Notes under the pieces: generated by a model | Database searches by the model: none | Told to the model about the DNA's origin: nothing | What the model saw: the letters and a program-made list of their open reading frames with translations, nothing else | Source of the DNA: Gammaproteobacteria bacterium | GTDB lineage: Bacteria > Pseudomonadota > Gammaproteobacteria > UBA1113 | Direction: 5' to 3' | Assembly (NCBI GenBank): GCA_021156165.1 | Contig: JAJNBM010000003.1 | Coordinates: forward strand, 1,817 to 65,816 | Length of the DNA: 64,000 bases | Translations under genes and position numbers: made by a program | In this document: positions 1 to 64,000 of the stretch, in pieces | Numbering within the stretch: position 1 is the stretch's first letter | Layout of the letters: each line of letters opens with the position of its first letter

Positions 1-815
1 AATTCACCTCCTAATAGTGATAGATGTAAAAACATTTAAATTTGCGTTAGTGAGATTTAATATCTCATAAATTTATTGTATGTTCCTGCAATAAGTTTGT
101 CAATGAAAATAAAAGAGAATCAGAATTTTCCACTGTTGCTTTTGCATTCAAAGTAATTTAATTTTAAAAATTATTTTTGCGCACATCTTTTAAAAAATAA
201 ATTTTCATTCTATTTTTTAACGCAAGAAAAAACTCAAGCGAAATGCATTTTTAATTTTTGATGACGCATTCATTATTTTAGATGACGAGAACAATGGCAA
301 GACTTGATGTGGATAGTTCTACAGAGTAAACGACATAAAAAATTATCTGTCAGATAATTCTGTTTTTTAATTGGAACATCAAAACATAATTTTATATCGC
401 AACTTGTTTTATAAAAATTTTTCCTTGAATTTAGTAAAATATGTTGCAGAATTTTTTGCATAATGAGCAGCGTATCTGACGAGCTAATATAGAAGCATGT
501 TATCATCCAGCATGTGTATGAGTTGCTTCTCGATTTCCTTCAGCCATGACAAGGGTTGCTATTACCGTGTTACCGAATATAATTTATGGGCTCAAGGAGA
601 AAGTTAATTTAACAATAAAGAGTTAAATTTATTTTAAATGCTTTAGAATAGAGATATTCTAAAAACCGGATTGGGGGCCAATAGAGCAGAGGCCAGCCCC
701 TTGATGGTGAGCAATAAAAGAACATATGTAAATAGAGCGGCGTATCCTTAATGATCACCCAAACAGGTATTTCTCTATAAAAGGGCCGAATGCTTGTAAA
801 AACAAGGAAAATGTC

Positions 816-844
816 TTGACAAAAGGGGCAAAGCTCCCTAAAAT
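816..844 (+). promoter_or_regulatory. sigma70-type promoter for the tRNA cluster (TTGACA, 17-nt spacer, TAAAAT)
   Basis: Exact TTGACA at 816-821, a 17-nt spacer and TAAAAT at 839-844. The first tRNA starts at 857, about 12 nt after the -10 element. Confidence 0.55.
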
Positions 845-856
845 GCCCACTTTCTC

Positions 857-932
<76 letters not shown>

Positions 933-954
933 AGAGAAAAATGACAGTCTTACT

Positions 955-1030
955 GTCCCCATCGTCTAGAGGCCTAGGACATTGCCCTTTCACGGCAGTA
1001 ACAGGGGTTCGAATCCCCTTGGGGACGCCA
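955..1030 (+). tRNA. tRNA-Glu (anticodon UUC)
   Basis: Very close to E. coli tRNA-Glu. Anticodon loop CTTTCAC; encoded CCA. Confidence 0.9.
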
Positions 1031-1074
1031 ATTTTTTTGGCTGTTTAGCTATAAGTTCATTTTTGTTCAAATAT

Positions 1075-1150
1075 GTCCCCATCGTCTAGAGGCCTAGGAC
1101 ATTGCCCTCTCACGGCAATAACAGGGGTTCGAATCCCCTTGGGGACGCCA
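1075..1150 (+). tRNA. tRNA-Glu paralog with anticodon CUC
   Basis: Differs from the 955-1030 copy at only 2 positions: anticodon loop CTCTCAC, plus a compensating stem change G to A. Confidence 0.85.
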
Positions 1151-1160
1151 CTCCTGGGAT

Positions 1161-2069
1161 TTAACCATTAATAATTTTGCCACCATTAGGATGTAAGACT
1201 TGCCCGGACATATAAGAAGAATCCTCGGAGGCAAGAAAAACATAACAAGGTGCTACTTCATCCGGCTGTCCTGGCCTTTTCATAGGCACATTTTTCCCAA
1301 ATTCTTTTATATGTTTTTTACTAAAACTTGCTGGGATTAAAGGTGTCCAAATAGGGCCAGGAGCAACTGCATTTACTCTAATTCCTTTATCAATAATAGA
1401 CTCGGAAAGAGAACGAGTAAGGGCAACGATAGCCCCTTTAGTGGCGGAATAATCAATTAATTCTTTACTGCCCTTATAGGCGGTTACCGAAGTAGTATTG
1501 ATAATAGAAGCGCCTTTTTTTAAATAGGGTAATGCCGCTTTTATCATAAAAAAATAAGAGAAAATATTAGTTCTAAATGTTTCTAATAATTGTTCGGCAC
1601 TAATATCTACAATGCTGTCCTGCGGATATTGCACAGCGGCGTTATTAATTAGAATATCTATTTTGTCAAAATGTTTTAAAGTAGATTCGACTACTTTTTT
1701 GCAAAATATTTCTTTACCCACATCTCCAGCAATTAATAAACAACGCCGACCTATTTCTTCCACTTGACGCTTTATTAATTTTGCGTCTTCATGTTCGTTG
1801 AGGTACGCAATGGTAACATCTGCGCCTTCTTTTGCGTATAGAAGCGCTACCGCGCCCCCAATCCCACTGTCTCCGCCCGTAATGATGGCTACTTTATTTT
1901 TTAACTTATTGCACCCTTGGTACTCTTTTTTGTCCATTTTAGGCTTGGGTTTCATTTTATATTGTCGCCCCGGTTGTTTAGTCTCTATTTCGGCTTCATG
2001 CGGAATCTTTTGGGCAATTGATGTAGGTGTCTCCATTTTTTTCTCCAGCTCTTTGATAAAGTGATTCAT
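1161..2069 (-). CDS. yghA: NAD(P)-dependent short-chain dehydrogenase/reductase, YghA-like
   Basis: TGGDSGIG Rossmann motif. Full-length similarity to the E. coli YghA / general stress protein 39 family, including the N-terminal extension. Confidence 0.85.
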   Translation of the reverse strand: MNHFIKELEKKMETPTSIAQKIPHEAEIETKQPGRQYKMKPKPKMDKKEYQGCNKLKNKVAIITGGDSGIGGAVALLYAKEGADVTIAYLNEHEDAKLIKRQVEEIGRRCLLIAGDVGKEIFCKKVVESTLKHFDKIDILINNAAVQYPQDSIVDISAEQLLETFRTNIFSYFFMIKAALPYLKKGASIINTTSVTAYKGSKELIDYSATKGAIVALTRSLSESIIDKGIRVNAVAPGPIWTPLIPASFSKKHIKEFGKNVPMKRPGQPDEVAPCYVFLASEDSSYMSGQVLHPNGGKIING

Positions 2070-2296
2070 CTGTTCCCCAACAGAGAGACTCGATATAAAT
2101 GAATTAACCGAGACAGACCGTCAGAGAACCGATGGAAAAAGTGTTTACGCTCTTTTCTACATATTTTCTAATTAAATTTATCGGAATCGAAAAAATGATA
2201 TCTTAAAAAGCAAAAGAACTCAACCAAAAAAATTTAGATTCGTTAAATTTAGAATAATCGCACATCGAATCTATGGCTTATAAGACAGAGAAGCGT

Positions 2297-2302
2297 TATA
2301 AT
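2297..2302 (+). promoter_or_regulatory. candidate -10 box (TATAAT) upstream of the hemerythrin-like gene
   Basis: Perfect TATAAT sits about 25 nt upstream of the AGGAGG SD (2315-2320). The -35 element is weak. Confidence 0.3.
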
Positions 2303-2326
2303 AAAATTTAACAATAGGAGGCCCAT

Positions 2327-2782
2327 ATGAATATTATTAGTATGCTGAAATCAGACCATAAAGAGGTTGCTGCAATGTTGAAAAAACTTCTGCAAAGCAG
2401 AACCACCAAAAGCAGAGACTCTATTTTTTCTAAAATTTATGAAGCGCTTGCTGTACATGCTGAATTTGAGGAGAAAACATTTTATCCTGCTGTCAAAAAA
2501 ACCGCTAAAACTAAAGATCTCGTTTTAGAGTCTTATGTAGAGCATGACTTAATTAAGATTTTACTCTCAGATATACAAAACATGTCTCCTAAAGATGAAT
2601 TGTGGAAAGCCAAAGTGACGGTATTACAAGAAATTATAAAACATCATGTTAAAGAAGAAGAGCAAGATCTTTTCCTAGAAGCCAAGCGCATCTTAGATAA
2701 AGAACAATTGAATAACATGGGGAAAAAGTATCTTCACTTTAAAGCCACTGCCCAAATAGAAGTAGCAGGCGAGCCTGAATGA
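2327..2782 (+). CDS. hemerythrin-like (HHE cation-binding) domain protein
   Basis: Spaced H/E residues: SDHKEV, HAEFEEKTFYP and HHVKEEEQDLF. Strong SD. Confidence 0.55.
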   Translation: MNIISMLKSDHKEVAAMLKKLLQSRTTKSRDSIFSKIYEALAVHAEFEEKTFYPAVKKTAKTKDLVLESYVEHDLIKILLSDIQNMSPKDELWKAKVTVLQEIIKHHVKEEEQDLFLEAKRILDKEQLNNMGKKYLHFKATAQIEVAGEPE

Positions 2783-2852
2783 AGAACATTATTAACCTTT
2801 AAAAAGCATGCTCTGTTTGTTTCACAACGGCTTGTCCTAATTAGGAAATTAT

Positions 2853-3341
2853 ATGAACATAGAACATATTGCACTACAATTAGGTAAGCTCTTGCAAGAT
2901 AAAAATCTGTTATTGGCGACCGCCGAATCTTGCACAGGAGGCTGGATTGCAAAAACAATTACTTCTTTACCGACAAGCTCATGTTGTTTAGATCGGGGAT
3001 TTGTAACCTACAGCGAAGTTTCCAAACAAGAAATGCTAGACGTTGATCCACAATCAATAGAAAAATACGGTGCGGTAAGTGAAGTAGTGGCACAGCAAAT
3101 GGCTGAAGGCGCTTTAAATAACAGCCATGCCCAAGTAAGTCTAGCTGTTACTGGAGTAGCAGGGCCTACGCAAGATGGCAGCGGAACACCTATTGGGACA
3201 ATATGGTTTGCCTGGGCAAGATTAAACGCACCCACCATTACAGAATATTTACATCTTGAAGGAAACAGGAATGAAGTATGTGCACAATGCGTTCAGCATA
3301 GTTTAAATAGACTTCTAGAAATATTAGAAAATCAAGAATAG
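2853..3341 (+). CDS. pncC: CinA C-terminal domain / nicotinamide-nucleotide amidohydrolase PncC
   Basis: LATAESCTGGWIAK motif, typical of the PncC / CinA C-terminal domain. Length is about 160 aa. Confidence 0.85.
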   Translation: MNIEHIALQLGKLLQDKNLLLATAESCTGGWIAKTITSLPTSSCCLDRGFVTYSEVSKQEMLDVDPQSIEKYGAVSEVVAQQMAEGALNNSHAQVSLAVTGVAGPTQDGSGTPIGTIWFAWARLNAPTITEYLHLEGNRNEVCAQCVQHSLNRLLEILENQE

Positions 3342-3352
3342 GGTTTAACTCT

Positions 3353-3988
3353 TCAGCCCTGCGTCTTATCCGGATATTCACACCAATCGCGAATAATACA
3401 CTGCGCACAAAGCGGTTTCCTGGCTACACAGGTATAACGGCCATGCAAAATAAGCCAATGATGAGCATCATGTAAATAAGCTTTAGGTACAACTTTAAGT
3501 AAGTCCTTTTCGACGGCTAAAGGGGTGGTGCCTTGCGATAGGCCTATGCGCTTCGCTACTCTAAAAATATGTGTATCTACAGCAATAGTAGGTTCGCCAA
3601 AAGCGGTATTTAACACCACATTAGCTGTTTTACGACCTACACCCGGCAAGGCTTCCAGCGCCTCGCGGTTAGACGGCACTTCGCCTTGATGTCGTTCTAG
3701 CAGCAACGCACAAGTCTTAAGAATGTTCTTTGCCTTGGTTTGATATAACCCTATGCTTTTAATATAGGGTATTAACCCCTCTATGCCCAAATCTACGATA
3801 GCTTGTGGCGTATGCGCTACTGGGTATAGTTTGGCAGTGGCTTTATTCACGCTTACATCTGTAGCTTGTGCCGATAAAATCACAGAAACGAGCAATTCAA
3901 ACGGTGTTTGATAGCGCAACTCGGTAGTCGGCTTAGGATTGGCTTTAGCAAAAGCCTTAAATATTTTTTGAATGTTAGCCGCTAGCAT
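3353..3988 (-). CDS. nth: endonuclease III
   Basis: HhH-GPD motifs and the C-terminal 4Fe-4S Cys cluster CxxxxxxCxxCxxxxxC. Full-length match to Nth. Confidence 0.9.
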
Positions 3989-4562
3989 TAGGAGTGCTCT
4001 TTTTAGCCAAAACGCGTAGCCGTGCGGATTCTATATAATCGCGTTGCGCTTTTATAGAATCGGGGATACTTACTTTCTTAGCATCGCTCATTTTTTGTAA
4101 GCGTTCCTTTTTTGCGCCGTAATGTCGGCGTGCAGCGCTGGCGGGTATTTTTTTTTCAGATGAAACTGCCATCATGCTGATACAGTCTGTAGGGCAGGGT
4201 AATAAGCACAATTCACAGCCAGTACAAACATCGGGTAATACGGTATGCATCATTTTAGCGCTGCCCACGATAGCCTCGACAGGGCAGGCCGTAATGCATT
4301 TTAAGCATCCTATGCAATAAGCTTCATCGATAACTGCAACACTAGGCGGGCGATAACGTTGCTGCACTTCCTGGCGATACGGCGTCGCATCTACCCCCAT
4401 TAATTTTGCCAAAGCTTCTAAGGTCTCAACGCCTCCCGGAGCGCACTGCGCAATATCCGCTTCGCCACGTGCTATCGCTTCGGCATAAGGTAAACAGGCC
4501 GCATAACCGCATTCTTGGCATTGAGTCTGTGGCAATACCGCATCTATATCCTTGATGCGCAT
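3975..4562 (-). CDS. rnfB: RnfB/RsxB-like 4Fe-4S ferredoxin, standalone
   Basis: N-terminal CxxCGxxxC and two CxxCxxCxxxCP ferredoxin motifs, collinear with E. coli RsxB. No other rnf genes are in the window. Confidence 0.7.
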
Positions 4563-4563
4563 T

Positions 4564-6237
4564 TTATTGAACCCACTCGGTGATTTGTTTTTCTTCTATA
4601 CGTGTCATTAAAGGGGTAAAGGATTTAATGCTGTGGGCTAGTAAAGGTGTATTTATGTCCTGCCATTGTAAAGGGGCAATTTGTAAGAAACTTTCTACCG
4701 AAAGTGCCAATTGTGGCAAAACGGGCTTTAAATAAATGATTAAGATACGAAATAAATTAAGCGCACTGGTCGCAATTTCTTTTAATTCCTCAGACCCGCC
4801 TTGTTCTTTGGCTATTTGCCAAGGTTTTTTCTCAGCAATCCATTCATTCGCTTTATCGGCAAGGGCAGTGACTTCGCGTAATACGCGCGCATAATCGCGC
4901 GTTTCGTAATAATCAGCTATTTCGCTTTGTTTGCCGATAAATAATTCCCATAATGGTTTATTCGTTAATTGGGTTGCCAATTGATTATCAAAAAATTTTC
5001 CTATAAAGCTCGCTGTACGCGCGGCAATATTGATAATTTTTCCTATAAGATCGGAATTGACGCGCTGCATAAAATCTTTGAAATTTAGGTCGATGTCTTC
5101 TATGCCGCCATTTAATTTTGCTGCAAAATAGTAGCGCAAATATTCCGGATTTAATTTTTCTAAGTATTGCTTGGCGGTAATAAAGGTGCCGCGTGATTTC
5201 GACATTTTCTCGCCATTCACGGTTACAAAACCATGTACAAAAACTTGCGTGGGCAAACGATGCTCACTTGCCATTAAAACGGCTGGCCAAAACAGGGTGT
5301 GGAAGTAAACAATGTCTTTTCCGATGAAATGATATAATTCCGTCTTGCTGTCTTGCTTCCAGAACGCATCATAATCTAAGCCGGGGTGTTTGGCGCAAAA
5401 ATTTTTGAAACTGGCCATGTAGCCTATAGGCGCATCTAGCCAGACATAAAAATATTTATCTTTTTCTTCCGGGATCTTAAAACCAAAATAAGGTGCATCA
5501 CGGCTAATATCCCAAGTTTGCAATCCGGCATCGAACCATTCTTGCATTTTATTTTGAATTTCTTTGATGACATGCGGCCCGCTTATCCATTTTTTTAGCT
5601 GATCTGCATAGTGTGGCAAATCAAAAAATAAATGTTCTGTAGCACGGGCCTCTGGCGTAGCGCCGGATAATACGGATTTAGGATCAAGCAACTCCGATGA
5701 ACCATAAGTGGCACCGCAGACTTCGCAATTATCGCCATATTGATCGGGACTATTACAGCGTGGGCAAGTACCTTTGACATATCGATCCGGTAGAAACATA
5801 TTTTTCAGCGGGTCATAAGCTTGATAAATGGTCTTACGAATAATCGCGCCTGCCTTTTGCAGCTGTTGGTAAATTGCCGCTGATAATTGCTCATTCTCAG
5901 GGGAATGGGTGGTATAAAAATTGTCGAATGTAATACCAAACTGCTCGATATCTGCCAATTGCTCACGTGCCATTTTAGTGATAAAAGCTTCAGGGCTTAA
6001 ACCGTGTTTTTCAGCTTGGATCATAACGGGTGTGCCATGGGCATCGCTGCCTGCAATAAAATAGCATATATTGCCGCGCATTTTTTGAAAATTAACCCAA
6101 ATATCGGCTTCCACTGCTTCTAAAATATAGCCCAAATGGATAGTGCCATTCGCGTAGGGCAATGCTGTAGTGGCTATCATGGTACGTACATTATTCATTA
6201 ATAATCTCTTATAAAATAGTTGTTTGGATTCCCGCAA
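4564..6237 (-). CDS. metG: methionyl-tRNA synthetase, short form
   Basis: HIGH motif ([13 protein letters not shown]), KMSKS and zinc knuckle Cys residues. The real start is probably the internal Met near 6198. Confidence 0.95.
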
Positions 6238-6254
6238 TTAAAGGCTTGCGTAAG

Positions 6255-6307
6255 GGGCAGCCCCCGGGTCTGCCCAAACGGGGCAACCAGGGGGTTGCCC
6301 CTACGGG
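6255..6307. repeat. pair of REP-like GC hairpins, the second ending in CCCTACGGG
   Basis: gggcag-N9-ctgccc (6255-6275) and ggggcaacc-aggg-ggttgcccc (6280-6301), followed by tacggg. Member of the dispersed family noted in the findings. Confidence 0.6.
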
Positions 6308-6349
6308 TAATTCACAGAAAAGGATATGCTCGATTCTAGCACAAATTGA

Positions 6350-7300
6350 CTACGGCGCAAAGTGATAATAGGCTGTCCTTCCCTCATTATTTTCTGCCAA
6401 GTTAAAGCTGGAAACCCGCTCTCTCCAGAATGAAAGCGCCCTCTCCGGAAGAGATACCGAATGGGGAGGCGCTTTAGGGGCTTTATCACTATGTGCACGC
6501 GGTTTTGCCTCATTAAACCTAAGCTGGCCAAAAGTGTTATTCAGGCCATAAGCCCGTTTATTGAGCTCTAACAATATTTGTAATTGTAGATGTTCAGCAC
6601 CTGTTTCTAAAGAGAGTAAATCATCCTCTTTTCTAATCACTAAAGCTTCGGGTTCTAGATATAAATTTTGGCAGGCACGGCTCAATATTTCAATGGTAAG
6701 CCCATATTGCATTTCTAAAAAATTTAATTTAAATTTTTCAAGCTCAGTAACCGCATTGTGCAATTTAGGCCCTAAAGATGTAATGTCTATATTATCATAG
6801 CGCAGGTGATTTTTAAGCCTTTGTATTTCCATTAACAAAGCGCTGTAGCGCGAAAAATCGTGGATAGATAAGGCTGAAACGTCAAAGAAAACCATCGTTA
6901 AAAATAAGTGATACGCTAGAGTAAATGGCGCTATTATTTTTGTTACGTTTTCCCCTGTTTTGAAAATATATAACCGCTGGGTGATCCTTTCCTTACTTTC
7001 TTCTGATAAATTTGAAAATATTGCGCTTAAAAATTCTTCACGGTGTATATCCCTGGGCAAGCTTTTAAAAATATATTTAAATAAAGAGACAGAAATCTCT
7101 GAAGAACGTAAAATATTTTCCCTCCCATCCGCTACTGGATTTAAAATATCGTAGTCCAAAGCTCTAGTGAGCAATTCTTCTTGTTTTTTGGGTGTGGTTG
7201 CAAAGAACAAAACTATATCCATTACTGTTTTCTTCTTTAGCGTAGGTCTCGATCGATATTCATAAAAATACCATTGTAAAATATCTGCTGGAATAGCCAT
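6350..7300 (-). CDS. hypothetical protein
   Basis: Long ORF of 316 aa with no recognisable motif. Its 3' end runs into the REP hairpins. Confidence 0.45.
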   Translation of the reverse strand: MAIPADILQWYFYEYRSRPTLKKKTVMDIVLFFATTPKKQEELLTRALDYDILNPVADGRENILRSSEISVSLFKYIFKSLPRDIHREEFLSAIFSNLSEESKERITQRLYIFKTGENVTKIIAPFTLAYHLFLTMVFFDVSALSIHDFSRYSALLMEIQRLKNHLRYDNIDITSLGPKLHNAVTELEKFKLNFLEMQYGLTIEILSRACQNLYLEPEALVIRKEDDLLSLETGAEHLQLQILLELNKRAYGLNNTFGQLRFNEAKPRAHSDKAPKAPPHSVSLPERALSFWRERVSSFNLAENNEGRTAYYHFAP

Positions 7301-7635
7301 AATAATGCTCCTGAGTTAAGTTAATACAACTCTCACTCAGGGGAGCAATCAGGATTGCAGCGAGTTAAAATGCATTATAACATTTAATTATAATAAATCA
7401 ATGTTTTGAGAAAATATTTTCTCTTCTCCTGAGGCCAGTAGGCATTGGGTTTGTCAAAGCGAAAAAGGAATAAAGCAGGGCAAAATATTAGCAGATTGGA
7501 GAAGAATACGGGCAATATTGGAAGAAAATATGCTAATATTTGGACTGCAATATTCATTTTGCAGCCGATAAATCCCCTACCTAGAGGCCCTATGCTATAC
7601 TACCGATTTATTTATGTATGAGCTAATAATATCCC

Positions 7636-8964
7636 ATGGATTATCTTATAGAGTATCAAAAAAAATTAAGCACTGCAGAAAAAGCAGCCGAGTGGTTGCC
7701 TCCGTTAGGTAACCTAGGCATAGGCATGGCGGCAAGTGCACCACCCGCAATATTACGAGCCATAGAAAAAAGAGTGCAGCAACACGACATTGAACGACTC
7801 AACTTATATTATCTACATTCTACACCGCCCTTATACGATAGTCTGTTAAAATATGAATACATGGATCGTATCAAGCCGCATCCTTTTTTTATGGGTGCAG
7901 CTGAACGTGAACTTATTCAACGCGGCGTGGTAGAAAACAGACGGGTTGTCTTTTTTGTACCCACCAACTTTAGTGAAGTACCGAAAATTATTGAAGAATA
8001 TCTAGACTTAGACATTTTTATCATGACGGTTTCACCCATGGATAGGGGGGGCTATTTTAGCTGTGGCACCAATAGCGATTACACCATTCCCGCGGCAAGA
8101 ATGGCTAAAAAACTCATTGTAGAAGTCAATACACATATGCCTAGGGTTTTTGGCAATTGCAGCCTACATCTATCGGAAATTGATGTATTGGTTGAAAACA
8201 ATGCCCCCCTATGTGAAGTTCCCGCAAAAGCCATCTCGGAAATAGATAAAGAAATTGCCCGACAAATTATTCACCTTATCCCTGATAAAGCCACGTTGCA
8301 ATTTGGTATAGGCTCTGTGCCCAGCGCCATTTGTGCAGCATTAACCACGCACCGAGATTTAGGCTTGCATACCGAATTGATCACGCCTGGCATCATGCAA
8401 CTCATTCAATGCGGCGCCATTAATAATAGATTTAAACACATTAATAAACACAAGAGTGTTTATACCTTTGCTTTAGGTGATAAGGCGATGTATGATTTTT
8501 TAAATGACAACTCTAGCATGGAGTGTCATCCTGTAGATTACGTCAATGACCCTTATGTGATCGCCAAAAATGATAAAGTTATTTCCATCAATAGCTTTGT
8601 ACAAGTCGATCTTTTTGGCCAAGTCAATGCCGAATCTGTCAATGGCAGACAATTTAGCGCTATAGGCGGCCAACTGGATTTTATACGCGGCGCACAATTA
8701 TCCAAACAAGGGTGTTCTATTTTAGCTGCACATTCCACTGCGGCTGAAGGCAGCGTTTCGCGTATTATCCCCGTGGTTTCAGGACCCATTACAGACTCCA
8801 GGGTAGATGTACAATACATCGCTACCGAATACGGTATAGTGAATTTAAAAGGCAAATCCACCTATGATAGAGCGATGGCGCTTATCGATATTGCTCATCC
8901 CAAATTTAGAACAGAATTATTAGAACAAGCTAAGGGCTTGATGGGACTGAAAGGGTGGGTGTGA
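7636..8964 (+). CDS. acetyl-CoA hydrolase/transferase family protein (4-hydroxybutyrate CoA-transferase-like)
   Basis: LQFGIGSVPSA and VDLFGQVNAES...FSAIGGQLDFIRGA are collinear with AbfT/Cat2 family signatures. Confidence 0.8.
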   Translation: MDYLIEYQKKLSTAEKAAEWLPPLGNLGIGMAASAPPAILRAIEKRVQQHDIERLNLYYLHSTPPLYDSLLKYEYMDRIKPHPFFMGAAERELIQRGVVENRRVVFFVPTNFSEVPKIIEEYLDLDIFIMTVSPMDRGGYFSCGTNSDYTIPAARMAKKLIVEVNTHMPRVFGNCSLHLSEIDVLVENNAPLCEVPAKAISEIDKEIARQIIHLIPDKATLQFGIGSVPSAICAALTTHRDLGLHTELITPGIMQLIQCGAINNRFKHINKHKSVYTFALGDKAMYDFLNDNSSMECHPVDYVNDPYVIAKNDKVISINSFVQVDLFGQVNAESVNGRQFSAIGGQLDFIRGAQLSKQGCSILAAHSTAAEGSVSRIIPVVSGPITDSRVDVQYIATEYGIVNLKGKSTYDRAMALIDIAHPKFRTELLEQAKGLMGLKGWV

Positions 8965-8977
8965 ACGCTCGCCATTT

Positions 8978-9898
8978 ATGAGGAAACTTTCAATGCTACA
9001 TACAAGAGTAGTTTTTACTGAGCAAGAAAAAAAATGGTTATTGGAACACCATATCGCCCGGGAAACTGATAACAAAGCCGCATTAATATACCCAATGGGC
9101 GCCGAAAGATTTTTATCCTCCGTACTATTTGGTAACAGAAAATGGCAAAATAATTATGATATTAGAGCAGATATAGAAGATAAAGATGTATTGGTCATTC
9201 CAGGCTACGGCAACAGTAGTTTTTTATTTGCTGCAGCAGGGGCTAAGTCGGTAACGGTATACGATAAAGATCCGGTTACCATCACTTGGATGCGCGCTTT
9301 TAAGAAATACTATCATTACCGCGGCAATAAGGGCAAAAGAAAAGGTTTCCCATCTATAGGCGAATTATTGGACGCGCTAACCTGCGGGTATCCCCCAGTG
9401 GGAATTTTACCTACTGGAAAATTAAGGCAGCTATTATTGCGATTGTTTAACCCCCAGGCATTGCGGCGCTCCTATATTTTCTATATGCTACTGTTAGTGC
9501 GTCAAGCCGTTGAGAAAGATATCAAAGATGATTTCGACCTCAATAAAGACATACAGTTTTATGTGGGTGGGCTACAACAGCTGTTAGTAGAGCAGAAGAA
9601 TAAATGCTTTGATACGGCTTTTGTACCTTATCTTTTAGGTGTTGAAAATGGTATAGAAGAAAAACAAGCTATCGTTGATTTTGTTAAAAAATTAGTTAAA
9701 ATAGTTCCAAATGGGCATCTATTAATCACCCCTTCTAGAAGCACTAAAGAATTTCGTGTTGTCGGTAAGCGCTACTTTGTTACTACAGGTTATGATAGCA
9801 TTCAAGCTATTCCGGAATTGCAACCCTATGTTATAAAAGAGAATAGGCATTGGTTTGAAACACAAGGTTTAATGATATTAGGAGAAAATAATGGATAA
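8978..9898 (+). CDS. hypothetical protein with a class I SAM-methyltransferase-like motif
   Basis: VLVIPGYGNSSFLFAAAGAKSVTVYDKD resembles MTase motif I (hh.GxG...A..GA.V...D.D). Confidence 0.4.
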   Translation: MRKLSMLHTRVVFTEQEKKWLLEHHIARETDNKAALIYPMGAERFLSSVLFGNRKWQNNYDIRADIEDKDVLVIPGYGNSSFLFAAAGAKSVTVYDKDPVTITWMRAFKKYYHYRGNKGKRKGFPSIGELLDALTCGYPPVGILPTGKLRQLLLRLFNPQALRRSYIFYMLLLVRQAVEKDIKDDFDLNKDIQFYVGGLQQLLVEQKNKCFDTAFVPYLLGVENGIEEKQAIVDFVKKLVKIVPNGHLLITPSRSTKEFRVVGKRYFVTTGYDSIQAIPELQPYVIKENRHWFETQGLMILGENNG

Positions 9899-9959
9899 AA
9901 TAATTTGCGCAGGTAAAAATGATTATCTTTACTCAAATGAATCTTGTAACAATGATTAA
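9891..9959 (+). pseudogene. 22-codon remnant duplicating the 5' end of the downstream FAH-family gene
   Basis: Encodes MDKIICAGKN..., identical to the first 10 residues of the 10434 gene. The DNA differs only at synonymous third positions. Confidence 0.4.
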
Positions 9960-10389
9960 AGAGATGGTTTTTTTAATCATTTCGTTTGTCTGGTCAGGAA
10001 TGATTTTGGGCATTTCTTTTTTTGAAGCTTGGGTAAAATTTAAAACTCCAAGCCTTACAAAAGAAGTCGGACTAGATGTAGGGAGAACGGTGTTTCGATC
10101 TTTTCATTTTGTGCAATGGGTATTGCTAGGCGCTTTAACAGTCATTTTTTTGAATCGGCCTATTATAATTCAAGGCATAATGCTTCTTAGTATTTTCTTT
10201 TTATTTAGCATTCAAGTGTTCTGGACTTTCCCGAAATTATGTTCAGATGTGGATTCAATTAGGTTTGGGAATCCTGCCAGACATTCCTCTCAACATCTTC
10301 TATATGGGGTGATAGAGGTATTAAAGCTTGCTGTTTTATTGATTGGAGCAATCTATTTACTTTTTAAGTTTACAGATCATGTATTTTAA
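9919..10389 (+). CDS. hypothetical integral membrane protein
   Basis: 156 aa with four hydrophobic helices. No known motif. Confidence 0.4.
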   Translation: MIIFTQMNLVTMIKEMVFLIISFVWSGMILGISFFEAWVKFKTPSLTKEVGLDVGRTVFRSFHFVQWVLLGALTVIFLNRPIIIQGIMLLSIFFLFSIQVFWTFPKLCSDVDSIRFGNPARHSSQHLLYGVIEVLKLAVLLIGAIYLLFKFTDHVF

Positions 10390-10433
10390 TCCATTCTACA
10401 GTTTTTTCAGAGGCCGTTTATCAGGAGCAAATA

Positions 10434-11063
10434 ATGGATAAAATAATCTGTGCGGGTAAAAATTACCTAGAACATGCTAAAGAAATGAAAGATGGTATCC
10501 CTGAAAAACCAGTATTATTTCTCAAGCCGCCTCGCGTCCTTAAAACGTGCGCAAAATGGCAAGATGAATATACGCTACATTGGCCACAGGGCGCAAACGA
10601 AGGGGATATACATTACGAGTGTGAGCTAGTTTTTCTCATAGCGCAAGGGGGCTATTGTTTATCGGCAAAAGAAGCGCAGTCTGCTATTTCTCATGTAACC
10701 GTGGGATTAGACATGACTAACCGAACGCTACAAAGAAAAGCAAAAGATGCAGGCGGCCCTTGGGAAATAGGCAAAATCTTTCCCGATGCTGCCATCATCG
10801 GTCCTTGGCTTTCTTTAGACCTTGTGGATAGTGATGCATGGCAATTTACATTTGACCTCAATGGGGAGGTACGTCAGCACGGCAATAGCGCTGAAATGCA
10901 TTTAAGTCCCGTGGAACTGTTGGTGTATGCCAGTCAGTATTTTCCCATTTGTGCAGGTGACTTGCTTTTTACCGGTACACCGGCGGGTGTAGGAGCGGTT
11001 AAACGAGGCGATGTCGCTAAGCTATCTTTGCAGGAATATAACTATACCGTCGGTTGGCGCTAG
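10434..11063 (+). CDS. fumarylacetoacetate hydrolase (FAH) family protein
   Basis: FLKPPRVL... and C-terminal GTPAGVG..GD, as in the YcgM / 2-keto-4-pentenoate hydratase-like fold. Confidence 0.8.
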   Translation: MDKIICAGKNYLEHAKEMKDGIPEKPVLFLKPPRVLKTCAKWQDEYTLHWPQGANEGDIHYECELVFLIAQGGYCLSAKEAQSAISHVTVGLDMTNRTLQRKAKDAGGPWEIGKIFPDAAIIGPWLSLDLVDSDAWQFTFDLNGEVRQHGNSAEMHLSPVELLVYASQYFPICAGDLLFTGTPAGVGAVKRGDVAKLSLQEYNYTVGWR

Positions 11064-11282
11064 GCCGGGCAGAATTGATAATTTATTGGACAAATTTATT
11101 TCCCTATTTTTTTGCTAAATTTGGCCAAAAAACTATAGACAAGCCATTTTACTTTCACTAATATTCTCTTCAGTTCTCAGCGACCATACAGGCTATGCAT
11201 TTTACGCTAGCGTGGTCCAGAGAACTTTCTTTAAGCACCCATTGTGCATAATTTGTTTGAAATGGCTTCTTAAAACCAATTC

Positions 11283-11714
11283 ATGCGGTGGGTAGAGACA
11301 ACAACTTTTTCTAGGGATGAACAAACGATGTCAAATGAACACTGGGGATACCACTTAATGCTAGATTGCGCTAGCTGCGACAAACCGAACATCATGGATG
11401 CAGCGCACGTTACTGCATTCGCCAAAGAGCTGGTCAAAGAAATTGATATGGTCGCTTATGGAGAACCGCAAGTCGTTAACTTTGGTACGGGTAATAAGGC
11501 TGGATTTACGCTGGTGCAATTGATCGAAACCAGCAATATTTGCGCCCATTTCTGCAACGATACAGGCGACGTCTATCTAGACGTATTTTCTTGCAAACCT
11601 TTCGAAATAGAAGCGGTTAAAAAAACTGTTGCAAAATACTTCAAGGCAAAAGCCATGAAAGTTAATTTTGTAAAACGTCAAGCCTCTGAAGAACGCATTG
11701 CGTTATCTGCCTAG
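11283..11714 (+). CDS. S-adenosylmethionine decarboxylase-like (SpeH/SpeD small class) protein
   Basis: GYHLMLDC...VVNFGTGNKAGFTLVQLIETSNICAHF resembles class 1 AdoMetDC. The canonical ES-H cleavage triad is not obvious. The start is probably the internal Met near 11328. Confidence 0.5.
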   Translation: MRWVETTTFSRDEQTMSNEHWGYHLMLDCASCDKPNIMDAAHVTAFAKELVKEIDMVAYGEPQVVNFGTGNKAGFTLVQLIETSNICAHFCNDTGDVYLDVFSCKPFEIEAVKKTVAKYFKAKAMKVNFVKRQASEERIALSA

Positions 11715-11869
11715 GGAATAGCATGTTCTCAAGTGACGCCCGCTAAATTTTTTTAGTATGGGCGTCCGCTAAAAAAGTAGCACATCATTGTAGGAGGTCT
11801 ATTTGAATCGGAAGGAGTAGACTAATAAGCTATTGAGTTTCTTCCTTCCGCTGCAATAACGAGGCATTC

Positions 11870-12877
11870 ATGACAATTCAAAACAATATAGCAGGGAAAC
11901 TGATACCTATAGGCGCTGCGCATATCATTTCACAATGTGCCATTATTGCCGCGGAACATCAACTAAATACACTTCTTTCCGATCAGCCTATTAGCATCAG
12001 AGAAATAGCTAAGAAACTAAACTTCACCGTAGAAGGAACATGGAAATTTATTCGTGTCCTAGACGCCTTAGAACTGGTAACATTAAAAGAAAATTTAATA
12101 ACTGCTTCTGAATTAACACCCCATCTAGATTATTTTCTAGGAATACACATTACTGATGGATATGCTGCAATAGAGCAGTTAGAAGCCACATTGAAGGGCA
12201 AAGAATCTTCTTGGCAAGCGCATTATGGCAAAACTTTTTATGAATATCTAAACTCCTACCCTGAAAAGTCGCAAATATTCACAGATTGGTGCCGAAAAAC
12301 AGCAAATGCCTGGCTTACGGCAGTTTTTCCCATGTACGACTTTAGCCCTTATAGCACTATCGTGGATATGGCAGGTGGTAATGGCGAATTACTATCCATG
12401 ATATTAACCAATCACCCTAAGGCACACGGGATTTTATTTGAATTACCTGCTATAATCGAGCAGGCAAAGGAGCAATGGGTAGAATCTGAGTTCACCCAAC
12501 GGCTTTCTTACTGCTCTGGAGACTTTTTTATCCACGCACCTACCGAGGGTGATCTGTATATAATCAGCAGAGCATTATTGAACTGGAATGATACAGATGC
12601 TATTCAAATCATAAATCAATGTTATAAGAATATGTCGAAGGGTAGTAAACTACTCATCATTGATTTTGTACTTCCTGAAAAAAGCCATGCTTCTTATTTC
12701 AACTTTGTTTTAAGCGATATAAATTTGTACGGCACAATGCTAGGTTCAAATCGAACAAAGCAAGAGTGGATGGGTCTTCTTCAGAAAACACAGTTTCATT
12801 CCAATTTTGTTTATAACAGTAACGAAGAAAGCATGTCAACTTTACCCATCTGCTTGTTGGAGGCGACTAAGCTATGA
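11870..12877 (+). CDS. SAM-dependent O-methyltransferase (family 2, with N-terminal dimerisation domain)
   Basis: VDMAGGNGELL (motif I), LPAII and DIxxxSRALLNW are typical of hydroxyindole/caffeate OMT-type enzymes. Confidence 0.8.
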   Translation: MTIQNNIAGKLIPIGAAHIISQCAIIAAEHQLNTLLSDQPISIREIAKKLNFTVEGTWKFIRVLDALELVTLKENLITASELTPHLDYFLGIHITDGYAAIEQLEATLKGKESSWQAHYGKTFYEYLNSYPEKSQIFTDWCRKTANAWLTAVFPMYDFSPYSTIVDMAGGNGELLSMILTNHPKAHGILFELPAIIEQAKEQWVESEFTQRLSYCSGDFFIHAPTEGDLYIISRALLNWNDTDAIQIINQCYKNMSKGSKLLIIDFVLPEKSHASYFNFVLSDINLYGTMLGSNRTKQEWMGLLQKTQFHSNFVYNSNEESMSTLPICLLEATKL

Positions 12878-13359
12878 CCGCGGGGCATATTATTGACTTG
12901 GGGATTTTAGAAAATCGTAGCTTGGACAAGTATTGGATCCAAGAAAGTGAAAATTTATGGTTTAAGCCGGTAAGGCTTGATGCAGTACATGGGTATTATA
13001 CTTGTTATTGGTATGCAAACCAAAACTGCTCTGGCGGATATCATTATCATTCAGGAGCTACGCATGGGATTAACTTAAATGGCTCTATGGTTTTTACAGA
13101 TATACATGATAAAGTCATAACTGCCAAGCCGGATCAATATTTCTATATTCCACCCGGAGTAACTCATAAAGCCGACATCATTGTTGATAATGAAAATTTT
13201 CTTTTTTATGGCTCTATTGAAGGTAGTATAATTTATTTAGATGACCACAAACAGGCACAATCGAAGCTTGATGTGTTTGATTATATTAAATTGGCAGTAG
13301 AACATTATCAAAGAAATAAACTCAATATTGCTAATTTAAGCCAAATTATAGTACAATAA
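12874..13359 (+). CDS. cupin-fold protein
   Basis: HYHSGATHG...PPGVTH metal-binding pattern of the cupin barrel. ATGA overlap with the upstream OMT suggests translational coupling. Confidence 0.5.
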   Translation: MTAGHIIDLGILENRSLDKYWIQESENLWFKPVRLDAVHGYYTCYWYANQNCSGGYHYHSGATHGINLNGSMVFTDIHDKVITAKPDQYFYIPPGVTHKADIIVDNENFLFYGSIEGSIIYLDDHKQAQSKLDVFDYIKLAVEHYQRNKLNIANLSQIIVQ

Positions 13360-13370
13360 GATAAACTGAA

Positions 13371-14603
13371 ATGAACAAAAAACTCTCGGAAAACAAAATT
13401 GACCCGGCTAAACTGCATCTTAGAGGCAATAAGCTACGCCAATTGATCAATGAAATGACGCCGCATTTTACGGAAATACGCCAAAAAATCCACATGCATC
13501 CTGAGCTAGGCTACCAAGAGAAATTAACGGCAGCTGTAGTGGCGCATGAACTAAAACAAATGGGTCTTAATGTAGTCACTGGAGTAGGCGGAACCGGCGT
13601 TGTAGCCATTATCGATTCTCGAAAACCGGGTAAAACTGTCGCCTTACGAGCCGAGCTAGATGCTCTGCCTATGACAGAAATGGCCGAATTAACTTACAAA
13701 TCCATTCATCCCGACAAAATGCACGCCTGCGGTCATGATGGACATACTGCAACCCTATTAATGGCAGCATATGCTTTGTGTAACTTTAAGAATAGCTTTA
13801 AAGGCAGGGTAAAACTTATTTTTCAACCCGCAGAGGAGGGTAGTGGGGCTGGCGCCGCAGCTATGATTCAAGAGGGTGTTTTAGACTCCCCTAAAGTAGA
13901 TGCCATATTCGCTTACCATAATTATCCTGGCTTTCCTATGGGGGCGGTGCAAACCCGGGGGGGGACCGTTCTGTCTGGAAATACTAACTTTACAATCACT
14001 GTCTATGGTAAAGGGGGGCATGCGGCAAGTCCAGATCTAAATATCAATCCTATTTTAATAGGGGCAGGTTTAATTCAAGAGATACATGAATTGAAATTAG
14101 GTAATGGCCAAATTATTAGTATTACAGAGATCCATGGCGGTTCCAGTAAAAATATTGTACCAGGTTACATTATTCTAGGTGGAACATTACGTTATATTAC
14201 GTTACTTGATAGGCAAAGCCTGAAGGAGCAATTAACCATTACTATGAATGAAGCTGTTTTGGCTTATGGTGGAGAGGCCAAGATTGAGTTCATTGATCAC
14301 TATTCGCCCACCATTAATGCTGCAGCAGAAACCCAACATGTGTTTAGAATTGCTCATCATTTGCTAGGAAATGAAAAAGTTGTCACAAAACAAAAACCTG
14401 CACGTGCTGCTGAGGATTTCTCTTTTTATCTAGAAAAAGTTCCCGGCTGTTATTTTTTCATGGGTAATGGTGAAAACAGCGCTTCTTGTCATAATTCTGA
14501 GTACGATTTTAACGATGCTTTGTTACCACACGCAGCGGAATTACTGTGTCGTATCGCTATTGATTATTTAAACCATGAAGGTCCAAACCTGCAAAAAGGA
14601 TAA
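13371..14603 (+). CDS. M20D-family amidohydrolase (aminoacylase / hippurate hydrolase-like)
   Basis: MHACGHDGHTATLL metal-binding motif. Full length is collinear with the ILR1/HipO family. Confidence 0.85.
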   Translation: MNKKLSENKIDPAKLHLRGNKLRQLINEMTPHFTEIRQKIHMHPELGYQEKLTAAVVAHELKQMGLNVVTGVGGTGVVAIIDSRKPGKTVALRAELDALPMTEMAELTYKSIHPDKMHACGHDGHTATLLMAAYALCNFKNSFKGRVKLIFQPAEEGSGAGAAAMIQEGVLDSPKVDAIFAYHNYPGFPMGAVQTRGGTVLSGNTNFTITVYGKGGHAASPDLNINPILIGAGLIQEIHELKLGNGQIISITEIHGGSSKNIVPGYIILGGTLRYITLLDRQSLKEQLTITMNEAVLAYGGEAKIEFIDHYSPTINAAAETQHVFRIAHHLLGNEKVVTKQKPARAAEDFSFYLEKVPGCYFFMGNGENSASCHNSEYDFNDALLPHAAELLCRIAIDYLNHEGPNLQKG

Positions 14604-14606
14604 TTT

Positions 14607-15476
14607 ATGATGTTTCAGAGTGTGGAAATACCTTTTAATGAAGGATATATTTATTGTGAAATTTCAGATTATGAAACAATTACACGCACAAGCAATGTGA
14701 TGTTTGTTTTGTCCGGAGGGCCAGGACTGAGCATGCTCAACTACCAAATAGATCCTGTCCTAAAGCTACGCACACAAAATCATTTGGTTTTTTTAGACCC
14801 TCCTGGTACTGGCAAAAGCCGAAAATTTACAGCAAATAACTGTAATATGGAACAATATATTGAATGCATAGAATGTATAAGACAGTTTTTTGATTTAAAA
14901 AAAATAACTTTGTTAGGGGTTTCATATGGAACCATGGTGGCTATAGGCTATAGTCTTAAATATGCCAAAGCCATTAAAAGTATGGTTCTAGTAGCCGGTG
15001 CTTCAAGTTATCATTTTCTTGAAAAGGCAAAACAAAACGTATTAGAACACGGCTCCAAAGAACAATATGATTTATGTAATAAATTGCTTTGGGAAGGAAA
15101 ATTTTCTTGCTCTGAAGAAGTGGCCAATTTTTTCTATATCTTGGGACCACTTTATTCGAAGACCCTGAAAAAAAGCGGGGGAGGGTCTATACTCAGTGAC
15201 AAATTGAAACAGTATGATTACCCATTTGCACTGTTAAATCTAGCTTTTTCAAGTGACTTTTGGCAGTTTGATTATACAAAAGACTTGAAAAATATATCTT
15301 GTCCAGTTTTAATTTTAAGTGGAAAAGAAGACTGGATCAATGATCCCTTTTTTGCAAAAATAATGGGCCGCGAAATTGAGCATTCTACAGTTCATATACT
15401 CGATAGTGGCCATTCAATTTTATATGATCAGCCAGAAGCGTTTTATAGCTTGACTTCAGCCTTTTTATCCTGCTAA
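14607..15476 (+). CDS. alpha/beta hydrolase (proline iminopeptidase-like)
   Basis: GVSYG nucleophile elbow, plus a C-terminal His in SGHSIL. Confidence 0.75.
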   Translation: MMFQSVEIPFNEGYIYCEISDYETITRTSNVMFVLSGGPGLSMLNYQIDPVLKLRTQNHLVFLDPPGTGKSRKFTANNCNMEQYIECIECIRQFFDLKKITLLGVSYGTMVAIGYSLKYAKAIKSMVLVAGASSYHFLEKAKQNVLEHGSKEQYDLCNKLLWEGKFSCSEEVANFFYILGPLYSKTLKKSGGGSILSDKLKQYDYPFALLNLAFSSDFWQFDYTKDLKNISCPVLILSGKEDWINDPFFAKIMGREIEHSTVHILDSGHSILYDQPEAFYSLTSAFLSC

Positions 15477-15504
15477 TCAGTTTGTTAACATCAAAGTATT
15501 ATTG

Positions 15505-16590
15505 CTAGCCCTTCTTTTTGGCGGACGATTTATCGCGAAGCTCTACCACACAATTTACTCTGGCATCTGGGATTGGCTTGAGCAGTCGGCAGGTAACATC
15601 GCTCTGCAGGGTAGGAAAAATAAGATTAGAATTCACGTCCACAGAGAATTGATTTTGCGGTAGTTTTATATTTATATAAGCATCCGCATTTTCATGTCGT
15701 CGATTATTGAGAATGGTTTCTTCATTATTCTGAAATCTTTTATCCGAGCTCTCAATTTTTCGAAGATTAAGGCTGCTATCAAACACGGACAGCCCAGATT
15801 CTATAAACTGGTTATTTAACACAGTAATTTTTGGGGAGTCATAGGTATAACTATCACCGGGTTGTAGCAGCTCAGCAACTTTCTCATGCTTCACCTTTTG
15901 TGGAGAATATCCTGCCCACACATGAGCTTGTGGAGAATATACTGCCCACACATCAGCCGTCTCATTCTTAAATGTAACGCTATATACAACACCCACTTTT
16001 CCAGCCACAGAGGTAGACAAGTCGCTCACATTAGCACAACCTAATGTATTATCACGGTTGATATAACTCTTTCCCTCAGTTAAGCTTAATTCTTTAAACT
16101 CCAACTTATTATTAGCGCCACCGGAATAACTGTTGCGCTCTAAGGCTAAAATTCTAGTAGAATTTGCATTAAAACTTAACGGCTGTTCTATCGTTGCTGG
16201 AGTTGAATCCGTATTTTTAAACTTTATGGAATATTTTCCAGGCTTGACATAAAAACATAGGTTATGTCTTCTGTCGAGTTTACCGATGTAAGCATAGTCA
16301 GCGGATGGGGATTTGATATATACACTTGAACTATATTGATCTGCATCCGACATAGCGCCCCCCACCAGATACCAATCTACAATGGTGTAAGGTTGTACAA
16401 TATACACTACGGCTTGATCTGGCTTCGCCGCATACAGTAACACTGCGTTCTTATTCGAGCTAGCCAACGGTTTATTACTTGCAGGTATTGGGCAGCCAGT
16501 GAGTAATAACGCCATTAAACTCAGATTCAATAACAGCAAAGCCTTTTTCTGTGGTCGTTTCATCCTATCTATCTCTTTATTAGTGCACAC
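15505..16590 (-). CDS. putative lipoprotein (LLTGC lipobox)
   Basis: Signal peptide with lipobox. Contains a 30-bp tandem duplication. Confidence 0.55.
   Translation of the reverse strand: MCTNKEIDRMKRPQKKALLLLNLSLMALLLTGCPIPASNKPLASSNKNAVLLYAAKPDQAVVYIVQPYTIVDWYLVGGAMSDADQYSSSVYIKSPSADYAYIGKLDRRHNLCFYVKPGKYSIKFKNTDSTPATIEQPLSFNANSTRILALERNSYSGGANNKLEFKELSLTEGKSYINRDNTLGCANVSDLSTSVAGKVGVVYSVTFKNETADVWAVYSPQAHVWAGYSPQKVKHEKVAELLQPGDSYTYDSPKITVLNNQFIESGLSVFDSSLNLRKIESSDKRFQNNEETILNNRRHENADAYINIKLPQNQFSVDVNSNLIFPTLQSDVTCRLLKPIPDARVNCVVELRDKSSAKKKG
15898..15957. repeat. 2 x 30-bp tandem repeat inside the lipoprotein gene
   Basis: ttgtggagaatatCctgcccacacatGagc followed by ttgtggagaatatActgcccacacatCagc. 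Encodes VWAGYSPQ twice. Confidence 0.5.
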
Positions 16591-16659
16591 AATTTTTACC
16601 CACTATAGTATACATTAGGGAATAGGGGAGCGGCAAAGTGGAAGAACCGCTATCGCTAT

Positions 16660-17289
16660 TTAAAGCCTGCTTTTCCAGTAGTCCCATGGGCGATTCAAAA
16701 TAGCACGGTGAAGTTCCTCAGCCTTAACAGCCTCTTCATAATCCAAGAATTTTGGCGTTCCAAGCTGCATTGCGATGGGCTGAAGATTAGCATTAATAGT
16801 TAGATAGATTGCCCGATAGACAGCTTCCTTCACAGAACTGCCAACAATGGTGGCGCCGTGACCGCGCATCAATACCACAGCACTTTTACCGAGGGACAAA
16901 GCCAGCGAGCGACCCAATTCGTTGCTTTGTACGAGCATATTTGTCATGCCATGTTTGAGCTGTATATCGAATATAGGGGCACCCTCAGCCAAAAATCCAC
17001 ACATATGATAAAGCGGTTGCAACGGTGTCTTACTAACACCAAAAGGGATCAAGGCAGGAGAATGTGTGTGGACAATCGCATTGACATCTGGCCTCGCCCG
17101 ATAAATTTCGCCATGAATAAAACGCTCCAGTGAGAGCTTCGAGCCATTAGGATTACATGGGTTGCTGTCTAAATCCAACTCCACAATATAGTTTTCTCTA
17201 TCAGCTCCACCAAGATTATCGCAAGTCATGAAATAGTGATCAGATTGGCTGGGATTGCGGATAGAAACATGACCAAATCCATCAAGCAC
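16660..17289 (-). CDS. class II aldolase/adducin-family protein
   Basis: HTHSP motif and an aldolase N-terminal block. The aldolase-like sequence TESIDDLITATRILVNEG continues upstream of the GTG at 17289 without a start codon, up to a TAA. Confidence 0.65.
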   Translation of the reverse strand: MLDGFGHVSIRNPSQSDHYFMTCDNLGGADRENYIVELDLDSNPCNPNGSKLSLERFIHGEIYRARPDVNAIVHTHSPALIPFGVSKTPLQPLYHMCGFLAEGAPIFDIQLKHGMTNMLVQSNELGRSLALSLGKSAVVLMRGHGATIVGSSVKEAVYRAIYLTINANLQPIAMQLGTPKFLDYEEAVKAEELHRAILNRPWDYWKSRL

Positions 17290-17539
17290 GCCCTCATTTA
17301 CTAAAATTCTAGTGGCAGTGATAAGATCATCAATGCTTTCCGTTTATAAGGTCTCTGAGGGCAACCTGGACTTTTCTTAAACCAATGACGGTTATCGCAT
17401 CAGGGGCCGCACTTATAGCGGGATAAAAAGCTAGCATATTCACTTAAAAATGGCGATTATTTACCTTTGATATGGGGCACGGTAGATTTTAGAAGAGAGG
17501 TAGTTTATTATATGATGGTACTGAATAACAACCATCTAT

Positions 17540-18685
17540 TTGAATACAATATATAACTATGAGGACAATAAAATTATGACAATTGCTTTTTTTGTTAGCA
17601 GCATTGGTGACACAGATTTGGCCTTTGAAACAATGACTGCCTTAATAGAGAAAGGGTATACTAATGAATTTTATGCCATTCCTCTAAGCGCAACGGGGCA
17701 AAAACGCAGCCAAGAAAAAGCTATTTCTCCTCAAATTAAGCTCTTAGCCGAGCCATTGATAAATAGTAAAGATATAGAGGATTTTTTAAATAAGCACTCC
17801 ATTGACCGCGCTTATGTTGGTGTACCTTCTGAAAATCAATATCTACCGTTTCAGGTCGCTAAAGAGTTAGCAACAAAAGATATTCCTTGCACCGTTGCTT
17901 ATGAATTTATGTTTTCAGCGCCACAGAACCACTGCTTCTGGACAGCCATACCTGAATTAACCTCTGCAAAGCTAGATTATGCGGTGAGCCTATCCGCAGC
18001 AAAAAAGGATATTTTAAATAGAAATCCGGATGCTAAGATAAATATTGTGGGCCATTTAAGCATTGATAGGGCTATAGCAAATAATACGATGGGACCTATA
18101 GAAACTAAAGAAAAGTTAGAAATTAAGGCTAATGAAGAGTTTATTTTTATTTCAGGCACTACACAGCCTATTAATGTTGATAGCGAATTTGCCTTGGCCA
18201 TTCTAAATGAACTAGCAAGTAATAACTATCCAAACTTGCAAATTAGGTTTGGCTTACATCCTGGTATTCCTGATAAAGAAAGTTATTTAAATACTCTCTT
18301 GAGTATGTGTGCAAAATATCCTCATTTGTCCGCTCAATTTAAAATTATTTTGTCACCCCCAATTGAACAGCAGGTAAAATCAGAAGATATTTTAAACAAC
18401 TCATTTATAGTAAGAGTGAATGTATCTGGCCCAGAGGCAGCCAATGCCGCCGCTAAAATTGCACAAGCCGTGCCTGGTGCGCTACTTAACGAATCTGTCA
18501 TTAAAGGCAAACCCAGCTATTTTCATAGGGAAGGGGAACCGTATTTACCACGAGACTTTTTCTCTAATAACATTCAGGCATTTTTTAACGCAACAACAAA
18601 TAACAGCCCCCACACTAAAAAAGACCTTGATCTAAACGACAGTACTACAGCAGAAAATATGGCTAATATTATGTGTAAAAAATAA
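17540..18685 (+). CDS. hypothetical protein (two Rossmann-like halves, GT-B-like)
   Basis: 381-aa ORF with no definitive motif. The start may be the Met at 17576. Confidence 0.4.
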   Translation: MNTIYNYEDNKIMTIAFFVSSIGDTDLAFETMTALIEKGYTNEFYAIPLSATGQKRSQEKAISPQIKLLAEPLINSKDIEDFLNKHSIDRAYVGVPSENQYLPFQVAKELATKDIPCTVAYEFMFSAPQNHCFWTAIPELTSAKLDYAVSLSAAKKDILNRNPDAKINIVGHLSIDRAIANNTMGPIETKEKLEIKANEEFIFISGTTQPINVDSEFALAILNELASNNYPNLQIRFGLHPGIPDKESYLNTLLSMCAKYPHLSAQFKIILSPPIEQQVKSEDILNNSFIVRVNVSGPEAANAAAKIAQAVPGALLNESVIKGKPSYFHREGEPYLPRDFFSNNIQAFFNATTNNSPHTKKDLDLNDSTTAENMANIMCKK

Positions 18686-18754
18686 ACTTGGGGCACGTGA
18701 GAATTCGGTAGGCTTTAGAAAAGAGGTTGCATTTATTATTTGAATGCGCGACTG

Positions 18755-19575
18755 CTAGAAGGCAGAATCTAACCCAAGTGCGACAATAGTATATAATTTG
18801 AACGGACATAAAGAGGGAGAAGTTCAGATGGGAAAGCACTATATAAGTAGAGAAGTAAATGTTATACCCATTACTGACAAATCATTACAATTGGTTCCAA
18901 CGCAGGATGTTGAAATCCAAAAATTGATTAATATATTACCACCAGAAAATCATCCTACAGGACAGAGGAGATATATTATTACAGGTGGCCCAGGGGCAGG
19001 GAAAACAACGATAATTAATGAACTATCCAAGGAATATACTGTGATTCCTGAAGCGGCCACTACGATTATTGAAAAAGAAATCGCGGAGGGCATTATTAGA
19101 CCATGGCAATTTGATGATTATCATATTAAGGTCAATCAATTAAATAATATCAACCAAGTTAAAGTTCAAAATTTATCTGTGCCAATTGTATTTTTTGATA
19201 GGGGATTTTTAGATAGTCTTTCTTATATTTTGTTGCAAAAACGAATATTGCATCAATATGTGATTGATTGTGTGCAGACTGTGGTTAATGCAAGCTATTA
19301 TGAAAAAGACCTCTTTTTTATTGATAACCTGGAATACGTCATGCCTGGGCCCGCTCGGAATGAGTCACTTGAAGAATCCTTGCAAAAAGCAGCTTGCTTG
19401 GAGAAAAATTATAGGGCCTTAGGGTATAATATTATTCATGTACCTCCTGGGCCAGTTGAAGATCGGGTGGCATTCATTGTGGCGTGGATTAAATTAAGGA
19501 ACCAATTAAAGTAGCTCCGCTAGAAGCTTCATCAGTAAGTTGTCGCACTTGGGGGAAGATTCTGCAAGAAGGAAG
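18755..19575. mobile_element. single-gene cassette flanked by roughly 30-bp imperfect inverted repeats
   Basis: gcagaatctaacccaagtgcgacaa at 18761-18785, and its reverse complement ttgtcgcacttgggggaagattctgc at 19540-19565. Confidence 0.35.
18798..19514 (+). CDS. P-loop NTPase (AAA_28 / NadR-kinase-like)
   Basis: Walker A motif ITGGPGAGKTT. Length 238 aa. Confidence 0.55.
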   Translation: MNGHKEGEVQMGKHYISREVNVIPITDKSLQLVPTQDVEIQKLINILPPENHPTGQRRYIITGGPGAGKTTIINELSKEYTVIPEAATTIIEKEIAEGIIRPWQFDDYHIKVNQLNNINQVKVQNLSVPIVFFDRGFLDSLSYILLQKRILHQYVIDCVQTVVNASYYEKDLFFIDNLEYVMPGPARNESLEESLQKAACLEKNYRALGYNIIHVPPGPVEDRVAFIVAWIKLRNQLK

Positions 19576-19808
19576 ATACTGGTGATTACTATTATAATCA
19601 CCAGTATGTTTAAAGCCACTGCGCGGATTCAAGTAATAAGTGCAACCACCTTTTTTAAGATTACCGTACTATGTGCTAACAGTAAATAGTCGGGGTTTTA
19701 AGTAAATATGGTAAGATTTTTAGTCAGTTACAGATGGAAACGTCGATTACCGTAGCATATTTGTGATTACAAACTCTTTTCATAGAGATTACTGGCATAG
19801 AAACCATT

Positions 19809-19830
19809 TGCGGCGGGTATACGCCCGCCG
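19809..19830. other. perfect GC hairpin (8-bp stem, 6-nt loop) between convergent genes
   Basis: gcggcggg-tatacg-cccgccgc. No U-tract follows on either strand. Confidence 0.4.
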
Positions 19831-19856
19831 CATTGTGAGATTGTCGTAATTTCGGG

Positions 19857-20429
19857 CTAGCTACATAACTGTTTTATGGCTGGTATAATTTGCGCAAAAA
19901 TACTCCCATAAGCAGCTAACTGTGAAACAAGTTGGTTGCACTTATCTTTAAAACTTAGTTCCCCTACCGATTTTTCCGTCTCTGATATTAAATCATTAAT
20001 AGTTCTAAGCGCATCCCCTTGGAAATTTTTGTTCGCGGTGGATTTAAGCGCACTAAACACATTACTGTTATCAACAGTACTGTTAATAGTGCTTTGGCTC
20101 GAATTTAAGATAACATTAGATTGGTTTGCAGTTATATTATAGACTGGCTGCTCAGTACTTCTATTTTTTTGAATATTAGGTATTTTTTCTAATTTGCATT
20201 CATAGTGCGTAGTATCCACATCACCAGAAAAAAAATCGGCGTTAATGACCAAATACTCTTCTTGTACATTATTTGGTAAGAGCCTAATTACTGTATCCCC
20301 AGCAATAATTTTTACCTTCCTGTCAAAAATAAAAAGCTTATCTCTTTGTAGACTGGCCCTAATTCCATCGACCCTATCTTGCGTTTGACCATTTATTATT
20401 GAAATAACATCGTTCATAAGTTCGTGCAT
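19857..20429 (-). CDS. hypothetical protein, downstream member of a two-gene module
   Basis: 190 aa. Its start abuts the stop of the upstream gene. Shares a QPVYNIxA..SNV..N.QS.I motif with it. Confidence 0.5.
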   Translation of the reverse strand: MHELMNDVISIINGQTQDRVDGIRASLQRDKLFIFDRKVKIIAGDTVIRLLPNNVQEEYLVINADFFSGDVDTTHYECKLEKIPNIQKNRSTEQPVYNITANQSNVILNSSQSTINSTVDNSNVFSALKSTANKNFQGDALRTINDLISETEKSVGELSFKDKCNQLVSQLAAYGSIFAQIIPAIKQLCS

Positions 20430-21119
20430 TTATTTCTCCCCACTTGTGGTAATACTGCTTTGCTCTGTGTTTATGTTTACGTTTGAGTTAGTTGCTTGCA
20501 CGTTATAAACTGGTGGCTGGCTAGAGCTCGTGTATGGCTTTTCTGCTAATGCGTATTGAACTTCATTTTTAGGCTCGGATATAAGTTTAAGCCTAGTTTC
20601 TAAGGCACCTATTTGCCTTGAGAATAGATCAAGAAAAGCCCTATCTCGATTGGGATGCAGATCATATCTGTCCTGTGGAAACCATCTGTCATTACCACCA
20701 TAATTGATATGCTCTAACATCTGCATACAATCATCTTTCCAGCGTTTATATCCCTGTAAGTTAAAAATATGGAAGTACGCACTATTCAGTGATAATTCTC
20801 GTATAATCTCTGTTAATGTTTCTTGGCTTGGCTTATCTGTAGGTAATTCGCTGATAGGAACATATACCGCATAAAATTTTTGGTCTGAAAACCTGCTTCT
20901 CAACGCATCATATACTCGGGCCTCTATGTGCTTTTTTGCCTTATTAACTGAATAATAGATAGTGGGGCAAATTTCTTTAACGGGGTCAGAAAAGTCTTCT
21001 ACTTCTATGAAAATCACCTCAAATCGTACCGATTTATCGTATTTTTCATATTTAGAATACAGCTCTTTACCAGCACTGATATGATCTTCTATGATTTTTA
21101 TAATTGCTTGACTTGCCAT
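20430..21119 (-). CDS. hypothetical protein, upstream member of a two-gene module
   Basis: 229 aa with no known domain. C-terminal SSQPPVYNVQATNSNVNINTEQSSI is repeated in the partner protein. Confidence 0.5.
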   Translation of the reverse strand: MASQAIIKIIEDHISAGKELYSKYEKYDKSVRFEVIFIEVEDFSDPVKEICPTIYYSVNKAKKHIEARVYDALRSRFSDQKFYAVYVPISELPTDKPSQETLTEIIRELSLNSAYFHIFNLQGYKRWKDDCMQMLEHINYGGNDRWFPQDRYDLHPNRDRAFLDLFSRQIGALETRLKLISEPKNEVQYALAEKPYTSSSQPPVYNVQATNSNVNINTEQSSITTSGEK

Positions 21120-21321
21120 ACGCTAATCTCCTTTATGGATTAAAACTAAAATGATATGCCCTTCCCAAGCCTTAGAGACGTTTTTAAGGGCTTACCGCTA
21201 AATATTACTTTTTTAGTAATACCGCCCCTCTATATGGAGGTTATCAGTCTATTTTTCAAGGGGGAAAATTCGTAAAATAAAAAATAAGTCAAAATAAACC
21301 ACAAATAGTCACTATATTTTA

Positions 21322-21657
21322 TTATTTTTTATCTTGATGCCAAACCTGAGCATAAACCCCAGGGTATTCCTTGCCATTTTTATGCTTCATGGTGGTTTGT
21401 GTATCTGGCATTATACGCACATAGTCATAATCCTCATCGCCGCCTAGGCCAGTGGCAGCAGGCAGAAAAATAGGTTTATGGCCAAGGGTCGCATTGGCCT
21501 GGGCTACCTGTAGGTTTGCATCATTAACCAGATTATTGGCATGTTTAACCCAGAAAATTGTACCCACAATAATTAAACCACATACGCCCATGAGGATAAG
21601 AGAGATAAGGTTCCGCCTATCAATATGGGTGGCCAAGGTATTGACAGGCGAATTCAA
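21322..21657 (-). CDS. small single-pass membrane protein
   Basis: 111 aa with one hydrophobic helix (LISLILMGVCGLIIVGTIFWV). Confidence 0.4.
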   Translation of the reverse strand: MNSPVNTLATHIDRRNLISLILMGVCGLIIVGTIFWVKHANNLVNDANLQVAQANATLGHKPIFLPAATGLGGDEDYDYVRIMPDTQTTMKHKNGKEYPGVYAQVWHQDKK

Positions 21658-21916
21658 CTCGCTAATGCAATCACTGTTGTTCGTAGCTTAGCACAAATTA
21701 TATACCATATTTCCAATCAATGCGGGCAATGAAAGAATATGCACAGCTGACAGCTGAAGATATAGGATTACCGCTATATGGATCTGATAGCTCAAATGGG
21801 TTCAGAGCGGGTAAGCGTTGAGGAGCTTGACAAAGTCTACTTCTCTAGTTCTTATCTTATAACACTAAATACTTCATTAGGAGTCGCATATCCTAATAAG
21901 ATCGCGCTCATCTGGA

Positions 21917-23266
21917 TTAGCAGATTCTGCATTCACTATTTGAGCTTTCAGGGCTGCCCTGTACCTTAGGCGACTCTTTATCTACTTTCTTTTCATTATC
22001 GGAGCTAGAGCCAGTTGGGAAAAAGATAAATGGACTGTTCAAGGATGTGGCCATACTTAACACCTCCACTTCTTGTTGTTGCTTACTTAGCCTTAGCAAA
22101 CCGTTAGCTTCTTCTGGCTCATTCTTGAGTGGTGACTCTGCAGCCTTTGGCAAGGATAAAAAGCTAATTTTTCGCCTCCCCGTCTCTACTGGGGGACTAT
22201 TGGGGGTACTGGGAGACGCACTAGGCGCATTGGGCGCATCGGGATGATAGATAAATATCAAATCACGTAATAAATGTCGCGCTTCATCATATCCCTGTTG
22301 ATAGTAAGTTTCATTTAACCGATCCAACCCATCACTCAGTTTTATCCACGGTTGGGATGGAGAATCGTCACTATCTAACATTAAACCCATGGAATCCTTA
22401 AGTCTTGAAGGAACTGCAGAATACAGTTCGCTAATAACTTTTTTATTTTGTATAATGCTAGATAAAGGGGATTTATGCGCCTCATAATATGCTTCATGGT
22501 ATCTAGTGCATTCGTCCTTCAGCCACTTAATCTTTTCGTTATTATCTTCAGTATTATCTAAAAATTCAGAGCAGCGGCTATAATACCCGCTATTGTCCTC
22601 ATTCAATTCCTTAATCTTTTTCCTATTCTCCTCAATGCTATTCTTAAAAAAATCAGCAAGTTCTTTATCATATTTTCTATGGCTTCCATCTTCTTTGTTC
22701 AGTTCCATAATCTTTTTTTTATATTTTTCAATAGAACCTAGCAATTGAATATACCGTTTACAATATTCTTTATGCTCACTATATTTTTCATTCAGTCCTT
22801 TAATTTCTTCTTTACATTCCTCAATATTTTTAAAAAATTCCGTATAATGCTCACCATATTTTTTAAGTTTGTTATAATCTGCTTTGAGTTTTTTAATTTC
22901 AGCCCCGTTCCCTTTCTCGGCAGAGCTAGCTATAGAATTTATTTTCAATTCTATGATAGACATCTTCAACTCGAGAAGCGAGGAGTAAACAGCAGCACCC
23001 TTAAGACAACTTTCATACATAGCGTCTATTTCAGCCGCGCCTAAGAGCAGCTTAATATATTTTTCACTTTTTTGAATCCTCTTATAAAAAGCAGGATATT
23101 CCTGATGATAAAATTTTTGTCTTAAATTACGTTGTTCTGGATTAATTCCTTTAATTTTTTCTGCGTGCTCAATAGTTTCTTTAAGAAACCTCTCATAAAT
23201 CGAGACATAGTCTTCTTTGAGCCGACGTCTACGAACAGAAGCTGAATTTGGCGGAGTTGCAGCCAT
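21917..23266 (-). CDS. Lys/Glu-rich coiled-coil protein with Pro/Ser-rich C-terminal tail
   Basis: 449 aa with heptad-like KE-rich repeats. The tail reads PDAPNAPSASPSTPNSPP and ends ...SECRIC. Confidence 0.55.
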   Translation of the reverse strand: MAATPPNSASVRRRRLKEDYVSIYERFLKETIEHAEKIKGINPEQRNLRQKFYHQEYPAFYKRIQKSEKYIKLLLGAAEIDAMYESCLKGAAVYSSLLELKMSIIELKINSIASSAEKGNGAEIKKLKADYNKLKKYGEHYTEFFKNIEECKEEIKGLNEKYSEHKEYCKRYIQLLGSIEKYKKKIMELNKEDGSHRKYDKELADFFKNSIEENRKKIKELNEDNSGYYSRCSEFLDNTEDNNEKIKWLKDECTRYHEAYYEAHKSPLSSIIQNKKVISELYSAVPSRLKDSMGLMLDSDDSPSQPWIKLSDGLDRLNETYYQQGYDEARHLLRDLIFIYHPDAPNAPSASPSTPNSPPVETGRRKISFLSLPKAAESPLKNEPEEANGLLRLSKQQQEVEVLSMATSLNSPFIFFPTGSSSDNEKKVDKESPKVQGSPESSNSECRIC

Positions 23267-23377
23267 TTTATTACCAAACTAATTATTGTTATAATAAGCC
23301 ATAATATACCGAACAAACATTAAGGAAATATTAAGGGAATAAAATAATCAAAAAACAACAAATTAAAGTTGCCGTAC

Positions 23378-23803
23378 TTATATTTTTGCAATATTGTGAA
23401 TGACTTGTAATGCCGCCTCGGCACAATAACGTCCTTTATGATCTTTATTGGACACGCGTTCTAGGGCTTGAGCTTCGTTTTCTGTGGTCAAAACACCGAA
23501 AATAACGGGTATTCCTTCGTCTAAAGAAACCCTTAAACAGCCATCACTGACTTGCGAGCAAACGTAATCATAATGGCTGGTTTCGCCACGAATGACTGCC
23601 CCTAGGACTATAATGGCGGCAAATTTTTGGCTTTGGGCAAGCTTTTGCGCCATGATGGGTATCTCAATGGCACCTGGCACAAAAGTAGCATGAATTTGCT
23701 CTGAGCCTAACCCCAGTTCCAATAAACGCTTTTTTGTGCCCTCGAATAAGGCATCGGTAATAGTCTCATTAAATTGACTGCAAACTATGGCTATTTTAAG
23801 CAT
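23378..23803 (-). CDS. ribH: 6,7-dimethyl-8-ribityllumazine synthase
   Basis: Full-length match to the lumazine synthase fold. Part of the rib operon. Confidence 0.9.
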   Translation of the reverse strand: MLKIAIVCSQFNETITDALFEGTKKRLLELGLGSEQIHATFVPGAIEIPIMAQKLAQSQKFAAIIVLGAVIRGETSHYDYVCSQVSDGCLRVSLDEGIPVIFGVLTTENEAQALERVSNKDHKGRYCAEAALQVIHNIAKI

Positions 23804-25034
23804 AAACGTCTCCTGATAAAAAATGTCCCATTTTTTCTTGTTTGGTTTTTAGATAAGCTTCATTGTCCATGCTTGGCTTTATATGTAAATTTCGGCGCTT
23901 TAAAACATCTCCCGGCCAATGCTGTGCCAGTGCAGCCATTTTTAGAGGATTATTAGTTAACAATTCTATTTCTTCTACGTGTAAATATTTCAAAATATCA
24001 ATTGCCAAATTATAACATCGTGCGTCCATGGGAAACCCTAGAGAAAGGTTTGCCTCCACCGTATCCAAGCCTCTTTCTTGTAATAAATAAGCACGCATTT
24101 TGTTGGCTAACCCTATACCCCGCCCTTCTTGTTGCAGATAAATGAATATTCCCGTTTCTGTTTGCACCAATTGTTTTAAAGATTCTGCTAATTGTTGACC
24201 ACAGTCACAGCGCAAAGAAGAAAACACATCGCCGCTCAAACAACTAGAATGAATGCGCACTGTTGCTCGGCTAAAATCAGTGCCCTTGCTTAATACTATG
24301 GCTTCCTCATTGCTATATAGATTTTTATAAAGAGTCATATCAAATAAGCCATGTCGTGTAGGTAAACGACATTGGGCTAAAACCTCTAACACTGCCCTAT
24401 TCGGTATAGGCTCCCTGATTTGTTGTGATTCTTTAAGCCTATAAGAACGTAATTCAGCAATGGTGATCATAGGCAGCTGCCCTTCTTTTGCCCATTTTTT
24501 TAATGCCTCACCGCGCAGCATTGTGCCATCAGCCGCCATAATTTCACAGATAACGCCCGCTGGCGGTAGCCCTGCCAAACGCGCTAAATCCACCGCGGCT
24601 TCCGTATGACCTTGACGTTCTAAAACGCCATGAGCTGCAGCGCGTAAGGGAAATATGTGCCCAGGTTTATTTAAATCTTTTTCTCTAGATGTAGGATCAC
24701 TCGCAATTAAAATGGTACGGGCTCGATCTGCAGCAGAAATACCCGTTGTAATACCTGAGGCTGCATCTATGCTGATCGTAAAAGCCGTGCGCTGTTGCTC
24801 CGTATTTTCTGTAGGGGCGACCATCAAAGGTAGATTTAAACGATCTAATTGTTCACCCGTTAATGCTAAACAAATCAAACCGCTGCCCTCTTTCGCCATG
24901 AAAGCAATCGTTTCGGCTGTGATAAGGGATGCCGCGGCAATTAGATCGCCTTCATTTTCTCTCTCTTCATCGTCGGTTACGACTACCATACCGCCATTGC
25001 GGATTTGTTCGATAGCTTCTTTAATATGATTCAT
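23796..25034 (-). CDS. ribBA: bifunctional DHBP synthase / GTP cyclohydrolase II
   Basis: N-terminal RibB block (GGMVVVTDDEERENEGDL) and the C-terminal RibA zinc-binding CxxGxxxxCxC. Confidence 0.95.
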   Translation of the reverse strand: MNHIKEAIEQIRNGGMVVVTDDEERENEGDLIAAASLITAETIAFMAKEGSGLICLALTGEQLDRLNLPLMVAPTENTEQQRTAFTISIDAASGITTGISAADRARTILIASDPTSREKDLNKPGHIFPLRAAAHGVLERQGHTEAAVDLARLAGLPPAGVICEIMAADGTMLRGEALKKWAKEGQLPMITIAELRSYRLKESQQIREPIPNRAVLEVLAQCRLPTRHGLFDMTLYKNLYSNEEAIVLSKGTDFSRATVRIHSSCLSGDVFSSLRCDCGQQLAESLKQLVQTETGIFIYLQQEGRGIGLANKMRAYLLQERGLDTVEANLSLGFPMDARCYNLAIDILKYLHVEEIELLTNNPLKMAALAQHWPGDVLKRRNLHIKPSMDNEAYLKTKQEKMGHFLSGDVYA

Positions 25035-25161
25035 ATAGCCCCCTCTGTATTATACTTTTGTGATTATCTTGGTTCCTAGCTTGCAGGTCATATCACGGTG
25101 ATATCCCCGTCGTGCCCATGCTTGCGCGCGGCGGGGGCTTCTAATATTCTGTAAATCCATA

Positions 25162-25812
25162 TCAGCCCGCGATTTCATTGTAACCATTCAATCTAGAGGC
25201 TGGGCGATTGAGCACATACTTAGCCAAAATATCAAACTCTAAATTAACCTCTATTCCAACTTGATAATCGGCAGCAATCGTTATTTTTTGTGTGTGCGGT
25301 ATTAAACTCACTGTAAAATAGTTTTCATACACACCCATAATCGTCAAACTCATCCCGTCAATAGCAATTTGTCCTTTAGGGACGAGGTAAGGTAAAAAAT
25401 CTTGATGTGCTAAAAACTTGACTGTTTTGGCACTCCCTTCTGTATCCATACCTATAATGGTCGTTTTAGTATCGACGTGGCCCAAAACAAAATGTCCGCC
25501 TATACGACCTTGTGCCACTAAAGCGCGTTCTACATTCACGGTTTGCTCCAAAGATAAGTTAGACAGCGTAGTCACCCGTAATGTTTCAGACACTAGCTCT
25601 ACGCAACACGTATCTGCCATTATTTCTATAATGGTTAAACAAACACCGTTTACGGCTAGACTATCGCCTATTTTCAAATCATCTAAAAAGGGCTTCTTGC
25701 GCAATGTTAACTTCAAGCCTTCTAGATTTGGATGTAAAGCAATAACCTCAGTAAACCCTTCCACTAAACCGGTAAACATATTTTTTTCTCCACTTTTTTG
25801 AGAGTTAGACAA
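25162..25812 (-). CDS. ribE: riboflavin synthase alpha subunit
   Basis: MFTGLVEG... lumazine-binding repeats. The start is probably the Met at 25779. Confidence 0.9.
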   Translation of the reverse strand: MSNSQKSGEKNMFTGLVEGFTEVIALHPNLEGLKLTLRKKPFLDDLKIGDSLAVNGVCLTIIEIMADTCCVELVSETLRVTTLSNLSLEQTVNVERALVAQGRIGGHFVLGHVDTKTTIIGMDTEGSAKTVKFLAHQDFLPYLVPKGQIAIDGMSLTIMGVYENYFTVSLIPHTQKITIAADYQVGIEVNLEFDILAKYVLNRPASRLNGYNEIAG

Positions 25813-26882
25813 ACATCCGGCGCTAAAAAAAGCATTTCTTCAATTTGCCAACTTTGTTCCGATATAAGATCGAGAGATCTCAAGGGCGACAATGCTTCTG
25901 TATGGCCAATAAATTTGGGTGCTAAGTAAATTATTATTTTTTGTAACAAGGCTTGACGATAAAAAGAAGTTAAAATTCTAGAACCCCCTTCGACCAATAG
26001 ACTGGAAATGTGCTTTTCCCCTAGATCTTTTAATACAAATAACAGATCTGTCATTCCTTCCTCTGTCGTGGGTGCAATAATAACGCTAACGCCTTGACTC
26101 TCTATACGTTGGCGCCAAGAAGGCAAGGAATGTTCCGTAGTATAAACCAATGTTTTAGAAGCTAACGGGCTATTGAATAGATGCAAATGGTGTGGTAAAT
26201 CCCCTTTGGCACTTAAAATAATGCGCCACGGCTGAAGATTTGGATCTAAATTTAAATCTTTGCGACGCACCGTTAATTGAGGATCATCCGTAATTGCAGT
26301 GTTGGCACCTACTAGAATAGCCGCAACGGCCTGTCGTAAACGATGGCTGTGTTCAAGGGCAGCTGTTGAAGTCAATTGTCGTGACTGGCCAGAGGGAACG
26401 CTTATTTTACCATCTAGGCTCATCGCCCATTTGGCCATCACAAAGGGCTGTTTTTGGGTAATGTAATGGAAGAAAATTTGGTTTAACGCCAGGGCTTCGT
26501 CGGCACAACAACCTATATGAACCGCAATCCCGGCGGCGCGCAATTGCGCCAGGCCTTGCCCAGCAACCAGCGGATTTGGATCAACTACCGCTAGATGTAC
26601 GCAGCTCACCTTAGCCGCAATTAATGCCGCTACACAAGAGCCCGTTCTACCTTCATGGCAACAAGGCTCTAAGTTTACATAAATCTCCGCTCCTGCCGCT
26701 AAAGTACCCGCTTCGTGTAAGGCAACGATTTCAGCATGAGGCTCACCTGCACGTTGATGCCAGCCGCGGCCTACAACTTGCCCCCTATTTACTATGACAC
26801 AACCCACCATGGGATTTGGGGCACAGCTATAGCGGCCTTGCTCTGCTAAGGTTAAAGCTTCGTGCATATAAGGATTCATCAT
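25764..26882 (-). CDS. ribD: bifunctional riboflavin deaminase/reductase
   Basis: CMP/dCMP deaminase zinc motif HAE...PCxxC, and a C-terminal reductase domain. Confidence 0.95.
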   Translation of the reverse strand: MMNPYMHEALTLAEQGRYSCAPNPMVGCVIVNRGQVVGRGWHQRAGEPHAEIVALHEAGTLAAGAEIYVNLEPCCHEGRTGSCVAALIAAKVSCVHLAVVDPNPLVAGQGLAQLRAAGIAVHIGCCADEALALNQIFFHYITQKQPFVMAKWAMSLDGKISVPSGQSRQLTSTAALEHSHRLRQAVAAILVGANTAITDDPQLTVRRKDLNLDPNLQPWRIILSAKGDLPHHLHLFNSPLASKTLVYTTEHSLPSWRQRIESQGVSVIIAPTTEEGMTDLLFVLKDLGEKHISSLLVEGGSRILTSFYRQALLQKIIIYLAPKFIGHTEALSPLRSLDLISEQSWQIEEMLFLAPDVCLTLKKVEKKICLPV

Positions 26883-26977
26883 TCACCCATTTACAATGAC
26901 AATACGTAGGGCGAATGATTAAGAAAGAAACAACATAGCAGCGCCAAATGCGGTGCTTAAACCGATTGATTCTCTTC

Positions 26978-27262
<285 letters not shown>

Positions 27263-27327
27263 GCAGTATTGTGGAAGAAAATAAAAGGTCTGTCAAGATG
27301 TATACCACTCGGCTTAGAATTATGGCA

Positions 27328-27894
27328 TTATTCCCACCTGTTTATTTTCAGAGCTTCGCCAACAATCATCTCACTGAATAATTTCTCTGCGGTTTGCCCT
27401 ACTTTTATTAAATCATACATTTCTGCGCTCATAAAATTTAATTCTTTTGCTTTGTGCAACTGTGCTAATGTGGCATCATAATAATTACCCGCATTTAAGA
27501 TTCCAAATTTCTTGGTAATTAATCCCACATGCATTTGACTTAACATATCGAAAAATTCGTCTAAAGAACCTACGCCGCCGGGTAATAAAATAAATCCATC
27601 AGCTTTTTCACAAATAATCTGTTTGCGTTCACTCATAGACTTAACTGAAATTAACTCTGACAACGAATCGTGTGCTAATTCTTTATTGATTAGAAACTCG
27701 GGTATGATGCCGGTAATTTTACAGTTATGCTGTATAGCTGTATCGGCCACTAAGCCCATAATTCCTACCTTGCCCCCACCATAGATCACCTCAATATTAT
27801 TTTCCGCTAATAACCGTACAAGATTGGCCACTTCTTTTAATAAACCAGGATCGGAACCTCTGGCTGCGCCACAAAATATTGCTACACTTTTCAT
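27328..27894 (-). CDS. LOG-family cytokinin riboside 5'-monophosphate phosphoribohydrolase-like protein
   Basis: GGGxxGIMG and PGGVGSLDE motifs, as in the TIGR00730 / YgdH family. Confidence 0.8.
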   Translation of the reverse strand: MKSVAIFCGAARGSDPGLLKEVANLVRLLAENNIEVIYGGGKVGIMGLVADTAIQHNCKITGIIPEFLINKELAHDSLSELISVKSMSERKQIICEKADGFILLPGGVGSLDEFFDMLSQMHVGLITKKFGILNAGNYYDATLAQLHKAKELNFMSAEMYDLIKVGQTAEKLFSEMIVGEALKINRWE

Positions 27895-27972
27895 GTTTAT
27901 TTTCCTCTATTTTTTTATATCTGCTACACTCTAAAATGCAGATGATCTAAAATTTCATGTGATCATTTAGAA

Positions 27973-28000
27973 GGACGGCTCACGAGTCGCCCCTAAATAG
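27973..28000. repeat. degenerate REP-like hairpin
   Basis: ggacggc-tcacga-gtcgccc-ctaaatag. Compare the perfect copy gggcggc-ttacga-gccgccc-ctacagc at 55021. Confidence 0.35.
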
Positions 28001-28009
28001 ATCTACGCT

Positions 28010-30760
28010 CTACTGCCAACCAAATCTACGTATATAAAATCGTTTCATCAATTGAGTTACTACCATATAGGCCAATACAATTATCGGTATAAATGCGAAA
28101 TACAGTGGCGGCAAAGCAACGAGTCTGAAATAATGCGCCCATGGTCCCATAGGCAATAAAATACCTACGATCATAATGATTAAGGTGGTAGCCATCAACG
28201 GCGCTGCGGCACGGCTTTGAATGAACGGAATCTTCGGTGTACGAATCATGTGTACGATCATCGTCTGGGTGAGTAAACCCACCACAAACCAACCCGATTG
28301 AAATAAAGCTTTTTTTTGCATTGTATTTGCACTGAATACAAACCACATCATCATAAAGGTGAGGATGTCAAACAGTGAACTCACAGGCCCAAAAAATATC
28401 ATGAAACGGCCTATATTTCCTGGTTGCCAGCGCTGCGGTTTGGTAATCAACTCATCATCTACCTTGTCGAATGGAATAGCCACCTGTGAAATATCATACA
28501 AAAGATTTTGAGTCAACAATTGCAGTGGTAACATCGGTAGAAAAGGCAAAAAGAGAGATGCTATTAATATAGAAAATACATTACCAAAATTTGAACTTGC
28601 CGCCATCCTAATATATTTCAACATATTCGCAAAAGTACGCCGCCCTTCCAATACCCCTTCTTCTAATACCATTAAACTCTTCTCTAACAGAATAATGTCC
28701 GCCGCTTCTTTGGCAATATCCACCGCGGTGTCTACTGAAACGCCTATATCTGCAGCGCGCAATGCCGCGGCATCGTTGATGCCATCGCCTAGGAAACCCA
28801 CCACATGGCCATTACTTTTTAACAGGCGAATGATACGTTCTTTGTGAGTAGGTGTTAGTTTAGCAAATACATTGTTCTTCTCCACTAAAGGGCCCAACTC
28901 CGCATCGCTGAGCGCTTCAATTTGATTACCCAGTACTATCCCCTGCTGCTCTAAACCAACTTCACGACAGATCTTAGCAGTAACCCGCTCATTGTCGCCC
29001 GTTAAAACTTTTACGCTAATGCCATGTGCAGCCAAGGCTTGTAGTGCGGGTGCTGTGGAATCTTTAGGCGGATCCAGAAAAGCCACGTAACCCATCAAGG
29101 TTAATTCGCATTCATCCGTTACACTATAGATTTCTTTATTCGGTGGCAGTTCCTTAGCAGCCACCGCGACCACACGCAATCCTTCTTCGTTTAAATCGCC
29201 TGTTATTGACCGTATTTGCTGCAGAAGTTCAAATGTTAAGGGTTGAGTAGAATCTCCTTGCTGCACTTGGGTACACACCGACAGGATTTCGTCCACAGCA
29301 CCTTTACAAATTAATTCGTGGTGATCCTCACGCTCTGCTACCACCACCGACATACGTCGGCGCGTAAAGTCAAAAGGGATCTCATCTACTTTACGGTAAT
29401 TTCTCGCAGGATTCAGTGATTTATTTAAATCAGCTTGTTCTAGTACCGCAACATCCAGTAAGTTTTTCAATCCAGTTTGGTAATAGCTGTTCAGATACGC
29501 CATTTCCAATACTTCATCGGAATCTTTACCCCAAACGTCAACATGACGTGATAAGAAGACTTTATCTTGCGTCAATGTGCCCGTTTTATCGGTACATAAT
29601 ACATCCATAGCGCCAAAATTTTGCATTGCATCCAATCTTTTTACAATGACTTTTTTGCGCGATAAAATCATTGCCCCTTTGGCTAAGGTTGAAGTAACGA
29701 TCATCGGTAGCATTTCAGGGGTTAAACCAACCGCAACAGACAAAGCAAATAGCACCGCCTGTAACCAGTTTCCTTTGCTAAAGCCATTAATGAAAAGTAC
29801 CAAGGGCACCATCACAAGCATAAAGCGTATCAATAACCAGCTTACCTTATTGACACCGACCTGGAAGGCGGTTAGTGCGCGATCATTCTCTGTGACGCGA
29901 GTAGCTAAAGCGCCAAAATAAGTATGGTTGCCAGTTGAGATCACTAGCGCTCTCGCTGAACCAGATACCACATTAGTACCCATAAATAAGATATTATCTA
30001 AATCAAAAACATTCGTCGTGTTACTGCTTTTCAGCTCAGCAAACTTTTCTACTGCCATAGATTCACCCGTCATGGCTGCTTGTGCCACGAACAAATCTTT
30101 AGCTGTTAGTACACGGCAATCAGCAGGAATCATATCGCCTGCAGACAATAATATTATATCACCAGGGACTACTAACTTAATGGGCAATTCGCGTATTCGA
30201 CTTATCCCTACAGACAAATTCGGATCTAAATCAGCCGTATCTTCCGGTATATCGTATCGTAAAACTGTCGCCGTATTGCTCACCATAGCCTTCAATGCAT
30301 CTGCAGCTCGGCTTGATTTGCCTTCTTGCCAAAAACGTAGGAATGTCGATAACAATACCATAGCAAAAATCACCAAGGCACCGCTTGCATCACGGGTAAC
30401 ATAAGCCACTATAGCCAGTAGCGTTAATAATAAATTAAAAGGGTTGGTATAACAATGCCACAGATAGAGCCACCAAGGTAGCGGTTTCTCATGTTCAACC
30501 TCGTTTAAGCCTAAGTGTGCACGGATAACTTCAGCTTCGCTTTCAGTCAAACCGACTACATGAGCATCTAGCGTTTTGAATAGGGTATCGGTATCGCTGC
30601 TGGCAGCACTCAGAAGTGCCCGTGACAAGGTATCAGGCACTTCACGGCTAATACCGATGTGTGTCATGGTATCTAATAAAGTAAGTCGCCGAAAGTGACG
30701 CGCGATGTGTCTATTTTGTAGAAAATTTGCAAAAAACTCTTTCAAAGGTCTAAAGTTCAT
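28010..30760 (-). CDS. mgtA: magnesium-translocating P-type ATPase
   Basis: DKTGTLT phosphorylation motif, TGES, GDGxNDxP and 10 transmembrane segments. Collinear with MgtA. Confidence 0.9.
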   Translation of the reverse strand: MNFRPLKEFFANFLQNRHIARHFRRLTLLDTMTHIGISREVPDTLSRALLSAASSDTDTLFKTLDAHVVGLTESEAEVIRAHLGLNEVEHEKPLPWWLYLWHCYTNPFNLLLTLLAIVAYVTRDASGALVIFAMVLLSTFLRFWQEGKSSRAADALKAMVSNTATVLRYDIPEDTADLDPNLSVGISRIRELPIKLVVPGDIILLSAGDMIPADCRVLTAKDLFVAQAAMTGESMAVEKFAELKSSNTTNVFDLDNILFMGTNVVSGSARALVISTGNHTYFGALATRVTENDRALTAFQVGVNKVSWLLIRFMLVMVPLVLFINGFSKGNWLQAVLFALSVAVGLTPEMLPMIVTSTLAKGAMILSRKKVIVKRLDAMQNFGAMDVLCTDKTGTLTQDKVFLSRHVDVWGKDSDEVLEMAYLNSYYQTGLKNLLDVAVLEQADLNKSLNPARNYRKVDEIPFDFTRRRMSVVVAEREDHHELICKGAVDEILSVCTQVQQGDSTQPLTFELLQQIRSITGDLNEEGLRVVAVAAKELPPNKEIYSVTDECELTLMGYVAFLDPPKDSTAPALQALAAHGISVKVLTGDNERVTAKICREVGLEQQGIVLGNQIEALSDAELGPLVEKNNVFAKLTPTHKERIIRLLKSNGHVVGFLGDGINDAAALRAADIGVSVDTAVDIAKEAADIILLEKSLMVLEEGVLEGRRTFANMLKYIRMAASSNFGNVFSILIASLFLPFLPMLPLQLLTQNLLYDISQVAIPFDKVDDELITKPQRWQPGNIGRFMIFFGPVSSLFDILTFMMMWFVFSANTMQKKALFQSGWFVVGLLTQTMIVHMIRTPKIPFIQSRAAAPLMATTLIIMIVGILLPMGPWAHYFRLVALPPLYFAFIPIIVLAYMVVTQLMKRFYIRRFGWQ

Positions 30761-30784
30761 TTTTATATCCTTATGCTATCGCCT

Positions 30785-31486
30785 TTAGAAAATGGACACA
30801 GGCCCTAGAACGTCCTTAACAAAGGGAATAGTTAAACGTTTTTTTTCTGCCAAAGAAGCACCGTCTAGTTTTTCCAATAATAACAACAAGACTCCTAGAT
30901 CTCGTTGATAATGGTTCAATAAAAAATGGATCACCTCATCGCTGACTATCATACCCCGCTCTTTGGCACGCAATTGCAAAACAGCCGCTCTTTCTGCTTC
31001 CGTTAACAATTCAATATGGAATACTTGTCCCCAACTCAAGCGCGATTGCAGATCCGCTAAGCTACAGTTTAAACCGCGCACGGAAGTTTTTGCGGTACAG
31101 ACCCATATATTATCTTTATCCTGCATGCGATTATAGGCATCAAATAAAGCTTCTTCCCAGAGTGCTTGCCCTACCACGGCATCAATATCATCTATGCATA
31201 ATATATCTACTTGTTCCACATTCGCCAATATTTCCGGCGTATATAAGCTTGCTTCCTTTAAGGAAAGATACATGGTTGTCTTGTGAAGAGCGTTGGCTGT
31301 TTCGCACAGTGCATGCAATAAATGGGTTAAACCACAACCGGGGCTTCCCCACAAATAGGCGCTGGTTTTTTGGGGTAACAGCTCTTTTTGTAAATAATCG
31401 ACAATATTTTTATTTAGGCCGCCATAAAAATTGGCAAAGGTCATGTGCGATTGCGGCTGTAAACCTTTCAACAGCAGTTGCGTCAC
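30785..31486 (-). CDS. hda: DnaA regulatory inactivator Hda
   Basis: Short DnaA-domain-III paralog with a Walker A-like GSPGCGLTHLL and an arginine finger region. Confidence 0.85.
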   Translation of the reverse strand: MTQLLLKGLQPQSHMTFANFYGGLNKNIVDYLQKELLPQKTSAYLWGSPGCGLTHLLHALCETANALHKTTMYLSLKEASLYTPEILANVEQVDILCIDDIDAVVGQALWEEALFDAYNRMQDKDNIWVCTAKTSVRGLNCSLADLQSRLSWGQVFHIELLTEAERAAVLQLRAKERGMIVSDEVIHFLLNHYQRDLGVLLLLLEKLDGASLAEKKRLTIPFVKDVLGPVSIF

Positions 31487-32553
31487 GACGAATTCTTCGC
31501 ATATAGATTGCTTTTGATATAGCGATCTCTTAGATAACGCACAAAAACCATAATCACTGCAGCTACCGGCAAGGCCAGTAATATGCCAAAGAAGCCAAAC
31601 AAAGTGCCCCCCGCCAATACGGCAAAAATAACGGCTACCGGATGCAATTGGATCCTATCCCCTACTAAATAAGGCGTTAATAGTGCCCCTTCTATACTTT
31701 GCGCAATAACAAATACCAATACCACATACAGTAAATGCGGCCAATCGTGAAATTGAAAAAATGCGGCAATCAAAGCGCTAGTGAGTCCAACAATAAAACC
31801 TAAATAAGGAACAATACTCAATATTCCGGCAATAACACCAATTAACAGCGCCCAGTTGATATGAAATAAAGATAAGCCCACGCTGTAAAGTATTCCAAGC
31901 CCCATCATCACCAATAATTGGCCACGCAAAAAACCGCTTAAAACAGCATCACATTCTTTTAATAATCGTATGGTAATGGGTTCTATACGCCTAGGGATCA
32001 ATAGATGAATAGCCTGTAACAAGCGATCCCAATCGCGCAATAGGTAAAATAAAACCACCGGTATTAATAATAAGCTGGTGAAAAAACCAATGACCACTAA
32101 GCTCGAACCGGCAAATGTTTTAAAAAGAGTAGGTATATATTGCCCCGCTTGTTTCCAATGGGTTTGTAAGGTGCTTTGCAAAGTATCTTGCCATGGATTT
32201 TCTTCCCAATCCATATTTAAATTAAAATGGGATGCCGCCCAGGGTAAAATATCTTCCTTTACACGCGCGATAATATTCGGTAATGCTTGCAGCAAATTGA
32301 TCACTTGCTGTTCTAAGGCGGGAATAAGGAAAATTAAACTTAAAATAAATAAGCCGAATAAAGCCAAAAAGACTATAACGACGCTGAGGGTTCGCCCCAG
32401 ATGCAACCTTTGCAAAAAAACTACCCATGAATTGGTTAAATAGGCCAATATCGTCGCCACTAAAAAAGGGGTTAATATGGCAGAAATTTTATAAATAAAA
32501 AAACCTAGGGCCGCTACAGCAAATAACACCATCCATTTTCTAGTATCGCTCAT
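31483..32553 (-). CDS. AI-2E family transporter (PerM-like permease)
   Basis: 356 aa with 8 transmembrane segments in the UPF0118 pattern. 4-nt overlap with hda. Confidence 0.8.
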   Translation of the reverse strand: MSDTRKWMVLFAVAALGFFIYKISAILTPFLVATILAYLTNSWVVFLQRLHLGRTLSVVIVFLALFGLFILSLIFLIPALEQQVINLLQALPNIIARVKEDILPWAASHFNLNMDWEENPWQDTLQSTLQTHWKQAGQYIPTLFKTFAGSSLVVIGFFTSLLLIPVVLFYLLRDWDRLLQAIHLLIPRRIEPITIRLLKECDAVLSGFLRGQLLVMMGLGILYSVGLSLFHINWALLIGVIAGILSIVPYLGFIVGLTSALIAAFFQFHDWPHLLYVVLVFVIAQSIEGALLTPYLVGDRIQLHPVAVIFAVLAGGTLFGFFGILLALPVAAVIMVFVRYLRDRYIKSNLYAKNSS

Positions 32554-32558
32554 AGTAA

Positions 32559-33119
32559 TTAATCTCCTTTTCGACTAAATGCACGCCAACCCCAAACCCA
32601 AATATAGTGGATCATACTGGCTGCAGTGGTAAATAACACCGCGTAGATCAGTATGGTGATCCAGAGAATATTAAAGAAGCCATAGCTATGATTTGCTAAC
32701 ACAACCATTACTAAAATAATTTGCAAACAAGTATTGGCCTTACTGATCAAACTGGGTTTAAACTCATACTGGCCAATTAGAAAGTGATAACACATGCCGC
32801 CGGTGACGATCACCACATCGCGTGTTAACACTATAGCCAATAACCAGACCGGCAGTATATTTAAATAAGTTAAAGCAAAATAACTGCTGACCATCAATAA
32901 CTTATCCGCTAGAGGATCGACCATTGCGCCCCAACGACTGATCCACTGAAAACGACGCGCTAAATAGCCATCTATGGCATCGGTTAAGCCCGCGAATAAA
33001 AATAGAAAAAAAGCTAATTTATAATTTTGCATTAGTAAACCAACGACTATAGGCCCTACTAATAGCAACCGGAAAACAGTAATAATATTGGGAATATACG
33101 CTGGATTCATAGTGCCCAC
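32559..33119 (-). CDS. pgsA: CDP-diacylglycerol--glycerol-3-phosphate 3-phosphatidyltransferase
   Basis: CDP-alcohol phosphatidyltransferase motif DAIDGYLARR...GAMVDPLADK. Collinear with E. coli PgsA. Confidence 0.8.
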   Translation of the reverse strand: MGTMNPAYIPNIITVFRLLLVGPIVVGLLMQNYKLAFFLFLFAGLTDAIDGYLARRFQWISRWGAMVDPLADKLLMVSSYFALTYLNILPVWLLAIVLTRDVVIVTGGMCYHFLIGQYEFKPSLISKANTCLQIILVMVVLANHSYGFFNILWITILIYAVLFTTAASMIHYIWVWGWRAFSRKGD

Positions 33120-34255
33120 TGATAAATTAATGCATCACTTGGGATGTTTTTATCTGCTGATTGTGTTTTTACTAAGGTCAATACCTGATCGGCAATAGCT
33201 TGTTGTAAAGCAGCACTGCCTCCTTGTGCATTGATAGTTAAGATCACTTCATCCGGTGATACTTCCACCACCTCGATGTCTTGCACCGGCGCTAATTGTT
33301 GTAAATTATTCTTTAAGCCATCCAGAGCCGATAAATCAGCGATACCATAAACCACCACCTCTACTGGACTCACCGGTAAGGGTGCTTGTGGCACAAGGGG
33401 GGCTTGGGGCTTAACGCCTTGCGTCATCATAGATGACAATTGCCCCATGCCACCTCGCAAGGCACTGGCTGCATCATTAGCGCTAAAGGCCCAATCCACA
33501 CTGTTCTGTGGTGTTTTTAGTGTCCATTCACTCGTCCACAGAGCTGTATCTCCATCGCCTTTACTCAGATGCACCAATAAAATGCCATCATGCGTATACC
33601 GTTTCGAAGCCGCATCAATGCTAGGCCAATCCCCACCCCAAGCCTGAGCTGCACTCAAAGTCTTTAAATCGGTTAAATCGAGCAAAGGCCACTCTATATC
33701 GATAGAGGATTGTTTTACTGAAGTATCTATTGTTTTTGCATACGGCGAAGCACTGCCTAATAGTTGCTGTTGCTCCCCACTTTCTATAACCAACCAGGCG
33801 AGGAATCTCTGTGGCGGTCCAGCAGTGGGAATATTTTGGCCTTTGCTTTTTAATAGCCGGGAAATAGCGGCGGGATCGAAGTCTATTTGTAGGGTAAATG
33901 CGCTGCCGTTACTGGCGGGAATATATTGATAACTCAACATCCAATCTTGGGCATGACTTAAGCTATCTGCCCAAGCCGGATCTTTATCTATATTTTGTAT
34001 ATTAGTTAACCTGGATAATAGCTGCGCTAATGCCATTTTTAATTCATCGCTGCTGGGCTGGCTTTCAGCACTAATAATGGGCAATTGAGCACGGTATAGG
34101 CTAGAATCAGTCATAGCCACCGCCATGGCGCATAAAGAGGCCATGAATAGGACAAAAATAACTAAACTGGTATAAGCTCGTTTCATACTGCGACAATCTT
34201 GCCATAGGCGGTAATAATGTGGCCTTATTTTACACCTTTTTGAGAGTTGCGGCAA
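33107..34255 (-). CDS. exported hypothetical protein (DUF2066-like)
   Basis: The signal peptide starts at the internal Met near 34186. No catalytic motif. Confidence 0.45.
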   Translation of the reverse strand: MPQLSKRCKIRPHYYRLWQDCRSMKRAYTSLVIFVLFMASLCAMAVAMTDSSLYRAQLPIISAESQPSSDELKMALAQLLSRLTNIQNIDKDPAWADSLSHAQDWMLSYQYIPASNGSAFTLQIDFDPAAISRLLKSKGQNIPTAGPPQRFLAWLVIESGEQQQLLGSASPYAKTIDTSVKQSSIDIEWPLLDLTDLKTLSAAQAWGGDWPSIDAASKRYTHDGILLVHLSKGDGDTALWTSEWTLKTPQNSVDWAFSANDAASALRGGMGQLSSMMTQGVKPQAPLVPQAPLPVSPVEVVVYGIADLSALDGLKNNLQQLAPVQDIEVVEVSPDEVILTINAQGGSAALQQAIADQVLTLVKTQSADKNIPSDALIYQWAL

Positions 34256-34460
34256 AGTGTTCAGGAATTATACTGGTTAAGCGATATTCCCTTGCCGGGT
34301 GTGTTGATGTGAGTTAAACTATGCATAGCTATTACATTCTTCTATAGGTTGGTATGCTTAGCGATGAGAAGGGCCTGTGAAAGTACCAGCCTGCCACACT
34401 TACATACCCTAGTAAGCACCCCAACGTATAATAACTGGTAACTGGAGGGTTATTTTAGTC

Positions 34461-34727
34461 ATGTCCAATATTGTTAATATTATTTTTTCTGTTGCGTTGT
34501 TTTTAAATGCGGCCATTTTTATTCCACAAGCAGTGAGGATTTACACTACAAAATCAGCTCAAGGCGTTTCTTTATTAACTTTTGGAGGGTTATTGGTTAT
34601 TCAATTTGCTACTGTGTTACATGCCATAATGATGCGGGATTATATATTATTAATAGGCTATTTATTAAGCATATTGACTTGTGGAACGGTTGTTGTGCTT
34701 GTGCTGATAAATAAGCGTAATAACTAA
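34461..34727 (+). CDS. SemiSWEET / PQ-loop family small transporter
   Basis: 88 aa with three transmembrane segments and a PQ motif (IPQAVRIY) in TM1. Confidence 0.55.
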   Translation: MSNIVNIIFSVALFLNAAIFIPQAVRIYTTKSAQGVSLLTFGGLLVIQFATVLHAIMMRDYILLIGYLLSILTCGTVVVLVLINKRNN

Positions 34728-34818
34728 ATATTATTAAACCCTGCCTAGTAAGTCATATTCTTAGCGTTTATCTTATTTTCTTGCTTGCACACTCGCGTAA
34801 AATGAGAGTGTAAAAAAT

Positions 34819-35658
34819 TTGACAGGCTCTATTTCTTACTTTACTATCGCCGTACCAGGCATAGGTTACATTACGCTACTATATTATTTTATAAAATCGG
34901 GAGCAATTGTGAATAACAACATTAAAACTATTGTCAAAGCCTCTTTTAAAGATTGCCCTATTGAAGAGAGAAAAATTTTTCATAAATCACATTGTCTCAT
35001 GCCAATCAGTATTGGGCAAAAAATACATGAAGGAGAAAAATTTATAGCTACCATGCGCTTAGTTGAAAGAACTTTTGCACGTTGTACTATCTTGCTAGAT
35101 GATAGCGTACAGAAATATACTTTAAAGATAGAATCCGAAACAGACTTAATAACTTTGCATCAGCAGGCCATTGAAGCCGGAACAGATTGGTTGCAGCGAC
35201 AAAAAAAGTTGTTATTGGAAGAACTGGCTATACCCTGTACCGTAATAAGATGGGATGATTGGCTTGTTCTGCCTGAATATCCTGAAAATCACAAAAAGGT
35301 AGCTTCTTTATACAATGAAAATTTAATTTATAGGGATGCCATTGATAATACTATCAAAGATTTTTTAGATAGGTATGTGGCACATGGTACAAGTTCTTCT
35401 TTTGATTATGTCAAGGCACATGATTTATGCTTTACCTACCTTTTAGAAGAGTGCGCTGTCATGTCACTTTGGGTTAAAGGAGAATATGATTTTGAATTGT
35501 ATCCAAGCGGTAGAAATAAAGCCATGGCGGCCACATATGAGTTTTTTATAAAAAACCAATACCCAAACTTGCTAAAATCAGTCGGATTGCGGTTTAAAAA
35601 ATATAAGAATATAATAGACCAAACGATGGGTGAACGAGAAGAGATGGCTAAATATTAA
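34819..35658 (+). CDS. cyclodipeptide synthase (CDPS)-like protein, XYP subfamily
   Basis: PISIGQK aligns to the CDPS G-x-S catalytic loop. YLLEE gives a Y and an E four residues on, matching AlbC Y178/E182. LYPSG gives Y-P, matching AlbC Y202/P203. Confidence 0.5.
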   Translation: MTGSISYFTIAVPGIGYITLLYYFIKSGAIVNNNIKTIVKASFKDCPIEERKIFHKSHCLMPISIGQKIHEGEKFIATMRLVERTFARCTILLDDSVQKYTLKIESETDLITLHQQAIEAGTDWLQRQKKLLLEELAIPCTVIRWDDWLVLPEYPENHKKVASLYNENLIYRDAIDNTIKDFLDRYVAHGTSSSFDYVKAHDLCFTYLLEECAVMSLWVKGEYDFELYPSGRNKAMAATYEFFIKNQYPNLLKSVGLRFKKYKNIIDQTMGEREEMAKY

Positions 35659-35666
35659 GGAACTCT

Positions 35667-35710
35667 GTTTGAGTAAAGCTGCTGGGGCGACCCAGCACCT
35701 CTGCTCAAAC
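35667..35710 (+). other. long imperfect stem-loop in the CDPS-kinase intergenic region
   Basis: gtttgagtaaagctgctgggg-cgac-cccagcacctctgctcaaac, about 15 of 19 positions paired. Confidence 0.3.
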
Positions 35711-35763
35711 CAGCAACTATCCTCTTTAACGCTAAGGGTGCTCAAAGCAGAACTGTATCTGAA

Positions 35764-38700
35764 ATGCGTTCACTCAAGCGTCTTGGCGAAAAACAACGTA
35801 TTTTTTTAGAGGGAGTTATTATAATGAAAGATGATGAGACAATAAAAGCGTTAGAGTCTGAAATTTTAGAACGAGATAATATAATTCAGGACCAAAAAAT
35901 AAAAATTGATCAGCTTTTTAATATTATAAATACCATTCCTGGTAGCGTATATTGGAAAGACTTAACCGGCCGTTATCTTGGTTGTAATGACTATCAAAAA
36001 AACATGAATGGTGGCAGAGACTTAATTGGCCTAAAAGATAATGAACTGCCCTGGGCTGAAAAAGTAGCTGAAATAAGAAAAAACGATGACGCTGTTATTT
36101 CTACGGGTGCTATTCTAGAATTTGAAGAACACCCTATTTTAGCCAGCGGCGAGCGCATTACTACGTTAACCCGCAAAGCACCTCTATATAATAAGGACAA
36201 AGATATAATTGGGGTCCTTGGAATTTCTCTAGATATTAGTGGTAGAGAAAAAAGTATTCAAAATATTATTCGCGAAAAAAACGTTTTAAAAGAAGAAAAG
36301 GAATTTATAGAATCAACCTTAAGCAATATAGTCGCCGATATGCCTGGGCATGTGTATTGGAAAAATAGAGAGGGTGTTTATCTGGGGTGTAATGATAGAC
36401 AGGCAAAAAGCCTAGGGTTTAATTCGGGCAAAGGTGTCATTGGCAAGACAGACTTTGATTTATCATGGGGGTCTAGTATTGCTGAAAATTTTAGGGAAAA
36501 TGACTTGTTAGTGATGAATACGCAGTGTATGCACACCGTAGAAGAAGATACCACTATAGACGGCGTAAAGAGGACTATGTTAAGCCAAAAAACGCCTCTT
36601 AAAGATAATAAGGGTAATATTGTAGGTGTTCTTGGTATCTCTATAGAGATTACAAGGTTAAAAAACATACAAGAGGAACTTGTACGCGCCAAAGAAAAAG
36701 CCGAAGCCGCTAACAAAGCAAAAACAGAATTTGTGCAAAACATGCAGCACGATATACGCACGCCCTGTGCAGGTCTTTGGGGCGTGTTGAACATACTAGC
36801 CAAAGCAGAAGAAGATCACAACAAAAAAGAAGCGTTAGACATGGCTGCTGCAGCGAGTAAAAAGCTTTTAGAACTATGCAATGAAGCAGTTGAATTCGGT
36901 GATTTGAGCAGCAATGTAAGGCCTGTACTTGAAAAAGCGCTAAATATACGTGAATTGGCGGAATCGATAGTTGAACTTAATAAACCAGCCGCTTTTGCTA
37001 AAGATCTGCTCATTCACTTTAAGGTGGATGCTTCAATACCCGCCCAAATCCTCTGCGATGAATTTCGCTTGAGCCGTATCCTCGTTAATTTAATGGGCAA
37101 TGCGTTAAAATTCACTAATAAAGGCGAAGTCGCTTTAAATCTCAAGGCCGAAGTAGATAAAGAGACACACCGCGGCTGGTTAACCCTAGAAATAAAGGAC
37201 ACGGGTATAGGCATTCCTGCAGACAAAATTAAGACTATTTATGAGAAATTTAGTCGTGCGGTGGCTTCTAATACCAACTTGTATCCCGGAACCGGTTTAG
37301 GTTTGTATGTGGTAAAAACTTTTGTGGATGAGCTAAACGGCAACATTGAGCTTGAAAGCCGTGAAAATGAAGGAACTTCGTTTAAAGTGGGCATTCCTTT
37401 TAAAGTTCGTTGGGAGGATATGAAAAAACCAGGCGTAGAAATTGACGAATATTTCAGATCGCCGATTGATCTGACCGCTGAAGTAACACAAAACCCAGAA
37501 GCAATTTTCCAAAAGACATCTCTAGCGAAAAAGCCATTTACTCATACGCTTTTAATTATCGAAGATGATAAAACCTGCCTTTTTGCGGAAAAGAATTTAT
37601 TGTCTACTTATACCAACCAGATTGATGTTGCGGAAAATGTAGCCGAAGCCTTAGAGAAATTAGCCACTAAACGATATGATTTAGTGATTTCTGATCTGGG
37701 TTTGCCAGATGGTTCCGGTAACGATATTGTCGCCAAGGTCAAAGCCACCCCAGAATCGGCGAACTATAACACCCCTTTTGTAGCGATGACGGCCCACCAA
37801 GACGCTTTAAAACATCAACAGGCGATGAAGGCGGGTTTTACAGCAACTCACATTAAACCTTTAGGTGCCGAAAAAGCGGTAGAGCTTTTAAAGTCTTATC
37901 CAGCGCAGGAATCTGGAATCTCACCTCAGGAAGTTATTATCTCTCCTAAAGTAGAAGGTAAACCCGTAATCGATTTGGCTTTAGGAAGGCAACGGATCGC
38001 AGCCAATAATGAAGAGCAAGCGATAGAAGCGCTAGGTGTTTTATGGGAAACTCTGCAAATAGATATCCCCCTATTGCAACTTGCAGCAGAAAATAACGAC
38101 CTTGCAGGGGCAAACGCTATTTTACTTAAGATACGCGGCGGCTTATATTACACTGGTACACCCCGCTTAGAGGAAGCCTGTGAGGTGTTGCATACAGAGG
38201 TAGGGCGCGGTGTTAAAGATTTGAGAAAAATTCATAGTTTATTTTCTGCGTTTTATGATGAGGCAAAACTATTTGCGGAGCAATTTAAAGAGCTAGTGAA
38301 GGGCGTGAATGCACAAAAAGAAGCTGAACATTTAAGAATGGTAAATGAAAAGCAAAAAGCACTGTTAGAACAGGAGGCAAAATTCACTCAAATAGCCAAT
38401 CAAGTCGCACATGATATACGCTCACCACTGGCCACTTTATCTATGATCGTGGAATCCTGCACACACATTCCGGAAACCCAGCGCCTCGCTTTAAGAGAAG
38501 CAGCCATCGGCATAGAAGATATTGCCAATCACCTACTCCATGAATATAAAAAAAAAGGCTCAGATGAAGTTACAGAGCATGAGGCATGTCACCCCCTCTT
38601 AGTGTCTGCTGCTTTGCTAGAATCCTTAACCCATAAAAAATATCAATACGACAAGTGCCCCATTCAGTTTGATTGCACAATGGCCCTCAATGCCCAATTT

Positions 38701-39792
38701 GCCTTTATTAAAATACAAGCCAGTGCTTTTAAGCGGATGTTGTCTAATTTAATGAACAATGCGGTAGATGCGCTTGAAGGTCAACCTGGAACAATTCATT
38801 TACATTTAGAAGCCGACACTGAATCGGTGAAAGTACATATTCAAGATAGTGGCAAAGGCATGCCAGCGGATGTGGCAGACAAGATCTTACATAAAATCGC
38901 TATAACGCAAGGTAAAAAATTAGGTCATGGCTTAGGATTTACTCAGGTGCGGGAAGCCTTGGAGCACAATCAAGGCGAATTAGAAATTGATTCTAAACTC
39001 GGTGTAGGCACGACAATCACCCTCTCTTTTCCTAGAACCAGCGCTCCACAGTGGGTAGCGCAAGAGATAGTATTAAACCCTGATGATACCCTTATTATCT
39101 TGGATGATGATAGCTCTATACATGGTGCTTGGGACACCCGTTTTGAGCCCCTGTTAAATAAAAACCCAGAGCTGCAATTAAAGCATTTTCAATTTGGCAG
39201 GGAAACGCTGGCATTTATCCAAAGATTAACACCCGCTGAAAAAGAGCACATTTTTCTGCTCTCGGATTATGAATTATTGAATCAAGAATATAATGGCTTA
39301 ACGATCATTGCGAAAAGCGGTATACAACGCTCTATTTTAGTCACTAGCCATTATGCCGATCCAGAGGTACAAGCAGAAGCTGTAAAAGCGGGCACTAAAA
39401 TTTTACCTAAACAATTGGCCGCTGAAGTGGTAATTAAAATAAATGATAGAGATGAAGTTACATCCGAAAAAGTGTATGCCGTTCTTGTAGACGATCATCC
39501 CGGCTTTACTAAAGCATTAGCACTCTATGCTTTCGATGACGATCAAATCACAGCTGAATACAATAATCCAGAACATCTTTTAAGAGATCTGGACAAATAC
39601 GCCAAAAACACCAAAATCTATTTGGATAATAATTATGCCACTTCAAAATTAACCGGTATAGAAGTAGCTAAAAAATTACATGAACAAGGCTATACGCATT
39701 TATATATCCTATCGGGCGAGTCAGCCTTAGAGGCACCCTCTTATGTAACCGTCATTGGAAAAAACGAAATAGAACGTATAAAAGATTTGTAG
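35764..39792 (+). CDS. multi-domain hybrid sensor histidine kinase (2 PAS, two kinase cores, receiver domains)
   Basis: Two PAS blocks; H-box MQHDIRTP with HATPase NLMGNALKF...GTGLGLY; REC with LVISDLGLPDG; second H-box VAHDIRSPL with NLMNNAVDA...GHGLGF; two further REC-like domains. Confidence 0.85.
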   Translation: MRSLKRLGEKQRIFLEGVIIMKDDETIKALESEILERDNIIQDQKIKIDQLFNIINTIPGSVYWKDLTGRYLGCNDYQKNMNGGRDLIGLKDNELPWAEKVAEIRKNDDAVISTGAILEFEEHPILASGERITTLTRKAPLYNKDKDIIGVLGISLDISGREKSIQNIIREKNVLKEEKEFIESTLSNIVADMPGHVYWKNREGVYLGCNDRQAKSLGFNSGKGVIGKTDFDLSWGSSIAENFRENDLLVMNTQCMHTVEEDTTIDGVKRTMLSQKTPLKDNKGNIVGVLGISIEITRLKNIQEELVRAKEKAEAANKAKTEFVQNMQHDIRTPCAGLWGVLNILAKAEEDHNKKEALDMAAAASKKLLELCNEAVEFGDLSSNVRPVLEKALNIRELAESIVELNKPAAFAKDLLIHFKVDASIPAQILCDEFRLSRILVNLMGNALKFTNKGEVALNLKAEVDKETHRGWLTLEIKDTGIGIPADKIKTIYEKFSRAVASNTNLYPGTGLGLYVVKTFVDELNGNIELESRENEGTSFKVGIPFKVRWEDMKKPGVEIDEYFRSPIDLTAEVTQNPEAIFQKTSLAKKPFTHTLLIIEDDKTCLFAEKNLLSTYTNQIDVAENVAEALEKLATKRYDLVISDLGLPDGSGNDIVAKVKATPESANYNTPFVAMTAHQDALKHQQAMKAGFTATHIKPLGAEKAVELLKSYPAQESGISPQEVIISPKVEGKPVIDLALGRQRIAANNEEQAIEALGVLWETLQIDIPLLQLAAENNDLAGANAILLKIRGGLYYTGTPRLEEACEVLHTEVGRGVKDLRKIHSLFSAFYDEAKLFAEQFKELVKGVNAQKEAEHLRMVNEKQKALLEQEAKFTQIANQVAHDIRSPLATLSMIVESCTHIPETQRLALREAAIGIEDIANHLLHEYKKKGSDEVTEHEACHPLLVSAALLESLTHKKYQYDKCPIQFDCTMALNAQFAFIKIQASAFKRMLSNLMNNAVDALEGQPGTIHLHLEADTESVKVHIQDSGKGMPADVADKILHKIAITQGKKLGHGLGFTQVREALEHNQGELEIDSKLGVGTTITLSFPRTSAPQWVAQEIVLNPDDTLIILDDDSSIHGAWDTRFEPLLNKNPELQLKHFQFGRETLAFIQRLTPAEKEHIFLLSDYELLNQEYNGLTIIAKSGIQRSILVTSHYADPEVQAEAVKAGTKILPKQLAAEVVIKINDRDEVTSEKVYAVLVDDHPGFTKALALYAFDDDQITAEYNNPEHLLRDLDKYAKNTKIYLDNNYATSKLTGIEVAKKLHEQGYTHLYILSGESALEAPSYVTVIGKNEIERIKDL

Positions 39793-39842
39793 CAGGTTGG
39801 AAAAGGCAATCGTATGAGGCAACCACAGGGGTTACCCATCTA

Positions 39843-39870
39843 GGGCAGGCAGAGGGCCCCTGCCCTACGA
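39843..39870. repeat. REP-like hairpin with CCCTACGA tail
   Basis: gggcagg-cagagggcc-cctgccc-tacga, between the convergent kinase and rpoS genes. Confidence 0.5.
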
Positions 39871-39897
39871 AAACTTGCCATAGACTCAGCAGCTCCC

Positions 39898-41253
39898 CTA
39901 CTCGTCTTCGAAAATCATCTTCCCAGACAAACCATTCTCTTCCATGATTTCACGCAAGGCTCTTAATGCCTCTACTTGGATCTGTCTGACTCGTTCACGC
40001 GTTAAACCAATTTTGCGCCCCACCTCTTCTAAGGTTGATTTTTCTTGTCCTAACAACCCAAACCTATAGGCCAGAACTTGGCCTTGCTTTTCAGGCAGCT
40101 GCGCCAACCAGGTTTCAATATTTTCCCGCAAATTATCATCTAACAACATAGTTGCAGGATCAATGTTATTAGGATCCGCCAGAGTTTCCAATAAACTCTT
40201 ATCGGTATCTTTACCTATGGGCACGTCTACTGAAGTAATTCTTTCATCCAAACTTAACATGCGTTTAACATCTTCAACTGGTTTATCCAGCATTTCGGCA
40301 ATTTCTTCTGCACTCGGGGTATGATCCAATTGTTGCGTTAATAGCCGCGCGGCACGCAAATAGACGTTCAACTCTTTCACCACATGTATCGGTAAACGAA
40401 TCGTTCGTGTTTGATTCATGATGGCACGTTCTATGGTCTGTCGGATCCACCACGTGGCATAAGTTGAAAACCGAAAGCCGCGTTCGGGGTCAAATTTTTC
40501 CACGCCGCGGATCAAACCCAAATTACCTTCTTCAATTAAGTCCAAGAGGGCTAAACCTCTGTTAATGTAGCGTCTGGCAATTTTAACCACTAAGCGCAAA
40601 TTACTTTCTATCATACGCCGCCTAGCATTGGCATCGCCTTTTAAGGCTAAACGTGCATAATAAATTTCTTCTTCCGCGCTAAGTAAAGGCGAAAATCCTA
40701 TCTCACTTAAATACATCTGCGTTGCATCTAATGCTTTTGTTGACAGATGAAATCGTCTTTTTTCACTGACTCTTGCACTTTCCTCAGCCAAATCTTCCTC
40801 TAATACCGCTTCCTCATCGAAGTCTTCAAAAATGTATTCTTCTGGATAATTTTCATCGCCTTCGTCGTCCCCTAGGATCTCCTTTTCTAAGGAAATATCC
40901 ATTTCTTCATCAAAAGAAGCATCTTCAATATCTGTCATGTATTTGCTATCCAATGAGACTGGCGTTAATTTTTTGTTTTCAATGCACTCTACTGCATTTT
41001 CTTTTTGCTTCTTTTTAGAAGAAGTGGCTTTAGTTGCAACCGCTTTGGTCTTAGCAATGACTTTTTTCACTTGAGCCACCACCTTAGTGGCCACTTTAGT
41101 GGCTACTTTCTTTTTAGGTTTCGCCTCTGCCTTAAGACTTACTTTAGAAATTTTTGTTGGCACTGATTTTTTCTTAACCGTTGCTAACGATTTCTTCTTC
41201 GTTATCATCTTTTTAACGCCCATTATTTCCTCCTTGCCCTTTCCCTTATCCAT
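39898..41253 (-). CDS. rpoS: RNA polymerase sigma factor RpoS with an approximately 95-residue Lys/Ala/Thr/Val-rich N-terminal extension
   Basis: Residues 106-451 align end to end with E. coli RpoS, including [15 protein letters not shown]. The upstream in-frame codons are KKK/AT/KV-rich. The Met at codon 11 has a perfect AAGGAGG SD. Confidence 0.85.
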
Positions 41254-41269
41254 AATCTCAACCTCTATA

Positions 41270-41326
41270 CTATTCGCATTTGATTCTTAAGCTTGGTTGC
41301 CTTGGCCTAAGAATCAAATGCTATGG
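41270..41326. mobile_element. short MITE-like element, copy R2, with internal deletion
   Basis: cgcatttgattcttaag ... ctaagaatcaaatgctatg. Lies between the OMP stop and the rpoS SD. Confidence 0.5.
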
Positions 41327-41332
41327 GTAATA

Positions 41333-42034
41333 CTAGGCCAAAAAGAATTTCAGTCCTAAATCAAGATTGTTGGTTCTGTAATCTGGGATACTACTGCCAC
41401 CACCTAGATCACCATTCACTACAAAAGCATTTACAAAACGGTACTCTAGATCGAGCTCCACCGTCGGATTAAAGGCGTAGGATATTCCACCCAATGCTTG
41501 TACCGTAAAAGCACCTTTCCAGGTGCCATCATCGTCCTGATTAGGTTGATGAGCCAATTGGTAATTATAGTCGATGGCTGAACCACCTACACCCACCCCA
41601 GCAAAAACACCAAAACCGGTATCGCCCCGTAGGTTGAAAATAGCATTGGTCATGGCACTGTAGCTGGTGGTATGCCCATCTAAACTGATATCGGGAAGCC
41701 CAGGAACACGTAATTTATCGGCACCATTCCGGGCTGCGTTTAATTCTTCTTCTATACGAAACCATCTATAATCATAGCCTAGGGTAATACCGCCATTATA
41801 ACCTGGATTACTTTCCATCGTTACACCATGGCCATAGTTTTGATCATTCAGTAAAGTGCCGCCCCCTTCTACTCCCAAATAAAATCCCTTGCGGGGCGCA
41901 GGGCTGCCATCAGCGGTAACCACGGAGCCTGCCGGTGGAGCATTGTCTTCATCCCAACTGCCAGCGTGGGCGGTGCTAAAACCGATAATACCTAGAACCA
42001 AGAAAAAACTACTTTTTTTGAATAATCTGTACAT
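41333..42034 (-). CDS. outer-membrane beta-barrel protein (OmpW/Opa-like)
   Basis: Signal peptide ending AHA, alternating amphipathic strands, and an aromatic-rich C-terminus. Confidence 0.55.
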   Translation of the reverse strand: MYRLFKKSSFFLVLGIIGFSTAHAGSWDEDNAPPAGSVVTADGSPAPRKGFYLGVEGGGTLLNDQNYGHGVTMESNPGYNGGITLGYDYRWFRIEEELNAARNGADKLRVPGLPDISLDGHTTSYSAMTNAIFNLRGDTGFGVFAGVGVGGSAIDYNYQLAHQPNQDDDGTWKGAFTVQALGGISYAFNPTVELDLEYRFVNAFVVNGDLGGGSSIPDYRTNNLDLGLKFFLA

Positions 42035-42114
42035 AAATTATACTCCATCTTCATTTCTTTAAGGCAACAAAAAACTTGCGCAGGCATGCAACCAAAACTA
42101 CAAGTGAAACAACA

Positions 42115-43494
42115 TCATACAGGGTTTATGAGTGGGGGTAAAGCACCGAATTGTAAAATAACTGCAATTTTTTGGCTGAGGGCCAATAGTGGGCGATCGC
42201 TTAATTTAGGGCCGCTGATTTGCAGACCTACGGGCAATCCTTGAGACGTTAAACCGCAAGGCACCGTAATACTGGGTTGCCCCGTCATATTAAATAAGCA
42301 CGTAAACGGAGTCCAATTATCCAAAGCACTAACTGACTTTGCATGCGGTGAATCAAGGCCTATATCAAATGCAGGAATAGGCACGGTGGGTGTTAATAAG
42401 GCATCATAGTCGTTAAAAAATGCCTGCATCGCTTCACTCACACTAAGGCGGGTAGATTCTGCCTGTAAATATTCTAATAACGTCATAGTCTCACCCAGCT
42501 GTGCGATACGCACAAAACCGGGATCTAATTGCCGTTGTTCTACAGCCGTTAAATCTGCATAAGATTCATAAGAACCAGCCTGCCAAATATGCGCAAATGC
42601 AGATAAGTACTTACCCACAGGTGGCGTTTTTTCCTCTAAAACAAATCTGTGTTCACGCAAAACAGCGATGCTACGCTGGAATATAATCGCTACTTCTGGG
42701 TCTAATTCAGCAAACCCAAAATCAGAACTGTAAGCCAACCGGTACAATTCTTTGTGCTGAATACTAGGCAAGGGAACATAATTCACTGCGCGCTTATCTT
42801 CTTGATTTAAGATGGGCAACAGCGTTTCTATATCGGCAATTTCTCGCGCCAACACACCCACATCTACCAGTTGCGCCAAATTATGCAACGGATAGAGGGG
42901 AAATAAATCGTGTGTAGGTTTATAACCTATAACGCCACAAAATGCCCCTGGAATACGGATAGAGCCACCACCATCGGTGCCTATGGCTGCCACCCCTAAA
43001 CCCAAAGCCACTGCTACTGCAGCGCCGCCACTAGAGCCGCCGCAGGTTTTATTTACATCCCAAGGATTGCGTGTAATACCCGTAACGGGACTATCGGTTG
43101 CACCTTTCCATCCCCATTGCGGCATAGTCGTTTTAGCGAATAACACGGCTCCCGCTAAGCGCAAATGATGCACTACCGGCGCATCCGCTTTACTGCTTGC
43201 TTCTGTCCTGATGCTTGCTCCAGCATGCATGGGCCAAGTGCGTACTTCCAAGCTGTCTTTGATGCTAATAGGCCAACCATCTATGGGCGACAGCGCTTTA
43301 CCCTGCTGCCAACGTAAAGTAGACGCCTTAGCCATTTCTAAGGATTCTTCTTCCGCCAAATAAGAAAAAGCATTCACTTCTGGATTGTATTGTTTTAAGC
43401 GTTGCCATAATTGCGTACAGACCTGCAACGGCGTGAGTGAGCCCTCTTTATAAGCTAAAGTTAATGCTTGTCCGGTTAGAAATTGCTTAGTCAT
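42115..43494 (-). CDS. amidase (amidase-signature family)
   Basis: GGSSGGAAVAVA Ser-cisSer-Lys signature region and a central Gly/Ser-rich motif. Confidence 0.85.
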   Translation of the reverse strand: MTKQFLTGQALTLAYKEGSLTPLQVCTQLWQRLKQYNPEVNAFSYLAEEESLEMAKASTLRWQQGKALSPIDGWPISIKDSLEVRTWPMHAGASIRTEASSKADAPVVHHLRLAGAVLFAKTTMPQWGWKGATDSPVTGITRNPWDVNKTCGGSSGGAAVAVALGLGVAAIGTDGGGSIRIPGAFCGVIGYKPTHDLFPLYPLHNLAQLVDVGVLAREIADIETLLPILNQEDKRAVNYVPLPSIQHKELYRLAYSSDFGFAELDPEVAIIFQRSIAVLREHRFVLEEKTPPVGKYLSAFAHIWQAGSYESYADLTAVEQRQLDPGFVRIAQLGETMTLLEYLQAESTRLSVSEAMQAFFNDYDALLTPTVPIPAFDIGLDSPHAKSVSALDNWTPFTCLFNMTGQPSITVPCGLTSQGLPVGLQISGPKLSDRPLLALSQKIAVILQFGALPPLINPV

Positions 43495-43502
43495 ATTTTC
43501 CC

Positions 43503-44546
43503 TTAAAATAAAGAACCTTGCTCAACAACGCTGTCTACATCATGAAACCTCAACCCTATCCCCAACAAACGAATAGGCTGAGAATAAACTAATACGCGTT
43601 TTAATAAAGTGACAAACGCACCTAAATCATCTGAATTGCTGCTGATTTCTGCCGATTTAATCTTAAAGTTATTCAGTTTTATCTTTACAAACTGACTTTT
43701 AATTTTGTGCGAGCTCGCTCTCCTGCTTTGTAGTAAACGTACGTGCAAATCGCATAAGTCCTGGTGTATTACGTTAAAATCGCTGCGATCCTGTTCAAAA
43801 GTGGTTTCAACGCTGATAGATTTTCTAGGCCTATTCGGCTCGACAACGCGTTTATCAATCCCCCTAGATTGATAGTACAGGGTTTGACCAAACTTACCAA
43901 ATTCTTGGATCAATTGCAGCAAGCTTAATTGCTGTATATCGGAACATTTTTTTAAGCCCCTATGATGTAACCGTTCTAACATAACTCGACCCACACCGAA
44001 GATCTTTTCTACTGGCAAATCTTTAATAAAAACTTCCACCTGATGAGGGGGAATAACGTATAAGCCATTTGGTTTATTTAAACCACTAGCTATTTTAGCT
44101 AAAAATTTATTAGGGGCTACGCCTGCCGAGGCCGTCAATTGCTCTTTCTGCCAGATACGGTGCACGATGGCTTGCGCCATTAGAGTCGCGCTGTTGTTAT
44201 AGTCCTTATTTAGGCTCACGTCTAAATAAGCCTCATCTAAGGCCAACGGTTCCACTAAAGGGGTAAATTCATAAAAAACACCCTGTATGCTTTTAGAAAC
44301 CGCTTTATATTTTTCAAAACAGACGGGCAAAATAACTAAATTTTGACACAGTTGTTTCGCCTTTTGTGTAGGCATACCCGAATGCACACCAAACTTTCTA
44401 GCCGCATAATTGCAAGTGCATAAAACACTGCGCGCAGAATCTCCGCCCACCGCCACAGGTTTATCCATTAAGCTCGGATTATCGCGTATTTCAATGGCGG
44501 CATAGAAACAATCCATATCGATGTGAATAATTTTTCGATTGAGCAT
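43503..44546 (-). CDS. dinB: DNA polymerase IV
   Basis: N-terminus IIHIDMDCFYAAIE. Full-length Y-family polymerase. Confidence 0.95.
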   Translation of the reverse strand: MLNRKIIHIDMDCFYAAIEIRDNPSLMDKPVAVGGDSARSVLCTCNYAARKFGVHSGMPTQKAKQLCQNLVILPVCFEKYKAVSKSIQGVFYEFTPLVEPLALDEAYLDVSLNKDYNNSATLMAQAIVHRIWQKEQLTASAGVAPNKFLAKIASGLNKPNGLYVIPPHQVEVFIKDLPVEKIFGVGRVMLERLHHRGLKKCSDIQQLSLLQLIQEFGKFGQTLYYQSRGIDKRVVEPNRPRKSISVETTFEQDRSDFNVIHQDLCDLHVRLLQSRRASSHKIKSQFVKIKLNNFKIKSAEISSNSDDLGAFVTLLKRVLVYSQPIRLLGIGLRFHDVDSVVEQGSLF

Positions 44547-44654
44547 AAAGATGTGTTAGGCCTTTCTCCACAATTGTGTAAATTATGCCGGTTATGGCGC
44601 AAAAAAGGAAGAACTTGTTTTCTCCTTCAAAATATGGTGCAATAGCCGCTCTTT

Positions 44655-44768
44655 ATGGTAGTTTGCCTATCCATTTGCGACAGTACGCTGCAAACCCCGC
44701 CAGACTCGGAAGAGAGCAACGGTAGTGGTTGAATTGTGTGCAGATTGTGGTGGGTGAACTGCCCTCCT
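44655..44768 (+). ncRNA. ffs: signal recognition particle RNA (4.5S, small type), immediately upstream of dnaX
   Basis: CCAGACUC-GGAA-GAGAGCAACGG matches the domain IV GNRA tetraloop and asymmetric loop (E. coli CCAGGUCC-GGAA-GGAAGCAGCC). Flanking arms pair. The ends are approximate. Confidence 0.5.
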
Positions 44769-44780
44769 TGAATAGAAACG

Positions 44781-45902
44781 GTGCATACTATGCCAAATCA
44801 TGTATTAGCGCGTAAATGGCGTCCCCAATCCTTTACAGAAGTCATAGGCCAAGCTGCTATTGTGCAGGCTTTAACCCATGCTTTGGAAAGCGGTCGTTTG
44901 CACCATGCGTATTTATTCAGCGGTACACGCGGCATAGGCAAAACCTCTCTGGCTAGATTATTGGCAAAATGCTTGTCCTGTGAAAAAGGACCCACAGCTA
45001 CACCCTGTGGTCAATGTCATCCCTGTTTAACCATAGCGCAAGGCAATTATCTAGATCTATTAGAAATCGACGCGGCTTCTCGTACCAAGGTTGAAGACAC
45101 CCGCGAACTCTTAGAAAGTGTGCAATATCCTCCTATTATGGGCCGTTATAAAATTATTTTAATCGATGAAGTGCATATGCTCTCTGGCCACAGCTTTAAT
45201 GCCTTATTAAAAACACTCGAAGAACCGCCCAAACACGTTATCTTCTTGCTGGCCACTACCGAACCTGAAAAGTTGCCGAATACCGTTTTATCGCGTTGTT
45301 TACATTTCACCTTAAAACCACTGACCAACGACGTCTTAAGCGAGCATTTTAATCACATTTTACAACGAGAGCATATTCGCTTTGACCCTAATGCGCTCAC
45401 TTTAATTGCTAAAGCTGCTTGCGGCAGCGTACGCGATGGTTTAAGCCTATTGGAACGGTGCATCGCCTTTTGTGGCAGTGATATCACCGTGGCTAAAATC
45501 AGCGAATTATTAGGCCTAGCCGACAGCCATACTGTACAGCAGCTATTAGATACCTTAATAAAAAATGACGCGGTCAGTGGATTAACACTCATTCGTGCTT
45601 TAGCCGAGAAAGGCGCTGATTTTAGTGGGGTATTAGAAGCTTTTATCGAATTATTACATCAATTGGCTTTACAACAGGTATTACAAAAAGACAATCCTAC
45701 CCTTCTTAGCGCCGAACGCATACAGTTGTATTATCAAATTGCCTTAATAGGACGGCGCGATCTGCCGCTTGCCCCTGATCCGCAGATGGGCTTTGAAATG
45801 CTCTACATCCGCTTATTGTCCTTTCAACCTTGGCATGAAGAAAATGAGGTGCTTCCTGTTGTAAAAAAAAAACTTTCAATCCCCGCGATGAATCCAATAT
45901 AA
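44781..45902 (+). CDS. dnaX: DNA polymerase III gamma-length product (domains I-III) in the zero frame
   Basis: Walker A GTRGIGKTS and zinc module CxxCxxC. The zero frame stops 9 codons after an A10 run at 45863-45872. Confidence 0.9.
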   Translation: MHTMPNHVLARKWRPQSFTEVIGQAAIVQALTHALESGRLHHAYLFSGTRGIGKTSLARLLAKCLSCEKGPTATPCGQCHPCLTIAQGNYLDLLEIDAASRTKVEDTRELLESVQYPPIMGRYKIILIDEVHMLSGHSFNALLKTLEEPPKHVIFLLATTEPEKLPNTVLSRCLHFTLKPLTNDVLSEHFNHILQREHIRFDPNALTLIAKAACGSVRDGLSLLERCIAFCGSDITVAKISELLGLADSHTVQQLLDTLIKNDAVSGLTLIRALAEKGADFSGVLEAFIELLHQLALQQVLQKDNPTLLSAERIQLYYQIALIGRRDLPLAPDPQMGFEMLYIRLLSFQPWHEENEVLPVVKKKLSIPAMNPI

Positions 45903-46285
45903 ACTGGAATGAACTGTATCCTCAACTTAACTTAAATGGTTTATGTGCTGTGTTAGCAAACCATTGCGCCTTAATCAGCACCCTAGATAATCATTGGCAT
46001 TTTGCACTGAACCAAGAACACAGCGCCTTACACGATAAACAGCAAGAAACTCTTTTGGCTAAAGCCTTAAGCACCCATTTCAATACAACCATACAGGTTT
46101 CTATTGAAATGGTCACCGAGGCTATTACGACCCCAGAAAAAGCCCAGCGCCAAAAGGCAGAGGCGTCTCTAGCCACTGCCCACCGCTCCCTACAAGAAAA
46201 CCCCCGCTTTAGGCAGATTATGGAACAATTTCGTGCTACAATAGTTCCCGGCTCAATAACGAGCCTAGAACAAGACGAGGTTTAA
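45848..46285 (+). CDS. dnaX: tau-specific C-terminal segment of DnaX, in the -1 frame relative to 44781
   Basis: The -1 frame is open from 45848 through the A10 run. It encodes NWNELYPQLNLNGLCAVLANHC...NPRFRQIMEQFRATIVPGS, which is collinear with tau C-termini. Confidence 0.7.
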   Translation, partial: GASCCKKKTFNPRDESNINWNELYPQLNLNGLCAVLANHCALISTLDNHWHFALNQEHSALHDKQQETLLAKALSTHFNTTIQVSIEMVTEAITTPEKAQRQKAEASLATAHRSLQENPRFRQIMEQFRATIVPGSITSLEQDEV

Positions 46286-46288
46286 ACA

Positions 46289-46636
46289 ATGAGCGATAAT
46301 TTATCAAAATTAATGCAACAAGCGAAAGATTTACAAGCCAATATGAAAAAGGCCCAAGAAGAACTCGCTGCTATGATAATAGTCGGCGCGGCTGGCGGTG
46401 ATATGGTACAAGTCTCTTTAAACGGTTTACATTACTGTAAAAAAATCCTAATTAACGCCACTGCTGTGCCCGGCATGACCCCTGAAAACATTAAGTTATT
46501 GGAAGTCATGATCGCAGCCGCTATCAATGATGCGACGGCCAAAATTGAAAAACGCTCACGCGAGAAACTATCTGCGCTTGCGGGCAATTTGGGATCGCTG
46601 CCTGAAGGCTTTGGTGGCATGGGTGACGGTGCTTAA
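46289..46636 (+). CDS. ybaB: nucleoid-associated protein YbaB/EbfC
   Basis: 115 aa. Conserved position directly after dnaX. Confidence 0.9.
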   Translation: MSDNLSKLMQQAKDLQANMKKAQEELAAMIIVGAAGGDMVQVSLNGLHYCKKILINATAVPGMTPENIKLLEVMIAAAINDATAKIEKRSREKLSALAGNLGSLPEGFGGMGDGA

Positions 46637-46694
46637 GGGGACTGCTTGTACCCTATGAAATAAATTCCAATAACACAGAATAGCAAGTACCCGG

Positions 46695-46829
46695 CATTGC
46701 GAGCTTGCGAAGCAACCCAGGAAAATGTTGATAATGAAAAGGACAGCACTTACGACAGGACTCATAAACAACATGAAACCTTATAAAATAGTGATTTTTA
46801 CCTCTGGATTGCTTCGCAAGCTCGCAATG
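46695..46829. mobile_element. 135-bp element with perfect 21-bp terminal inverted repeats, inserted between ybaB and recR
   Basis: cattgcgagcttgcgaagcaa at 46695-46715 and its exact reverse complement at 46809-46829. A different family from the R MITEs. Confidence 0.5.
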
Positions 46830-46869
46830 ACGAGGTTAGCCAAATTGCATAGTTACGAAAGAAGGGAGA

Positions 46870-47475
46870 GTGGTTACGATGAGTTTTAGCCCGCTAATAG
46901 ACAAATTGATAGCCCAATTGCGTTTTTTACCGGGCGTAGGACCAAAATCGGCCCAGCGCATGGCCTTTCAATTATTAGCGCGCAATCGCCCGGCTGGTAA
47001 ACAATTGGCTGAAGCCTTACTTGCAGCTATGAATGAAGTCGGGCATTGCGATCTGTGTCGTACATTCAGTGAAAGCGCGCGCTGTCAATTATGTGCTAAT
47101 CCTAGGCGCGATCACCGTTTATTGTGTGTAGTTGAATCGCCAGCCGATCTACTGGCCATAGAGCAAACTGGTTTTCATGGCTTATATTTTGTGTTAATGG
47201 GTCATCTATCGCCCTTAGATGGTATTGGTCCAGAACAATTGGGGCTAGGGTTATTAAAACAAAGATTTCAAAGCGAAGACATAGGCGAATTGATCATCGC
47301 CACTAATCCCACCGTAGAAGGCGAAGCAACGGCCCATTACATACACGAATTAAGTCTGCCTTATTCCTTGCGGGTTACACGTATTGCCCATGGCGTGCCC
47401 TTAGGCGGAGAATTGGAATTCATTGACGGCGGCACTTTAGCACGGGCATTAGCCAGCCGCGAAACTTTGGCATAA
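46870..47475 (+). CDS. recR: recombination protein RecR
   Basis: HhH motif [11 protein letters not shown]4 zinc finger and Toprim domain. Confidence 0.95.
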
Positions 47476-47504
47476 CGTAAGTTCAAGACTTGATGTGCTT
47501 ATTA

Positions 47505-47533
47505 GGGCAGACACAGGGGTCTGCCCCTACGAG
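47505..47533. repeat. REP-like hairpin with CCCTACGAG tail
   Basis: gggcagac-acaggg-gtctgccc-ctacgag, directly downstream of recR. Confidence 0.55.
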
Positions 47534-47581
47534 AATTCAAAAATCCGTATTCGAAACAAATACTCAAGGCGGAGCGTATAT

Positions 47582-47698
47582 TCATAGCAGTTGATTTTTA
47601 GGCGAGGCGCCGAGCCCTCGAGCACCAGGAGTGTAGTACTCTACATGACTGGTGCAAGATGGGTGAAGGCAACAATGCCTAAGAATCAACTGCGAAGA
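47582..47698. mobile_element. MITE-like element, copy R3, inverted relative to R1
   Basis: catagcagttgattttta ... ctaagaatcaactgcgaaga. Sits between the REP and the fis stop. Confidence 0.6.
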
Positions 47699-47703
47699 AT
47701 ATA

Positions 47704-48006
47704 CTAGTCGCGCTGTTTGCCTACATGGGTAGTGTCAAAGTATTCGGCTAGTTTTTTGCGTAAGGTCCCGCGGCTAATGCCCAGTACACGTGCGGCTTTA
47801 GATTGATTGCCACGCACATAACGCATGATGCTTTCAATCATCGGCTTTTCAATTTCCGCCATTAATTTTTGGTACAAATTATCGGGTTGTTGATTTCCCA
47901 ATAAGGCAAAGTAGCGATCTAACACCTCATTCACGTGGTGGCCTAAACCGTGGGCTTGATTTTGGTTTCTCTGTTGAATCGATGCAATTTCTTCCGTGCT
48001 CATCAT
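47704..48006 (-). CDS. fis: Fis family DNA-binding protein
   Basis: C-terminal HTH GNQSKAARVLGISRGTLRKKL. Confidence 0.85.
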   Translation of the reverse strand: MMSTEEIASIQQRNQNQAHGLGHHVNEVLDRYFALLGNQQPDNLYQKLMAEIEKPMIESIMRYVRGNQSKAARVLGISRGTLRKKLAEYFDTTHVGKQRD

Positions 48007-48297
48007 AAGAGTTTAGCTCCTATACAATCTAGTTCATACTTCCCCGCTTTTATACTTTGTATAAAAACGATACACTATAGTGCACTTCCTAATAAAAAGG
48101 AAATGCCTTTTTTGGCCATAATTTGCGCAAAAATATATTATTATGCGGTTCGCCGACAACCTTTACAAGTTACCATTCCAAACCCAAATAATCAATACTT
48201 TTTGTGAAAAATATCAACATTTTTTAGCGCATAATATGGCCCTGTTTTTTCTGGATTATGATATAATATCCATTTATATTAACAAACCGAGTGGTCA

Positions 48298-49671
48298 ATG
48301 TCTGATAGCACTACTATTATACCCAAAACATATACCCCAAATAAAACCAGCAAGGTGTTTATTTTAACTCATGGCTGCCAAATGAATGTCTACGATTCAG
48401 ACAAAATGCTGGCCGTTTTACGGGATGCAAAAGGCATGGAAATCACGGAAGATCCCACCCAAGCAGACCTATTGCTCATCAACACCTGCTCTATACGGGA
48501 TAAGGCTGAAGAAAAAGTTTTTTCCGAGCTAGGTCGCTGGCGCGAATTGAAAGAAAATAACCCCCATATGCTCATTGCTGTGGGCGGTTGTGTCGCCAGC
48601 CAAGAAGGTGAAGCTATCGTTAAACGCGCTCCTTTTGTGGATTTAGTCTTTGGGCCACAAACATTACACCGCTTACCGCAATTAATAGACCAACGTCATG
48701 CAACGCGTAAAGCAGCCATAGATGTTAGTTTTCCTCAAATTGAGAAATTCGATTGCCTACCCGAACCCAAAGCCACAGGAGTGACCGCTTTTGTATCTAT
48801 TATGGAAGGCTGTAACAAGTATTGTAGTTACTGTATTGTACCTTATACCCGTGGAGAGGAAATCAGCCGTCCATTTGACGACATCCTGGCTGAGGTCGCC
48901 TCTTTAGCCGAACAAGGCGTTAAAGAGATTACTCTATTAGGGCAAAATGTCAATGATTACCGTGGCCTTATGCATAATGGCGCTACCGCCGATCTAGCCC
49001 TTTTGATCCGCTACATTGCCGCTTTAGACAATATTCAACGCATTCGCTTTACCACTTCGCATCCATCGGCATTTAGCGATGATTTAATAGAAGCTTATAA
49101 AGACATTCAAAAACTGGCTAACCACTTGCATTTACCGGTGCAAAGCGGTTCTAACCGCATTCTGAAAATGATGAAACGCGACTATAGCGCAGAAAGTTTT
49201 ATTGAACGCTGCCAAAAGTTAAAAGCCGTACGCCCTGATATTTCTATTTCATCCGATTTCATCGTAGGCTTTCCCGGAGAAACTGACGAGGATTTTATCG
49301 CCACTTTGGATCTCATACAGACGGTGGGTTTTGATCAATCTTTTAGTTTCATTTACAGTCCGCGCCCCGGCACGCCCGCGGCTAAATTGCACGATGGTAT
49401 AGATATGGCGGTTAAAAAGAAGCGCTTAAAAATACTACAAGATCGTATTCAGCTCCAGGCACAGGCTATTAGCTTAGCCATGGTGGATACTATCGTTCCT
49501 ATCCTCGTCGTCGGTCATGCTAGGAAAGACAACACCGAACTCAGCGGACGCAGCGAAAATAACCGTATTGTTAACTTTAGCGGACCGAAAGGTTTAATAG
49601 GTCAAATTGTGCCTGTACGCATCAATGCTTGTTTGCGAAATTCGCTGCGTGGAGAAATGGTTAAAATATAA
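48298..49671 (+). CDS. miaB: tRNA (i6A37) methylthiotransferase
   Basis: Radical-SAM CxxxCxxC, an N-terminal MTTase Cys triad and a C-terminal TRAM domain. Confidence 0.95.
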
Positions 49672-49824
49672 CCACTTAGCATAATAAAAATATTTAGGAC
49701 ATTATTTTTAAAACAAACCGTAGTTGTAAAAGCATATCTCAAGGTAGCAGCTCCACAATAACTGTTGATCCTGAATAGTTGCGCTATAATTAAAATATAA
49801 GTTCTAATCATAACTGGATACACA

Positions 49825-50802
49825 TTGAACCATACTATCGAAGAAAAAGTAAGTTTTATCCCGATTGACAACGACCGCTTGGCAAAGCTGTGTGGGCAAT
49901 TCGATGAGCACTTACGCTTTATTGAAAAACGTTTACAGGTTATAATTGCGCCACGTAGTGGCTCTTTTAAAATCAGTGGGGAAGCAGACTCCGTACTTAA
50001 AACAGCTAGAATTTTAACTGCTCTGTATGATAAAACCAAACACCATGCAGATTTAACTTTGGACGATATTCACTTATTATTAGGTGACCACTTAATGGAT
50101 ACATTATCTTACCCGCACGGCACTGACGAAGAAAAATTTGAAATTTTAAACCGCGCTGGCCGTCTAAGCCCTAAAAGCAAAAATCAACAGGATTATCTCA
50201 ATGCCATAAAGAATCATCCTATTGTTTTTGGTGTCGGGCCAGCCGGTACTGGTAAAACTTTTCTAGCGGTTGCCATGGCCGTTGATGCTTTACAAAAAGA
50301 ACTGGTACAGCGTATTATCTTAACTCGCCCGGCTGTAGAAGCAGGTGAACGTTTAGGATATTTGCCAGGCGATTTGGCCCAAAAAGTAGATCCCTATTTA
50401 CGACCGCTCTACGATGCCTTATATGAAATGTTGGGCCCAGAACAAGTAACTCGGTTGTTGGCTAAAAATCACATTGAATTAGCGCCCCTTGCGTATATGC
50501 GCGGCCGTACTTTGAATAATGCTTTTATCATCTTAGATGAAGGACAAAACACTACGCGTGAGCAAATGAAGATGTTTTTAACCCGTATAGGCTTTGGCTC
50601 TACCGCCGTCGTTACAGGAGATATCACCCAAATAGACTTAGCGCGCGCAGTACCATCGGGGTTAATTCATGCCATTGAAGTTTTAAAATCTGTAAACGAC
50701 GTTCATATTACTCATTTTGAAGCCAACGATGCCGTGCGTCACCCCATAGTGCAAAAAGTCATTCGCGCTTATGAACAATATGATGATGATCAGAACGTAT
50801 GA
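49825..50802 (+). CDS. ybeZ: PhoH-like ATPase
   Basis: Walker A GPAGTGKTF, in the conserved miaB-ybeZ-ybeY-corC order. TTG start. Confidence 0.9.
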   Translation: MNHTIEEKVSFIPIDNDRLAKLCGQFDEHLRFIEKRLQVIIAPRSGSFKISGEADSVLKTARILTALYDKTKHHADLTLDDIHLLLGDHLMDTLSYPHGTDEEKFEILNRAGRLSPKSKNQQDYLNAIKNHPIVFGVGPAGTGKTFLAVAMAVDALQKELVQRIILTRPAVEAGERLGYLPGDLAQKVDPYLRPLYDALYEMLGPEQVTRLLAKNHIELAPLAYMRGRTLNNAFIILDEGQNTTREQMKMFLTRIGFGSTAVVTGDITQIDLARAVPSGLIHAIEVLKSVNDVHITHFEANDAVRHPIVQKVIRAYEQYDDDQNV

Positions 50803-51329
50803 CACAAGCGCCCACTCTTGATTTAACTTTACAAGTCAACGACACCTCTCTAAACACGAGTGAGAGTCAATTTAGTGCGTGGTGTTTAGAAACTTTACGC
50901 TATGCTACAATCCATAGCGAAGCTTTGCAGCAGCATCCTGCCTGGGAAATTACTGTGCGTATTGTCGATACGGAAGAAGGTAAAAGCCTCAATGCCAATT
51001 ATCGCCATAAAGAATATGCCACCAATGTCCTATCATTTTATTACGACGATCCTTTTGCCGACTTAAATTTTTTAGAAGACGAAGATGAAATTGTAAGTGA
51101 AAAAGAATTAGGTCAGGGAGATATCGTCTTGTGCGCGCCGGTAATCCTTAAAGAAGCCGCGGAACAAAAAAAATCAATCGTTGAACACACCGCGCATTTA
51201 ATAGTACATGCCACATTGCATTTAATGGGCTATGATCACGAAATAGAAAAAGATGCCCGTATTATGGAAAATCTTGAGATCGTCATCTTACAACAACTAG
51301 GTTTTAACAATCCTTATGAGGAAATATAA
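50799..51329 (+). CDS. ybeY: endoribonuclease YbeY
   Basis: HxxxHxxGxxH zinc motif (HATLHLMGYDHE). Confidence 0.9.
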   Translation: MTQAPTLDLTLQVNDTSLNTSESQFSAWCLETLRYATIHSEALQQHPAWEITVRIVDTEEGKSLNANYRHKEYATNVLSFYYDDPFADLNFLEDEDEIVSEKELGQGDIVLCAPVILKEAAEQKKSIVEHTAHLIVHATLHLMGYDHEIEKDARIMENLEIVILQQLGFNNPYEEI

Positions 51330-51334
51330 ACATT

Positions 51335-52210
51335 ATGAACGATGAACTTGACAATGAAGAATCTCACCAGAAAGGTTGGCTAGAACGTTTAAGTCAGGTA
51401 CTCTTAAGAGAACCACATGATAAAGAGGAACTCACTGAGTTACTACGTCATGCGGCCGAACGCGGCATTATCGCTAATAATGCGCTACAAATGATAGAGG
51501 GCGTGTTATCTGTCTCCGAGTTACAAGCACGCGACATTATGGTACCCCGCTCGCAGATGGTTGTAGTTGAAATTGATGAAACTGTCGATGAATTTTTACC
51601 GCGCATCACTGAATCAGGACATTCCCGTTTCCCGGTGATTGGCGAGAACCGCGACGAAGTGATCGGCATATTGTTGGCAAAAGATCTGCTGAACTATGAC
51701 CTCAAAAAAGAAGGTTCTAATCAGGCAGTTCAAATCGATAGCCTATTGCGTAAAGCCATTTTTATCCCCGAAAGCAAACGCGTAGATGTGTTATTACGGG
51801 AATTTCGCATGGAATACAACCATATGGCCATCGTCGTCGATGAATATGGCGGTGTTTCTGGCTTAATTACCATAGAAGACATTTTAGAAGAAATTGTGGG
51901 TGAAATTGAAGATGAATACGATATGGACGACGAAGTCAATATCACCACGCACGATCAGCGTCATTTCATTATCAAAGCCATCACGCCTATAGAAGAGTTT
52001 AATGAATATTTTAACCTGAAATGGAGCGATGAAGAATTTGACACCGTAGGCGGTATTTTAGTAGCGAAACTAGGACACTTACCTAAAAAAGGCGAACACA
52101 TCACTTTTGATGACTTAAACTTTAAAATACTACAAGCCGACAGCCGTAGAGTGAAAACTTTAGAGTTGATTTTGGCAGAGGAATATACTGCTAAAAAACA
52201 AATTGCATGA
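51335..52210 (+). CDS. corC: CBS-domain Mg/Co efflux protein CorC
   Basis: Tandem CBS domains and a C-terminal CorC_HlyC domain. Confidence 0.9.
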   Translation: MNDELDNEESHQKGWLERLSQVLLREPHDKEELTELLRHAAERGIIANNALQMIEGVLSVSELQARDIMVPRSQMVVVEIDETVDEFLPRITESGHSRFPVIGENRDEVIGILLAKDLLNYDLKKEGSNQAVQIDSLLRKAIFIPESKRVDVLLREFRMEYNHMAIVVDEYGGVSGLITIEDILEEIVGEIEDEYDMDDEVNITTHDQRHFIIKAITPIEEFNEYFNLKWSDEEFDTVGGILVAKLGHLPKKGEHITFDDLNFKILQADSRRVKTLELILAEEYTAKKQIA

Positions 52211-52234
52211 TTTCGCATGGCCTACATCCAAACC

Positions 52235-52258
52235 ATCACCCCAAACTGAAGGGGTGAT
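52235..52258 (+). terminator. candidate terminator hairpin after corC
   Basis: atcacccc-aaactgaa-ggggtgat followed by agtttaaat. The U-tract is weak. Confidence 0.35.
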
Positions 52259-52439
52259 AGTTTAAATAGCCTCTAACTAAAAAATCAACCTACCCTAGAA
52301 ATAACGTGTGGCGTATCCTCCCCTGGCTTTTGTCTTTTCATCGGAGGCTCCCCCTAAGTATAGAGAGAAACTTAGGTATAAAGGTATGTCGATCTCGGCT
52401 CGGCTATAAACGGCATATCACCGTGTTTTAACAGCTCGT

Positions 52440-52940
52440 TTATTCCAATCCTGCTAATAATGCATCAATTTTTTCAGGCGTTAGCTTTTCGTGAAATTGA
52501 TGATCCAATTGCAGCACCGGCGCATTCACGCAAGCGCCTAAACATTCTACTTCTTTTAAGGTGAATTTATTATCGGCCGTGGTTTCACCAAAATTGATTT
52601 GCAGCCGTTTTTTAAGATGCGCAACGATTTCATCGCTGCCACTCAACATGCAAGACACATTGGTACATACACATAATTTATGCTTACCCACAGGCGCTAA
52701 CTCGAACATGCTGTAAAATGTTGCCACTTCAAAAACTTGAATTTGCGGCAGATCTAAATAATCGGCAACCGCTTTCATGGCTGCTTCAGACAACCAACCC
52801 CCATTGGCTTTTTGCGCAATATGCAGCGCAGGGATCACTGCCGAGCGTTTTTGCTCCGCTGGATATTGTGCCACCCAGGCATCAATTTCTGCCTTATCGT
52901 GCTGACTCAATTCAAATATTGTATTGGTTATAACATCCAT
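52440..52940 (-). CDS. nuoE: NADH-quinone oxidoreductase subunit E
   Basis: 2Fe-2S Cys pattern CxxxxC...CxxxC. Full length. Confidence 0.9.
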   Translation of the reverse strand: MDVITNTIFELSQHDKAEIDAWVAQYPAEQKRSAVIPALHIAQKANGGWLSEAAMKAVADYLDLPQIQVFEVATFYSMFELAPVGKHKLCVCTNVSCMLSGSDEIVAHLKKRLQINFGETTADNKFTLKEVECLGACVNAPVLQLDHQFHEKLTPEKIDALLAGLE

Positions 52941-54199
52941 TAGCGATCAATCTCCCCAAAGACTATATCTTGACTGGATAATATCGACACCACATCGGCT
53001 ATCATATGACCGCGACACATTTCATTCAGCGCAGACAAATGACTAAAACCCGCCGCACGGATTTTTAATCTATACGGCTTATTGGCACCATCGGAAATTA
53101 AATAAACGCCAAATTCACCCTTAGGATGCTCCACCGCCGCATACGCTTCACCTACAGGAATAGTATACCCTTCCGTAAATAATTTAAAGTGGTGGATTAA
53201 GGCTTCCATGCTTTCTTTCATGACCGCTCTAGATGGCGGCACTACTTTGGCATCCTCCACCATCACCGCACCGGGATTTTTACGCAACCAATCTATACAC
53301 TGCAAAATGATGCGATTGGATTGACGCATTTCTTCTACACGCACTAAATACCGATCGTAGCAATCGCCATTTTTACCAATGGGAATATCAAAATTCAAAT
53401 CGGCGTATACTTCATAAGGTTGTTTTTTGCGTAGATCCCAAGCCACCCCTGAGCCACGCAACATAGGACCGGTAAAGCCCAATTGCAGCGCTCGTTCTGC
53501 TGTCACGACACCTACATCCACGGTACGTTGTTTCCAAATACGATTGTCTGTGAGCAAGGTTTCATATTCATCTACACGCGCTGGAAAGCGATTACAAAAT
53601 GCCTGTAGAAAATCCAGCAAACTGCCTTGTCTGCTTTCATTTATTTCCTGAGTGTCTTTCTCACTACGCCAAGCCGAAGGCGCATATTGCGGCATTTTGT
53701 TGGGCAGATCGCGATACACGCCACCCGGACGATAATAAGTAGCATGCATCCGTGCTCCGGACACGGCTTCATAACAATCCATTAACTCTTCACGCTCCCT
53801 AAAAGTGTATAGGAATACTGCCATCGCGCCTATATCCAAAGCATGGGCCCCTAACCACAATAGATGGTTCAGCAAACGAGTCACCTCATCGAACATGACA
53901 CGTATATATTGTGCTCTAATGGGCGGCGTCACCCCTAATAATTTTTCTAAAGCTAAAACATAACCGTGTTCATTGCACATCATGGATACGTAATCTAAAC
54001 GATCCATATAGCCTATGCTTTGATTGTAGGGTTTGGTTTCGGCTAATTTTTCAGTAGCGCGATGCAATAAGCCGATGTGGGGATCAGCGTGGCGTATTAC
54101 CTCGCCTTCGGTTTCTAATACCAACCGCAGCACCCCGTGTGCAGCGGGATGTTGCGGTCCAAAATTAAGCGTATAGTTATGTAATTCAGACATGGCCAC
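52940..54199 (-). CDS. nuoD: NADH-quinone oxidoreductase subunit D
   Basis: Full-length 49-kDa subunit. Confidence 0.95.
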
Positions 54200-54947
54200 T
54201 GTCTCCTTTCTGCGCGTGATTAGATTCCAAATAACGGCTATCCTCTCTAATGACTTTAGGGACCAACACGCGTTCAGGAATAGTCACTGGTTGATAAATC
54301 ACCCGTTCGCTGGCTTTATCGTAACGCATTTCTACATGGCCGGATGTGGGAAAATCTTTACGGAAAGGATGGCCTATAAAGCCGTAGTCCGTCAAAATAC
54401 GCCTTAAGTCTGGATGCCCTTCGAATAAAAAGCCAAACAAATCGAAGGCTTCACGCTCAAACCAATCCGCGGATGGCCAAATAGGCATGATCGACGGAAT
54501 ACATAAATCAACTTCATCTAAAAACACTTTTAGGCGCAAACGTTGGTTTAATTTGACCGATAATAAATGATATACCACCGCAAAACGGGAACCTGAAAAA
54601 GATTCCATTCGAATGCCATCCTGATCCACCGCCCGTTCAAAACCAGAACCCGTTGCTTTATCCGTCACCCATTCAGCGATACCATACGTTAAATAATCAA
54701 CCCCGCATACATCAATAAGTTGTTCAAAACAAAATTCTGAGGCATCGCGCAACTGAATCGCTACGTCTATTAAGCCTTTTTTATTTAAGATCAGAGTCAA
54801 TTCACCGCGATCGCTTTGCAAAGTCATTTGTTCGCGGGGAGAATCTGCTTTCATAGTGACACAAGGGTGTTCATGATGATTCACTACAAAGCCTTGCGCT
54901 GTAAAATGACTGAGGAGATTATCTTGTAAAGTGCTCAATCGACTCAT
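54186..54947 (-). CDS. nuoC: NADH-quinone oxidoreductase subunit C
   Basis: Full-length 30-kDa subunit, encoded separately from nuoD. Confidence 0.9.
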
Positions 54948-55020
54948 TATTTAACCCTCATTATACCTATAAAAAAGCAATCCTAAAACCATTACATGCA
55001 ATATCATGCGCGTTGACTCA

Positions 55021-55047
55021 GGGCGGCTTACGAGCCGCCCCTACAGC
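55021..55047. repeat. REP-like hairpin between nuoC and nuoB
   Basis: gggcggc-ttacga-gccgccc-ctacagc. Abuts the nuoB stop codon. Confidence 0.5.
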
Positions 55048-55566
55048 TTAGCTATCTACCCCACAAAAAATTCGTCTGGTATGCTTTATTTTATTTTGCA
55101 ATTGAATAATACCATAGACCAAGGCTTCCGCTGTAGGCGGACAGCCCGGCACATAAATATCCACCGGCACGATGCGATCGCACCCTCTCACCACAGAATA
55201 AGAATAATGGTAATAACCGCCCCCATTGGCACAAGAACCCATGGAAATAACCCACCGCGGTTCGGCCATTTGATCATACACACGACGCAAGGCGGGTGCC
55301 ATTTTATTGCATAAGGTACCCGCCACAATCATGACATCGGATTGGCGGGGACTGGGTCTGAACATCACCCCAAAACGATCTAAATCATAACGCGCTGCGG
55401 CAGAATGCATCATTTCTACGGCACAACAGGCCAAGCCAAAAGTGACTGGCCACATGGAGCCACTGCGGGCCCAGCCCACTAATTTTTCCAATGACGTAGT
55501 CACAAAACCATTTTGTTGCATTTCTTGTGGCTGAAATATCTCGTGTGCTGAAGTGTCTATTCCCAT
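55048..55566 (-). CDS. nuoB: NADH-quinone oxidoreductase subunit B
   Basis: CCxxE...C Fe-S ligands. Start trimmed to the Met at 55566, since the longer ORF overlaps nuoA. Confidence 0.9.
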
Positions 55567-55913
55567 TCTAAAGCCCCTTTTTTCCACTCGAAAATAAAGC
55601 CTACAACTAATAAACCTAAAAAGACCATCATGCTTAAAAAGCCAAACCAACCTATTTGACGCAACACCACTGCCCACGGGAATAAAAAGCCTGTTTCGAG
55701 ATCGAAGAGTATGAAAAGGATGGCAACCAGATAATAGCGTATATCAAAAGGCATGCGCGCATCTTCAAACGCAGGAAAGCCGCATTCGTAGGGTGCATTT
55801 TTAACGGCATCGGGTTTATGCGGCCCTAAAAGCCAGCCACCCACTAGAGGTACTATAGCCAAAACTATGGCTAAGCCCAAAAAAATGAGTATAGGCAGAT
55901 AATTTGTTAACAT
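55557..55913 (-). CDS. nuoA: NADH-quinone oxidoreductase subunit A
   Basis: 118 aa with three transmembrane segments. Confidence 0.9.
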
Positions 55914-55941
55914 ACTCTTATCCTTATTATGACCTAATTTA

Positions 55942-55969
55942 GGGCGGGCACAGGGGCCTACCCCTACGA
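55942..55969. repeat. degenerate REP-like element
   Basis: gggcgggcacaggggcctaccc-ctacgat. Compare the copy at 47505. Confidence 0.35.
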
Positions 55970-55981
55970 TCCTAATTATAA

Positions 55982-56066
55982 TGGTGCCGAAGGCCGGACT
56001 CGAACCGGCACGGCTTTCGCCACTGCCCCCTCAAGACAGCGTGTCTACCAATTCCACCACTTCGGC
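55982..56066 (-). tRNA. tRNA-Leu (anticodon GAG)
   Basis: Class II tRNA with a long variable arm. Anticodon loop TTGAGGG; encoded CCA. Confidence 0.9.
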
Positions 56067-56076
56067 GATTTATGTA

Positions 56077-56191
56077 CTCTACGCATTTGATTCTTAGGCT
56101 TTGTTGCCTTCACCATTCGCACCAGTCATGTAGAGTACTACACTTCTGGTGCTCGAGCTCGGCGCCTCGCCTAAAAATCAACTGCTGTGAG
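56077..56191. mobile_element. MITE-like element, copy R4
   Basis: ctctacgcatttgattcttagg ... ctaaaaatcaactgctgtgag. Directly abuts tRNA-Leu. Confidence 0.6.
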
Positions 56192-56206
56192 TAGATTCTA
56201 TCCAGC

Positions 56207-56232
56207 GCGGTTCGCGAACCGCCCCTACGACG
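56207..56232. repeat. REP-like perfect palindrome with CCCTACGACG tail
   Basis: gcggttcgcgaaccgc-ccctacgacg. Overlaps the secG stop. Confidence 0.5.
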
Positions 56233-56593
56233 TTCCGTTGCTTGGCTGCGGTAGCGGAATATCCAAAGCACCAGGGGTCTTATTCGTTACGTCGCCGCTC
56301 ACTGGCGCTGGGGCCACGGGTTGCGGCAATATCGTATTCTCTAAAGCAGCTTTCTGACGACTCATCTTAGCGGCATCATAACCCAACATAATGCTGGTTG
56401 CAAAAAAAACGAGCGCAGCGAACCCTGTAAGCTTTAATAAAAAACTAGCGGAACCTGGGCTACCAAACACGGTGTTAGAAGCACCACTGCCAAAAGCAGC
56501 GCCCATATCAGCCCCTTTACCTTGTTGCAATAATACTAAGGCGAGTATACTCACACAAACAACCAAATGTATCACGAATAATATTAATTCCAT
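56225..56593 (-). CDS. secG: preprotein translocase subunit SecG
   Basis: Two transmembrane segments and a Gly-rich loop. Conserved tpiA-secG linkage. Confidence 0.9.
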   Translation of the reverse strand: MELILFVIHLVVCVSILALVLLQQGKGADMGAAFGSGASNTVFGSPGSASFLLKLTGFAALVFFATSIMLGYDAAKMSRQKAALENTILPQPVAPAPVSGDVTNKTPGALDIPLPQPSNGTS

Positions 56594-56603
56594 ACTTTCT
56601 CCG

Positions 56604-57362
56604 TCATATCAACGCCCTATAAATGGGCGAAAAAGTCTCATATTTTAACGAGGCGCCACCGATCAGCCCGCCGTCTACATTAGCTAAGGTCAATAATTGT
56701 GCGGCATTATCGCCTTTGACACTGCCACCATATAATAGGCGCACCGTTTGACTGGTCGCGCTATCATACTGTTTTACTAGGTGGTCACGCAAGGCCGTAT
56801 GCACCGAAACCACCTCACCTGTAGTAGGCGTTAAACCTGTGCCTATAGCCCATACGGGTTCATAAGCAACCACCGTGTGTGCAAAATCTTTAGCTGTGGT
56901 GATTTTAAGCACTGCATCCAACTGCGCCATCACTACTGCCAGTGTTTGCCCTTTTTCACGTTCCTCCAAACTTTCACCCACACACAAAATGGGCGTTAAA
57001 GCAGCTGCTCTCGCTGCCAACCACTTTTGTGCCACCCAGGGGCTATCTTCGCCATAATATAAGCGTCGTTCCGAATGCCCTACAATAACATAGCGGCAAC
57101 CCACATCGCACAACATTTGCGCTGAAATCTCACCGGTAAAAGCCCCTGCCACTTTATCGTTCACATTCTGCGCGCCCCAAGAAATGGGTAAATGCGCACA
57201 TGCGGCGCGCATATTGCTCAAAAATACTGCAGGCACGCACAAGGAGACTTCCACTTGATTTAAAATTGCACTATCTTTTTGCATAGCCATGAGCAGAACG
57301 TCTATATCGGCGCTCGTACCGTTCATTTTCCAATTGGCAACGACTAATTTTTGGTGCATCAT
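56604..57362 (-). CDS. tpiA: triosephosphate isomerase
   Basis: AYEPVWAIGTG active-site motif. Confidence 0.95.
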   Translation of the reverse strand: MMHQKLVVANWKMNGTSADIDVLLMAMQKDSAILNQVEVSLCVPAVFLSNMRAACAHLPISWGAQNVNDKVAGAFTGEISAQMLCDVGCRYVIVGHSERRLYYGEDSPWVAQKWLAARAAALTPILCVGESLEEREKGQTLAVVMAQLDAVLKITTAKDFAHTVVAYEPVWAIGTGLTPTTGEVVSVHTALRDHLVKQYDSATSQTVRLLYGGSVKGDNAAQLLTLANVDGGLIGGASLKYETFSPIYRALI

Positions 57363-57432
57363 GGTTCAAAATAGTTTATGATGTGCGAATTGTAACCGAG
57401 TTGCTCAGGAGGAGCAAGTTGAGAGTCTGTAT

Positions 57433-57972
57433 TTAACTTTTATACGGCGTTCCATATAACCTTTCCCACATGACCGCCTCAAAACCAAAATCGCGCATAT
57501 TGTTCATTCTTTCCGGATATAGAATGCCGTCTAGGTGATCGCATTCATGCTGTACCATGCGAGCATGAAAATTATCCGCGATACGTTCTATCGCTTCACC
57601 TTCTTCATTAACGCCTTTATAGTGGATCTTCTGATAGCGCGGCACTTTTCCGCGTAATCCTGGCACACTCAAGCAGCCTTCCCAATCCTCGACTTTTTCC
57701 TCCGTTAACGGCGTTATCACCGGATTAATTAAAATAGTAAAAGGAACGGGTTTTTCAGTAGGGTAACGCACACTGCTTTCAAAACCAAAAATCACTACCC
57801 GCTGATTGACACCAATTTGCGGTGCAGCAATGCCTACCCCGCCCTCTTTTTTCATCACATCTTTTAAATCCAGTATCAGATCATATAATTTCGCGCAGGA
57901 AAATTCCGTTACTTCAAGCGATCGCTTCGATAAACTAAGCGTTCCCATTTTTAAAACCGGCAAAATAGCCAT
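57433..57972 (-). CDS. def: peptide deformylase
   Basis: GIGIAAPQIG, EGCLS and HECDHL motifs. Confidence 0.9.
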   Translation of the reverse strand: MAILPVLKMGTLSLSKRSLEVTEFSCAKLYDLILDLKDVMKKEGGVGIAAPQIGVNQRVVIFGFESSVRYPTEKPVPFTILINPVITPLTEEKVEDWEGCLSVPGLRGKVPRYQKIHYKGVNEEGEAIERIADNFHARMVQHECDHLDGILYPERMNNMRDFGFEAVMWERLYGTPYKS

Positions 57973-57987
57973 ATTTCATTTCTCCAT

Positions 57988-58749
57988 TCAGGGAGTAACA
58001 TTGGCAAATTCTATTGCCTTATGTGCAATAAACCGTGTGGTGTCTACAACGGGTTTAAGTAGATTTGCCTCATTATAAACATCGGGTAACTCAGTACATG
58101 CCAAAATAACTGCGTCACAATCCATTTCTTTTATCACCGTATCCGCAATCATAGCTGAAAAGTGCGCTCGTTCTTCTTTTTGTGGAATAATATAATCAAA
58201 AATTAAACTATGTATTAAATTGCAGCCTTGCTCATCTGGTGTTATGGCTACGATCCCTCTTTTATGAAGGTATTCTTCGTAAAGGCCGCCCTGCATCGTC
58301 ATCTTAGTTCCTAGAACACACACTTTTTTATAGCCTCTAATAACACATTCATCAGATACTAGCTCTATCACATTTAAAACAGGAACAGGGGCTCGCTCAA
58401 TAATAGTTTTAATTGCATAATGGGGTGTGTTTGACGGAATAATAACAAAGTCGCATCCAATGCTACACAGCTTAGCAATGGATAAAAGAATAAGATTAGA
58501 CAAACCTACCCAATCCCGCTCTAAAACATATTTTTTATATTTGGCAAAAGGAAATGAGTGAATACTAAACTCTGGATGCATTTCTGTTTTATTTATTCTT
58601 ATATATTCAGCCACAATCTCATTTGCACAGATACAAGCACCCACAGTGGTGATATTGACTATTCCTATGTGCTTCACGCAATTTTCCTCTCGAGGGCTTA
58701 TGGTCATGGGGTTAATTCTAACAATACCACAAAGAAGTACTGGTGCCAA
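57988..58749 (-). CDS. Asp/Glu/hydantoin racemase-family protein
   Basis: Two conserved Cys regions (...ACTELP). The start is probably the Met at 58707. Confidence 0.7.
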   Translation of the reverse strand: MAPVLLCGIVRINPMTISPREENCVKHIGIVNITTVGACICANEIVAEYIRINKTEMHPEFSIHSFPFAKYKKYVLERDWVGLSNLILLSIAKLCSIGCDFVIIPSNTPHYAIKTIIERAPVPVLNVIELVSDECVIRGYKKVCVLGTKMTMQGGLYEEYLHKRGIVAITPDEQGCNLIHSLIFDYIIPQKEERAHFSAMIADTVIKEMDCDAVILACTELPDVYNEANLLKPVVDTTRFIAHKAIEFANVTP

Positions 58750-59045
58750 AATTTGATCGATCGTTAATATTGCTCATTGCCTCAATCACGGCAAAAATAT
58801 TTTATCTGCCATAAAAAATCCTATCAATCAAGTGCATAAGTCCTTTTTTTGGGCTTTTTACACTCAAAAATATAAAAAATTCAGATTTTTTACTGGAAAA
58901 ACCCAAAATATGTACTATACTCCTGGAACCTTTGAAATAAGAGCTGTCGGAACTCTCTAACAAAGGTCGGGATTTATTAAGTCACTTAATAGCCATAAGC
59001 CTTAATAAGCGGTGTAACCATCATAGATAAATAAGGAAGTGAATC

Positions 59046-59285
59046 ATGACTGCATATTTTGCCTCGAACCAAGACCCATTTAGTAAACTGATTAAACCTA
59101 AAAACCCTATTCAAGGCACGTTTAATTTAAGCGAACCTTCGTCTCATTCCCAGAATGACGAACACTTACTTTCCCGTGCCGTGCTGGTATTCAGCTGTTA
59201 TACCTTCATTCCTGAAATGAAAGGCAGAGTCGCAGGTAATAACGATGACGATAGCGCCGATGATGAAGAATCATCGCAGTCATAA
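59046..59285 (+). CDS. small acidic hypothetical protein
   Basis: 79 aa with a good SD (AAGGAAG), followed by a strong intrinsic terminator. Confidence 0.4.
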   Translation: MTAYFASNQDPFSKLIKPKNPIQGTFNLSEPSSHSQNDEHLLSRAVLVFSCYTFIPEMKGRVAGNNDDDSADDEESSQS

Positions 59286-59322
59286 AATTTAGCAATTTTT
59301 CCTTCGTCTGTAACCACATAAA

Positions 59323-59349
59323 AAGCCCGCTTAACGCGGGCTTTTTTTA
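59323..59349 (+). terminator. rho-independent terminator
   Basis: agcccgc-ttaac-gcgggct followed by TTTTTTT. Confidence 0.75.
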
Positions 59350-59352
59350 TAC

Positions 59353-59465
59353 TCTTCGCATTGGATTCTTAGGTTTTGTTGCCTTCGCCATCTCACACCA
59401 GCCATGTATATTTAATTCGTGGTGCGCTAGAAGCTCGGAACCTCGCCTAAAAAGCAATAATAGTG
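59353..59465. mobile_element. MITE-like element, copy R5, with degenerate 3' end
   Basis: ctcttcgcattggattcttagg ... ctaaaaagcaataatagtg. Abuts tRNA-Arg. Confidence 0.5.
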
Positions 59466-59470
59466 CATTT

Positions 59471-59546
59471 GGTGCGCCCGGAGAGATTCGAACTCCCGAC
59501 ACCCTGGTTCGAAGCCAGGTACTCTATCCAACTGAGCTACGGGCGC
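59471..59546 (-). tRNA. tRNA-Arg (anticodon UCG)
   Basis: Cloverleaf close to E. coli tRNA-Arg. Anticodon loop CTTCGAA; encoded CCA. Confidence 0.9.
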
Positions 59547-59590
59547 ATGAGTGGTATCCTAACGAAAATAGGGGCTAATATCAAGTGGTG

Positions 59591-62500
59591 TTACCCCAAT
59601 TTAACAGGGCTCCTCCTCATCTCTGAAATCGCCTCAGTTGTACGGGATGTTCTATTATCATTTGCATACTGAAGCACTGTTTCTGCATCTGCATTTTCTG
59701 GCCATTTCGCACTCAAAGGATTTGAGAAAAATGAAAGTCGTTTATTATAAGAAGGTAAAAAATCCCTCATCCATTGTGTTTTGATCTCTTTCATTTGTTT
59801 CCATTTTAATAACTCACCCACAGCAACAATATCAGAATAATTATAAATCAATTTAGCCAATTGGCCCGTTTCTATCATACGGGCCACAATAAGCTCAAAA
59901 ATATTTTTGTTTTCATTCAAGATCCTTGCAAGATTGATAAAATCATCGACACTGGAAATCCATAGTAAGTTACTATCATTTATACCCAGCAGGCCTGAAA
60001 AAAATTCAGTTTGCTGAGTGGGGGTAAGCCAAGCGGCTAATGCTGTGAGTGCGTAGCCACAAGGGTTTCCTAGAATAGAAACTTTTATCTCTTCAAATAT
60101 TTCAGTACGTTGTTGAACGCGTAGATGCTCCATGATATGATTGAAAACCATTTTATTCAATGGCTCAGAATTAATCATATTTATTAGTGCCGACTTCATA
60201 ACATTAAAAATGATAGATTGCTGTTCAGGATAAAAATACGGGCAGTTATTCGCCTCACCACCCATCCATTTTGAAAATACCTCAGGACACTTAATAATCT
60301 CCGGTAATACGTGGGTAATGGCATAAAGGCCATAAGTTACAGTTTTCTCATCTTGCGCTGAAAAATAAGTGGGAGAGTTAATGATCTCTCTAAGTCTACT
60401 ATTTATTATAGCTTCTTTTTGGTATCGTCCATTTTCGTCTAAAAAAGAGAGGGCTATGGGAATAAGGTAAACAGTAGCGGGATCCCTTAAATATGGCAGC
60501 AATTTTTCATCCATATTATCGTTATGCACTGCTTCTAAAATATATTTAAAAGGTAGCAGTTCCATAAGGCATGCTTGAGTTTCCCTAACAAATATCTTTT
60601 GCTCCTCTTTCTCACATGCTAAAAACAAATCCATATAGCAGTCAAAGTAATCCTCCAACTCCTCCTCAAATAAGGTATTGAGACGTCCCTGTTGAGCCAA
60701 AATCAAAATAAATGGTATGAGAAATTTTTGAGGCATCCCCATCTTAAGGCCTTCTAAATCCTCCAATGACTCTATCAGCCCAGTTTGGGTTTCCAGAAAT
60801 TTTACAACGGATTCCTCGGACACTACTCCTTCAAGAATTCTTAATATTTCATATAACTCCCCCACGTGCTGTATTTTGCAGGATAGATCCTTCAAATGGG
60901 TTTCAATGATTTTTGCTTTTTGAGCCCGATCCAAGCCACTGATGAGAGAAATAAATTGAGAAGCTGAAGCGAGTCTGCTCATATCTATGATTTGGGTGAT
61001 TAGGAAATATCGTTTATCTGCGCTTAGCGGATCCATTAATGTAGAAAAAAAAATTTCTGGGTCCTGTGCTTCGTAAGGAGGAAACTTATAAAAAATCTCT
61101 TTGAAATAGCCACTCATCGCTGCACAGGCTATTTCAAATCGCTCATTATTGAGGGAATTTAAAGTAACGCCCATATTTTTTGGGTTTCTCCCCATGGCTG
61201 TAACAAACAAGTTTTCGGTAAGTTGAGAATTGAGATGCCCCTGTTGAGCCAAAATAAAAATAAATGGTATTAGAAATTTTTGAGGCATCCGTACCTTAAG
61301 GTTTTCTAAATTCGCAGGTGACTCTATCAGCCCAGGCAAATGGTCACTTTGGGCTTCCAGAAATTTTACAAATGACTCCTCTGACACCCCTTCTGGAATA
61401 ATTCTTAATATTTCATATAATTCCCTCGCGTGCTGTATTTTGGAGGATAGATCCTTCAAATGGGTTTCAATGATGTTTGCTCTTTGAACCAAATCCAAGC
61501 CACTGATGAGAGAAATAAATTGAGAAATTGAAGCAAGCCTATCCATGTCTAGGATTTTTTCAATTAAAAAATAGCGCTTGTCTGCACTGAGCGCACCCTT
61601 TAATGCAGAAAAAAATATGTGTGGGTTAAGATGGCTTGGGTCATAGGGAGGAACTTTATAAAAAATTTTTTTGAAATAATCACTCATCGCTACACAGGCT
61701 ATTTCAAATCGCTCATTATTTAAATAATTTAAAAGCATGCCCATTTTTTGGGGTTCTCTTTGCATGGTTGTGTCAAACAGTTCTTCGATAAATTGCGATA
61801 AGACAGCCCCTAGCATATCTGGTTTGCTTAAGAAAGCGAACGTGGCCAAGTCGGCATAAGCATTGATTGGATCCTTATTGAAAGCAATTACGATTTCGCT
61901 GCGGTAGATTTCATTTAGGCAGAGTACGTTGAAATCATCCACACTTAATAAGGTTAGGTCTTCAATATGAGCAATGCTAAACTTAACGCCTAAAGCATGG
62001 AGAAACTCAATACTTGGGATCTTAAGACTATCCACTCCCTTATAAGCAACAGAATTTTCTGTTTTTTCAACCAATATTTTCTGTGCTTCAGCTACTGCCT
62101 CCGTTGCATCTTTAATGAGTTCAATTTTGCTCTCTGCACTTAGGGTGATATTGGCTAAAGTTGCTTCATGCCCTCTCATTGCATCCGATAATACTTTTTG
62201 TCTGGTATCAATACAGGTCGTAACCGTAGGCTGTGGAACAATATTTCCCTCTGCAACCACTTGATTGTAGCGAGCTTCAGTTTTGTCCGTTATATTCAAT
62301 AAGAGATCAATTTGTGCCCGTACCAAGGGGGGAATATCATTTTTTTGTTCCGGAGTTAACTTGTCATAAAACTGCTGGAAATTAAGAATAAGGATATAAA
62401 CACCTTCACTTGCAGCACCTTCACTGCCTAGCCCCTGTTTACTGTGAAACCGCAGGCCTATTATAAGGGTATTAAGATGGCTCAGTAAATTGCTGCTATC

Positions 62501-63193
62501 GTTTGTGAGGGTGTCAAAGTGGCGTTTGGCTTCTATAACTGATCTGGTTTCAAAAGAATGTTGAAATAAACGGTGTTTTTCTTCTGCGTCCAAATAAGCC
62601 AAACCACCATCGCGAATGGCTGGATCATCGCTTTCATAATTATAATAGTGGTTACAAATATTTGTTTCCACAGCGGAAGGGGTTATTTGTATCAAAAATT
62701 TGACGGGTAACAAATACTTGCCATTACGATTGATAATATGCGTTTTTATTACCTGTTGAAGCGGTATGCTGTCTAAATCGGGATAAACTGAGCTATCCAC
62801 AGTCACCTGGGTTTGTATCCCTGGCATCAGTATATGGATGGGACTGGGACTAGTTTCAATGGGCACCCCTTCAGCAGGCTTTTTATTTTTTAAATTTTGA
62901 GCTATTTCGGTAGCAATATCACACAGCAGTTCGGTAACGGGGTCATCAGGCAATGCGGTATAGCCCACAGGGGAAAGACCATATTTTTTCCAATTTTCTG
63001 CTAAAAATATTTGTAAATCGGCTAATAGCTTTTCCTCATCATTACCCTTTTTTTCTATTATCTCCAGGAGAGCAGCCAATACTTCCTTACGATATGCAAG
63101 GATAATTTGTCCCCTTAAAGGGATAGGAGAAACGTCCTCAAGCCCTTTAAGTTGTTCAATTTTAAGCTTTAATTGATCTTGAATCGCTGCCAT
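59591..63193 (-). CDS. large (1200 aa) hypothetical protein with two tandem repeats of roughly 190 aa
   Basis: Uninterrupted 3.6-kb ORF. The repeated block NNERFEIAC...MPQKFLIPFI.ILAQQG occurs twice. Confidence 0.6.
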   Translation of the reverse strand: MAAIQDQLKLKIEQLKGLEDVSPIPLRGQIILAYRKEVLAALLEIIEKKGNDEEKLLADLQIFLAENWKKYGLSPVGYTALPDDPVTELLCDIATEIAQNLKNKKPAEGVPIETSPSPIHILMPGIQTQVTVDSSVYPDLDSIPLQQVIKTHIINRNGKYLLPVKFLIQITPSAVETNICNHYYNYESDDPAIRDGGLAYLDAEEKHRLFQHSFETRSVIEAKRHFDTLTNDSSNLLSHLNTLIIGLRFHSKQGLGSEGAASEGVYILILNFQQFYDKLTPEQKNDIPPLVRAQIDLLLNITDKTEARYNQVVAEGNIVPQPTVTTCIDTRQKVLSDAMRGHEATLANITLSAESKIELIKDATEAVAEAQKILVEKTENSVAYKGVDSLKIPSIEFLHALGVKFSIAHIEDLTLLSVDDFNVLCLNEIYRSEIVIAFNKDPINAYADLATFAFLSKPDMLGAVLSQFIEELFDTTMQREPQKMGMLLNYLNNERFEIACVAMSDYFKKIFYKVPPYDPSHLNPHIFFSALKGALSADKRYFLIEKILDMDRLASISQFISLISGLDLVQRANIIETHLKDLSSKIQHARELYEILRIIPEGVSEESFVKFLEAQSDHLPGLIESPANLENLKVRMPQKFLIPFIFILAQQGHLNSQLTENLFVTAMGRNPKNMGVTLNSLNNERFEIACAAMSGYFKEIFYKFPPYEAQDPEIFFSTLMDPLSADKRYFLITQIIDMSRLASASQFISLISGLDRAQKAKIIETHLKDLSCKIQHVGELYEILRILEGVVSEESVVKFLETQTGLIESLEDLEGLKMGMPQKFLIPFILILAQQGRLNTLFEEELEDYFDCYMDLFLACEKEEQKIFVRETQACLMELLPFKYILEAVHNDNMDEKLLPYLRDPATVYLIPIALSFLDENGRYQKEAIINSRLREIINSPTYFSAQDEKTVTYGLYAITHVLPEIIKCPEVFSKWMGGEANNCPYFYPEQQSIIFNVMKSALINMINSEPLNKMVFNHIMEHLRVQQRTEIFEEIKVSILGNPCGYALTALAAWLTPTQQTEFFSGLLGINDSNLLWISSVDDFINLARILNENKNIFELIVARMIETGQLAKLIYNYSDIVAVGELLKWKQMKEIKTQWMRDFLPSYNKRLSFFSNPLSAKWPENADAETVLQYANDNRTSRTTEAISEMRRSPVKLG
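60660..61770. repeat. tandem duplication of roughly 540-570 bp inside the 1200-aa gene
   Basis: ccctgttgagccaaaat(c/a)aaaataaatggtat at 60687 and 61228. gct(a/g)cacaggctatttcaaatcgctcattatt at 61121 and 61691. Confidence 0.5.
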
Positions 63194-63352
63194 GAGTTTA
63201 CCTTCCTACTATTGTAAATATTTTGGACAAGATTATATCTTATGCTCATAATTAAGTCAATTATAAGGGCGGTCTGGTAAGGGTAGGCTTTTGACTTAAA
63301 GTCTCCTATTTTGCTATGATAATGCACAATATGGACTATAGGAAGCTACGAT

Positions 63353-64000
63353 ATGCCTTATCTACATGCCGATTGGCCGCTGCAAGGCAAAGTGCATGCT
63401 TTTACTACCTTGCGGCCCAATGGGTACAGCCTAGGCGTTTATGCGGGTTTAAACTTAGGCTATCATGTGGAGGATGATGCCCATCTCGTCGCAAAAAATG
63501 TCGCGCGACTGGTTACAGAAATGAAACTTCCCTATACGCTACAATGGGTGCAGCAAGTGCATGGCAGAACGGTTGTGGCAGCCGCCGACGTCCACCCTCA
63601 AGTCCAAGCCGATGGTGTCTATAGTCATTCTAAGGGGCAGATTTGCGCCGTGTTAACGGCGGATTGTTTACCCATTCTCATTTGTCATACGCACTGTCGG
63701 GGCATAGCGGCCTTACATGGGGGCTGGCGCAGCTTACAACAAGGCATTATTGAGGCGGGGATAAAGCAACTTGATTTACCGAGCAGTGAATTGGTGGCAT
63801 GGCTAGGGCCCGCCATAGCTCAAAAAGCCTATGTTGTGGGAGCTGATTTTCGCGACTTATTTTTAGATACTGACCCCAGCTTAGAGCCTGCATTTCATTT
63901 GGATACAGAAAAGCAATGGCATGCCGATCTCTATACTATCGCCCGATTGCAATTGCAGCGTTTAGGCGTAACGCAGATTTATGGCGGCCAGTATTGCACC
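63353..64000 (+). CDS. yfiH: YfiH/PgeF (DUF152, laccase-domain) protein, 3'-partial at window edge
   Basis: ATG at 63353. ADCLPIL and HGGWRS motifs. The ORF runs off the end of the window. Confidence 0.8.
   Translation, partial: MPYLHADWPLQGKVHAFTTLRPNGYSLGVYAGLNLGYHVEDDAHLVAKNVARLVTEMKLPYTLQWVQQVHGRTVVAAADVHPQVQADGVYSHSKGQICAVLTADCLPILICHTHCRGIAALHGGWRSLQQGIIEAGIKQLDLPSSELVAWLGPAIAQKAYVVGADFRDLFLDTDPSLEPAFHLDTEKQWHADLYTIARLQLQRLGVTQIYGGQYCT

Follow-up and report, generated by a model that had tools for sequence, protein, structure and literature searches.

Although AbiT of Lactococcus lactis, an abortive-infection system of two adjacent genes, became known in 2002, to our knowledge it still lacks a mechanism. 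One way of coupling adjacent genes of conflict systems is provided by the effector-associated domains (EADs; Kaur, Burroughs, Iyer and Aravind), which act by homotypic interaction. For one of the two Lactococcus proteins, AbiTi, a weak endoribonuclease-like fold has been described in a recent review (PMC13064643). Finally, in the Bab/Agp system a motif of roughly 20 aa that is common to the adjacent gene products triggers abortive infection (Abi; bioRxiv 10.1101/2024.11.07.622273).

The locus considered here is a pair of genes in a 64,000-nucleotide stretch of a contig from an uncultured gammaproteobacterium (JAJNBM010000003.1; the stretch is hereafter the window), where it sits in a small chromosomal accessory islet. 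Both products carry a short Asn/Ser-rich block. The pair is probably an AbiT-like two-component abortive-infection or anti-phage module, in which the block would serve as a docking or co-assembly element, by analogy with the amyloid signalling of Bab/Agp.

Layout of the gene pair and its neighbourhood

Contiguous minus-strand ORFs of 229 and 190 aa had been predicted from the sequence, and indeed the TAA of gene 1 (20430-20432) directly abuts the ATG of gene 2 (20427-20429). The features of the locus are as follows.

20430..21119, minus strand: gene 1 (P0001, K0R48_161), ORF of 229 aa with an alpha/beta head and a C-terminal Asn/Ser block
20568..21119, minus strand: head domain of gene 1, aa 1-184, from AF2 secondary structure and confidence; conserved in a 6-member alignment
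20442..20525, minus strand: C-terminal block of gene 1, aa 199-226, SSQPPVYNVQATNSNVNINTEQSSITTS, from BLASTP and a block HMM
20436..20441, minus strand: Shine-Dalgarno sequence GGGGAG of gene 2, within the 3' end of gene 1, read from the sequence
19857..20429, minus strand: gene 2 (P0002, K0R48_160), ORF of 190 aa, member of a three-part family (phrog_16834)
20166..20429, minus strand: N-terminal all-beta barrel head of gene 2, aa 1-88, AF2 pLDDT about 96
20076..20159, minus strand: internal block of gene 2, aa 91-118, STEQPVYNITANQSNVILNSSQSTINST, from family conservation
19860..20075, minus strand: helical C-domain of gene 2, aa 119-190, with the hydrophobic final helix LVSQLAAYGSIFAQIIPAI, from AF2 helices
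19809..19832, minus strand: GC-rich hairpin, 9-bp stem with 8 GC pairs, 25 nt past the gene 2 stop
21316..21343, minus strand: promoter-like site TTGGCA-16-TAAAAT upstream of gene 1, a consensus match only
21322..21657, minus strand: gene 0, 111 aa, single TM segment and conserved C-terminal domain, with homologues upstream of gene-1-family genes

The two genes share a reading frame, with one TAA between them. Gene 1 has its own strong Shine-Dalgarno sequence (AAGGAG at 21128-21133) and ends three residues (GEK) after its block. The Shine-Dalgarno sequence of gene 2, also strong, is placed 6 nt before the gene 2 ATG. The abutment of stop and start codons, together with a ribosome-binding site inside the end of the upstream gene, is the layout of translational coupling. 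The GC-rich hairpin, already noticed beside the pair in the original prediction, is likely a terminator between convergent genes, with a weak T-tail. Promoter-like sites such as the one upstream of gene 1 occur in the region in numbers that do not exceed the shuffled expectation.

Other landmarks named in that prediction were also recovered. The P-loop ATPase beside the pair matches AAA_28 (E = 5.7e-27), and the inverted repeat on either side of its cassette is 14 nt long and perfect. The description of the stretch as AT-rich holds in a mild form (GC 0.365-0.387 vs roughly 0.40-0.45 in the flanks). The neighbourhood also includes a coiled-coil protein of unknown function.

Gene 0 deserves separate mention. 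It has a hydropathy of 2.66 across residues 17-35 and a conserved C-terminal domain (KPIFL...DYVR.MPDTQTTM.H.NGK.YPGVYA.VWH). Homologues lie immediately upstream of gene-1-family genes at L014/L015 (E = 2e-28) and L011 (E = 9e-27), whereas the homologue at L023 stands ahead of a multi-TM protein of another kind. A tblastn search of plasmids with gene 0 gave no matches. Gene 0 is probably associated with gene 1, as the third, upstream gene of the module.

The Asn/Ser block and the two protein families

The proposal that both proteins carry a homologous Asn/Ser block is borne out. The two copies align over 28 residues without gaps, with 13/28 identical and 21/28 positive positions (BLASTP, pairwise E = 6e-6), and none of 2000 composition-preserving shuffles of the gene 1 tail reaches the observed Smith-Waterman score. 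Against an HMM of the gene-2-family block the tail scores 18 bits, and the highest score that any of 3281 shuffled ORF segments attains is 5.5 bits. Of 134 blocks from the family, the one most like the tail is that of its partner, gene 2, tied with P0006. A further block-like sequence, TIVYNLNG, scores 6.3 bits and lies 5' of the ATPase gene; it is a chance match that falls on an inverted repeat and a TATAAT-like box.

The block is among the most conserved segments of the gene 2 family, with the consensus YN..G.N.RVNINS.D.S.N. Within this the pattern YN..G.N.RVNI is fixed, and S110, D112 and S114 are each present in at least 90% of members. Its composition is rich in N, S, V, T and I, with Asn making up 23.5% of residues (a 4.6-fold enrichment); Lys, Glu, Leu, Phe and Pro are depleted and Gly and Gln are not enriched. 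AF2 assigns low confidence to the block in both monomers (pLDDT <50; gene 1 residues 185-229 and gene 2 residues 100-117). At the DNA level the two copies are 60% identical, their longest common word is 7 nt, and 7/13 of the conserved residues are encoded by different codons. This indicates an old relationship maintained at the peptide level, and the identity and word length rule out a recent duplication or a recombination substrate.

A word-index homologue search with each protein as query gave self-matches only, so both proteins seemed to be orphans. Exhaustive HMMER searching established that neither is. The earlier statement that they have no recognisable domain stands for Pfam, NCBIfam and PADLOC, but not for PHROGs, where gene 2 matches phrog_16834 over aa 2-131 (E = 1.4e-19). 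The HMMER search with gene 2 returned 318 cluster representatives at E <= 1e-3, and there are full-length collinear matches, including all three modules, to dozens of proteins of ~190 aa. In appearance gene 2 is a self-contained unit on one chain, consisting of a barrel head, an Asn-rich connector of ~25 residues and a helical C-domain (AF2 mean pLDDT 85). In a PDB fold search the beta-barrel alone aligned. It is a generic small barrel, similar to the PilZ and split-barrel folds and to that of phage head-tail joining proteins at E values of about 1e-2 to 1e-3. The C-domain is modelled as helices across residues 121-189 (pLDDT >88), and in 38/40 family members the most hydrophobic 19-mer is at the extreme C-terminus, with a mean KD hydropathy (1.40) under the typical TM threshold.

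Relatives of gene 2 are found in Bacillota, Proteobacteria, phages and plasmids, and in most of them the block is internal. A tblastn search of phages with gene 2 itself gave no matches. The relatives occur in accessory regions of plasmids, ICEs and prophages that adjoin R-M, TA, TIR and DUF4238 genes; numerous copies reside in the chromosome or are morons of prophages. The modules of the family are also found in other combinations. Gene-2-type barrels are fused to TIR in P0091, P0098, P0101 and P0147 and on IncI plasmids, and P0091 corresponds over nearly its full length to the PADLOC candidate PDC-S35 (E = 1e-67). An AbiTii head, a block and a C-domain form one chain in P0043, L029 and L034, the last on a Lactococcus plasmid. 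This single-chain protein with an AbiTii head is the only Lactococcus plasmid match and is distinct from the original two-gene abiT.

The gene 1 family, by comparison, is rare, with relatives P0003, P0004, P0005, P0010 and P0096; tblastn searches with gene 1 gave no matches in phages and none in plasmids. The AF2 model, built on a 6-sequence alignment (pTM 0.70), is confident for residues 1-184, and a PDB search with this head found no fold match. As modelled, the head is a rare, novel alpha/beta domain. A relationship to AbiTii heads was considered and rejected (HHalign probability 0.15%). Gene 1 has no hydrophobic segment (maximum KD hydropathy over 19 residues 0.53), and the gene-1-type heads of P0003, P0010 and P0096 carry hydrophobic, TM-like tails of their own. 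In P0004 the gene 1 head, a block and a gene-2-type C-domain are all in a single chain.

Recurrent pairs and alternative explanations

Besides the window, three further loci have a gene for a head with a block next to one for a beta-barrel, block and tail. At L019 a 145-aa protein, whose head proved unrelated to that of gene 1, ends in NYNIDGNGLNININPQNSTIINKKV 2 nt ahead of P0006. At L027/L028 a gene for a barrel, block-2 and C-domain-2 is followed by one for AbiTii with a block-2 tail. The four loci thus combine three unrelated head types with two block types, and the blocks match in every pair. Tail-versus-chassis scores (the chassis being block plus C-domain) are 64-81 inside pairs and 23-33 across block types, with 0/2000 shuffles reaching the observed scores. 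The two block types are distinct, with no cross-match between them, and among 134 blocks the partner's ranks first for L019 and joint first for the window. The suggestion that the block is a partner-recognition element gains from these within-pair matches in four loci, with three unrelated heads and two block types.

The window genes lie in one frame on either side of the TAA, but read-through fusion is rejected as a general mechanism: at L019 the two genes are in different frames, and at L027/L028 they come in the opposite order. Most members of the gene 2 family stand alone, without a block-bearing neighbour, so the paired form is a minority variant. Linkage of gene 1 to gene 2 is found in this contig only. 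Independent occurrence of the homologues had been raised as a point against the module, and in this narrow sense it is observed: most relatives of gene 2 stand alone, and those of gene 1 occur apart from gene 2. Conservation concerns the architecture and not the specific gene 1-gene 2 pair.

A connection with AbiT comes from the second chassis type. The PADLOC AbiTi model spans block-2 and C-domain-2 (E = 1e-12 to 3e-13). Positions 4-26 of this model find a further match (E = 1.3e-3) in the tail of the AbiTii-like protein. These profile matches suggest a short motif common to both AbiT proteins. Alignment of the type-1 and type-2 chassis with HHalign gives a score of 27.7 (E = 2.4e-4, probability 43%), and 30 column shuffles score at most 16.8. 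The block and C-domain of gene 2 align collinearly with AbiTi-positive type-2 modules, with reciprocal HMMER matches, and hybrids of block-1 with C-domain-2 are known (P0069, P0133, P0144). Moreover, the C-terminal ~100 positions of the PADLOC candidate PDC-M14B align with the block and C-domain of both chassis types. Homology of the gene 2 chassis to AbiTi is moderately supported by these sequence comparisons, with HHalign probabilities in the range 13-43%. Direct searches gave no such link. Neither gene matches the PADLOC AbiTi or AbiTii models, which includes the absence of a direct match of gene 2 to AbiTi (PDLC02333), and the AbiTii domain (Pfam PF18864, PADLOC PDLC02334) is absent from both.

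The abortive-infection option of the original prediction draws support from this, because gene-2-type modules are fused to AbiTii and TIR, PADLOC AbiTi recognizes their sister form, and prophages, plasmids and the vicinity of R-M and TA genes are where relatives reside. Two other options have fared less well. A classical toxin-antitoxin pair is disfavoured because neither protein matches a TA family; searches of Pfam, NCBIfam, PADLOC and PDB sequences found no known toxin or antitoxin family and no DNA-binding antitoxin domain. A wider version of the same idea is that the locus is a plasmid or ICE maintenance (addiction, TA-like) or exclusion module, with gene 2 a toxic membrane-active protein that is restrained by gene 1 and perhaps gene 0. 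Some relatives do reside in plasmid or ICE backbones adjoining relaxase, T4CP, KfrA, ParA and TA genes, the gene 0 homologue of L011 comes after a relaxase gene, and the coupled upstream-downstream order resembles that of antitoxin-toxin operons. However, besides the lack of TA family matches in Pfam, NCBIfam and PADLOC, the fusion partners are of the immune type (TIR, AbiTii and the PDC candidates) and the many prophage morons and chromosomal copies are hard to accommodate. A toxin would also need its partner gene, and most gene 2 relatives are without one. Maintenance is thus distinctly unlikely. The other disfavoured option is that the block is a secretion or translocation signal, or a chaperone-recognition signal of an effector-chaperone pair, as for Dot/Icm. 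The block of gene 1 is C-terminal, as type IV signals are, and the coiled-coil protein is close by. Against this, gene 2 has its block in an internal position, as do hundreds of relatives from Bacillota, Proteobacteria, phages and plasmids without such secretion systems, and the family has no signal peptides. It is also joined to the cytoplasmic immune domains AbiTii and TIR, and the ORFs examined around the locus include no secretion-system genes. The probability of this option is close to negligible.

What if the block has no function in coupling at all? Perhaps gene 1 is a remnant of a P0004-like protein that lost its C-domain once a gene-2-type gene stood behind it, leaving the block as a functionless leftover. 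The architecture of P0004 is exactly that of the expected ancestor, and the single in-frame TAA and the uniqueness of the linkage to this contig are what such an origin would leave. Nevertheless, gene 1 shows no disruption: it has a Shine-Dalgarno sequence and a head that AF2 folds confidently, and its block peptide has been maintained despite synonymous divergence. The stop follows the block by three residues, and the gene 2 Shine-Dalgarno sequence is optimally placed. Furthermore, the arrangement of head, block and then stop has arisen twice more, with unrelated heads that each stand beside a chassis with the matching block, and the L019 pair is not even in frame. This by-product scenario is unlikely. 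Alternatively, the block might be no more than a flexible Asn/Ser linker of low complexity, with gene 1 and gene 2 alike in composition only. The low AF2 confidence of both blocks and their high Asn content fit this idea, but the position-specific conservation (S110, D112, S114 and the fixed YN..G.N.RVNI) does not, nor does the failure of every composition-preserving shuffle (0/2000) to attain the observed scores. Matching is also partner-specific, with two block types that never cross-match. A mere linker is very improbable.

Proposed mechanism and comparison with known systems

The preferred reading remains an AbiT-like two-component module, and the mechanism that we infer for it would include a defence function in this organism, an effector activity, a physical interaction between blocks and perhaps amyloid-like assembly. 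In gene 2 the barrel head would occupy the sensor position and the C-domain the effector position, with gene 1 as an accessory sensor or adaptor whose terminal copy of the connector matches that of its partner. The blocks, predicted to be unstructured in the monomers, might pair by beta-strand zippering, possibly in a cross-beta or amyloid-like form. Once its head is triggered, gene 1 would dock on gene 2 or nucleate its oligomerisation. The oligomerised C-domains would then act on the cell, most likely through membrane insertion of the released hydrophobic helix, or alternatively through an RNase-type activity.

A bolder version of this reading is that the Asn-rich block represents a new class of templating motif (cross-beta or Asn-ladder, amyloid-like) behind AbiT and a large combinatorial Abi family. 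This is doubtful, if worth entertaining. If true, gene 1 would be a dedicated sensor that nucleates assembly of gene 2, the executor, by way of a motif that is internal and not terminal, and amyloid signalling would reach beyond the Bell/NLR and Bab/Agp architectures. The heads seen so far comprise the beta-barrel, AbiTii, the gene 1 domain and others, and the tails are helical hydrophobic effectors.

How does the pair compare with described systems? In AbiT too there are two adjacent genes, one for a sensor-type head with a short tail and the other for a partner in which the same motif, at the start or further in, leads into ~90 aa of helical module. In addition, AbiTii heads are elsewhere fused to the chassis type of gene 2 (block-1 and C-domain-1). 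However, the head of gene 1 belongs to an unrelated fold family, gene 2 has an extra beta-barrel head before its AbiTi-like part, the gene order in the window is reversed relative to the AbiTi-like pairs of L027/L028, and type 1, to which its block and C-domain belong, is divergent.

With PDC-S35 the similarity is confined to the barrel head, which is there fused to a TIR of the CAP12/Pycsar type; gene 2 lacks TIR and has the block and helical domain in its place. Gene 2 has no match at E <= 1 to the PDC-S35 or PDC-M14B models, and no literature was found on these two candidates. Like an EAD, the block is a small module present on two neighbouring products and joined to many sensor and effector domains. 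However, EADs are folded, helical and death-like, whereas the Asn-rich segment of ~25 residues in the window is predicted to be unstructured in the monomer.

There is also a resemblance to the amyloid-signalling systems Bab/Agp and Bell/NLR (BASS1-11; bioRxiv 10.1101/2020.01.06.895854). In each case a motif of ~20-25 residues is present in adjacent products, C-terminal in one partner. The motifs match inside pairs and are beta-prone, rich in N, V and I and poor in K, L and P. There is also a small helical executor with a terminal hydrophobic helix, and an Abi or defence context. Several details differ. In the amyloid pairs the motif is at the C-terminus of the executor and the N-terminus of the receptor; here the sensor-like gene 1 has it at the C-terminus and the executor-like gene 2 has it internally, the reverse of Bab/Agp. 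The block is not Gly/Gln-enriched. The window pair has neither the Bell/HeLo "MEPIS" N-terminus nor an NLR or TPR-GreA/B-C-PIN partner, and Pfam and PADLOC searches found no NLR, NACHT, NB-ARC or TPR partner at the pair. Moreover, the Bell/HeLo executor has an N-terminal hydrophobic helix, whereas in gene 2 the helical domain and hydrophobic helix are C-terminal.

The principle that emerges is one of interchangeable sensor heads that a short Asn-rich block of conserved sequence connects with a helical tail common to them all; when head and tail are split between neighbouring proteins, the two share one version of this block. Should the block do neither docking nor templating of assembly, the locus would still be a clean case of modular shuffling in defence proteins. 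If it does either, this would offer a mechanism for AbiT-type systems and a sequence signature for finding more split sensor-effector pairs. It would also add a second, architecturally different example to Bab/Agp, the only demonstrated bacterial defence system based on amyloid signalling.

The gene pair and its shared block

Gene 1 and gene 2 are both on the minus strand exactly as the original prediction described them in coordinates, lengths and contiguity. They are listed here with their neighbors.

Features of the window (positions, strand, description)
17540-18685 (+), 381-aa ORF with a TTG start
18773-18786 and 19540-19553, perfect 14-nt inverted repeat (CCCAAGTGCGACAA / TTGTCGCACTTGGG)
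18798-19514, AAA_28 P-loop ATPase gene
19573-19610, second hairpin near the ATPase gene
19857-20429 (-), gene 2, 190-aa ORF, K0R48_160
20430-21119 (-), gene 1, 229-aa ORF, K0R48_161
21322-21657 (-), gene 0, 111-aa single-TM protein
21917-23266 (-), 449-aa coiled-coil protein, C-terminal region rich in Pro and Ser, located between the module and ribH

The gene 2 ATG directly abuts the gene 1 TAA (GGGGAG-AAA-TAA-ATG). Gene 1 has its own Shine-Dalgarno sequence (AAGGAG) and that of gene 2, which is strong, lies inside gene 1, 6 nt before the ATG. A 9-bp GC hairpin is found 3' of gene 2.

It had been predicted that neither protein has a recognizable domain. This holds for Pfam, NCBIfam, PADLOC and PDB sequences, where neither has a match, but not for PHROGs, in which gene 2 corresponds to phrog_16834 (E = 1.4e-19). 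As judged by sequence searches, neither is an orphan. Exhaustive HMMER against 1.84 billion representatives, with both proteins concatenated as the query, recovered 318 proteins at E <= 1e-3. A word-index homologue search of either protein returned self-matches only, although the family has more than 300 clusters and exhaustive HMMER readily recovers it. Where family members are 25-30% identical, a word-index search by itself is no reliable basis for an "orphan" call.

The gene 2 family consists mostly of standalone proteins of ~190 aa, although in many longer proteins it forms the C-terminal part. A 40-sequence family alignment, and the AlphaFold model derived from it (mean pLDDT 85), give gene 2 a three-part anatomy: an all-beta N-terminal barrel (aa 1-88, pLDDT about 96), the block, and a helical C-domain (aa 119-190) with the ending ..AANH.T..APF.PAL.QLL. 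and the most hydrophobic 19-mer at the extreme C-terminus in 38 of the 40 members (mean KD 1.40). The block reads YN..G.N.RVNINS.D.S.N in consensus, three of its positions being conserved at 90% or more, and is present in essentially all members retrieved. It is 4.6-fold enriched in Asn, with Ser, Val, Thr and Ile also elevated and Lys, Glu, Leu, Phe and Pro depleted. Despite this conservation its pLDDT in gene 2 is below 50.

The gene 1 family is rare (five relatives, 27-39% identity in the family alignment). The AlphaFold model (pTM 0.70) has an alpha/beta head (aa 1-184), for which a structure search found no PDB fold match, and a low-confidence tail (185-229) carrying the block. In P0003, P0010 and P0096 this type of head comes with a TM-like hydrophobic tail of its own (KD 1.7-1.8), and in P0004 it is joined to the block and a gene-2-type C-domain in a single chain. 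Gene 1 of the window is unique in its family in stopping 3 residues past the block, and it lacks any hydrophobic segment (maximum KD 0.53).

The predicted homology of the two Asn/Ser-rich blocks is borne out. They align without gaps (13/28 identical, 21/28 similar, pairwise E = 6e-6), a score attained by none of 2000 composition-preserving shuffles of the gene 1 tail. The coding stretches are 60% identical and have no word longer than 7 nt in common, and different codons encode 7 of the 13 conserved residues. Therefore, the similarity is old and has been kept at the peptide level. The low DNA identity and short common word rule out that the two stretches are a recent duplication or serve as a substrate for recombination.

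Matched blocks, module shuffling and genomic setting

When every ORF in all fetched loci was scanned with a block HMM (shuffled background maximum 5.5 bits), only two neighbors besides family members exceeded background. One is the gene 1 tail (18.0 bits). The other (10.6 bits) is encoded 2 nt upstream of P0006, the closest relative of gene 2, at locus L019; it is a 145-aa protein with an unrelated head and the C-terminus ...NYNIDGNGLNININPQNSTIINKKV. Two viral contigs, L027 and L028, encode a second (type-2) chassis: a beta-barrel, block-2 ([FY].G.I..SQIQQ...) and a different helical C-domain. Directly after it comes a protein with an AbiTii domain (Pfam E = 1e-39 to 6e-44), in which block-2 makes up the final ~25 residues. 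In a 4x4 comparison, tails score 64-81 against chassis of the same type, whether that of the own partner or of the near-identical sister locus, and 23-33 when the block types differ. Of the 134 family blocks, the best match to the L019 tail is that of its own partner (69 vs 58), and for the gene 1 tail gene 2 and P0006 tie for first place. This recurrence of matched blocks in adjacent-gene pairs with unrelated heads supports the proposed role in partner recognition. However, the specific pairing of gene 1 with gene 2 is not conserved; it is the split layout that recurs, with other heads. Most canonical gene 2 family members have no block-bearing neighbor, and therefore only a minority show the split form.

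Gene 1 and gene 2 share a reading frame with one TAA between them, and read-through would yield a 420-aa head-block-barrel-block-tail fusion. The shared frame is probably coincidental because in the corresponding L019 pair the two frames differ.

Their domain combinations indicate that the barrel head, the block plus C-domain and the gene 1 head are independent modules. The barrel is fused directly to TIR in P0098, P0101, P0147 and one IncI-plasmid protein, and the PADLOC candidate PDC-S35 has a nearly full-length match (E = 1e-67) in P0091, a barrel with a CAP12/Pycsar-type TIR. An AbiTii head precedes the block and C-domain within one chain in P0043, a viral-contig protein (L029) and a Lactococcus lactis plasmid protein (L034). 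In other proteins AbiTii is an N-terminal domain before HEPN effectors (PMC3710099); by position, therefore, the block plus C-domain corresponds to the effector and the beta-barrel to the sensor.

Several of these loci merit description. On the conjugative L. lactis plasmid NZ_CP042409.1 (L034, 1070-1747 and 1980-2879), the AbiTii plus type-1 chassis gene (product WP_146978446.1, annotated as hypothetical) is divergent beside a TIR-domain gene; this is likely an Abi locus that has escaped annotation, in the genus from which AbiT is known. AbiTii plus type-2 genes occur in moron-like form on two IMG/VR contigs (L037:1886-2815 and L038:1913-2815), the former among tail-assembly/host-specificity genes of a lambdoid-type prophage. 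The PDC-S35-type barrel plus TIR gene of the Escherichia coli IncI-gamma/K1 plasmid NZ_CP122505.1 (L012, 4995-6097) is widespread on IncI plasmids (174 plasmid records matched). Its annotation as two adjacent CDSs (945 nt, 'TIR domain-containing protein'; 144 nt, 'nucleotide-binding protein') suggests a frameshift or truncation of the NZ_CP122505.1 copy.

Relatives of both genes are located in accessory regions of mobile elements.

Settings of relatives (locus, surroundings)
L010, near KfrA and HigB
L011, between relaxase and T4CP genes, RelE and resolvase nearby
L012, IncI plasmids, beside DUF4238 and an AAA ATPase
L013, adjoining a type ISP restriction enzyme
L037, among prophage tail genes

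The window pair lies in a ~6-kb islet (17.5-23.3 kb) that, as predicted, is lower in GC than its flanks (0.365-0.387 vs about 0.40-0.45). A class II aldolase gene and the ribD-ribE-ribBA-ribH operon flank it, and no integrase or tRNA was found nearby. Gene 0 is probably a third gene of the module, judging from its homologues directly upstream of gene-1-family genes at two other loci (E = 2e-28 and 9e-27), which makes three with the window. Its family (L014:1911-2264, L011:4310-4849 and L023:233-802 besides the window) has an invariant C-terminal stretch, NGK.YPGVYAEVWH, and no named match in the libraries searched. The L011 member directly follows a MobA/TraI relaxase gene, and the L023 member is upstream of a gene for an unrelated multi-TM protein. 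The predicted repeat-flanked ATPase is confirmed (Pfam AAA_28, E = 5.7e-27), with repeats within about 12-26 nt of the gene ends; they could mark a small mobile/invertible cassette or be paired regulatory and terminator elements. The 449-aa protein has weak, coiled-coil-type matches (PADLOC LmuB, E = 4e-6; an archaeal SMC-related protein, 6e-6), and the 381-aa ORF in the same islet has none in Pfam, PADLOC, PHROGs or NCBIfam.

Proposed link to AbiT and proposed mechanism

The PADLOC AbiTi model (114 positions) covers block-2 and C-domain-2 of the L027 and L028 proteins (E = 1e-12 and 2e-13) and C-terminal extensions of single-chain AbiTii proteins from Brevibacillus and Vibrio plasmids; a Pseudomonas one is marginal (E = 0.07). 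Part of the model, positions 4-26, additionally picks up the AbiTii-like partner's tail (E = 1.3e-3). From these matches we infer that the validated lactococcal AbiT would itself be a block-sharing pair, with AbiTi as block plus helical module and AbiTii as head plus block. A literature search returned nothing tying AbiT to a shared or amyloid-like motif, and nothing on PDC-S35 or PDC-M14.

Homology of the type-1 chassis of gene 2 to the type-2/AbiTi module is moderately supported. The two are collinear in HHalign (E = 2.4e-4, probability 43%), and their score of 27.7 exceeds those of the controls (no more than 16.8 over 30 column shuffles, 11.7 with the alignment reversed). They also match reciprocally in HMMER and match one common region of the phage-defense candidate PDC-M14B. 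Three hybrids (P0069, P0133, P0144) have a type-1 Asn block together with a C-domain that is type-2-like (AbiTi-like), ..[GD]KPK[KQ]SVI.AL[IL]KSLP.. (GNPKRSIIKTIAGALP in P0069), and therefore blocks and tails shuffle independently.

The best-supported reading is that gene 1 and gene 2 form an AbiT-like two-component abortive-infection module, an option in the original prediction that gains support from the AbiTii and TIR fusions and the AbiT link. Gene 2 would be a complete head-connector-effector unit, and gene 1 an extra sensor/adaptor head that plugs into it via the matched connector block. We infer block-block contact and oligomerization, as well as the effector activity and a defense role in the source organism. 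The terminal hydrophobic helix suggests that the effector may act by membrane insertion; one review sees a weak RNase-like fold in AbiTi (PMC13064643).

What else might the pair be? Gene 1 could be an evolutionary leftover of a P0004-like protein, but it is intact and well-expressed-looking, its block is conserved at the peptide level and the split layout recurs independently with other heads, all of which disfavor this. A purely compositional linker is excluded, because shuffles never reach the observed score and conservation is position-specific. The suggestion of a secretion or effector-chaperone signal is disfavored by the taxonomic breadth of the family and by partner domains that are cytoplasmic and immune-type. 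A classical toxin-antitoxin pair is unsupported, with Pfam, NCBIfam and PADLOC empty for both proteins. Less probably, the module could serve plasmid addiction rather than phage defense.

Comparison with amyloid signaling systems

The locus points to an apparently undescribed and perhaps general principle in which split sensor and effector proteins would be coupled by matched Asn-rich connector blocks. The closest mechanistic precedent is Bab/Agp, in which a ~20-residue amyloid motif, BASS11, is common to adjacent gene products and the sensor uses it to convert a membrane-targeting executor during phage infection (bioRxiv 10.1101/2024.11.07.622273). In contrast to Bab/Agp, the motif is internal in the executor-like gene 2, the hydrophobic helix is C-terminal and amyloid formation by the block is hypothetical. 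The window pair also has no Bell or NLR domain. The likeness lies in a short motif carried by adjacent gene products, and in a composition, N/V/I-rich and K/P/L-poor, that the block has in common with related BASS motifs (10.1101/2020.01.06.895854).

Follow-up and report, generated by a model that had tools for sequence, protein, structure and literature searches.

The window, a 64-kb stretch of DNA from an uncultured gammaproteobacterial MAG, carries on its forward strand three neighboring genes, which encode a SemiSWEET-fold PQ-loop membrane protein, a cyclodipeptide synthase (CDPS) and a soluble hybrid sensor histidine kinase (Table 1). An earlier note on this DNA had described the first two as a unit. 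The open reading frames it listed, 34461–34727 (88 aa) and 34819–35658 (279 aa), are both present on the forward strand, and the motifs it quoted are also found, with PISIGQK, YLLEE and LYPSG located in the CDPS and IPQAVRIY in its small neighbor. The third gene, which turned out to be the most constant partner of the CDPS, had been overlooked.

Table 1. Coordinates of the genes, domains and other features of the locus within the window.
Feature	Position	Strand	Basis or remark
Three-gene block, transposable, 5.3 kb	34439..39762	+	DNA common to the window and L057
SemiSWEET-fold PQ-loop membrane protein, 88 aa, 3 TM helices	34461..34727	+	Proposed cyclodipeptide facilitator
Sigma-70-like promoter element TTGACA-17-TACTAT, 5' of CDPS	34819..34847	+	Consensus scan, 10/12 matches; putative
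CDPS, XYP subfamily, cGG-type pockets	34909..35658	+	249 aa, GTG start
Soluble hybrid sensor histidine kinase, 1322 aa	35824..39792	+	Pfam domains; proposed cyclodipeptide receptor
PAS domain 1 of kinase	35914..36252	+	PAS_4 match; AF2 model pLDDT 95.5
PAS domain 2 of kinase, VqmA-like	36313..36711	+	phmmer and Foldseek
First kinase core, HisKA then HATPase_c	36718..37401	+	Pfam HisKA E = 4e-13, HATPase_c E = 1e-45
Receiver (REC) domain	37552..37887	+	Pfam Response_reg E = 3e-20
Hpt-like region	37900..38223	+	BLASTP to Fluoribacter gormanii kinase Hpt domain, E = 9e-8
Second kinase-like core (H863, GHKL ATPase) and REC-like C-terminal region	38400..39792	+	HATPase_c_5

The CDPS gene is real, but its product is shorter than the 279 aa of the mechanically listed frame. 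We dropped the TTG at 34819 as start codon in favor of the GTG at 34909, which has a Shine-Dalgarno sequence (GGGAG, 34899–34903) 5 nt upstream and yields a protein of 249 aa, 100% identical to the NCBI protein P0001 from the same MAG. The TTG belongs to the first hexamer of the sigma-70-like site. The N-terminal extension that would begin there was rejected as well, since its reading frame is broken by 5- and 7-nt indels in the closest relative of the locus, L057. Despite these indels, the AAATTTGACA core of the site is kept in L057, and the element would act as a promoter. For the kinase gene, ATG 35764 was set aside in favor of ATG 35824, which is preceded by a TTTAGAGGGAGTTAT motif common to the window and L057.

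Linkage, Fusions and Mobility of the Three Genes

When the window was compared with L057 by blastn, the alignment was confined to 34439–35640 and 35805–39762. The flanks of the block are unrelated, with DUF2066 and sigma factor genes in the window, and PEP synthase and RecG genes in L057. The GC content is 0.32–0.40 within the block versus 0.43 in its flanks, and we found no convincing repeats or mobile-element ends flanking the module, where the matches were short and weak. All three genes are under purifying selection relative to L057, with dN/dS values of ≈0.11–0.15 (0.11 for the 88-aa gene).

Of 55 related loci, 50 have a kinase with the window's type of PAS domain next to the CDPS, and contig ends explain four of the five exceptions; in L. 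tucsonensis (L007), the CDPS stands without a partner kinase. This type of PAS domain occurs once within the window. In a reverse check on seven sampled PAS homologues, four adjoined a clear CDPS gene and a fifth had a weakly CDPS-like neighbor, while L066 and L070 were without a CDPS partner. Thirteen of the 55 loci have a homologue of the small membrane protein no more than ≈500 bp from the CDPS, upstream in nine and downstream in four. The pairing on which the earlier note had remarked is thus not due to chance, but the SemiSWEET, present in roughly one module in four, is not essential to the module.

CDPS::PAS-kinase and SemiSWEET::PAS-kinase fusions exist in many independent assemblies. 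One CDPS-PAS-HK fusion, 595 aa long, falls into a cluster whose 88 members were drawn from several sources. Among the top 150 CDPS representatives, 16 have lengths of 580 aa or more, and all nine of the long representatives tested consist of a CDPS fused to PAS and kinase domains, including the order PAS-CDPS-PAS-HK. The SemiSWEET is fused to PAS-PAS-HK in L035 and L151. Pairwise identities of the CDPSs correlate with those of the PAS domains (r = 0.91, with none of 2000 Mantel permutations as high), a relation that is confounded by co-inheritance, and where one genome has paralogous modules, each pairs with the same foreign relatives.

The intergenic gaps of 165–181 nt and the separate promoter-like site of the CDPS leave a single operon unproven and speak for three functionally unrelated genes that are adjacent by accident. 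The PAS partner at nearly all related loci, the SemiSWEET linkages in either gene order, the many fusions and the transposition as one block make such a coincidence extremely improbable. It is also very unlikely that the CDPS and an exporter form a pair whose product is tailored by genes located ≈20 kb upstream. The OMT/cupin/amidohydrolase cluster to which the earlier note had pointed does exist, with Methyltransf_2, Cupin_2, Peptidase_M20 and Abhydrolase_1 matches at 11870–15476, and M20 and M17 peptidases recur near some CDPS loci. However, no link between the cluster and the CDPS could be demonstrated: the 5.3-kb module moves without it, the M20 peptidase of the window is not orthologous to the CDPS-linked M20 of Legionella (E = 0.048), and ≈19 kb of housekeeping genes, including those for riboflavin synthesis, a P-type ATPase and Hda, lie in between.

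The Cyclodipeptide Synthase and Its Predicted Product

The CDPS matched the solved cyclo(Gly-Gly) synthase Fdum-CDPS (5OCD) with E = 1.2e-75 and 50.7% identity over 225 aa, and 5MLQ with E = 2.4e-33; weaker matches were found to 9J61, 5MLP and 6Y4B. In contrast, the Pfam family profile PF16715, proposed previously as a check, gave no match to the protein at E ≤ 1, and NCBIfam TIGR04539 scored 27.4 bits, below its cut-off of 45. A precomputed PF16715 match is likewise absent from most close CDPS relatives. We read this shortfall as a sensitivity gap of the two models for this clade rather than as counter-evidence to family membership, and overrode both because the direct homology to solved CDPSs is unambiguous; the profile test would have misfired.

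Among the catalytic landmarks, in the 249-aa numbering, S34 corresponds to AlbC S37, Q37 to N40, Y177/E181 to Y178/E182 and Y198-P199 to Y202/P203. S34, Y177, E181 and Y198 are invariant among 23 relatives, and P199 is kept in at least 90% of them. Across 54 modules, the catalytic Ser, the Tyr/Glu pair and the Tyr-Pro pair are retained, with the exception of two modules that have Tyr-Ala. The XYP subfamily is defined by a residue other than Asn at AlbC position 40 together with Tyr202-Pro203 (PMC7613923), and the window protein has Q37, Y198 and P199 at these positions. Judged from its sequence, the protein is a genuine tRNA-dependent CDPS of the XYP type, as the earlier note had proposed, and the enzyme itself belongs to an already known group. 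The accompanying remark on the rarity of CDPSs among proteobacteria is incorrect where this subfamily is concerned: proteobacteria account for 65.1% of XYP CDPSs, and the group that makes cyclo(Gly-Gly) (cGG) is comprised of Legionella/Fluoribacter enzymes (PMC5816076).

The P1 pocket of the window CDPS (AlbC positions 33-35-65-67-119-185-186-200) reads LPLDWVME and is identical to that of the cGG group at all eight positions. The P2 motif of the group is N[DE]FRSRN (AlbC 152-155-156-159-204-206-207). The window enzyme has TDFRSRN, identical to NDFRSRN at six of the seven positions, with Thr for Asn at position 152; the group is represented by one characterized enzyme. In E. coli, cGG accounted for 100% of what this enzyme, CDPS 33, produced (PMC5816076 Data Set 4); on C18 columns, cGG escapes detection (PMC5816076). 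The product of the window CDPS is thus probably cyclo(Gly-Gly), although the authors of PMC5816076 themselves concede that P1/P2 predictions are less dependable among XYP enzymes.

The Small Membrane Protein and the Hybrid Kinase

The 88-aa protein scored 30.1 bits against the Pfam PQ-loop model (cut-off 22), and a profile of its family matched EcSemiSWEET (4X5M; E = 8e-8) and 4RNG (3e-7) over the full length. The AF2 model (pLDDT 82) has helices at residues 2–30, 38–58 and 61–87, and its best 13 Foldseek matches are all SemiSWEET structures, with TM scores of 0.75–0.80. The PQ motif in TM1 (P22-Q23) is invariant in the family. The three-helix PQ-loop assignment of the earlier note thus holds. 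On the NCBIfam SemiSWEET models, the protein fell short, at 20.1 bits versus 80 for NF037968 and 12.6 versus 100 for NF037969.

SemiSWEETs are facilitators, so that the description of the small protein as an exporter was too narrow, as the kinase fusions also indicate. The Trp50/Asn66 pocket residues that line the sugar site are highly conserved in SemiSWEETs and SWEETs (PMC4309421). In the 88-aa protein, residues T15, W50 and N66 of the E. coli protein are replaced by N16, T51 and Y67; family-wide, the Trp50 position is Thr, Ser or Ile and the Asn66 position is Tyr or Phe. Since the fold is kept while these pocket residues are replaced, the 88-aa protein is probably not a sugar carrier. The fusions to sensor kinases suggest that proteins of this type might deliver a ligand to the sensor.

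The idea that this SemiSWEET subfamily is exclusive to CDPS loci was refuted, as just 12 of 80 metagenomic relatives occur with a CDPS and/or PAS kinase. Another relative (L101) adjoins a PAS kinase alone, and six are found with a 415–428-aa protein and a PAS kinase; the 428-aa protein that stands in for the CDPS in some modules had no Pfam or PDB match, and proteins of this kind (415–428 aa) occupy the place of the CDPS in L060, L061 and L079. The remaining 61 are mostly on high-GC contigs, and many adjoin S-Me-THD (24 loci) or hydantoinase (15 loci) genes. Elsewhere, then, the subfamily is associated with genes of the hydantoinase/oxoprolinase and S-Me-THD types, whose substrates are small cyclic amides.

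The kinase has the layout PAS-PAS-HisKA-HATPase-REC-degenerate Hpt-second kinase core-REC-like C-terminus. The residues of a hybrid kinase are in place: the HisKA phospho-His is H309, in the sequence MQHDIRTP, followed by HATPase_c and a REC domain with D624. In the Hpt-like region, the phospho-accepting His is replaced by L768 (LLKIRGG versus AHKIKGG), whereas the Legionella orthologues retain it. The HATPase_c_5 match of the second core covers residues 986–1078 of the 1342-aa open reading frame, and this core has homologues in the C-terminal halves of three other kinases, those of L028, L053 and L003. No TM segment was predicted in the kinase (maximum KD19 1.19) or in the CDPS, and no output response regulator is encoded within the module.

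In phmmer searches, the best PDB sequence match of PAS2 was the BvgS PAS domain (6ZJ8; E = 8.6e-8), and VqmA (6UGL/6IDE) was matched with E = 1e-5. The tandem-PAS model superimposed on VqmA (6IDE) in Foldseek with an rmsd of 1.4 Å and 24% identity. The Foldseek ranking was dominated by generic two-PAS sensors, its top matches including LOV, DosP and FixL, and we used from it only the VqmA match, after confirmation at the sequence level. Homology to VqmA over the full length (E = 3e-10) was seen for P0206, a PAS-LuxR protein whose gene adjoins that of a CDPS. The relatives L042 and L068 have a LuxR-type HTH output, which the window kinase lacks. Because its output is a histidine kinase rather than an HTH, the window kinase is best described as the bearer of a VqmA-like PAS domain and not as a VqmA ortholog.

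VqmA contacts its ligand DPO through F67, F99 and K101. The equivalent of K101 is Lys in all 54 PAS domains compared (K256 in the window), and K118 occupies the same position in PAS1. At the F67 position, 36 of the 54 have Phe, among them the window protein (F223), and 52 have Ser at the F99 position. The window domain thus keeps two of the three contact residues, and its binding mode must differ from that of DPO, because the F99 equivalent is Ser. We propose a PAS2 ligand pocket made up of K180, Q193, F223, D227, E240, S254 and K256. In the cGG class, 8 of 12 PAS pocket positions are invariant, compared to 19% of all columns (P = 2e-4). Furthermore, the PAS pocket signature tracks the P1 class of the CDPS: KQTDFFDE..SK occurs with xPLDWVME, and LQHVSINEFYSK with xTMCWVME.

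Proposed Signaling Role and Comparison with Known Systems

On balance, and with modest confidence, we favor a three-gene signaling module in which the CDPS would make a signal, the SemiSWEET-like protein would carry it and the PAS kinase would sense it. The CDPS would take two aminoacyl-tRNAs, most likely two Gly-tRNAs, and release a 2,5-diketopiperazine that is small and polar and most likely cyclo(Gly-Gly). The SemiSWEET-fold protein, presumably as a dimer, would pass this molecule through the inner membrane in both directions, and the tandem-PAS hybrid kinase would bind it in the VqmA-like PAS pocket, so that its concentration is read out as phosphorylation. The identity of the product, its binding by the PAS domain, its carriage by the SemiSWEET and its action between cells are all things that we infer from the genes. 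The earlier reading of the pair as a natural product and its exporter is replaced here by signal, channel and sensor, because the PAS kinase is the most constant partner and because of the fusions.

An ordinary natural-product locus is an unlikely explanation. In such a locus, the SemiSWEET would export a diketopiperazine of ecological use, for instance as an antimicrobial or a metal binder, while the PAS kinase would regulate the pathway in response to something else, be it oxygen, redox state or a signal from a host. Regulators do often adjoin biosynthetic genes, PAS domains sense many cues, LOV, DosP and FixL sensors are among the top Foldseek matches, and the exporter previously envisaged would be compatible with it. 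On the other hand, no tailoring enzyme is conserved with the CDPS across the related loci, and to our knowledge unmodified cGG has no evident bioactivity. The PAS domain is without flavin- or heme-sensor features and has kept the ligand Lys of VqmA, and a PAS ligand unrelated to the CDPS product would not readily account for the CDPS-PAS-kinase fusions or the class-specific pocket switch.

A less improbable, though still somewhat unlikely, alternative to the signaling module outlined above is an intracellular second messenger: the CDPS would sample charged tRNA, for example Gly-tRNA, and the PAS kinase of the same cell would read the product, so that the module reports translational or amino-acid status and the SemiSWEET is a mere drain or vent. 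An intracellular messenger fits at least as well as a secreted autoinducer in that synthase and receptor are both cytoplasmic, neither having TM segments, and are often fused. The CDPS-PAS-kinase fusions, including PAS-CDPS-PAS-HK, have the usual layout of second-messenger enzymes, unlike autoinducer systems; aminoacyl-tRNA is the substrate by family definition; and the SemiSWEET is found in just 13 of the 55 loci. Against this, the SemiSWEET::PAS-kinase fusions in L035 and L151 would put the sensor at the mouth of the channel, suggesting a ligand from outside, the nearest characterized receptor, VqmA, senses an extracellular autoinducer, and pairs of CDPS and PAS-LuxR are located on an apparently mobile ParA-bearing element. 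If the molecule does act intracellularly, charged tRNA would be the source of a new second messenger, a finding that would matter equally.

More tentatively, and with somewhat less confidence than in the signaling role itself, we suggest that Legionellales (Legionella, Fluoribacter, Tatlockia, Coxiellaceae and Rickettsiella) and others may carry a large, diversifying family of cyclodipeptide communication systems. Each would comprise a CDPS as synthase, a VqmA-like PAS receptor with kinase or LuxR HTH output, and a SemiSWEET diketopiperazine channel that would be the first non-sugar member of its family. Each CDPS pocket class would have its own PAS pocket, so that signal and receptor form orthogonal pairs, and mobile or phage-like elements would carry a portion of these pairs.

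The proposal that diketopiperazines serve as bacterial signals is ≈25 years old and stems mainly from their effects on LuxR reporters. We know of no established, genetically paired synthase and receptor for them, nor does the searchable literature contain one. Among openly searchable papers, our literature search for CDPSs in connection with SemiSWEET/PQ-loop proteins, histidine kinases, PAS domains or VqmA returned just one sentence, in which Skinnider et al. (2018) note PAS domains near CDPS genes and suggest quorum sensing (PMC5767969). The present module offers a candidate pair with a small test set: a 249-aa enzyme whose product can be predicted, a soluble PAS domain with an invariant Lys in a likewise predictable pocket, and an 88-aa membrane protein. 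If the proposal is true, it would explain why Legionella-type CDPS genes lack tailoring enzymes and have trivially simple products such as cGG; the VqmA receptor family would reach beyond Vibrio and its phages, and SemiSWEETs would gain a non-sugar class of substrate. Several of the hosts, among them L. anisa, L. bozemanae and some strains of L. pneumophila, infect humans or are related to human pathogens, and Fluoribacter dumoffii, F. gormanii and L. anisa are cultivable carriers.

The closest known enzyme is Fdum-CDPS (CDPS 33) of Fluoribacter dumoffii, which shares with the window CDPS the catalytic residues, the Gln at AlbC position 40, the P1 pocket and six of the seven P2 positions, and differs in having Asn rather than Thr at position 152. 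The published cGG group comes from the same Legionella/Fluoribacter species as the loci related to the window. The settings differ, however. The window host is an uncultured MAG, its locus has a SemiSWEET neighbor that the loci of cultured Legionella are without, and its kinase is co-directional and 1322 aa long, as opposed to convergent and ≈823 aa in the latter.

The small protein resembles the SemiSWEET uniporters (EcSemiSWEET 4X5M/4X5N, TySemiSWEET 4RNG and LbSemiSWEET 4QNC) in its size of ≈90 aa, its three TM helices and PQ hinge, and its conserved gate Asp (D59 in E. coli, D60 here), with TM scores of 0.76–0.80. Unlike in the sugar SemiSWEETs, T15 is replaced by an invariant Asn and the gate Tyr53 by an invariant His, and, in place of sugar genes, the family has CDPS, NRPS, hydantoinase or S-Me-THD genes as its genomic partners. 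The kinase shares the HisKA-HATPase-REC-Hpt phosphorelay layout with BvgS/ArcB-type kinases, and JGI names several of its relatives "ArcB"; it differs in having no periplasmic/TM input, in its N-terminal tandem PAS, in the loss of the Hpt His and in the appended second core.

A synthase gene also adjoins a sensor gene in the Legionella Lqs system (LqsA-LqsS/LqsT-LqsR) and in LuxI/LuxR, where paralogous pairs diversify as units. Neither system is related to the module in its proteins, chemistry or receptor fold, and the comparison is one of analogy. The nearest working analogy is DPO-VqmA of Vibrio cholerae and phage VP882. VqmA is a cytoplasmic PAS receptor with a PAS domain homologous in sequence and fold, and the CDPS-linked sensors L042 and L068 have its exact PAS plus LuxR-HTH architecture. 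Its ligand is a small, six-membered, amino-acid-derived diaza-heterocycle, as is proposed for the module, although DPO is a pyrazinol and is made through threonine dehydrogenase chemistry, whereas the module has a tRNA-dependent CDPS encoded beside the receptor. VqmA acts through an HTH, while the window PAS drives a hybrid histidine kinase; F99 and Y36 of VqmA are Ser and Gln in the window PAS, and a SemiSWEET-type channel may accompany the module.

The synthase and its gene model

Both genes described in the earlier note were found on the forward strand, together with every motif quoted for them. The 279-aa synthase frame is, however, a mechanical ORF, and its TTG start at 34819 was rejected: the TTG belongs to the -35 box of a TTGACA-17-TACTAT element, the core of which is kept in L057, the closest relative, where indels break the frame of the supposed N-terminal extension. 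A GGGAG Shine-Dalgarno (SD) sequence lies 5 nt upstream of GTG 34909, and a start there gives a 249-aa cyclodipeptide synthase (CDPS) 100% identical to the NCBI protein of the same MAG (P0001, "K0R48_175, Gammaproteobacteria bacterium"). The kinase start was set by an SD-ATG conserved between the window and L057.

Coordinates of features in the window and related loci
Sequence	Coordinates	Strand	Feature
Window	11870-15476		Co-directional O-methyltransferase (OMT), cupin, M20 peptidase and alpha/beta hydrolase genes
Window	34250-36750		GC 0.33-0.37 across SemiSWEET, CDPS and 5' kinase part; flanks 0.43
Window	34461-34727	+	SemiSWEET-fold protein gene, 88 aa
Window	34819-35658	+	CDPS, 279-aa mechanical ORF
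Window	35824-39792		PAS hybrid kinase gene, 1322 aa, next gene after CDPS
Window	37900-39792		Hpt-like region of kinase and domains after it
Window	39898-41253	-	451-aa sigma-70-family protein (regions 1.2, 2, 3, 4)
L004	2593-3888		M20 peptidase
L028	8001-8746		CDPS in two ORFs
L035	11641-13044		M17 aminopeptidase
L060	5212-6498		415-428-aa protein
L061	6316-7563		415-428-aa protein
L062	1820-3646		SemiSWEET homologue, NRPS adenylation-domain protein
L063	227-1798		SemiSWEET homologue, NRPS adenylation-domain protein
L067	4036-7006		304-aa CDPS, PAS-HisKA gene
L068	2158-3615		269-aa CDPS, 215-aa PAS-LuxR protein
L069	1-8625		Tandem array of enzyme and PAS kinase genes
L151	4461-8735		CDPS, 931-aa fusion
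L152	7989-9904		CDPS, PAS ORF, SemiSWEET

The Pfam CDPS model, named earlier as a refuting test, gave no match, and TIGR04539 scored 27 bits against a cut-off of 45. That test would thus have misfired, since direct sequence comparison with solved structures identifies the enzyme unambiguously: Fdum-CDPS of Fluoribacter dumoffii (5OCD) matched with E = 1.2e-75 and 50.7% identity, and Nbra-CDPS (5MLQ) with E = 2.4e-33. S34, Y177, E181 and Y198 are invariant in the CDPS alignment, P199 nearly so, and Gln occupies AlbC position 40, which together place the enzyme in the XYP subfamily, as had been proposed. The accompanying statement that CDPSs are rare in proteobacteria did not hold for this subfamily, as 65.1% of XYP CDPSs belong to that phylum. 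An exhaustive HMMER search at E ≤ 1e-30 returned 474 CDPS cluster representatives (50% identity).

At the published pocket positions (P1 33-35-65-67-119-185-186-200; P2 152-155-156-159-204-206-207; PMC5816076), the window enzyme reads LPLDWVME/TDFRSRN and Fdum-CDPS (CDPS 33) LPLDWVME/NDFRSRN. The product of CDPS 33 in E. coli was 100% cyclo(Gly-Gly) (cGG) (PMC5816076). The window enzyme is a new member of this known cGG group, and cGG is its predicted product, with moderate confidence. In a close relative (L028), the CDPS is divided between two ORFs (74-89% aa identity across the pieces), through a frameshift or through misassembly; the 818-aa kinase is intact there, but upstream of the CDPS there is no SemiSWEET gene. 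The OMT/cupin/amidohydrolase cluster noted about 20 kb upstream is present, but its suggested link to the CDPS is unsupported.

The SemiSWEET-fold protein and its neighbours

The 88-aa protein passed the Pfam PQ-loop threshold, in agreement with its earlier description. Its family profile matched EcSemiSWEET (E = 8e-8) and TySemiSWEET (3e-7) over the full length, and its AF2 model (pLDDT 82) matched SemiSWEET structures with TM 0.76-0.80; judged by profile and model, the SemiSWEET fold is present. The PQ hinge and gate Asp of EcSemiSWEET are retained. However, Trp50 and Asn66 of the sugar pocket, "highly conserved among SemiSWEET and SWEET families" (PMC4309421), are replaced by Thr51 and Tyr67, and T15 and Y53 are replaced throughout the family by an invariant Asn and an invariant His. 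The protein is probably not a sugar carrier.

A SemiSWEET homologue lies within about 500 bp of the CDPS, on either side, in 13 of 55 related loci, with CDPS identities from 82% down to 29%. The range of the subfamily is wider than the CDPS loci. Among 80 metagenomic relatives, 12 are accompanied by a CDPS and/or PAS kinase, one (L101) by a PAS kinase alone, and six by a PAS kinase and a 415-428-aa protein. Many of the 80 lie on high-GC contigs, directly downstream of S-Me-THD and hydantoinase/oxoprolinase genes. At these loci (L085-L087, L089, L109, L116, L119 and about 20 others), the relatives (~40-50% identity) share the strand of the upstream genes, which encode S-Me-THD (PF06032/PF20906) at 24 loci and hydantoinase/oxoprolinase (PF01968/PF05378) at 15, suggesting small cyclic amides as the general cargo of the subfamily. 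Two more relatives, from protein searches, precede an NRPS adenylation protein; in L062 and L063 this protein, another peptide-making enzyme with the same channel type, directly follows a 60%-identical homologue. The theme shared by these neighbours, small cyclic amides and peptides, supports, without proving, a diketopiperazine as the SemiSWEET substrate.

In L060, L061, L079, L105, L108, L133, L148 and L149, the unrelated 415-428-aa protein takes the CDPS position in modules otherwise made up of SemiSWEET and PAS kinase. It had no match in Pfam or the PDB and carries the motifs G(D/E)xLCQIRA and SNHPQYSG; in L060 and L061, a MatE transporter gene precedes its gene. Possibly the protein makes a signal in place of the CDPS. 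Peptidase genes also recur near CDPS modules: that of an M20 peptidase is found some 2 kb upstream in cultured Legionella (L004, with equivalents in L005, L014-L016, L018, L034 and L038), and that of an M17 aminopeptidase adjoins the module in two MAGs (L035, L044). These peptidases could degrade the signal or a linear dipeptide.

Linkage, mobility and fusion of the module

Of 55 loci, 50 have, as the gene adjoining the CDPS, that of a kinase with a PAS domain of one type (PGHVYWK..G.YLGCN..QA), a third partner overlooked in the earlier note. Contig ends account for four of the other five loci, and only L. tucsonensis truly lacks the kinase. The two genes converge in cultured Legionella and run in the same direction in most MAGs, and the output after the PAS domain varies among kinase, hybrid kinase and LuxR HTH (L042, L068). 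In the reverse direction, four of seven sampled PAS homologues had a clear adjacent CDPS, one of them at the CDPS locus of Rickettsiella grylli and another in a complete SemiSWEET-CDPS-PAS-HK-REC module; a fifth (L065) had a weakly CDPS-like neighbour. In R. grylli (L067), the CDPS, presumably the crystallised Rgry-CDPS (5MLP), is followed directly by a PAS-HisKA gene of the same family; a transposase truncates that gene, and the sensor may thus be inactivated in this genome. Six loci have a gene for a 342-aa REC-domain protein after that of the kinase.

The three genes form one block in L057 with unrelated flanks, homology to the window being confined to 34439-35640 and 35805-39762; dN/dS between the two is 0.11-0.15 for all three genes. 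The GC dip over the SemiSWEET, the CDPS and the 5' part of the kinase gene fits horizontal acquisition of the block; a search of its surroundings in the window gave neither convincing repeats nor a tRNA gene. The sigma-70-family gene, convergent just downstream of the kinase, is outside the mobile block, since RecG takes its position in L057.

Pairwise identities of the CDPS and the adjacent PAS domain are correlated with r = 0.91 (0.69 for pairs below 60% identity), a value reached in none of 2000 permutations of a Mantel test. Paralogous modules within one genome share only ~35% identity, and their CDPS and PAS domains find the same foreign relatives, module by module. In L069, two CDPSs of 407+ and 489 aa, both with large insertions, are each followed by a PAS kinase, and a third pair, of a 605-aa DAO-type FAD oxidoreductase and a PAS kinase, comes after them; the array resembles a cassette in which enzyme-sensor pairs are paralogous.

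Module parts are often joined in Rosetta-stone fusions. One cluster of 88 sequences (JGI, ENA, Logan, NCBI) contains a 595-aa CDPS-PAS-HK protein; 16 of the best 150 CDPS representatives have at least 580 aa, and all nine long ones tested were CDPS fused to PAS and kinase, in three domain orders including PAS-CDPS-PAS-HK. SemiSWEET::PAS-PAS-HK fusions occur in L035 and L151, and would make topological sense with a cytoplasmic SemiSWEET C-terminus, an orientation with which its basic tail agrees. Two IMG/VR contigs classed as viral carry a CDPS, one (L151) with the divergent SemiSWEET fusion, the other (L152) with a PAS ORF and, on the opposite strand, a SemiSWEET gene.

A putative signalling module and its likeness to VqmA

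On balance, the comparative evidence leads us to favour a module of synthase, facilitator and reader. The CDPS would make a small polar diketopiperazine, probably cGG; the SemiSWEET-like facilitator would equilibrate it across the inner membrane; and its concentration would be read by a cytoplasmic VqmA-like PAS kinase. Our tentative preference, from sequence comparison, is for a signal between cells, i.e., true quorum sensing; that it reports on charged tRNA inside the cell seems unlikely. An ordinary natural-product locus whose regulator is unrelated is less likely and appears quite improbable. The module holds no DNA-binding regulator, and the Hpt His is lost in the window copy.

In the openly searchable literature, prior work on the module amounts to one sentence, which remarks that PAS domains are found repeatedly in the vicinity of CDPS genes and could point to quorum sensing (Skinnider 2018, PMC5767969). 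Within the same scope, we found no report of Legionellales-wide CDPS-PAS pairing, of CDPS-PAS-kinase or SemiSWEET-kinase fusions, of VqmA homology with a conserved ligand Lys, of a class-specific PAS pocket switch, or of a SemiSWEET link to CDPS.

The soluble 1322-aa kinase has the order PAS-PAS-HisKA-HATPase-REC-degenerate Hpt-second kinase core. Legionella orthologues (~823 aa) end at an intact Hpt, whereas in the window kinase and its closest relatives Leu replaces the phospho-His, and the Hpt-like region leads on to a second core, HisKA-like and GHKL, and to REC-like domains. PAS2 matched the BvgS PAS (8.6e-8) and VqmA (1e-5), and V. cholerae VqmA (6IDE; 1.4 Å, 24%) ranked first, by rmsd and identity, among the single-domain structures matched by the AF2 PAS model (pLDDT 95.5).

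VqmA contacts its autoinducer DPO through F67, F99 and K101, and neither the F67A nor the K101R variant binds it (bioRxiv 10.1101/2019.12.19.881847). All 54 CDPS-linked PAS domains have Lys at the position of K101 (K256 in the window); 36 of them, among these that of the window (F223), have Phe at the F67 position, and 52 have Ser at that of F99. Of the 12 positions that correspond to tested pocket residues of VqmA, 8 are invariant within the cGG class, compared to 19% of all columns (P = 2e-4). The PAS signature KQTDFFDE..SK goes with CDPS P1 class xPLDWVME, and LQHVSINEFYSK with xTMCWVME; this apparent switch is confounded by shared inheritance and thus counts as support, not proof. In L068, the CDPS abuts a VqmA-like PAS-LuxR protein (P0206, found on 23 contigs) that is a full-length VqmA homologue (E = 3e-10) and also matches the VqmA of phage VP882. 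This element, which also has many tiny ORFs, a gene for a ParA-like partition protein and a weak match to a terminase small subunit, may be a phage-plasmid with its own synthase-receptor pair, reminiscent of phage VP882 and its VqmA.

What the first reader, a model, noticed from the sequence alone, without database searches (positions are those of the whole stretch)
40930..41253. RpoS carries an in-frame histone-H1-like Lys-rich N-terminal extension with a strong SD
Residues 106-451 (from [12 protein letters not shown]) are a complete RpoS of about 346 aa. The 105 codons upstream are open in the same frame and encode ...[72 protein letters not shown]..., which resembles bacterial histone-H1-like proteins (Hc1/Hq1 type). 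A stop-free run of 105 codons is very unlikely by chance in AT-rich DNA. The second Met (codon 11) is preceded by a perfect AAGGAGG at a 5-nt spacing, whereas the canonical RpoS Met has no SD. A stationary-phase sigma factor with a DNA-binding polycationic tail would be unusual.
Basis: partly seen in the sequence, partly recalled or inferred. Interest (0 to 1): 0.65.

Follow-up and report, generated by a model that had tools for sequence, protein, structure and literature searches.

The report
RpoS with a translated lysine-rich tail
The stationary-phase sigma factor gene of this uncultured gammaproteobacterium really does encode an extra ~95-residue, lysine-rich, probably disordered N-terminal tail that is conserved and translated across its lineage; the tail resembles histone H1 only in composition, and what it does is untested.

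Summary
ORF 39898-41253 (-) is an rpoS ortholog (NCBIfam equivalog above cut-off). It carries about 95 Lys-rich codons (29 K, 0 R, net +24), then a 67-residue acidic segment (net -22), then sigma regions 1.2-4.

The extension is translated:
- About 17 homologues of 422-475 aa from independent assemblies keep it.
- In 9 of 10 loci read, a CAAGGAG(G) Shine-Dalgarno sits 5-6 nt before an ATG/GTG at the second Met (Met11).
- The 'canonical' Met106 is missing in several homologues.
- All indels are multiples of 3.
- dN/dS is 0.15-0.40 (pS>pN, pooled Fisher p=6e-12).

The annotated first ATG (GenBank MCD6045014.1, 451 aa) is probably 10 codons too far upstream.

'Histone H1/Hc1-like' is only a compositional resemblance. 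Pfam, PDB and a 1.84-billion-protein HMMER search gave no match. AlphaFold predicts disorder apart from one conserved amphipathic helix.

The closest precedents are the lysine repeats noted in the primary sigma factors Streptomyces HrdB and Bordetella RpoD, and the disordered N-extension of M. tuberculosis SigA.

The most likely function (inferred) is a polyanion/DNA tether, or an electrostatic partner of the adjacent acidic region, tuning RpoS-holoenzyme activity. I rate it a new variant of a known kind, of moderate interest.

The parts
39898..41253 (-). rpoS ORF as annotated in GenBank (451 aa, MCD6045014.1), counted from the first ATG and including the stop
   Evidence: ORF list. NCBIfam RpoS equivalogs NF004207 (488 bits, cut-off 394) and TIGR02394 (452 bits, cut-off 379). 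Pfam Sigma70_r1_2, r2, r3 and r4. Exact-sequence look-up.
41229..41235 (-). Shine-Dalgarno AAGGAGG, 5 nt upstream of the Met11 ATG
   Evidence: Sequence. CAAGGAG(G) at 5-6 nt from the start is present in 9 of 10 loci read; L088, the most divergent, lacks it. It is unpaired in the predicted mRNA fold.
41221..41223 (-). Probable true start codon (Met11 of the annotated ORF), giving a 441-aa product
   Evidence: Homologues start here with ATG or GTG, and several have an in-frame stop a few codons upstream, so the first 10 annotated codons have no counterpart.
40939..41223 (-). Lys-rich N-terminal extension, residues 11-105 (95 aa; 29 K, 0 R; net +24; 14 K-blocks separated by 1-6 neutral residues)
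   Evidence: Composition. dN/dS 0.15-0.40. pS>pN in four separate pairs, pooled p=6e-12. Excess of third-position substitutions, and all gaps multiples of 3 in a nucleotide-level alignment. pLDDT below 50 while the core reaches 70-95.
41026..41085 (-). Best-conserved motif of the extension, [20 protein letters not shown] (residues 57-76): a predicted amphipathic cationic helix
   Evidence: Alignment. AlphaFold helix 54-73 at pLDDT about 52-55 and helix 55-69 in the shallower run. Highest hydrophobic moment, 0.56, at residues 49-66. Coordinates.
40738..40938 (-). Acidic segment, residues 106-172 (27 D+E in 67 residues, net -22), containing the conserved YPEE(F/Y)IFE. It corresponds to the acidic N-terminus of ordinary RpoS.
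   Evidence: Composition. It aligns with the acidic N-termini of Legionellaceae RpoS, which lack the basic part. dN/dS 0.15-0.44. Predicted disordered.
39901..40737 (-). Sigma regions 1.2 to 4 (residues 173-451)
   Evidence: Pfam domains at 176-435. dN/dS 0.002-0.024. pLDDT 70-95.
41270..41313 (-). Near-perfect 17-bp-stem hairpin in the OMP-rpoS spacer, with no T-run. It is absent from relatives whose spacers are 28-35 nt. Role unknown.
   Evidence: Sequence. Fold of 41180-41335: -33.9 kcal/mol, z = -3.8. Relatives' spacers.
41333..42034 (-). Upstream neighbour, an outer-membrane beta-barrel protein (233 aa). It occupies the place that nlpD holds in enterobacteria, and its position is conserved in the clade.
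   Evidence: Pfam OMP_b-brl. Synteny amidase - OMP - rpoS - DUF2066 in L001, L003, L005, L086 and L087.

Best explanation
This is a genuine rpoS gene whose product carries a lineage-specific, translated, intrinsically disordered polycationic N-terminal tail. The order is: about 95 Lys-rich residues, then the usual acidic N-terminal segment, then sigma regions 1.2-4.

Shown here: translation starts at the SD-preceded second Met (41223), and selection preserves the reading frame, the lysine positions and the net charge rather than the exact sequence.

Inferred, by analogy with lysine repeats that bind DNA in Streptomyces TopA, HupS and DdbA and with the H1 C-terminal tail: the tail is a non-sequence-specific polyanion binder (DNA most likely, RNA or polyphosphate possibly). 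In other sigma factors the acidic N-terminus sits in, and is expelled from, the downstream DNA channel. A tail attached to that segment could do two things. In free sigma it could pair electrostatically with the charge-matched acidic block (+24 against -22). In the holoenzyme it could contact DNA, changing promoter search, open-complex formation or recycling by the RpoS holoenzyme.

It is not a homologue of histone H1, Hc1 or Hq1.
For: Identity as RpoS.

Translated extension:
- About 17 homologues of 422-475 aa keep it at 72-94% overall identity.
- The SD and start are conserved at Met11 in 9 of 10 loci.
- Met106 is absent in L003, L086 and L089.
- dN/dS is 0.15-0.40 in the Lys-rich part, similar to the acidic part at 0.15-0.44.
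- Four separate pairs each give pS>pN at p of about 1e-4; pooled p=6e-12.
- Substitutions are enriched at third positions, and every gap is a multiple of 3 in a nucleotide alignment not guided by codons.
- A-runs never exceed 8, and AAG is enriched relative to the core in the window's subclade.

Charge rather than sequence is conserved. The basic block is 71-133 aa, Lys only (0-1 Arg in all but one member), net +15 to +35. The acidic block that follows is net -16 to -22. Sixteen Lys columns are conserved in at least 8 of 9 sequences.

Disorder: the N-terminal 171 residues have pLDDT below 50 except helix 54-73, while the core scores 70-95.

Precedents from papers:
- Lysine repeats bind DNA and stabilise the TopA-DNA complex, and occur in HrdB and B. 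pertussis RpoD (PMC5714199).
- Deleting the disordered 205-aa N-extension of Mtb SigA lowers steady-state Vmax about 100-fold (PMC11888270).
- DdbA fuses an H1-like domain to an RNAP-modulating DksA-like domain (PMC3643593).
Against: - There are no expression, proteomic or binding data. All sequences come from metagenome assemblies of an uncultured lineage.
- No recognisable DNA-binding fold or family matches.
- Ala content is 12%, well below the 27% or more used to define the DNA-binding lysine repeats of Actinobacteria.
- The best-conserved element is a Val/Ile-rich amphipathic helix, which could instead mediate protein or membrane contacts.
- Alignment of low-complexity sequence makes the dN/dS values approximate.
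- Low pLDDT is not proof of disorder.
- A charge-balanced basic/acidic pair might simply self-neutralise with little functional effect.
Confidence: 0.5

Rival explanations
1. The upstream 95-105 codons are untranslated 5' leader. RpoS starts at Met106 (MTDIED) and the open frame is fortuitous or is a gene-calling artefact.
For: Met106 onward is a full-length RpoS by comparison with E. coli and Legionellaceae. In the second, marine clade, NCBI annotates a short 333-aa form where other callers give 446 aa. In that clade my dN/dS test was uninformative.
Against: - The SD and start are conserved at Met11 in 9 of 10 loci.
- Met106 is missing in L003, L086 and L089 and has no SD.
- dN/dS is 0.15-0.40, and pS>pN with pooled p=6e-12.
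- All indels are in frame.
- No sigma-70-type promoter was found on this strand inside the region.
Confidence: 0.04
2. Assembly or sequencing error fused a small stand-alone histone-like gene to rpoS by removing a stop codon.
For: The window is a single MAG contig. Lys-rich stand-alone nucleoid proteins do exist in other bacteria (own knowledge: Hc1, Hq1, AlgP).
Against: The same continuous ORF appears in about 17 clusters from NCBI, ENA, JGI and Logan assemblies. No stand-alone relative of the tail exists among 1.84 billion representatives. Legionellaceae and other relatives have no small Lys-rich ORF upstream of rpoS.
Confidence: 0.01
3. The tail is translated, but its main role is to control RpoS level or availability rather than to contact DNA. 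It could be a degron or protease-adaptor handle, a polyphosphate-binding switch, or an intramolecular mask of the acidic region.
For: Own knowledge, not tested here: the N-terminus of E. coli RpoS takes part in ClpX recognition, polyP accumulates in stationary phase, and Lys-rich proteins bind it. Tested here: the basic and acidic blocks are nearly charge-matched across the clade, and disordered termini are typical protease entry sites.
Against: No adaptor, protease or polyP gene is linked in the window. Nothing distinguishes this reading from DNA binding by sequence alone. The two are not mutually exclusive.
Confidence: 0.25
4. The conserved cationic amphipathic helix (residues about 54-73) anchors RpoS to anionic membranes or to a partner protein, sequestering or localising it.
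For: The highest hydrophobic moment, 0.56, falls on [18 protein letters not shown]. It is the best-conserved stretch and the only predicted helix in the tail.
Against: Helix confidence is low (pLDDT about 52-55). The surrounding roughly 75 residues are plain Lys-rich low complexity, which a membrane anchor does not need. I know of no precedent for this in group-2 sigma factors.
Confidence: 0.1
5. The tail is a nearly neutral low-complexity expansion, tolerated because the N-terminus is disordered, with no specific function.
For: Sequence turnover is fast, length varies (71-133 aa) and there are internal duplications (e.g. [13 protein letters not shown] in P0005). Other RpoS clades show unrelated N-terminal expansions.
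Against: dN/dS is clearly below 1. Lys positions and net charge are retained across sequences only 42-72% identical in the N-terminal region (residues up to region 1.2). No member of the clade has lost the tail. The strong SD is retained.
Confidence: 0.1

Closest known systems
Lysine repeats in the primary sigma factors Streptomyces HrdB and Bordetella pertussis RpoD (noted in Strzalka et al. 2017, PMC5714199)
   Same: A sigma-70-family factor carrying blocks of 1-3 Lys separated by a few small neutral residues. In that paper such repeats were shown to bind DNA in TopA, and they were over-represented in DNA-binding proteins.
   Different: Those are group-1 housekeeping sigmas of GC-rich bacteria with Ala-rich spacers (27% Ala or more). 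Here it is the group-2 stationary-phase sigma of a 41% GC gammaproteobacterium, with Val/Thr/Ser/Ala spacers (12% Ala). No sequence homology was detected. The function of the repeats in those sigma factors was not tested either.
M. tuberculosis SigA 205-residue N-terminal extension (PMC11888270)
   Same: A long, predicted-disordered N-terminal extension on a sigma factor that is absent from its close paralogue. Its deletion cuts steady-state transcription about 100-fold and changes the response to transcription factors. This shows that such tails can matter.
   Different: Different sigma group and a non-homologous sequence. The NCBIfam actinobacterial sigma models align across the tail but score far below cut-off. 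The mechanism is unknown there too.
Streptomyces DdbA (PMC3643593)
   Same: A histone-H1-like Lys-rich N-terminal DNA-binding region fused to a protein that acts on RNA polymerase (a DksA-like domain).
   Different: The partner domain is DksA-like, not a sigma factor. DdbA has S/T-A/T-A-K-K pentapeptide repeats and gave significant BLAST hits to H1-type proteins; this tail gives none.
Bacterial histone-H1-like nucleoid proteins: Chlamydia Hc1/Hc2, Coxiella Hq1, Pseudomonas AlgP (own knowledge)
   Same: Lys-rich, low-complexity, polycationic composition.
   Different: Those are stand-alone nucleoid proteins. No Pfam Hc1, HC2 or linker-histone match was found. Pro and Ala content is lower here and Val is higher. 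The tail is covalently joined to an acidic block and a sigma core.
Sigma-70 region 1.1 and the acidic N-terminus of ordinary RpoS
   Same: Residues 106-172 are the acidic counterpart (net -22). Position in the protein implies the tail sits next to the element that occupies the DNA channel in the holoenzyme (established for sigma-70; own knowledge and PMC11888270).
   Different: Ordinary RpoS proteins (E. coli, Legionellaceae) have only the acidic part. The basic block upstream of it is the new feature.

Membership tests
RpoS (stationary-phase sigma factor, group 2) | Score above the curated cut-off of the NCBIfam equivalog models | tested here: met
   NF004207: 488.2 bits against 394. TIGR02394: 451.7 bits against 378.7. 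RpoD models fall below their cut-offs.
RpoS (stationary-phase sigma factor, group 2) | Sigma-70 regions 1.2, 2, 3 and 4 all present | tested here: met
   Pfam Sigma70_r1_2, r2, r3 and r4, all above gathering score.
RpoS (stationary-phase sigma factor, group 2) | Induction in, and control of, the stationary-phase or stress regulon | not testable with these tools
   Uncultured organism; no expression data.
Bacterial histone H1-like proteins (Hc1/Hc2/Hq1 type) | Sequence-family membership (Pfam Hc1/HC2 or detectable homology) | tested here: not met
   No such family at E<=1 on the whole protein or at E<=10 on the tail alone or on three homologous tails. Zero hits at E<=1e-3 among 1.84e9 representatives. 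Caveat: HMMER's filters drop most matches above about 0.1.
Bacterial histone H1-like proteins (Hc1/Hc2/Hq1 type) | Polycationic Lys-rich low-complexity composition | tested here: met
   30.5% Lys, net +24 over 95 residues.
Bacterial histone H1-like proteins (Hc1/Hc2/Hq1 type) | DNA binding and condensation | not testable with these tools
   Needs EMSA, condensation assays or microscopy.
Eukaryotic linker histone H1 | Winged-helix globular domain (Pfam Linker_histone) | tested here: not met
   No Pfam hit. AlphaFold gives no folded domain in residues 1-171.
Lysine repeats as defined by Strzalka et al. 2017 | At least 5 repeats of 1-3 basic residues separated by 2-9 neutral residues, and at least 10% Lys | tested here: met
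   14 K-blocks; 30.5% Lys. Definition from PMC5714199.
Lysine repeats as defined by Strzalka et al. 2017 | At least 27% Ala | tested here: not met
   11 Ala in 95 residues (12%). The spacers are V/T/S/A.
Sigma-70 region 1.1 | Match to the folded acidic domain (Pfam Sigma70_r1_1) | tested here: not met
   No hit. Only the acidic composition of residues 106-172 is shared. This is normal for RpoS.

The most novel reading that the evidence does not exclude
RpoS in this lineage doubles as a nucleoid-associated or condensate-forming protein. The block-polyampholyte N-terminus (+24 followed by -22) would let the sigma factor coat or compact DNA, or co-condense with polyphosphate or RNA, in non-growing cells. 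That would physically couple nucleoid state to the choice of sigma factor. A similar solution may have arisen independently in a marine nlpD-rpoS clade that has an unrelated basic-then-acidic extension.
Probability: 0.1. Interest if true: 0.75.

Novelty: new variant of a known kind. Interest (0 to 1): 0.42.

Why it matters
N-terminal regions of sigma factors gate DNA entry into RNA polymerase, and recent work on M. tuberculosis SigA shows that a disordered N-extension can change output about 100-fold.

A conserved polycationic tail sitting directly on the acidic N-terminus of the general stress sigma factor is a natural experiment. It bears on how charge blocks next to the DNA channel tune promoter engagement, and on whether a sigma factor can carry its own non-specific DNA tether. 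It is easy to test with recombinant proteins and E. coli core enzyme.

There is also a practical point. The GenBank start is probably 10 codons too long in this genome, and annotation pipelines disagree on starts for extended RpoS proteins (333 against 446 aa in the marine clade).

Tried and rejected
- Word-indexed search with the tail alone found 14 candidates, none significant. The low-complexity words are probably uninformative.
- phmmer of residues 11-172 against 1.84e9 representatives gave 0 hits. One caveat: at 50% clustering the clade may be represented by a tail-less or diverged RpoS, and bias filters apply.
- Pfam on four tails at E<=10 gave only sub-threshold noise (Ta1207 at 13.8 bits against 26.3, plus DUFs).
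- The PDB sequence search gave only uL29 at E=4.3.
- The first AlphaFold run, with 20 sequences, was poor throughout (mean pLDDT 49.8), so it could not discriminate. I repeated it with 109 sequences. I did no fold search because the tail has no confident fold.
- dN/dS for the marine clade (L090-L092) was uninformative: the tails are too diverged or saturated (values 0.5-1.0 on unreliable alignments).
- Taxonomic placement is unresolved. The RpoS core is 72-78% identical to many gammaproteobacteria. MetG drops from 72% or more within the clade to about 60% against Sedimenticola, Methylomonas and Thiodiazotropha. I therefore dropped an initial idea that the lineage is Legionellales with a developmental cycle.
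- Ribosome sliding on poly(A) tracks is rejected: the longest A-run is 6-8.
- An internal promoter or short isoform is not supported: no promoter-like site on the minus strand in 40700-41700 and no SD before Met106.
- No plasmid match.
- Literature searches for an RpoS Lys-rich extension found nothing.

Full report
**1. What is in the sequence**

The minus-strand ORF 39898..41253 encodes 451 aa. Pfam finds sigma-70 regions 1.2, 2, 3 and 4 between residues 176 and 435. Both NCBIfam RpoS equivalogs score above their curated cut-offs (488 against 394 bits; 452 against 379), while the RpoD, RpoH and other models fall below theirs. The RpoS profile alignment begins at residue 133 (profile position 13).

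Upstream of it lie two blocks of opposite charge:
- Residues 11-105: 29 Lys, no Arg, net +24.
- Residues 106-172: 27 Asp+Glu, net -22.

E. coli RpoS has only about 54 mainly acidic residues before region 1.2. Here there are 172.

The nearest in-frame stop is 12 codons upstream of the first ATG. At this base composition, 105 open codons have a chance probability of 4e-4 to 1e-3. AAGGAGG (41235-41229) lies 5 nt before the second ATG (41223), and nothing SD-like precedes Met106.

**2. Is the extension translated?**

A search of 5.8 billion proteins found the identical protein (GenBank MCD6045014.1, annotated 451 aa) and a tight group of about 17 clusters of 422-475 aa. These cover 86-98% of the query at 71-94% identity. 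Aligned, they all carry a Lys-rich block, then an acidic block, then the core.

I retrieved DNA for nine of them from independent ENA, NCBI and Logan assemblies and from GTDB species representatives.

- **Conserved start.** In nine of the ten loci read (all but L088, the most divergent, where the Lys-rich frame seems to continue upstream), CAAGGAG(G) sits 5-6 nt before an ATG or GTG at the position of the window's Met11. In several there is an in-frame stop a few codons upstream. The first ten annotated codons of the window ([10 protein letters not shown]) thus have no counterpart elsewhere. The conserved start is Met11, giving a 441-aa product.
- **Met106 is not universal.** It is replaced by Phe or Leu in L003, L086 and L089, so it cannot be the general start.
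- **Purifying selection.** Nei-Gojobori dN/dS is 0.15-0.40 for the Lys-rich block, 0.15-0.44 for the acidic block and 0.002-0.024 for the core.
- **Significance.** In four phylogenetically separate pairs, pS exceeds pN with Fisher p of about 1e-4 each; pooled p=6e-12.
- **Codon-position and indel pattern.** Substitutions concentrate at third codon positions. In a nucleotide alignment that was not guided by codons, every gap is a multiple of three.
- **No poly(A) tracks.** A-runs never exceed 8 nt. In the window's subclade AAG is used far more in the tail than in the core, as expected if long poly(A) tracks are avoided in a translated region.
- **Accessible SD.** The SD is unpaired in the predicted mRNA fold.

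Taken together this is strong comparative evidence that the tail is part of the protein. It is not direct evidence; no expression data exist.

**3. What the tail is**

No family matches it:
- Pfam on the whole protein at E<=1 and on four tails at E<=10 gives only sub-threshold noise.
- PDB sequences give nothing.
- A word-indexed search gives nothing.
- An exhaustive phmmer of residues 11-172 against 1.84 billion cluster representatives gives zero hits.

'Histone H1 / Hc1 / Hq1-like' therefore describes composition, not relatedness.

With a 109-sequence alignment, AlphaFold models the sigma core at pLDDT 70-95. It leaves residues 1-171 below 50, except a marginal helix at 54-73. That helix coincides with the best-conserved motif, [20 protein letters not shown] (41085-41026), and with the peak hydrophobic moment.

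What is conserved across the clade is charge and lysine positions rather than sequence:
- The basic block is 71-133 aa, essentially Lys only, net +15 to +35.
- The acidic block that follows is net -16 to -22.
- Sixteen Lys columns are conserved in at least 8 of 9 sequences.

The tail contains 14 Lys blocks separated by 1-6 neutral residues.

**4. Context and distribution**

- **Synteny.** The order dinB-like gene, amidase, OMP beta-barrel, rpoS, DUF2066, CDP-alcohol phosphatidyltransferase, AI-2E transporter, Hda is shared by the clade.
- **Differences in the window.** It has about 5.5 kb inserted between rpoS and DUF2066, and a 44-nt hairpin in the OMP-rpoS spacer.
- **How widespread.** Only two GTDB species representatives carry the tail, both unnamed gammaproteobacterial MAGs, one from Lake Mendota.
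- **Relatives without it.** Legionellaceae and other named relatives have only the acidic N-terminus.
- **Taxonomic placement.** MetG identity falls from 72% or more within the clade to about 60% against any named genus, and the RpoS core does not discriminate. The lineage is a deep, uncultured gammaproteobacterial group. I do not claim it is Legionellales.

**5. Mechanism**

The steps shown are the gene identity, the start site, the purifying selection and the conserved block-charge architecture. The rest is inference.

Lysine repeats of the same general pattern bind DNA and stabilise the enzyme-DNA complex in Streptomyces TopA. The same paper noted them in HrdB and B. pertussis RpoD (PMC5714199). 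An H1-like Lys-rich domain gives DNA binding to the RNAP-modulating protein DdbA (PMC3643593). Deleting the disordered N-extension of Mtb SigA lowers Vmax by two orders of magnitude and inverts the effect of CarD and RbpA (PMC11888270).

The sigma N-terminus lies in, and is displaced from, the downstream DNA channel. This is established for sigma-70 and summarised in PMC11888270. A polycation attached to the acidic segment is therefore well placed to do two things: bind DNA non-specifically, and pair with the adjacent, charge-matched acidic block in free sigma.

I consider this polyanion-tether or electrostatic-switch reading the most likely. My confidence is about 0.9 that the tail is translated and about 0.35-0.4 that DNA is the main ligand.

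The rivals are:
- Control of stability or polyP binding.
- A membrane or partner anchor through the amphipathic helix.
- Neutral low-complexity expansion.
- An untranslated leader or an assembly error. The data speak strongly against these two.

**6. Novelty**

I found no paper describing a Lys-rich extension on RpoS. The extended ORF is already in GenBank without comment. Lys repeats or disordered N-extensions on primary sigma factors are known. I therefore rate this a new variant of a known kind, of moderate interest: conserved, clean and readily testable, but not outside current concepts.

Noticed in passing
P0045, P0050, P0053, P0060, P0078, P0108, P0027, P0096; loci L090-L092: A second group of RpoS proteins (422-492 aa), common in marine metagenomes including TARA, sits in canonical surE/pcm-nlpD-rpoS synteny. 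It has an unrelated basic (K/R/T/A/P-rich) then acidic N-terminal extension, and several share the start MK(H/N)S(E/D)T. NCBI annotates one member at 333 aa where other callers give 446 aa. My dN/dS test was uninformative because the tails are too diverged, so translation there is unproven.
   Followed up: partly
window 41224-41253: The GenBank start (first ATG, giving 451 aa) adds 10 codons ([10 protein letters not shown]) that no homologue shares. Relatives have in-frame stops there, so the annotation is probably 10 codons too long.
   Followed up: yes
window 41270-41313: A near-perfect 17-bp-stem hairpin without a T-run lies in the OMP-rpoS spacer. Close relatives with 28-35 nt spacers lack it, while L089 has a different GC-rich hairpin at the same place. 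It could be a terminator-like or regulatory element, or a small insertion.
   Followed up: partly
window 26978-27263 (-): An FMN riboswitch upstream of ribD matches all 138 model positions but spans 286 nt, implying an insertion of about 150 nt in a variable region. The insertion contains an 18-mer (27146-27163) that matches the left arm of the rpoS-upstream hairpin with 3 mismatches.
   Followed up: no
window 34819-39792: About 5.5 kb lies between rpoS and DUF2066 that relatives lack. It holds a 1342-aa hybrid sensor kinase (2 PAS, HisKA, HATPase, receiver, and a second GHKL domain) and a 279-aa ORF with no Pfam match (compared with 12-14).
   Followed up: no
window 59591-63193 (-): A 1200-aa ORF has no Pfam family at E<=1e-5.
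   Followed up: no
P0017, P0020 (database proteins, not in the window): Escherichia albertii and Salmonella RpoS entries of 434 and 388 aa contain internal tandem duplications of region 1.2-2 or region 2-3. These are probably natural rpoS duplication alleles or assembly artefacts.
   Followed up: no
window 857-1147 (+) and 44664-44759 (+): A cluster of three tRNA genes, and the SRP RNA gene immediately upstream of dnaX.
   Followed up: no
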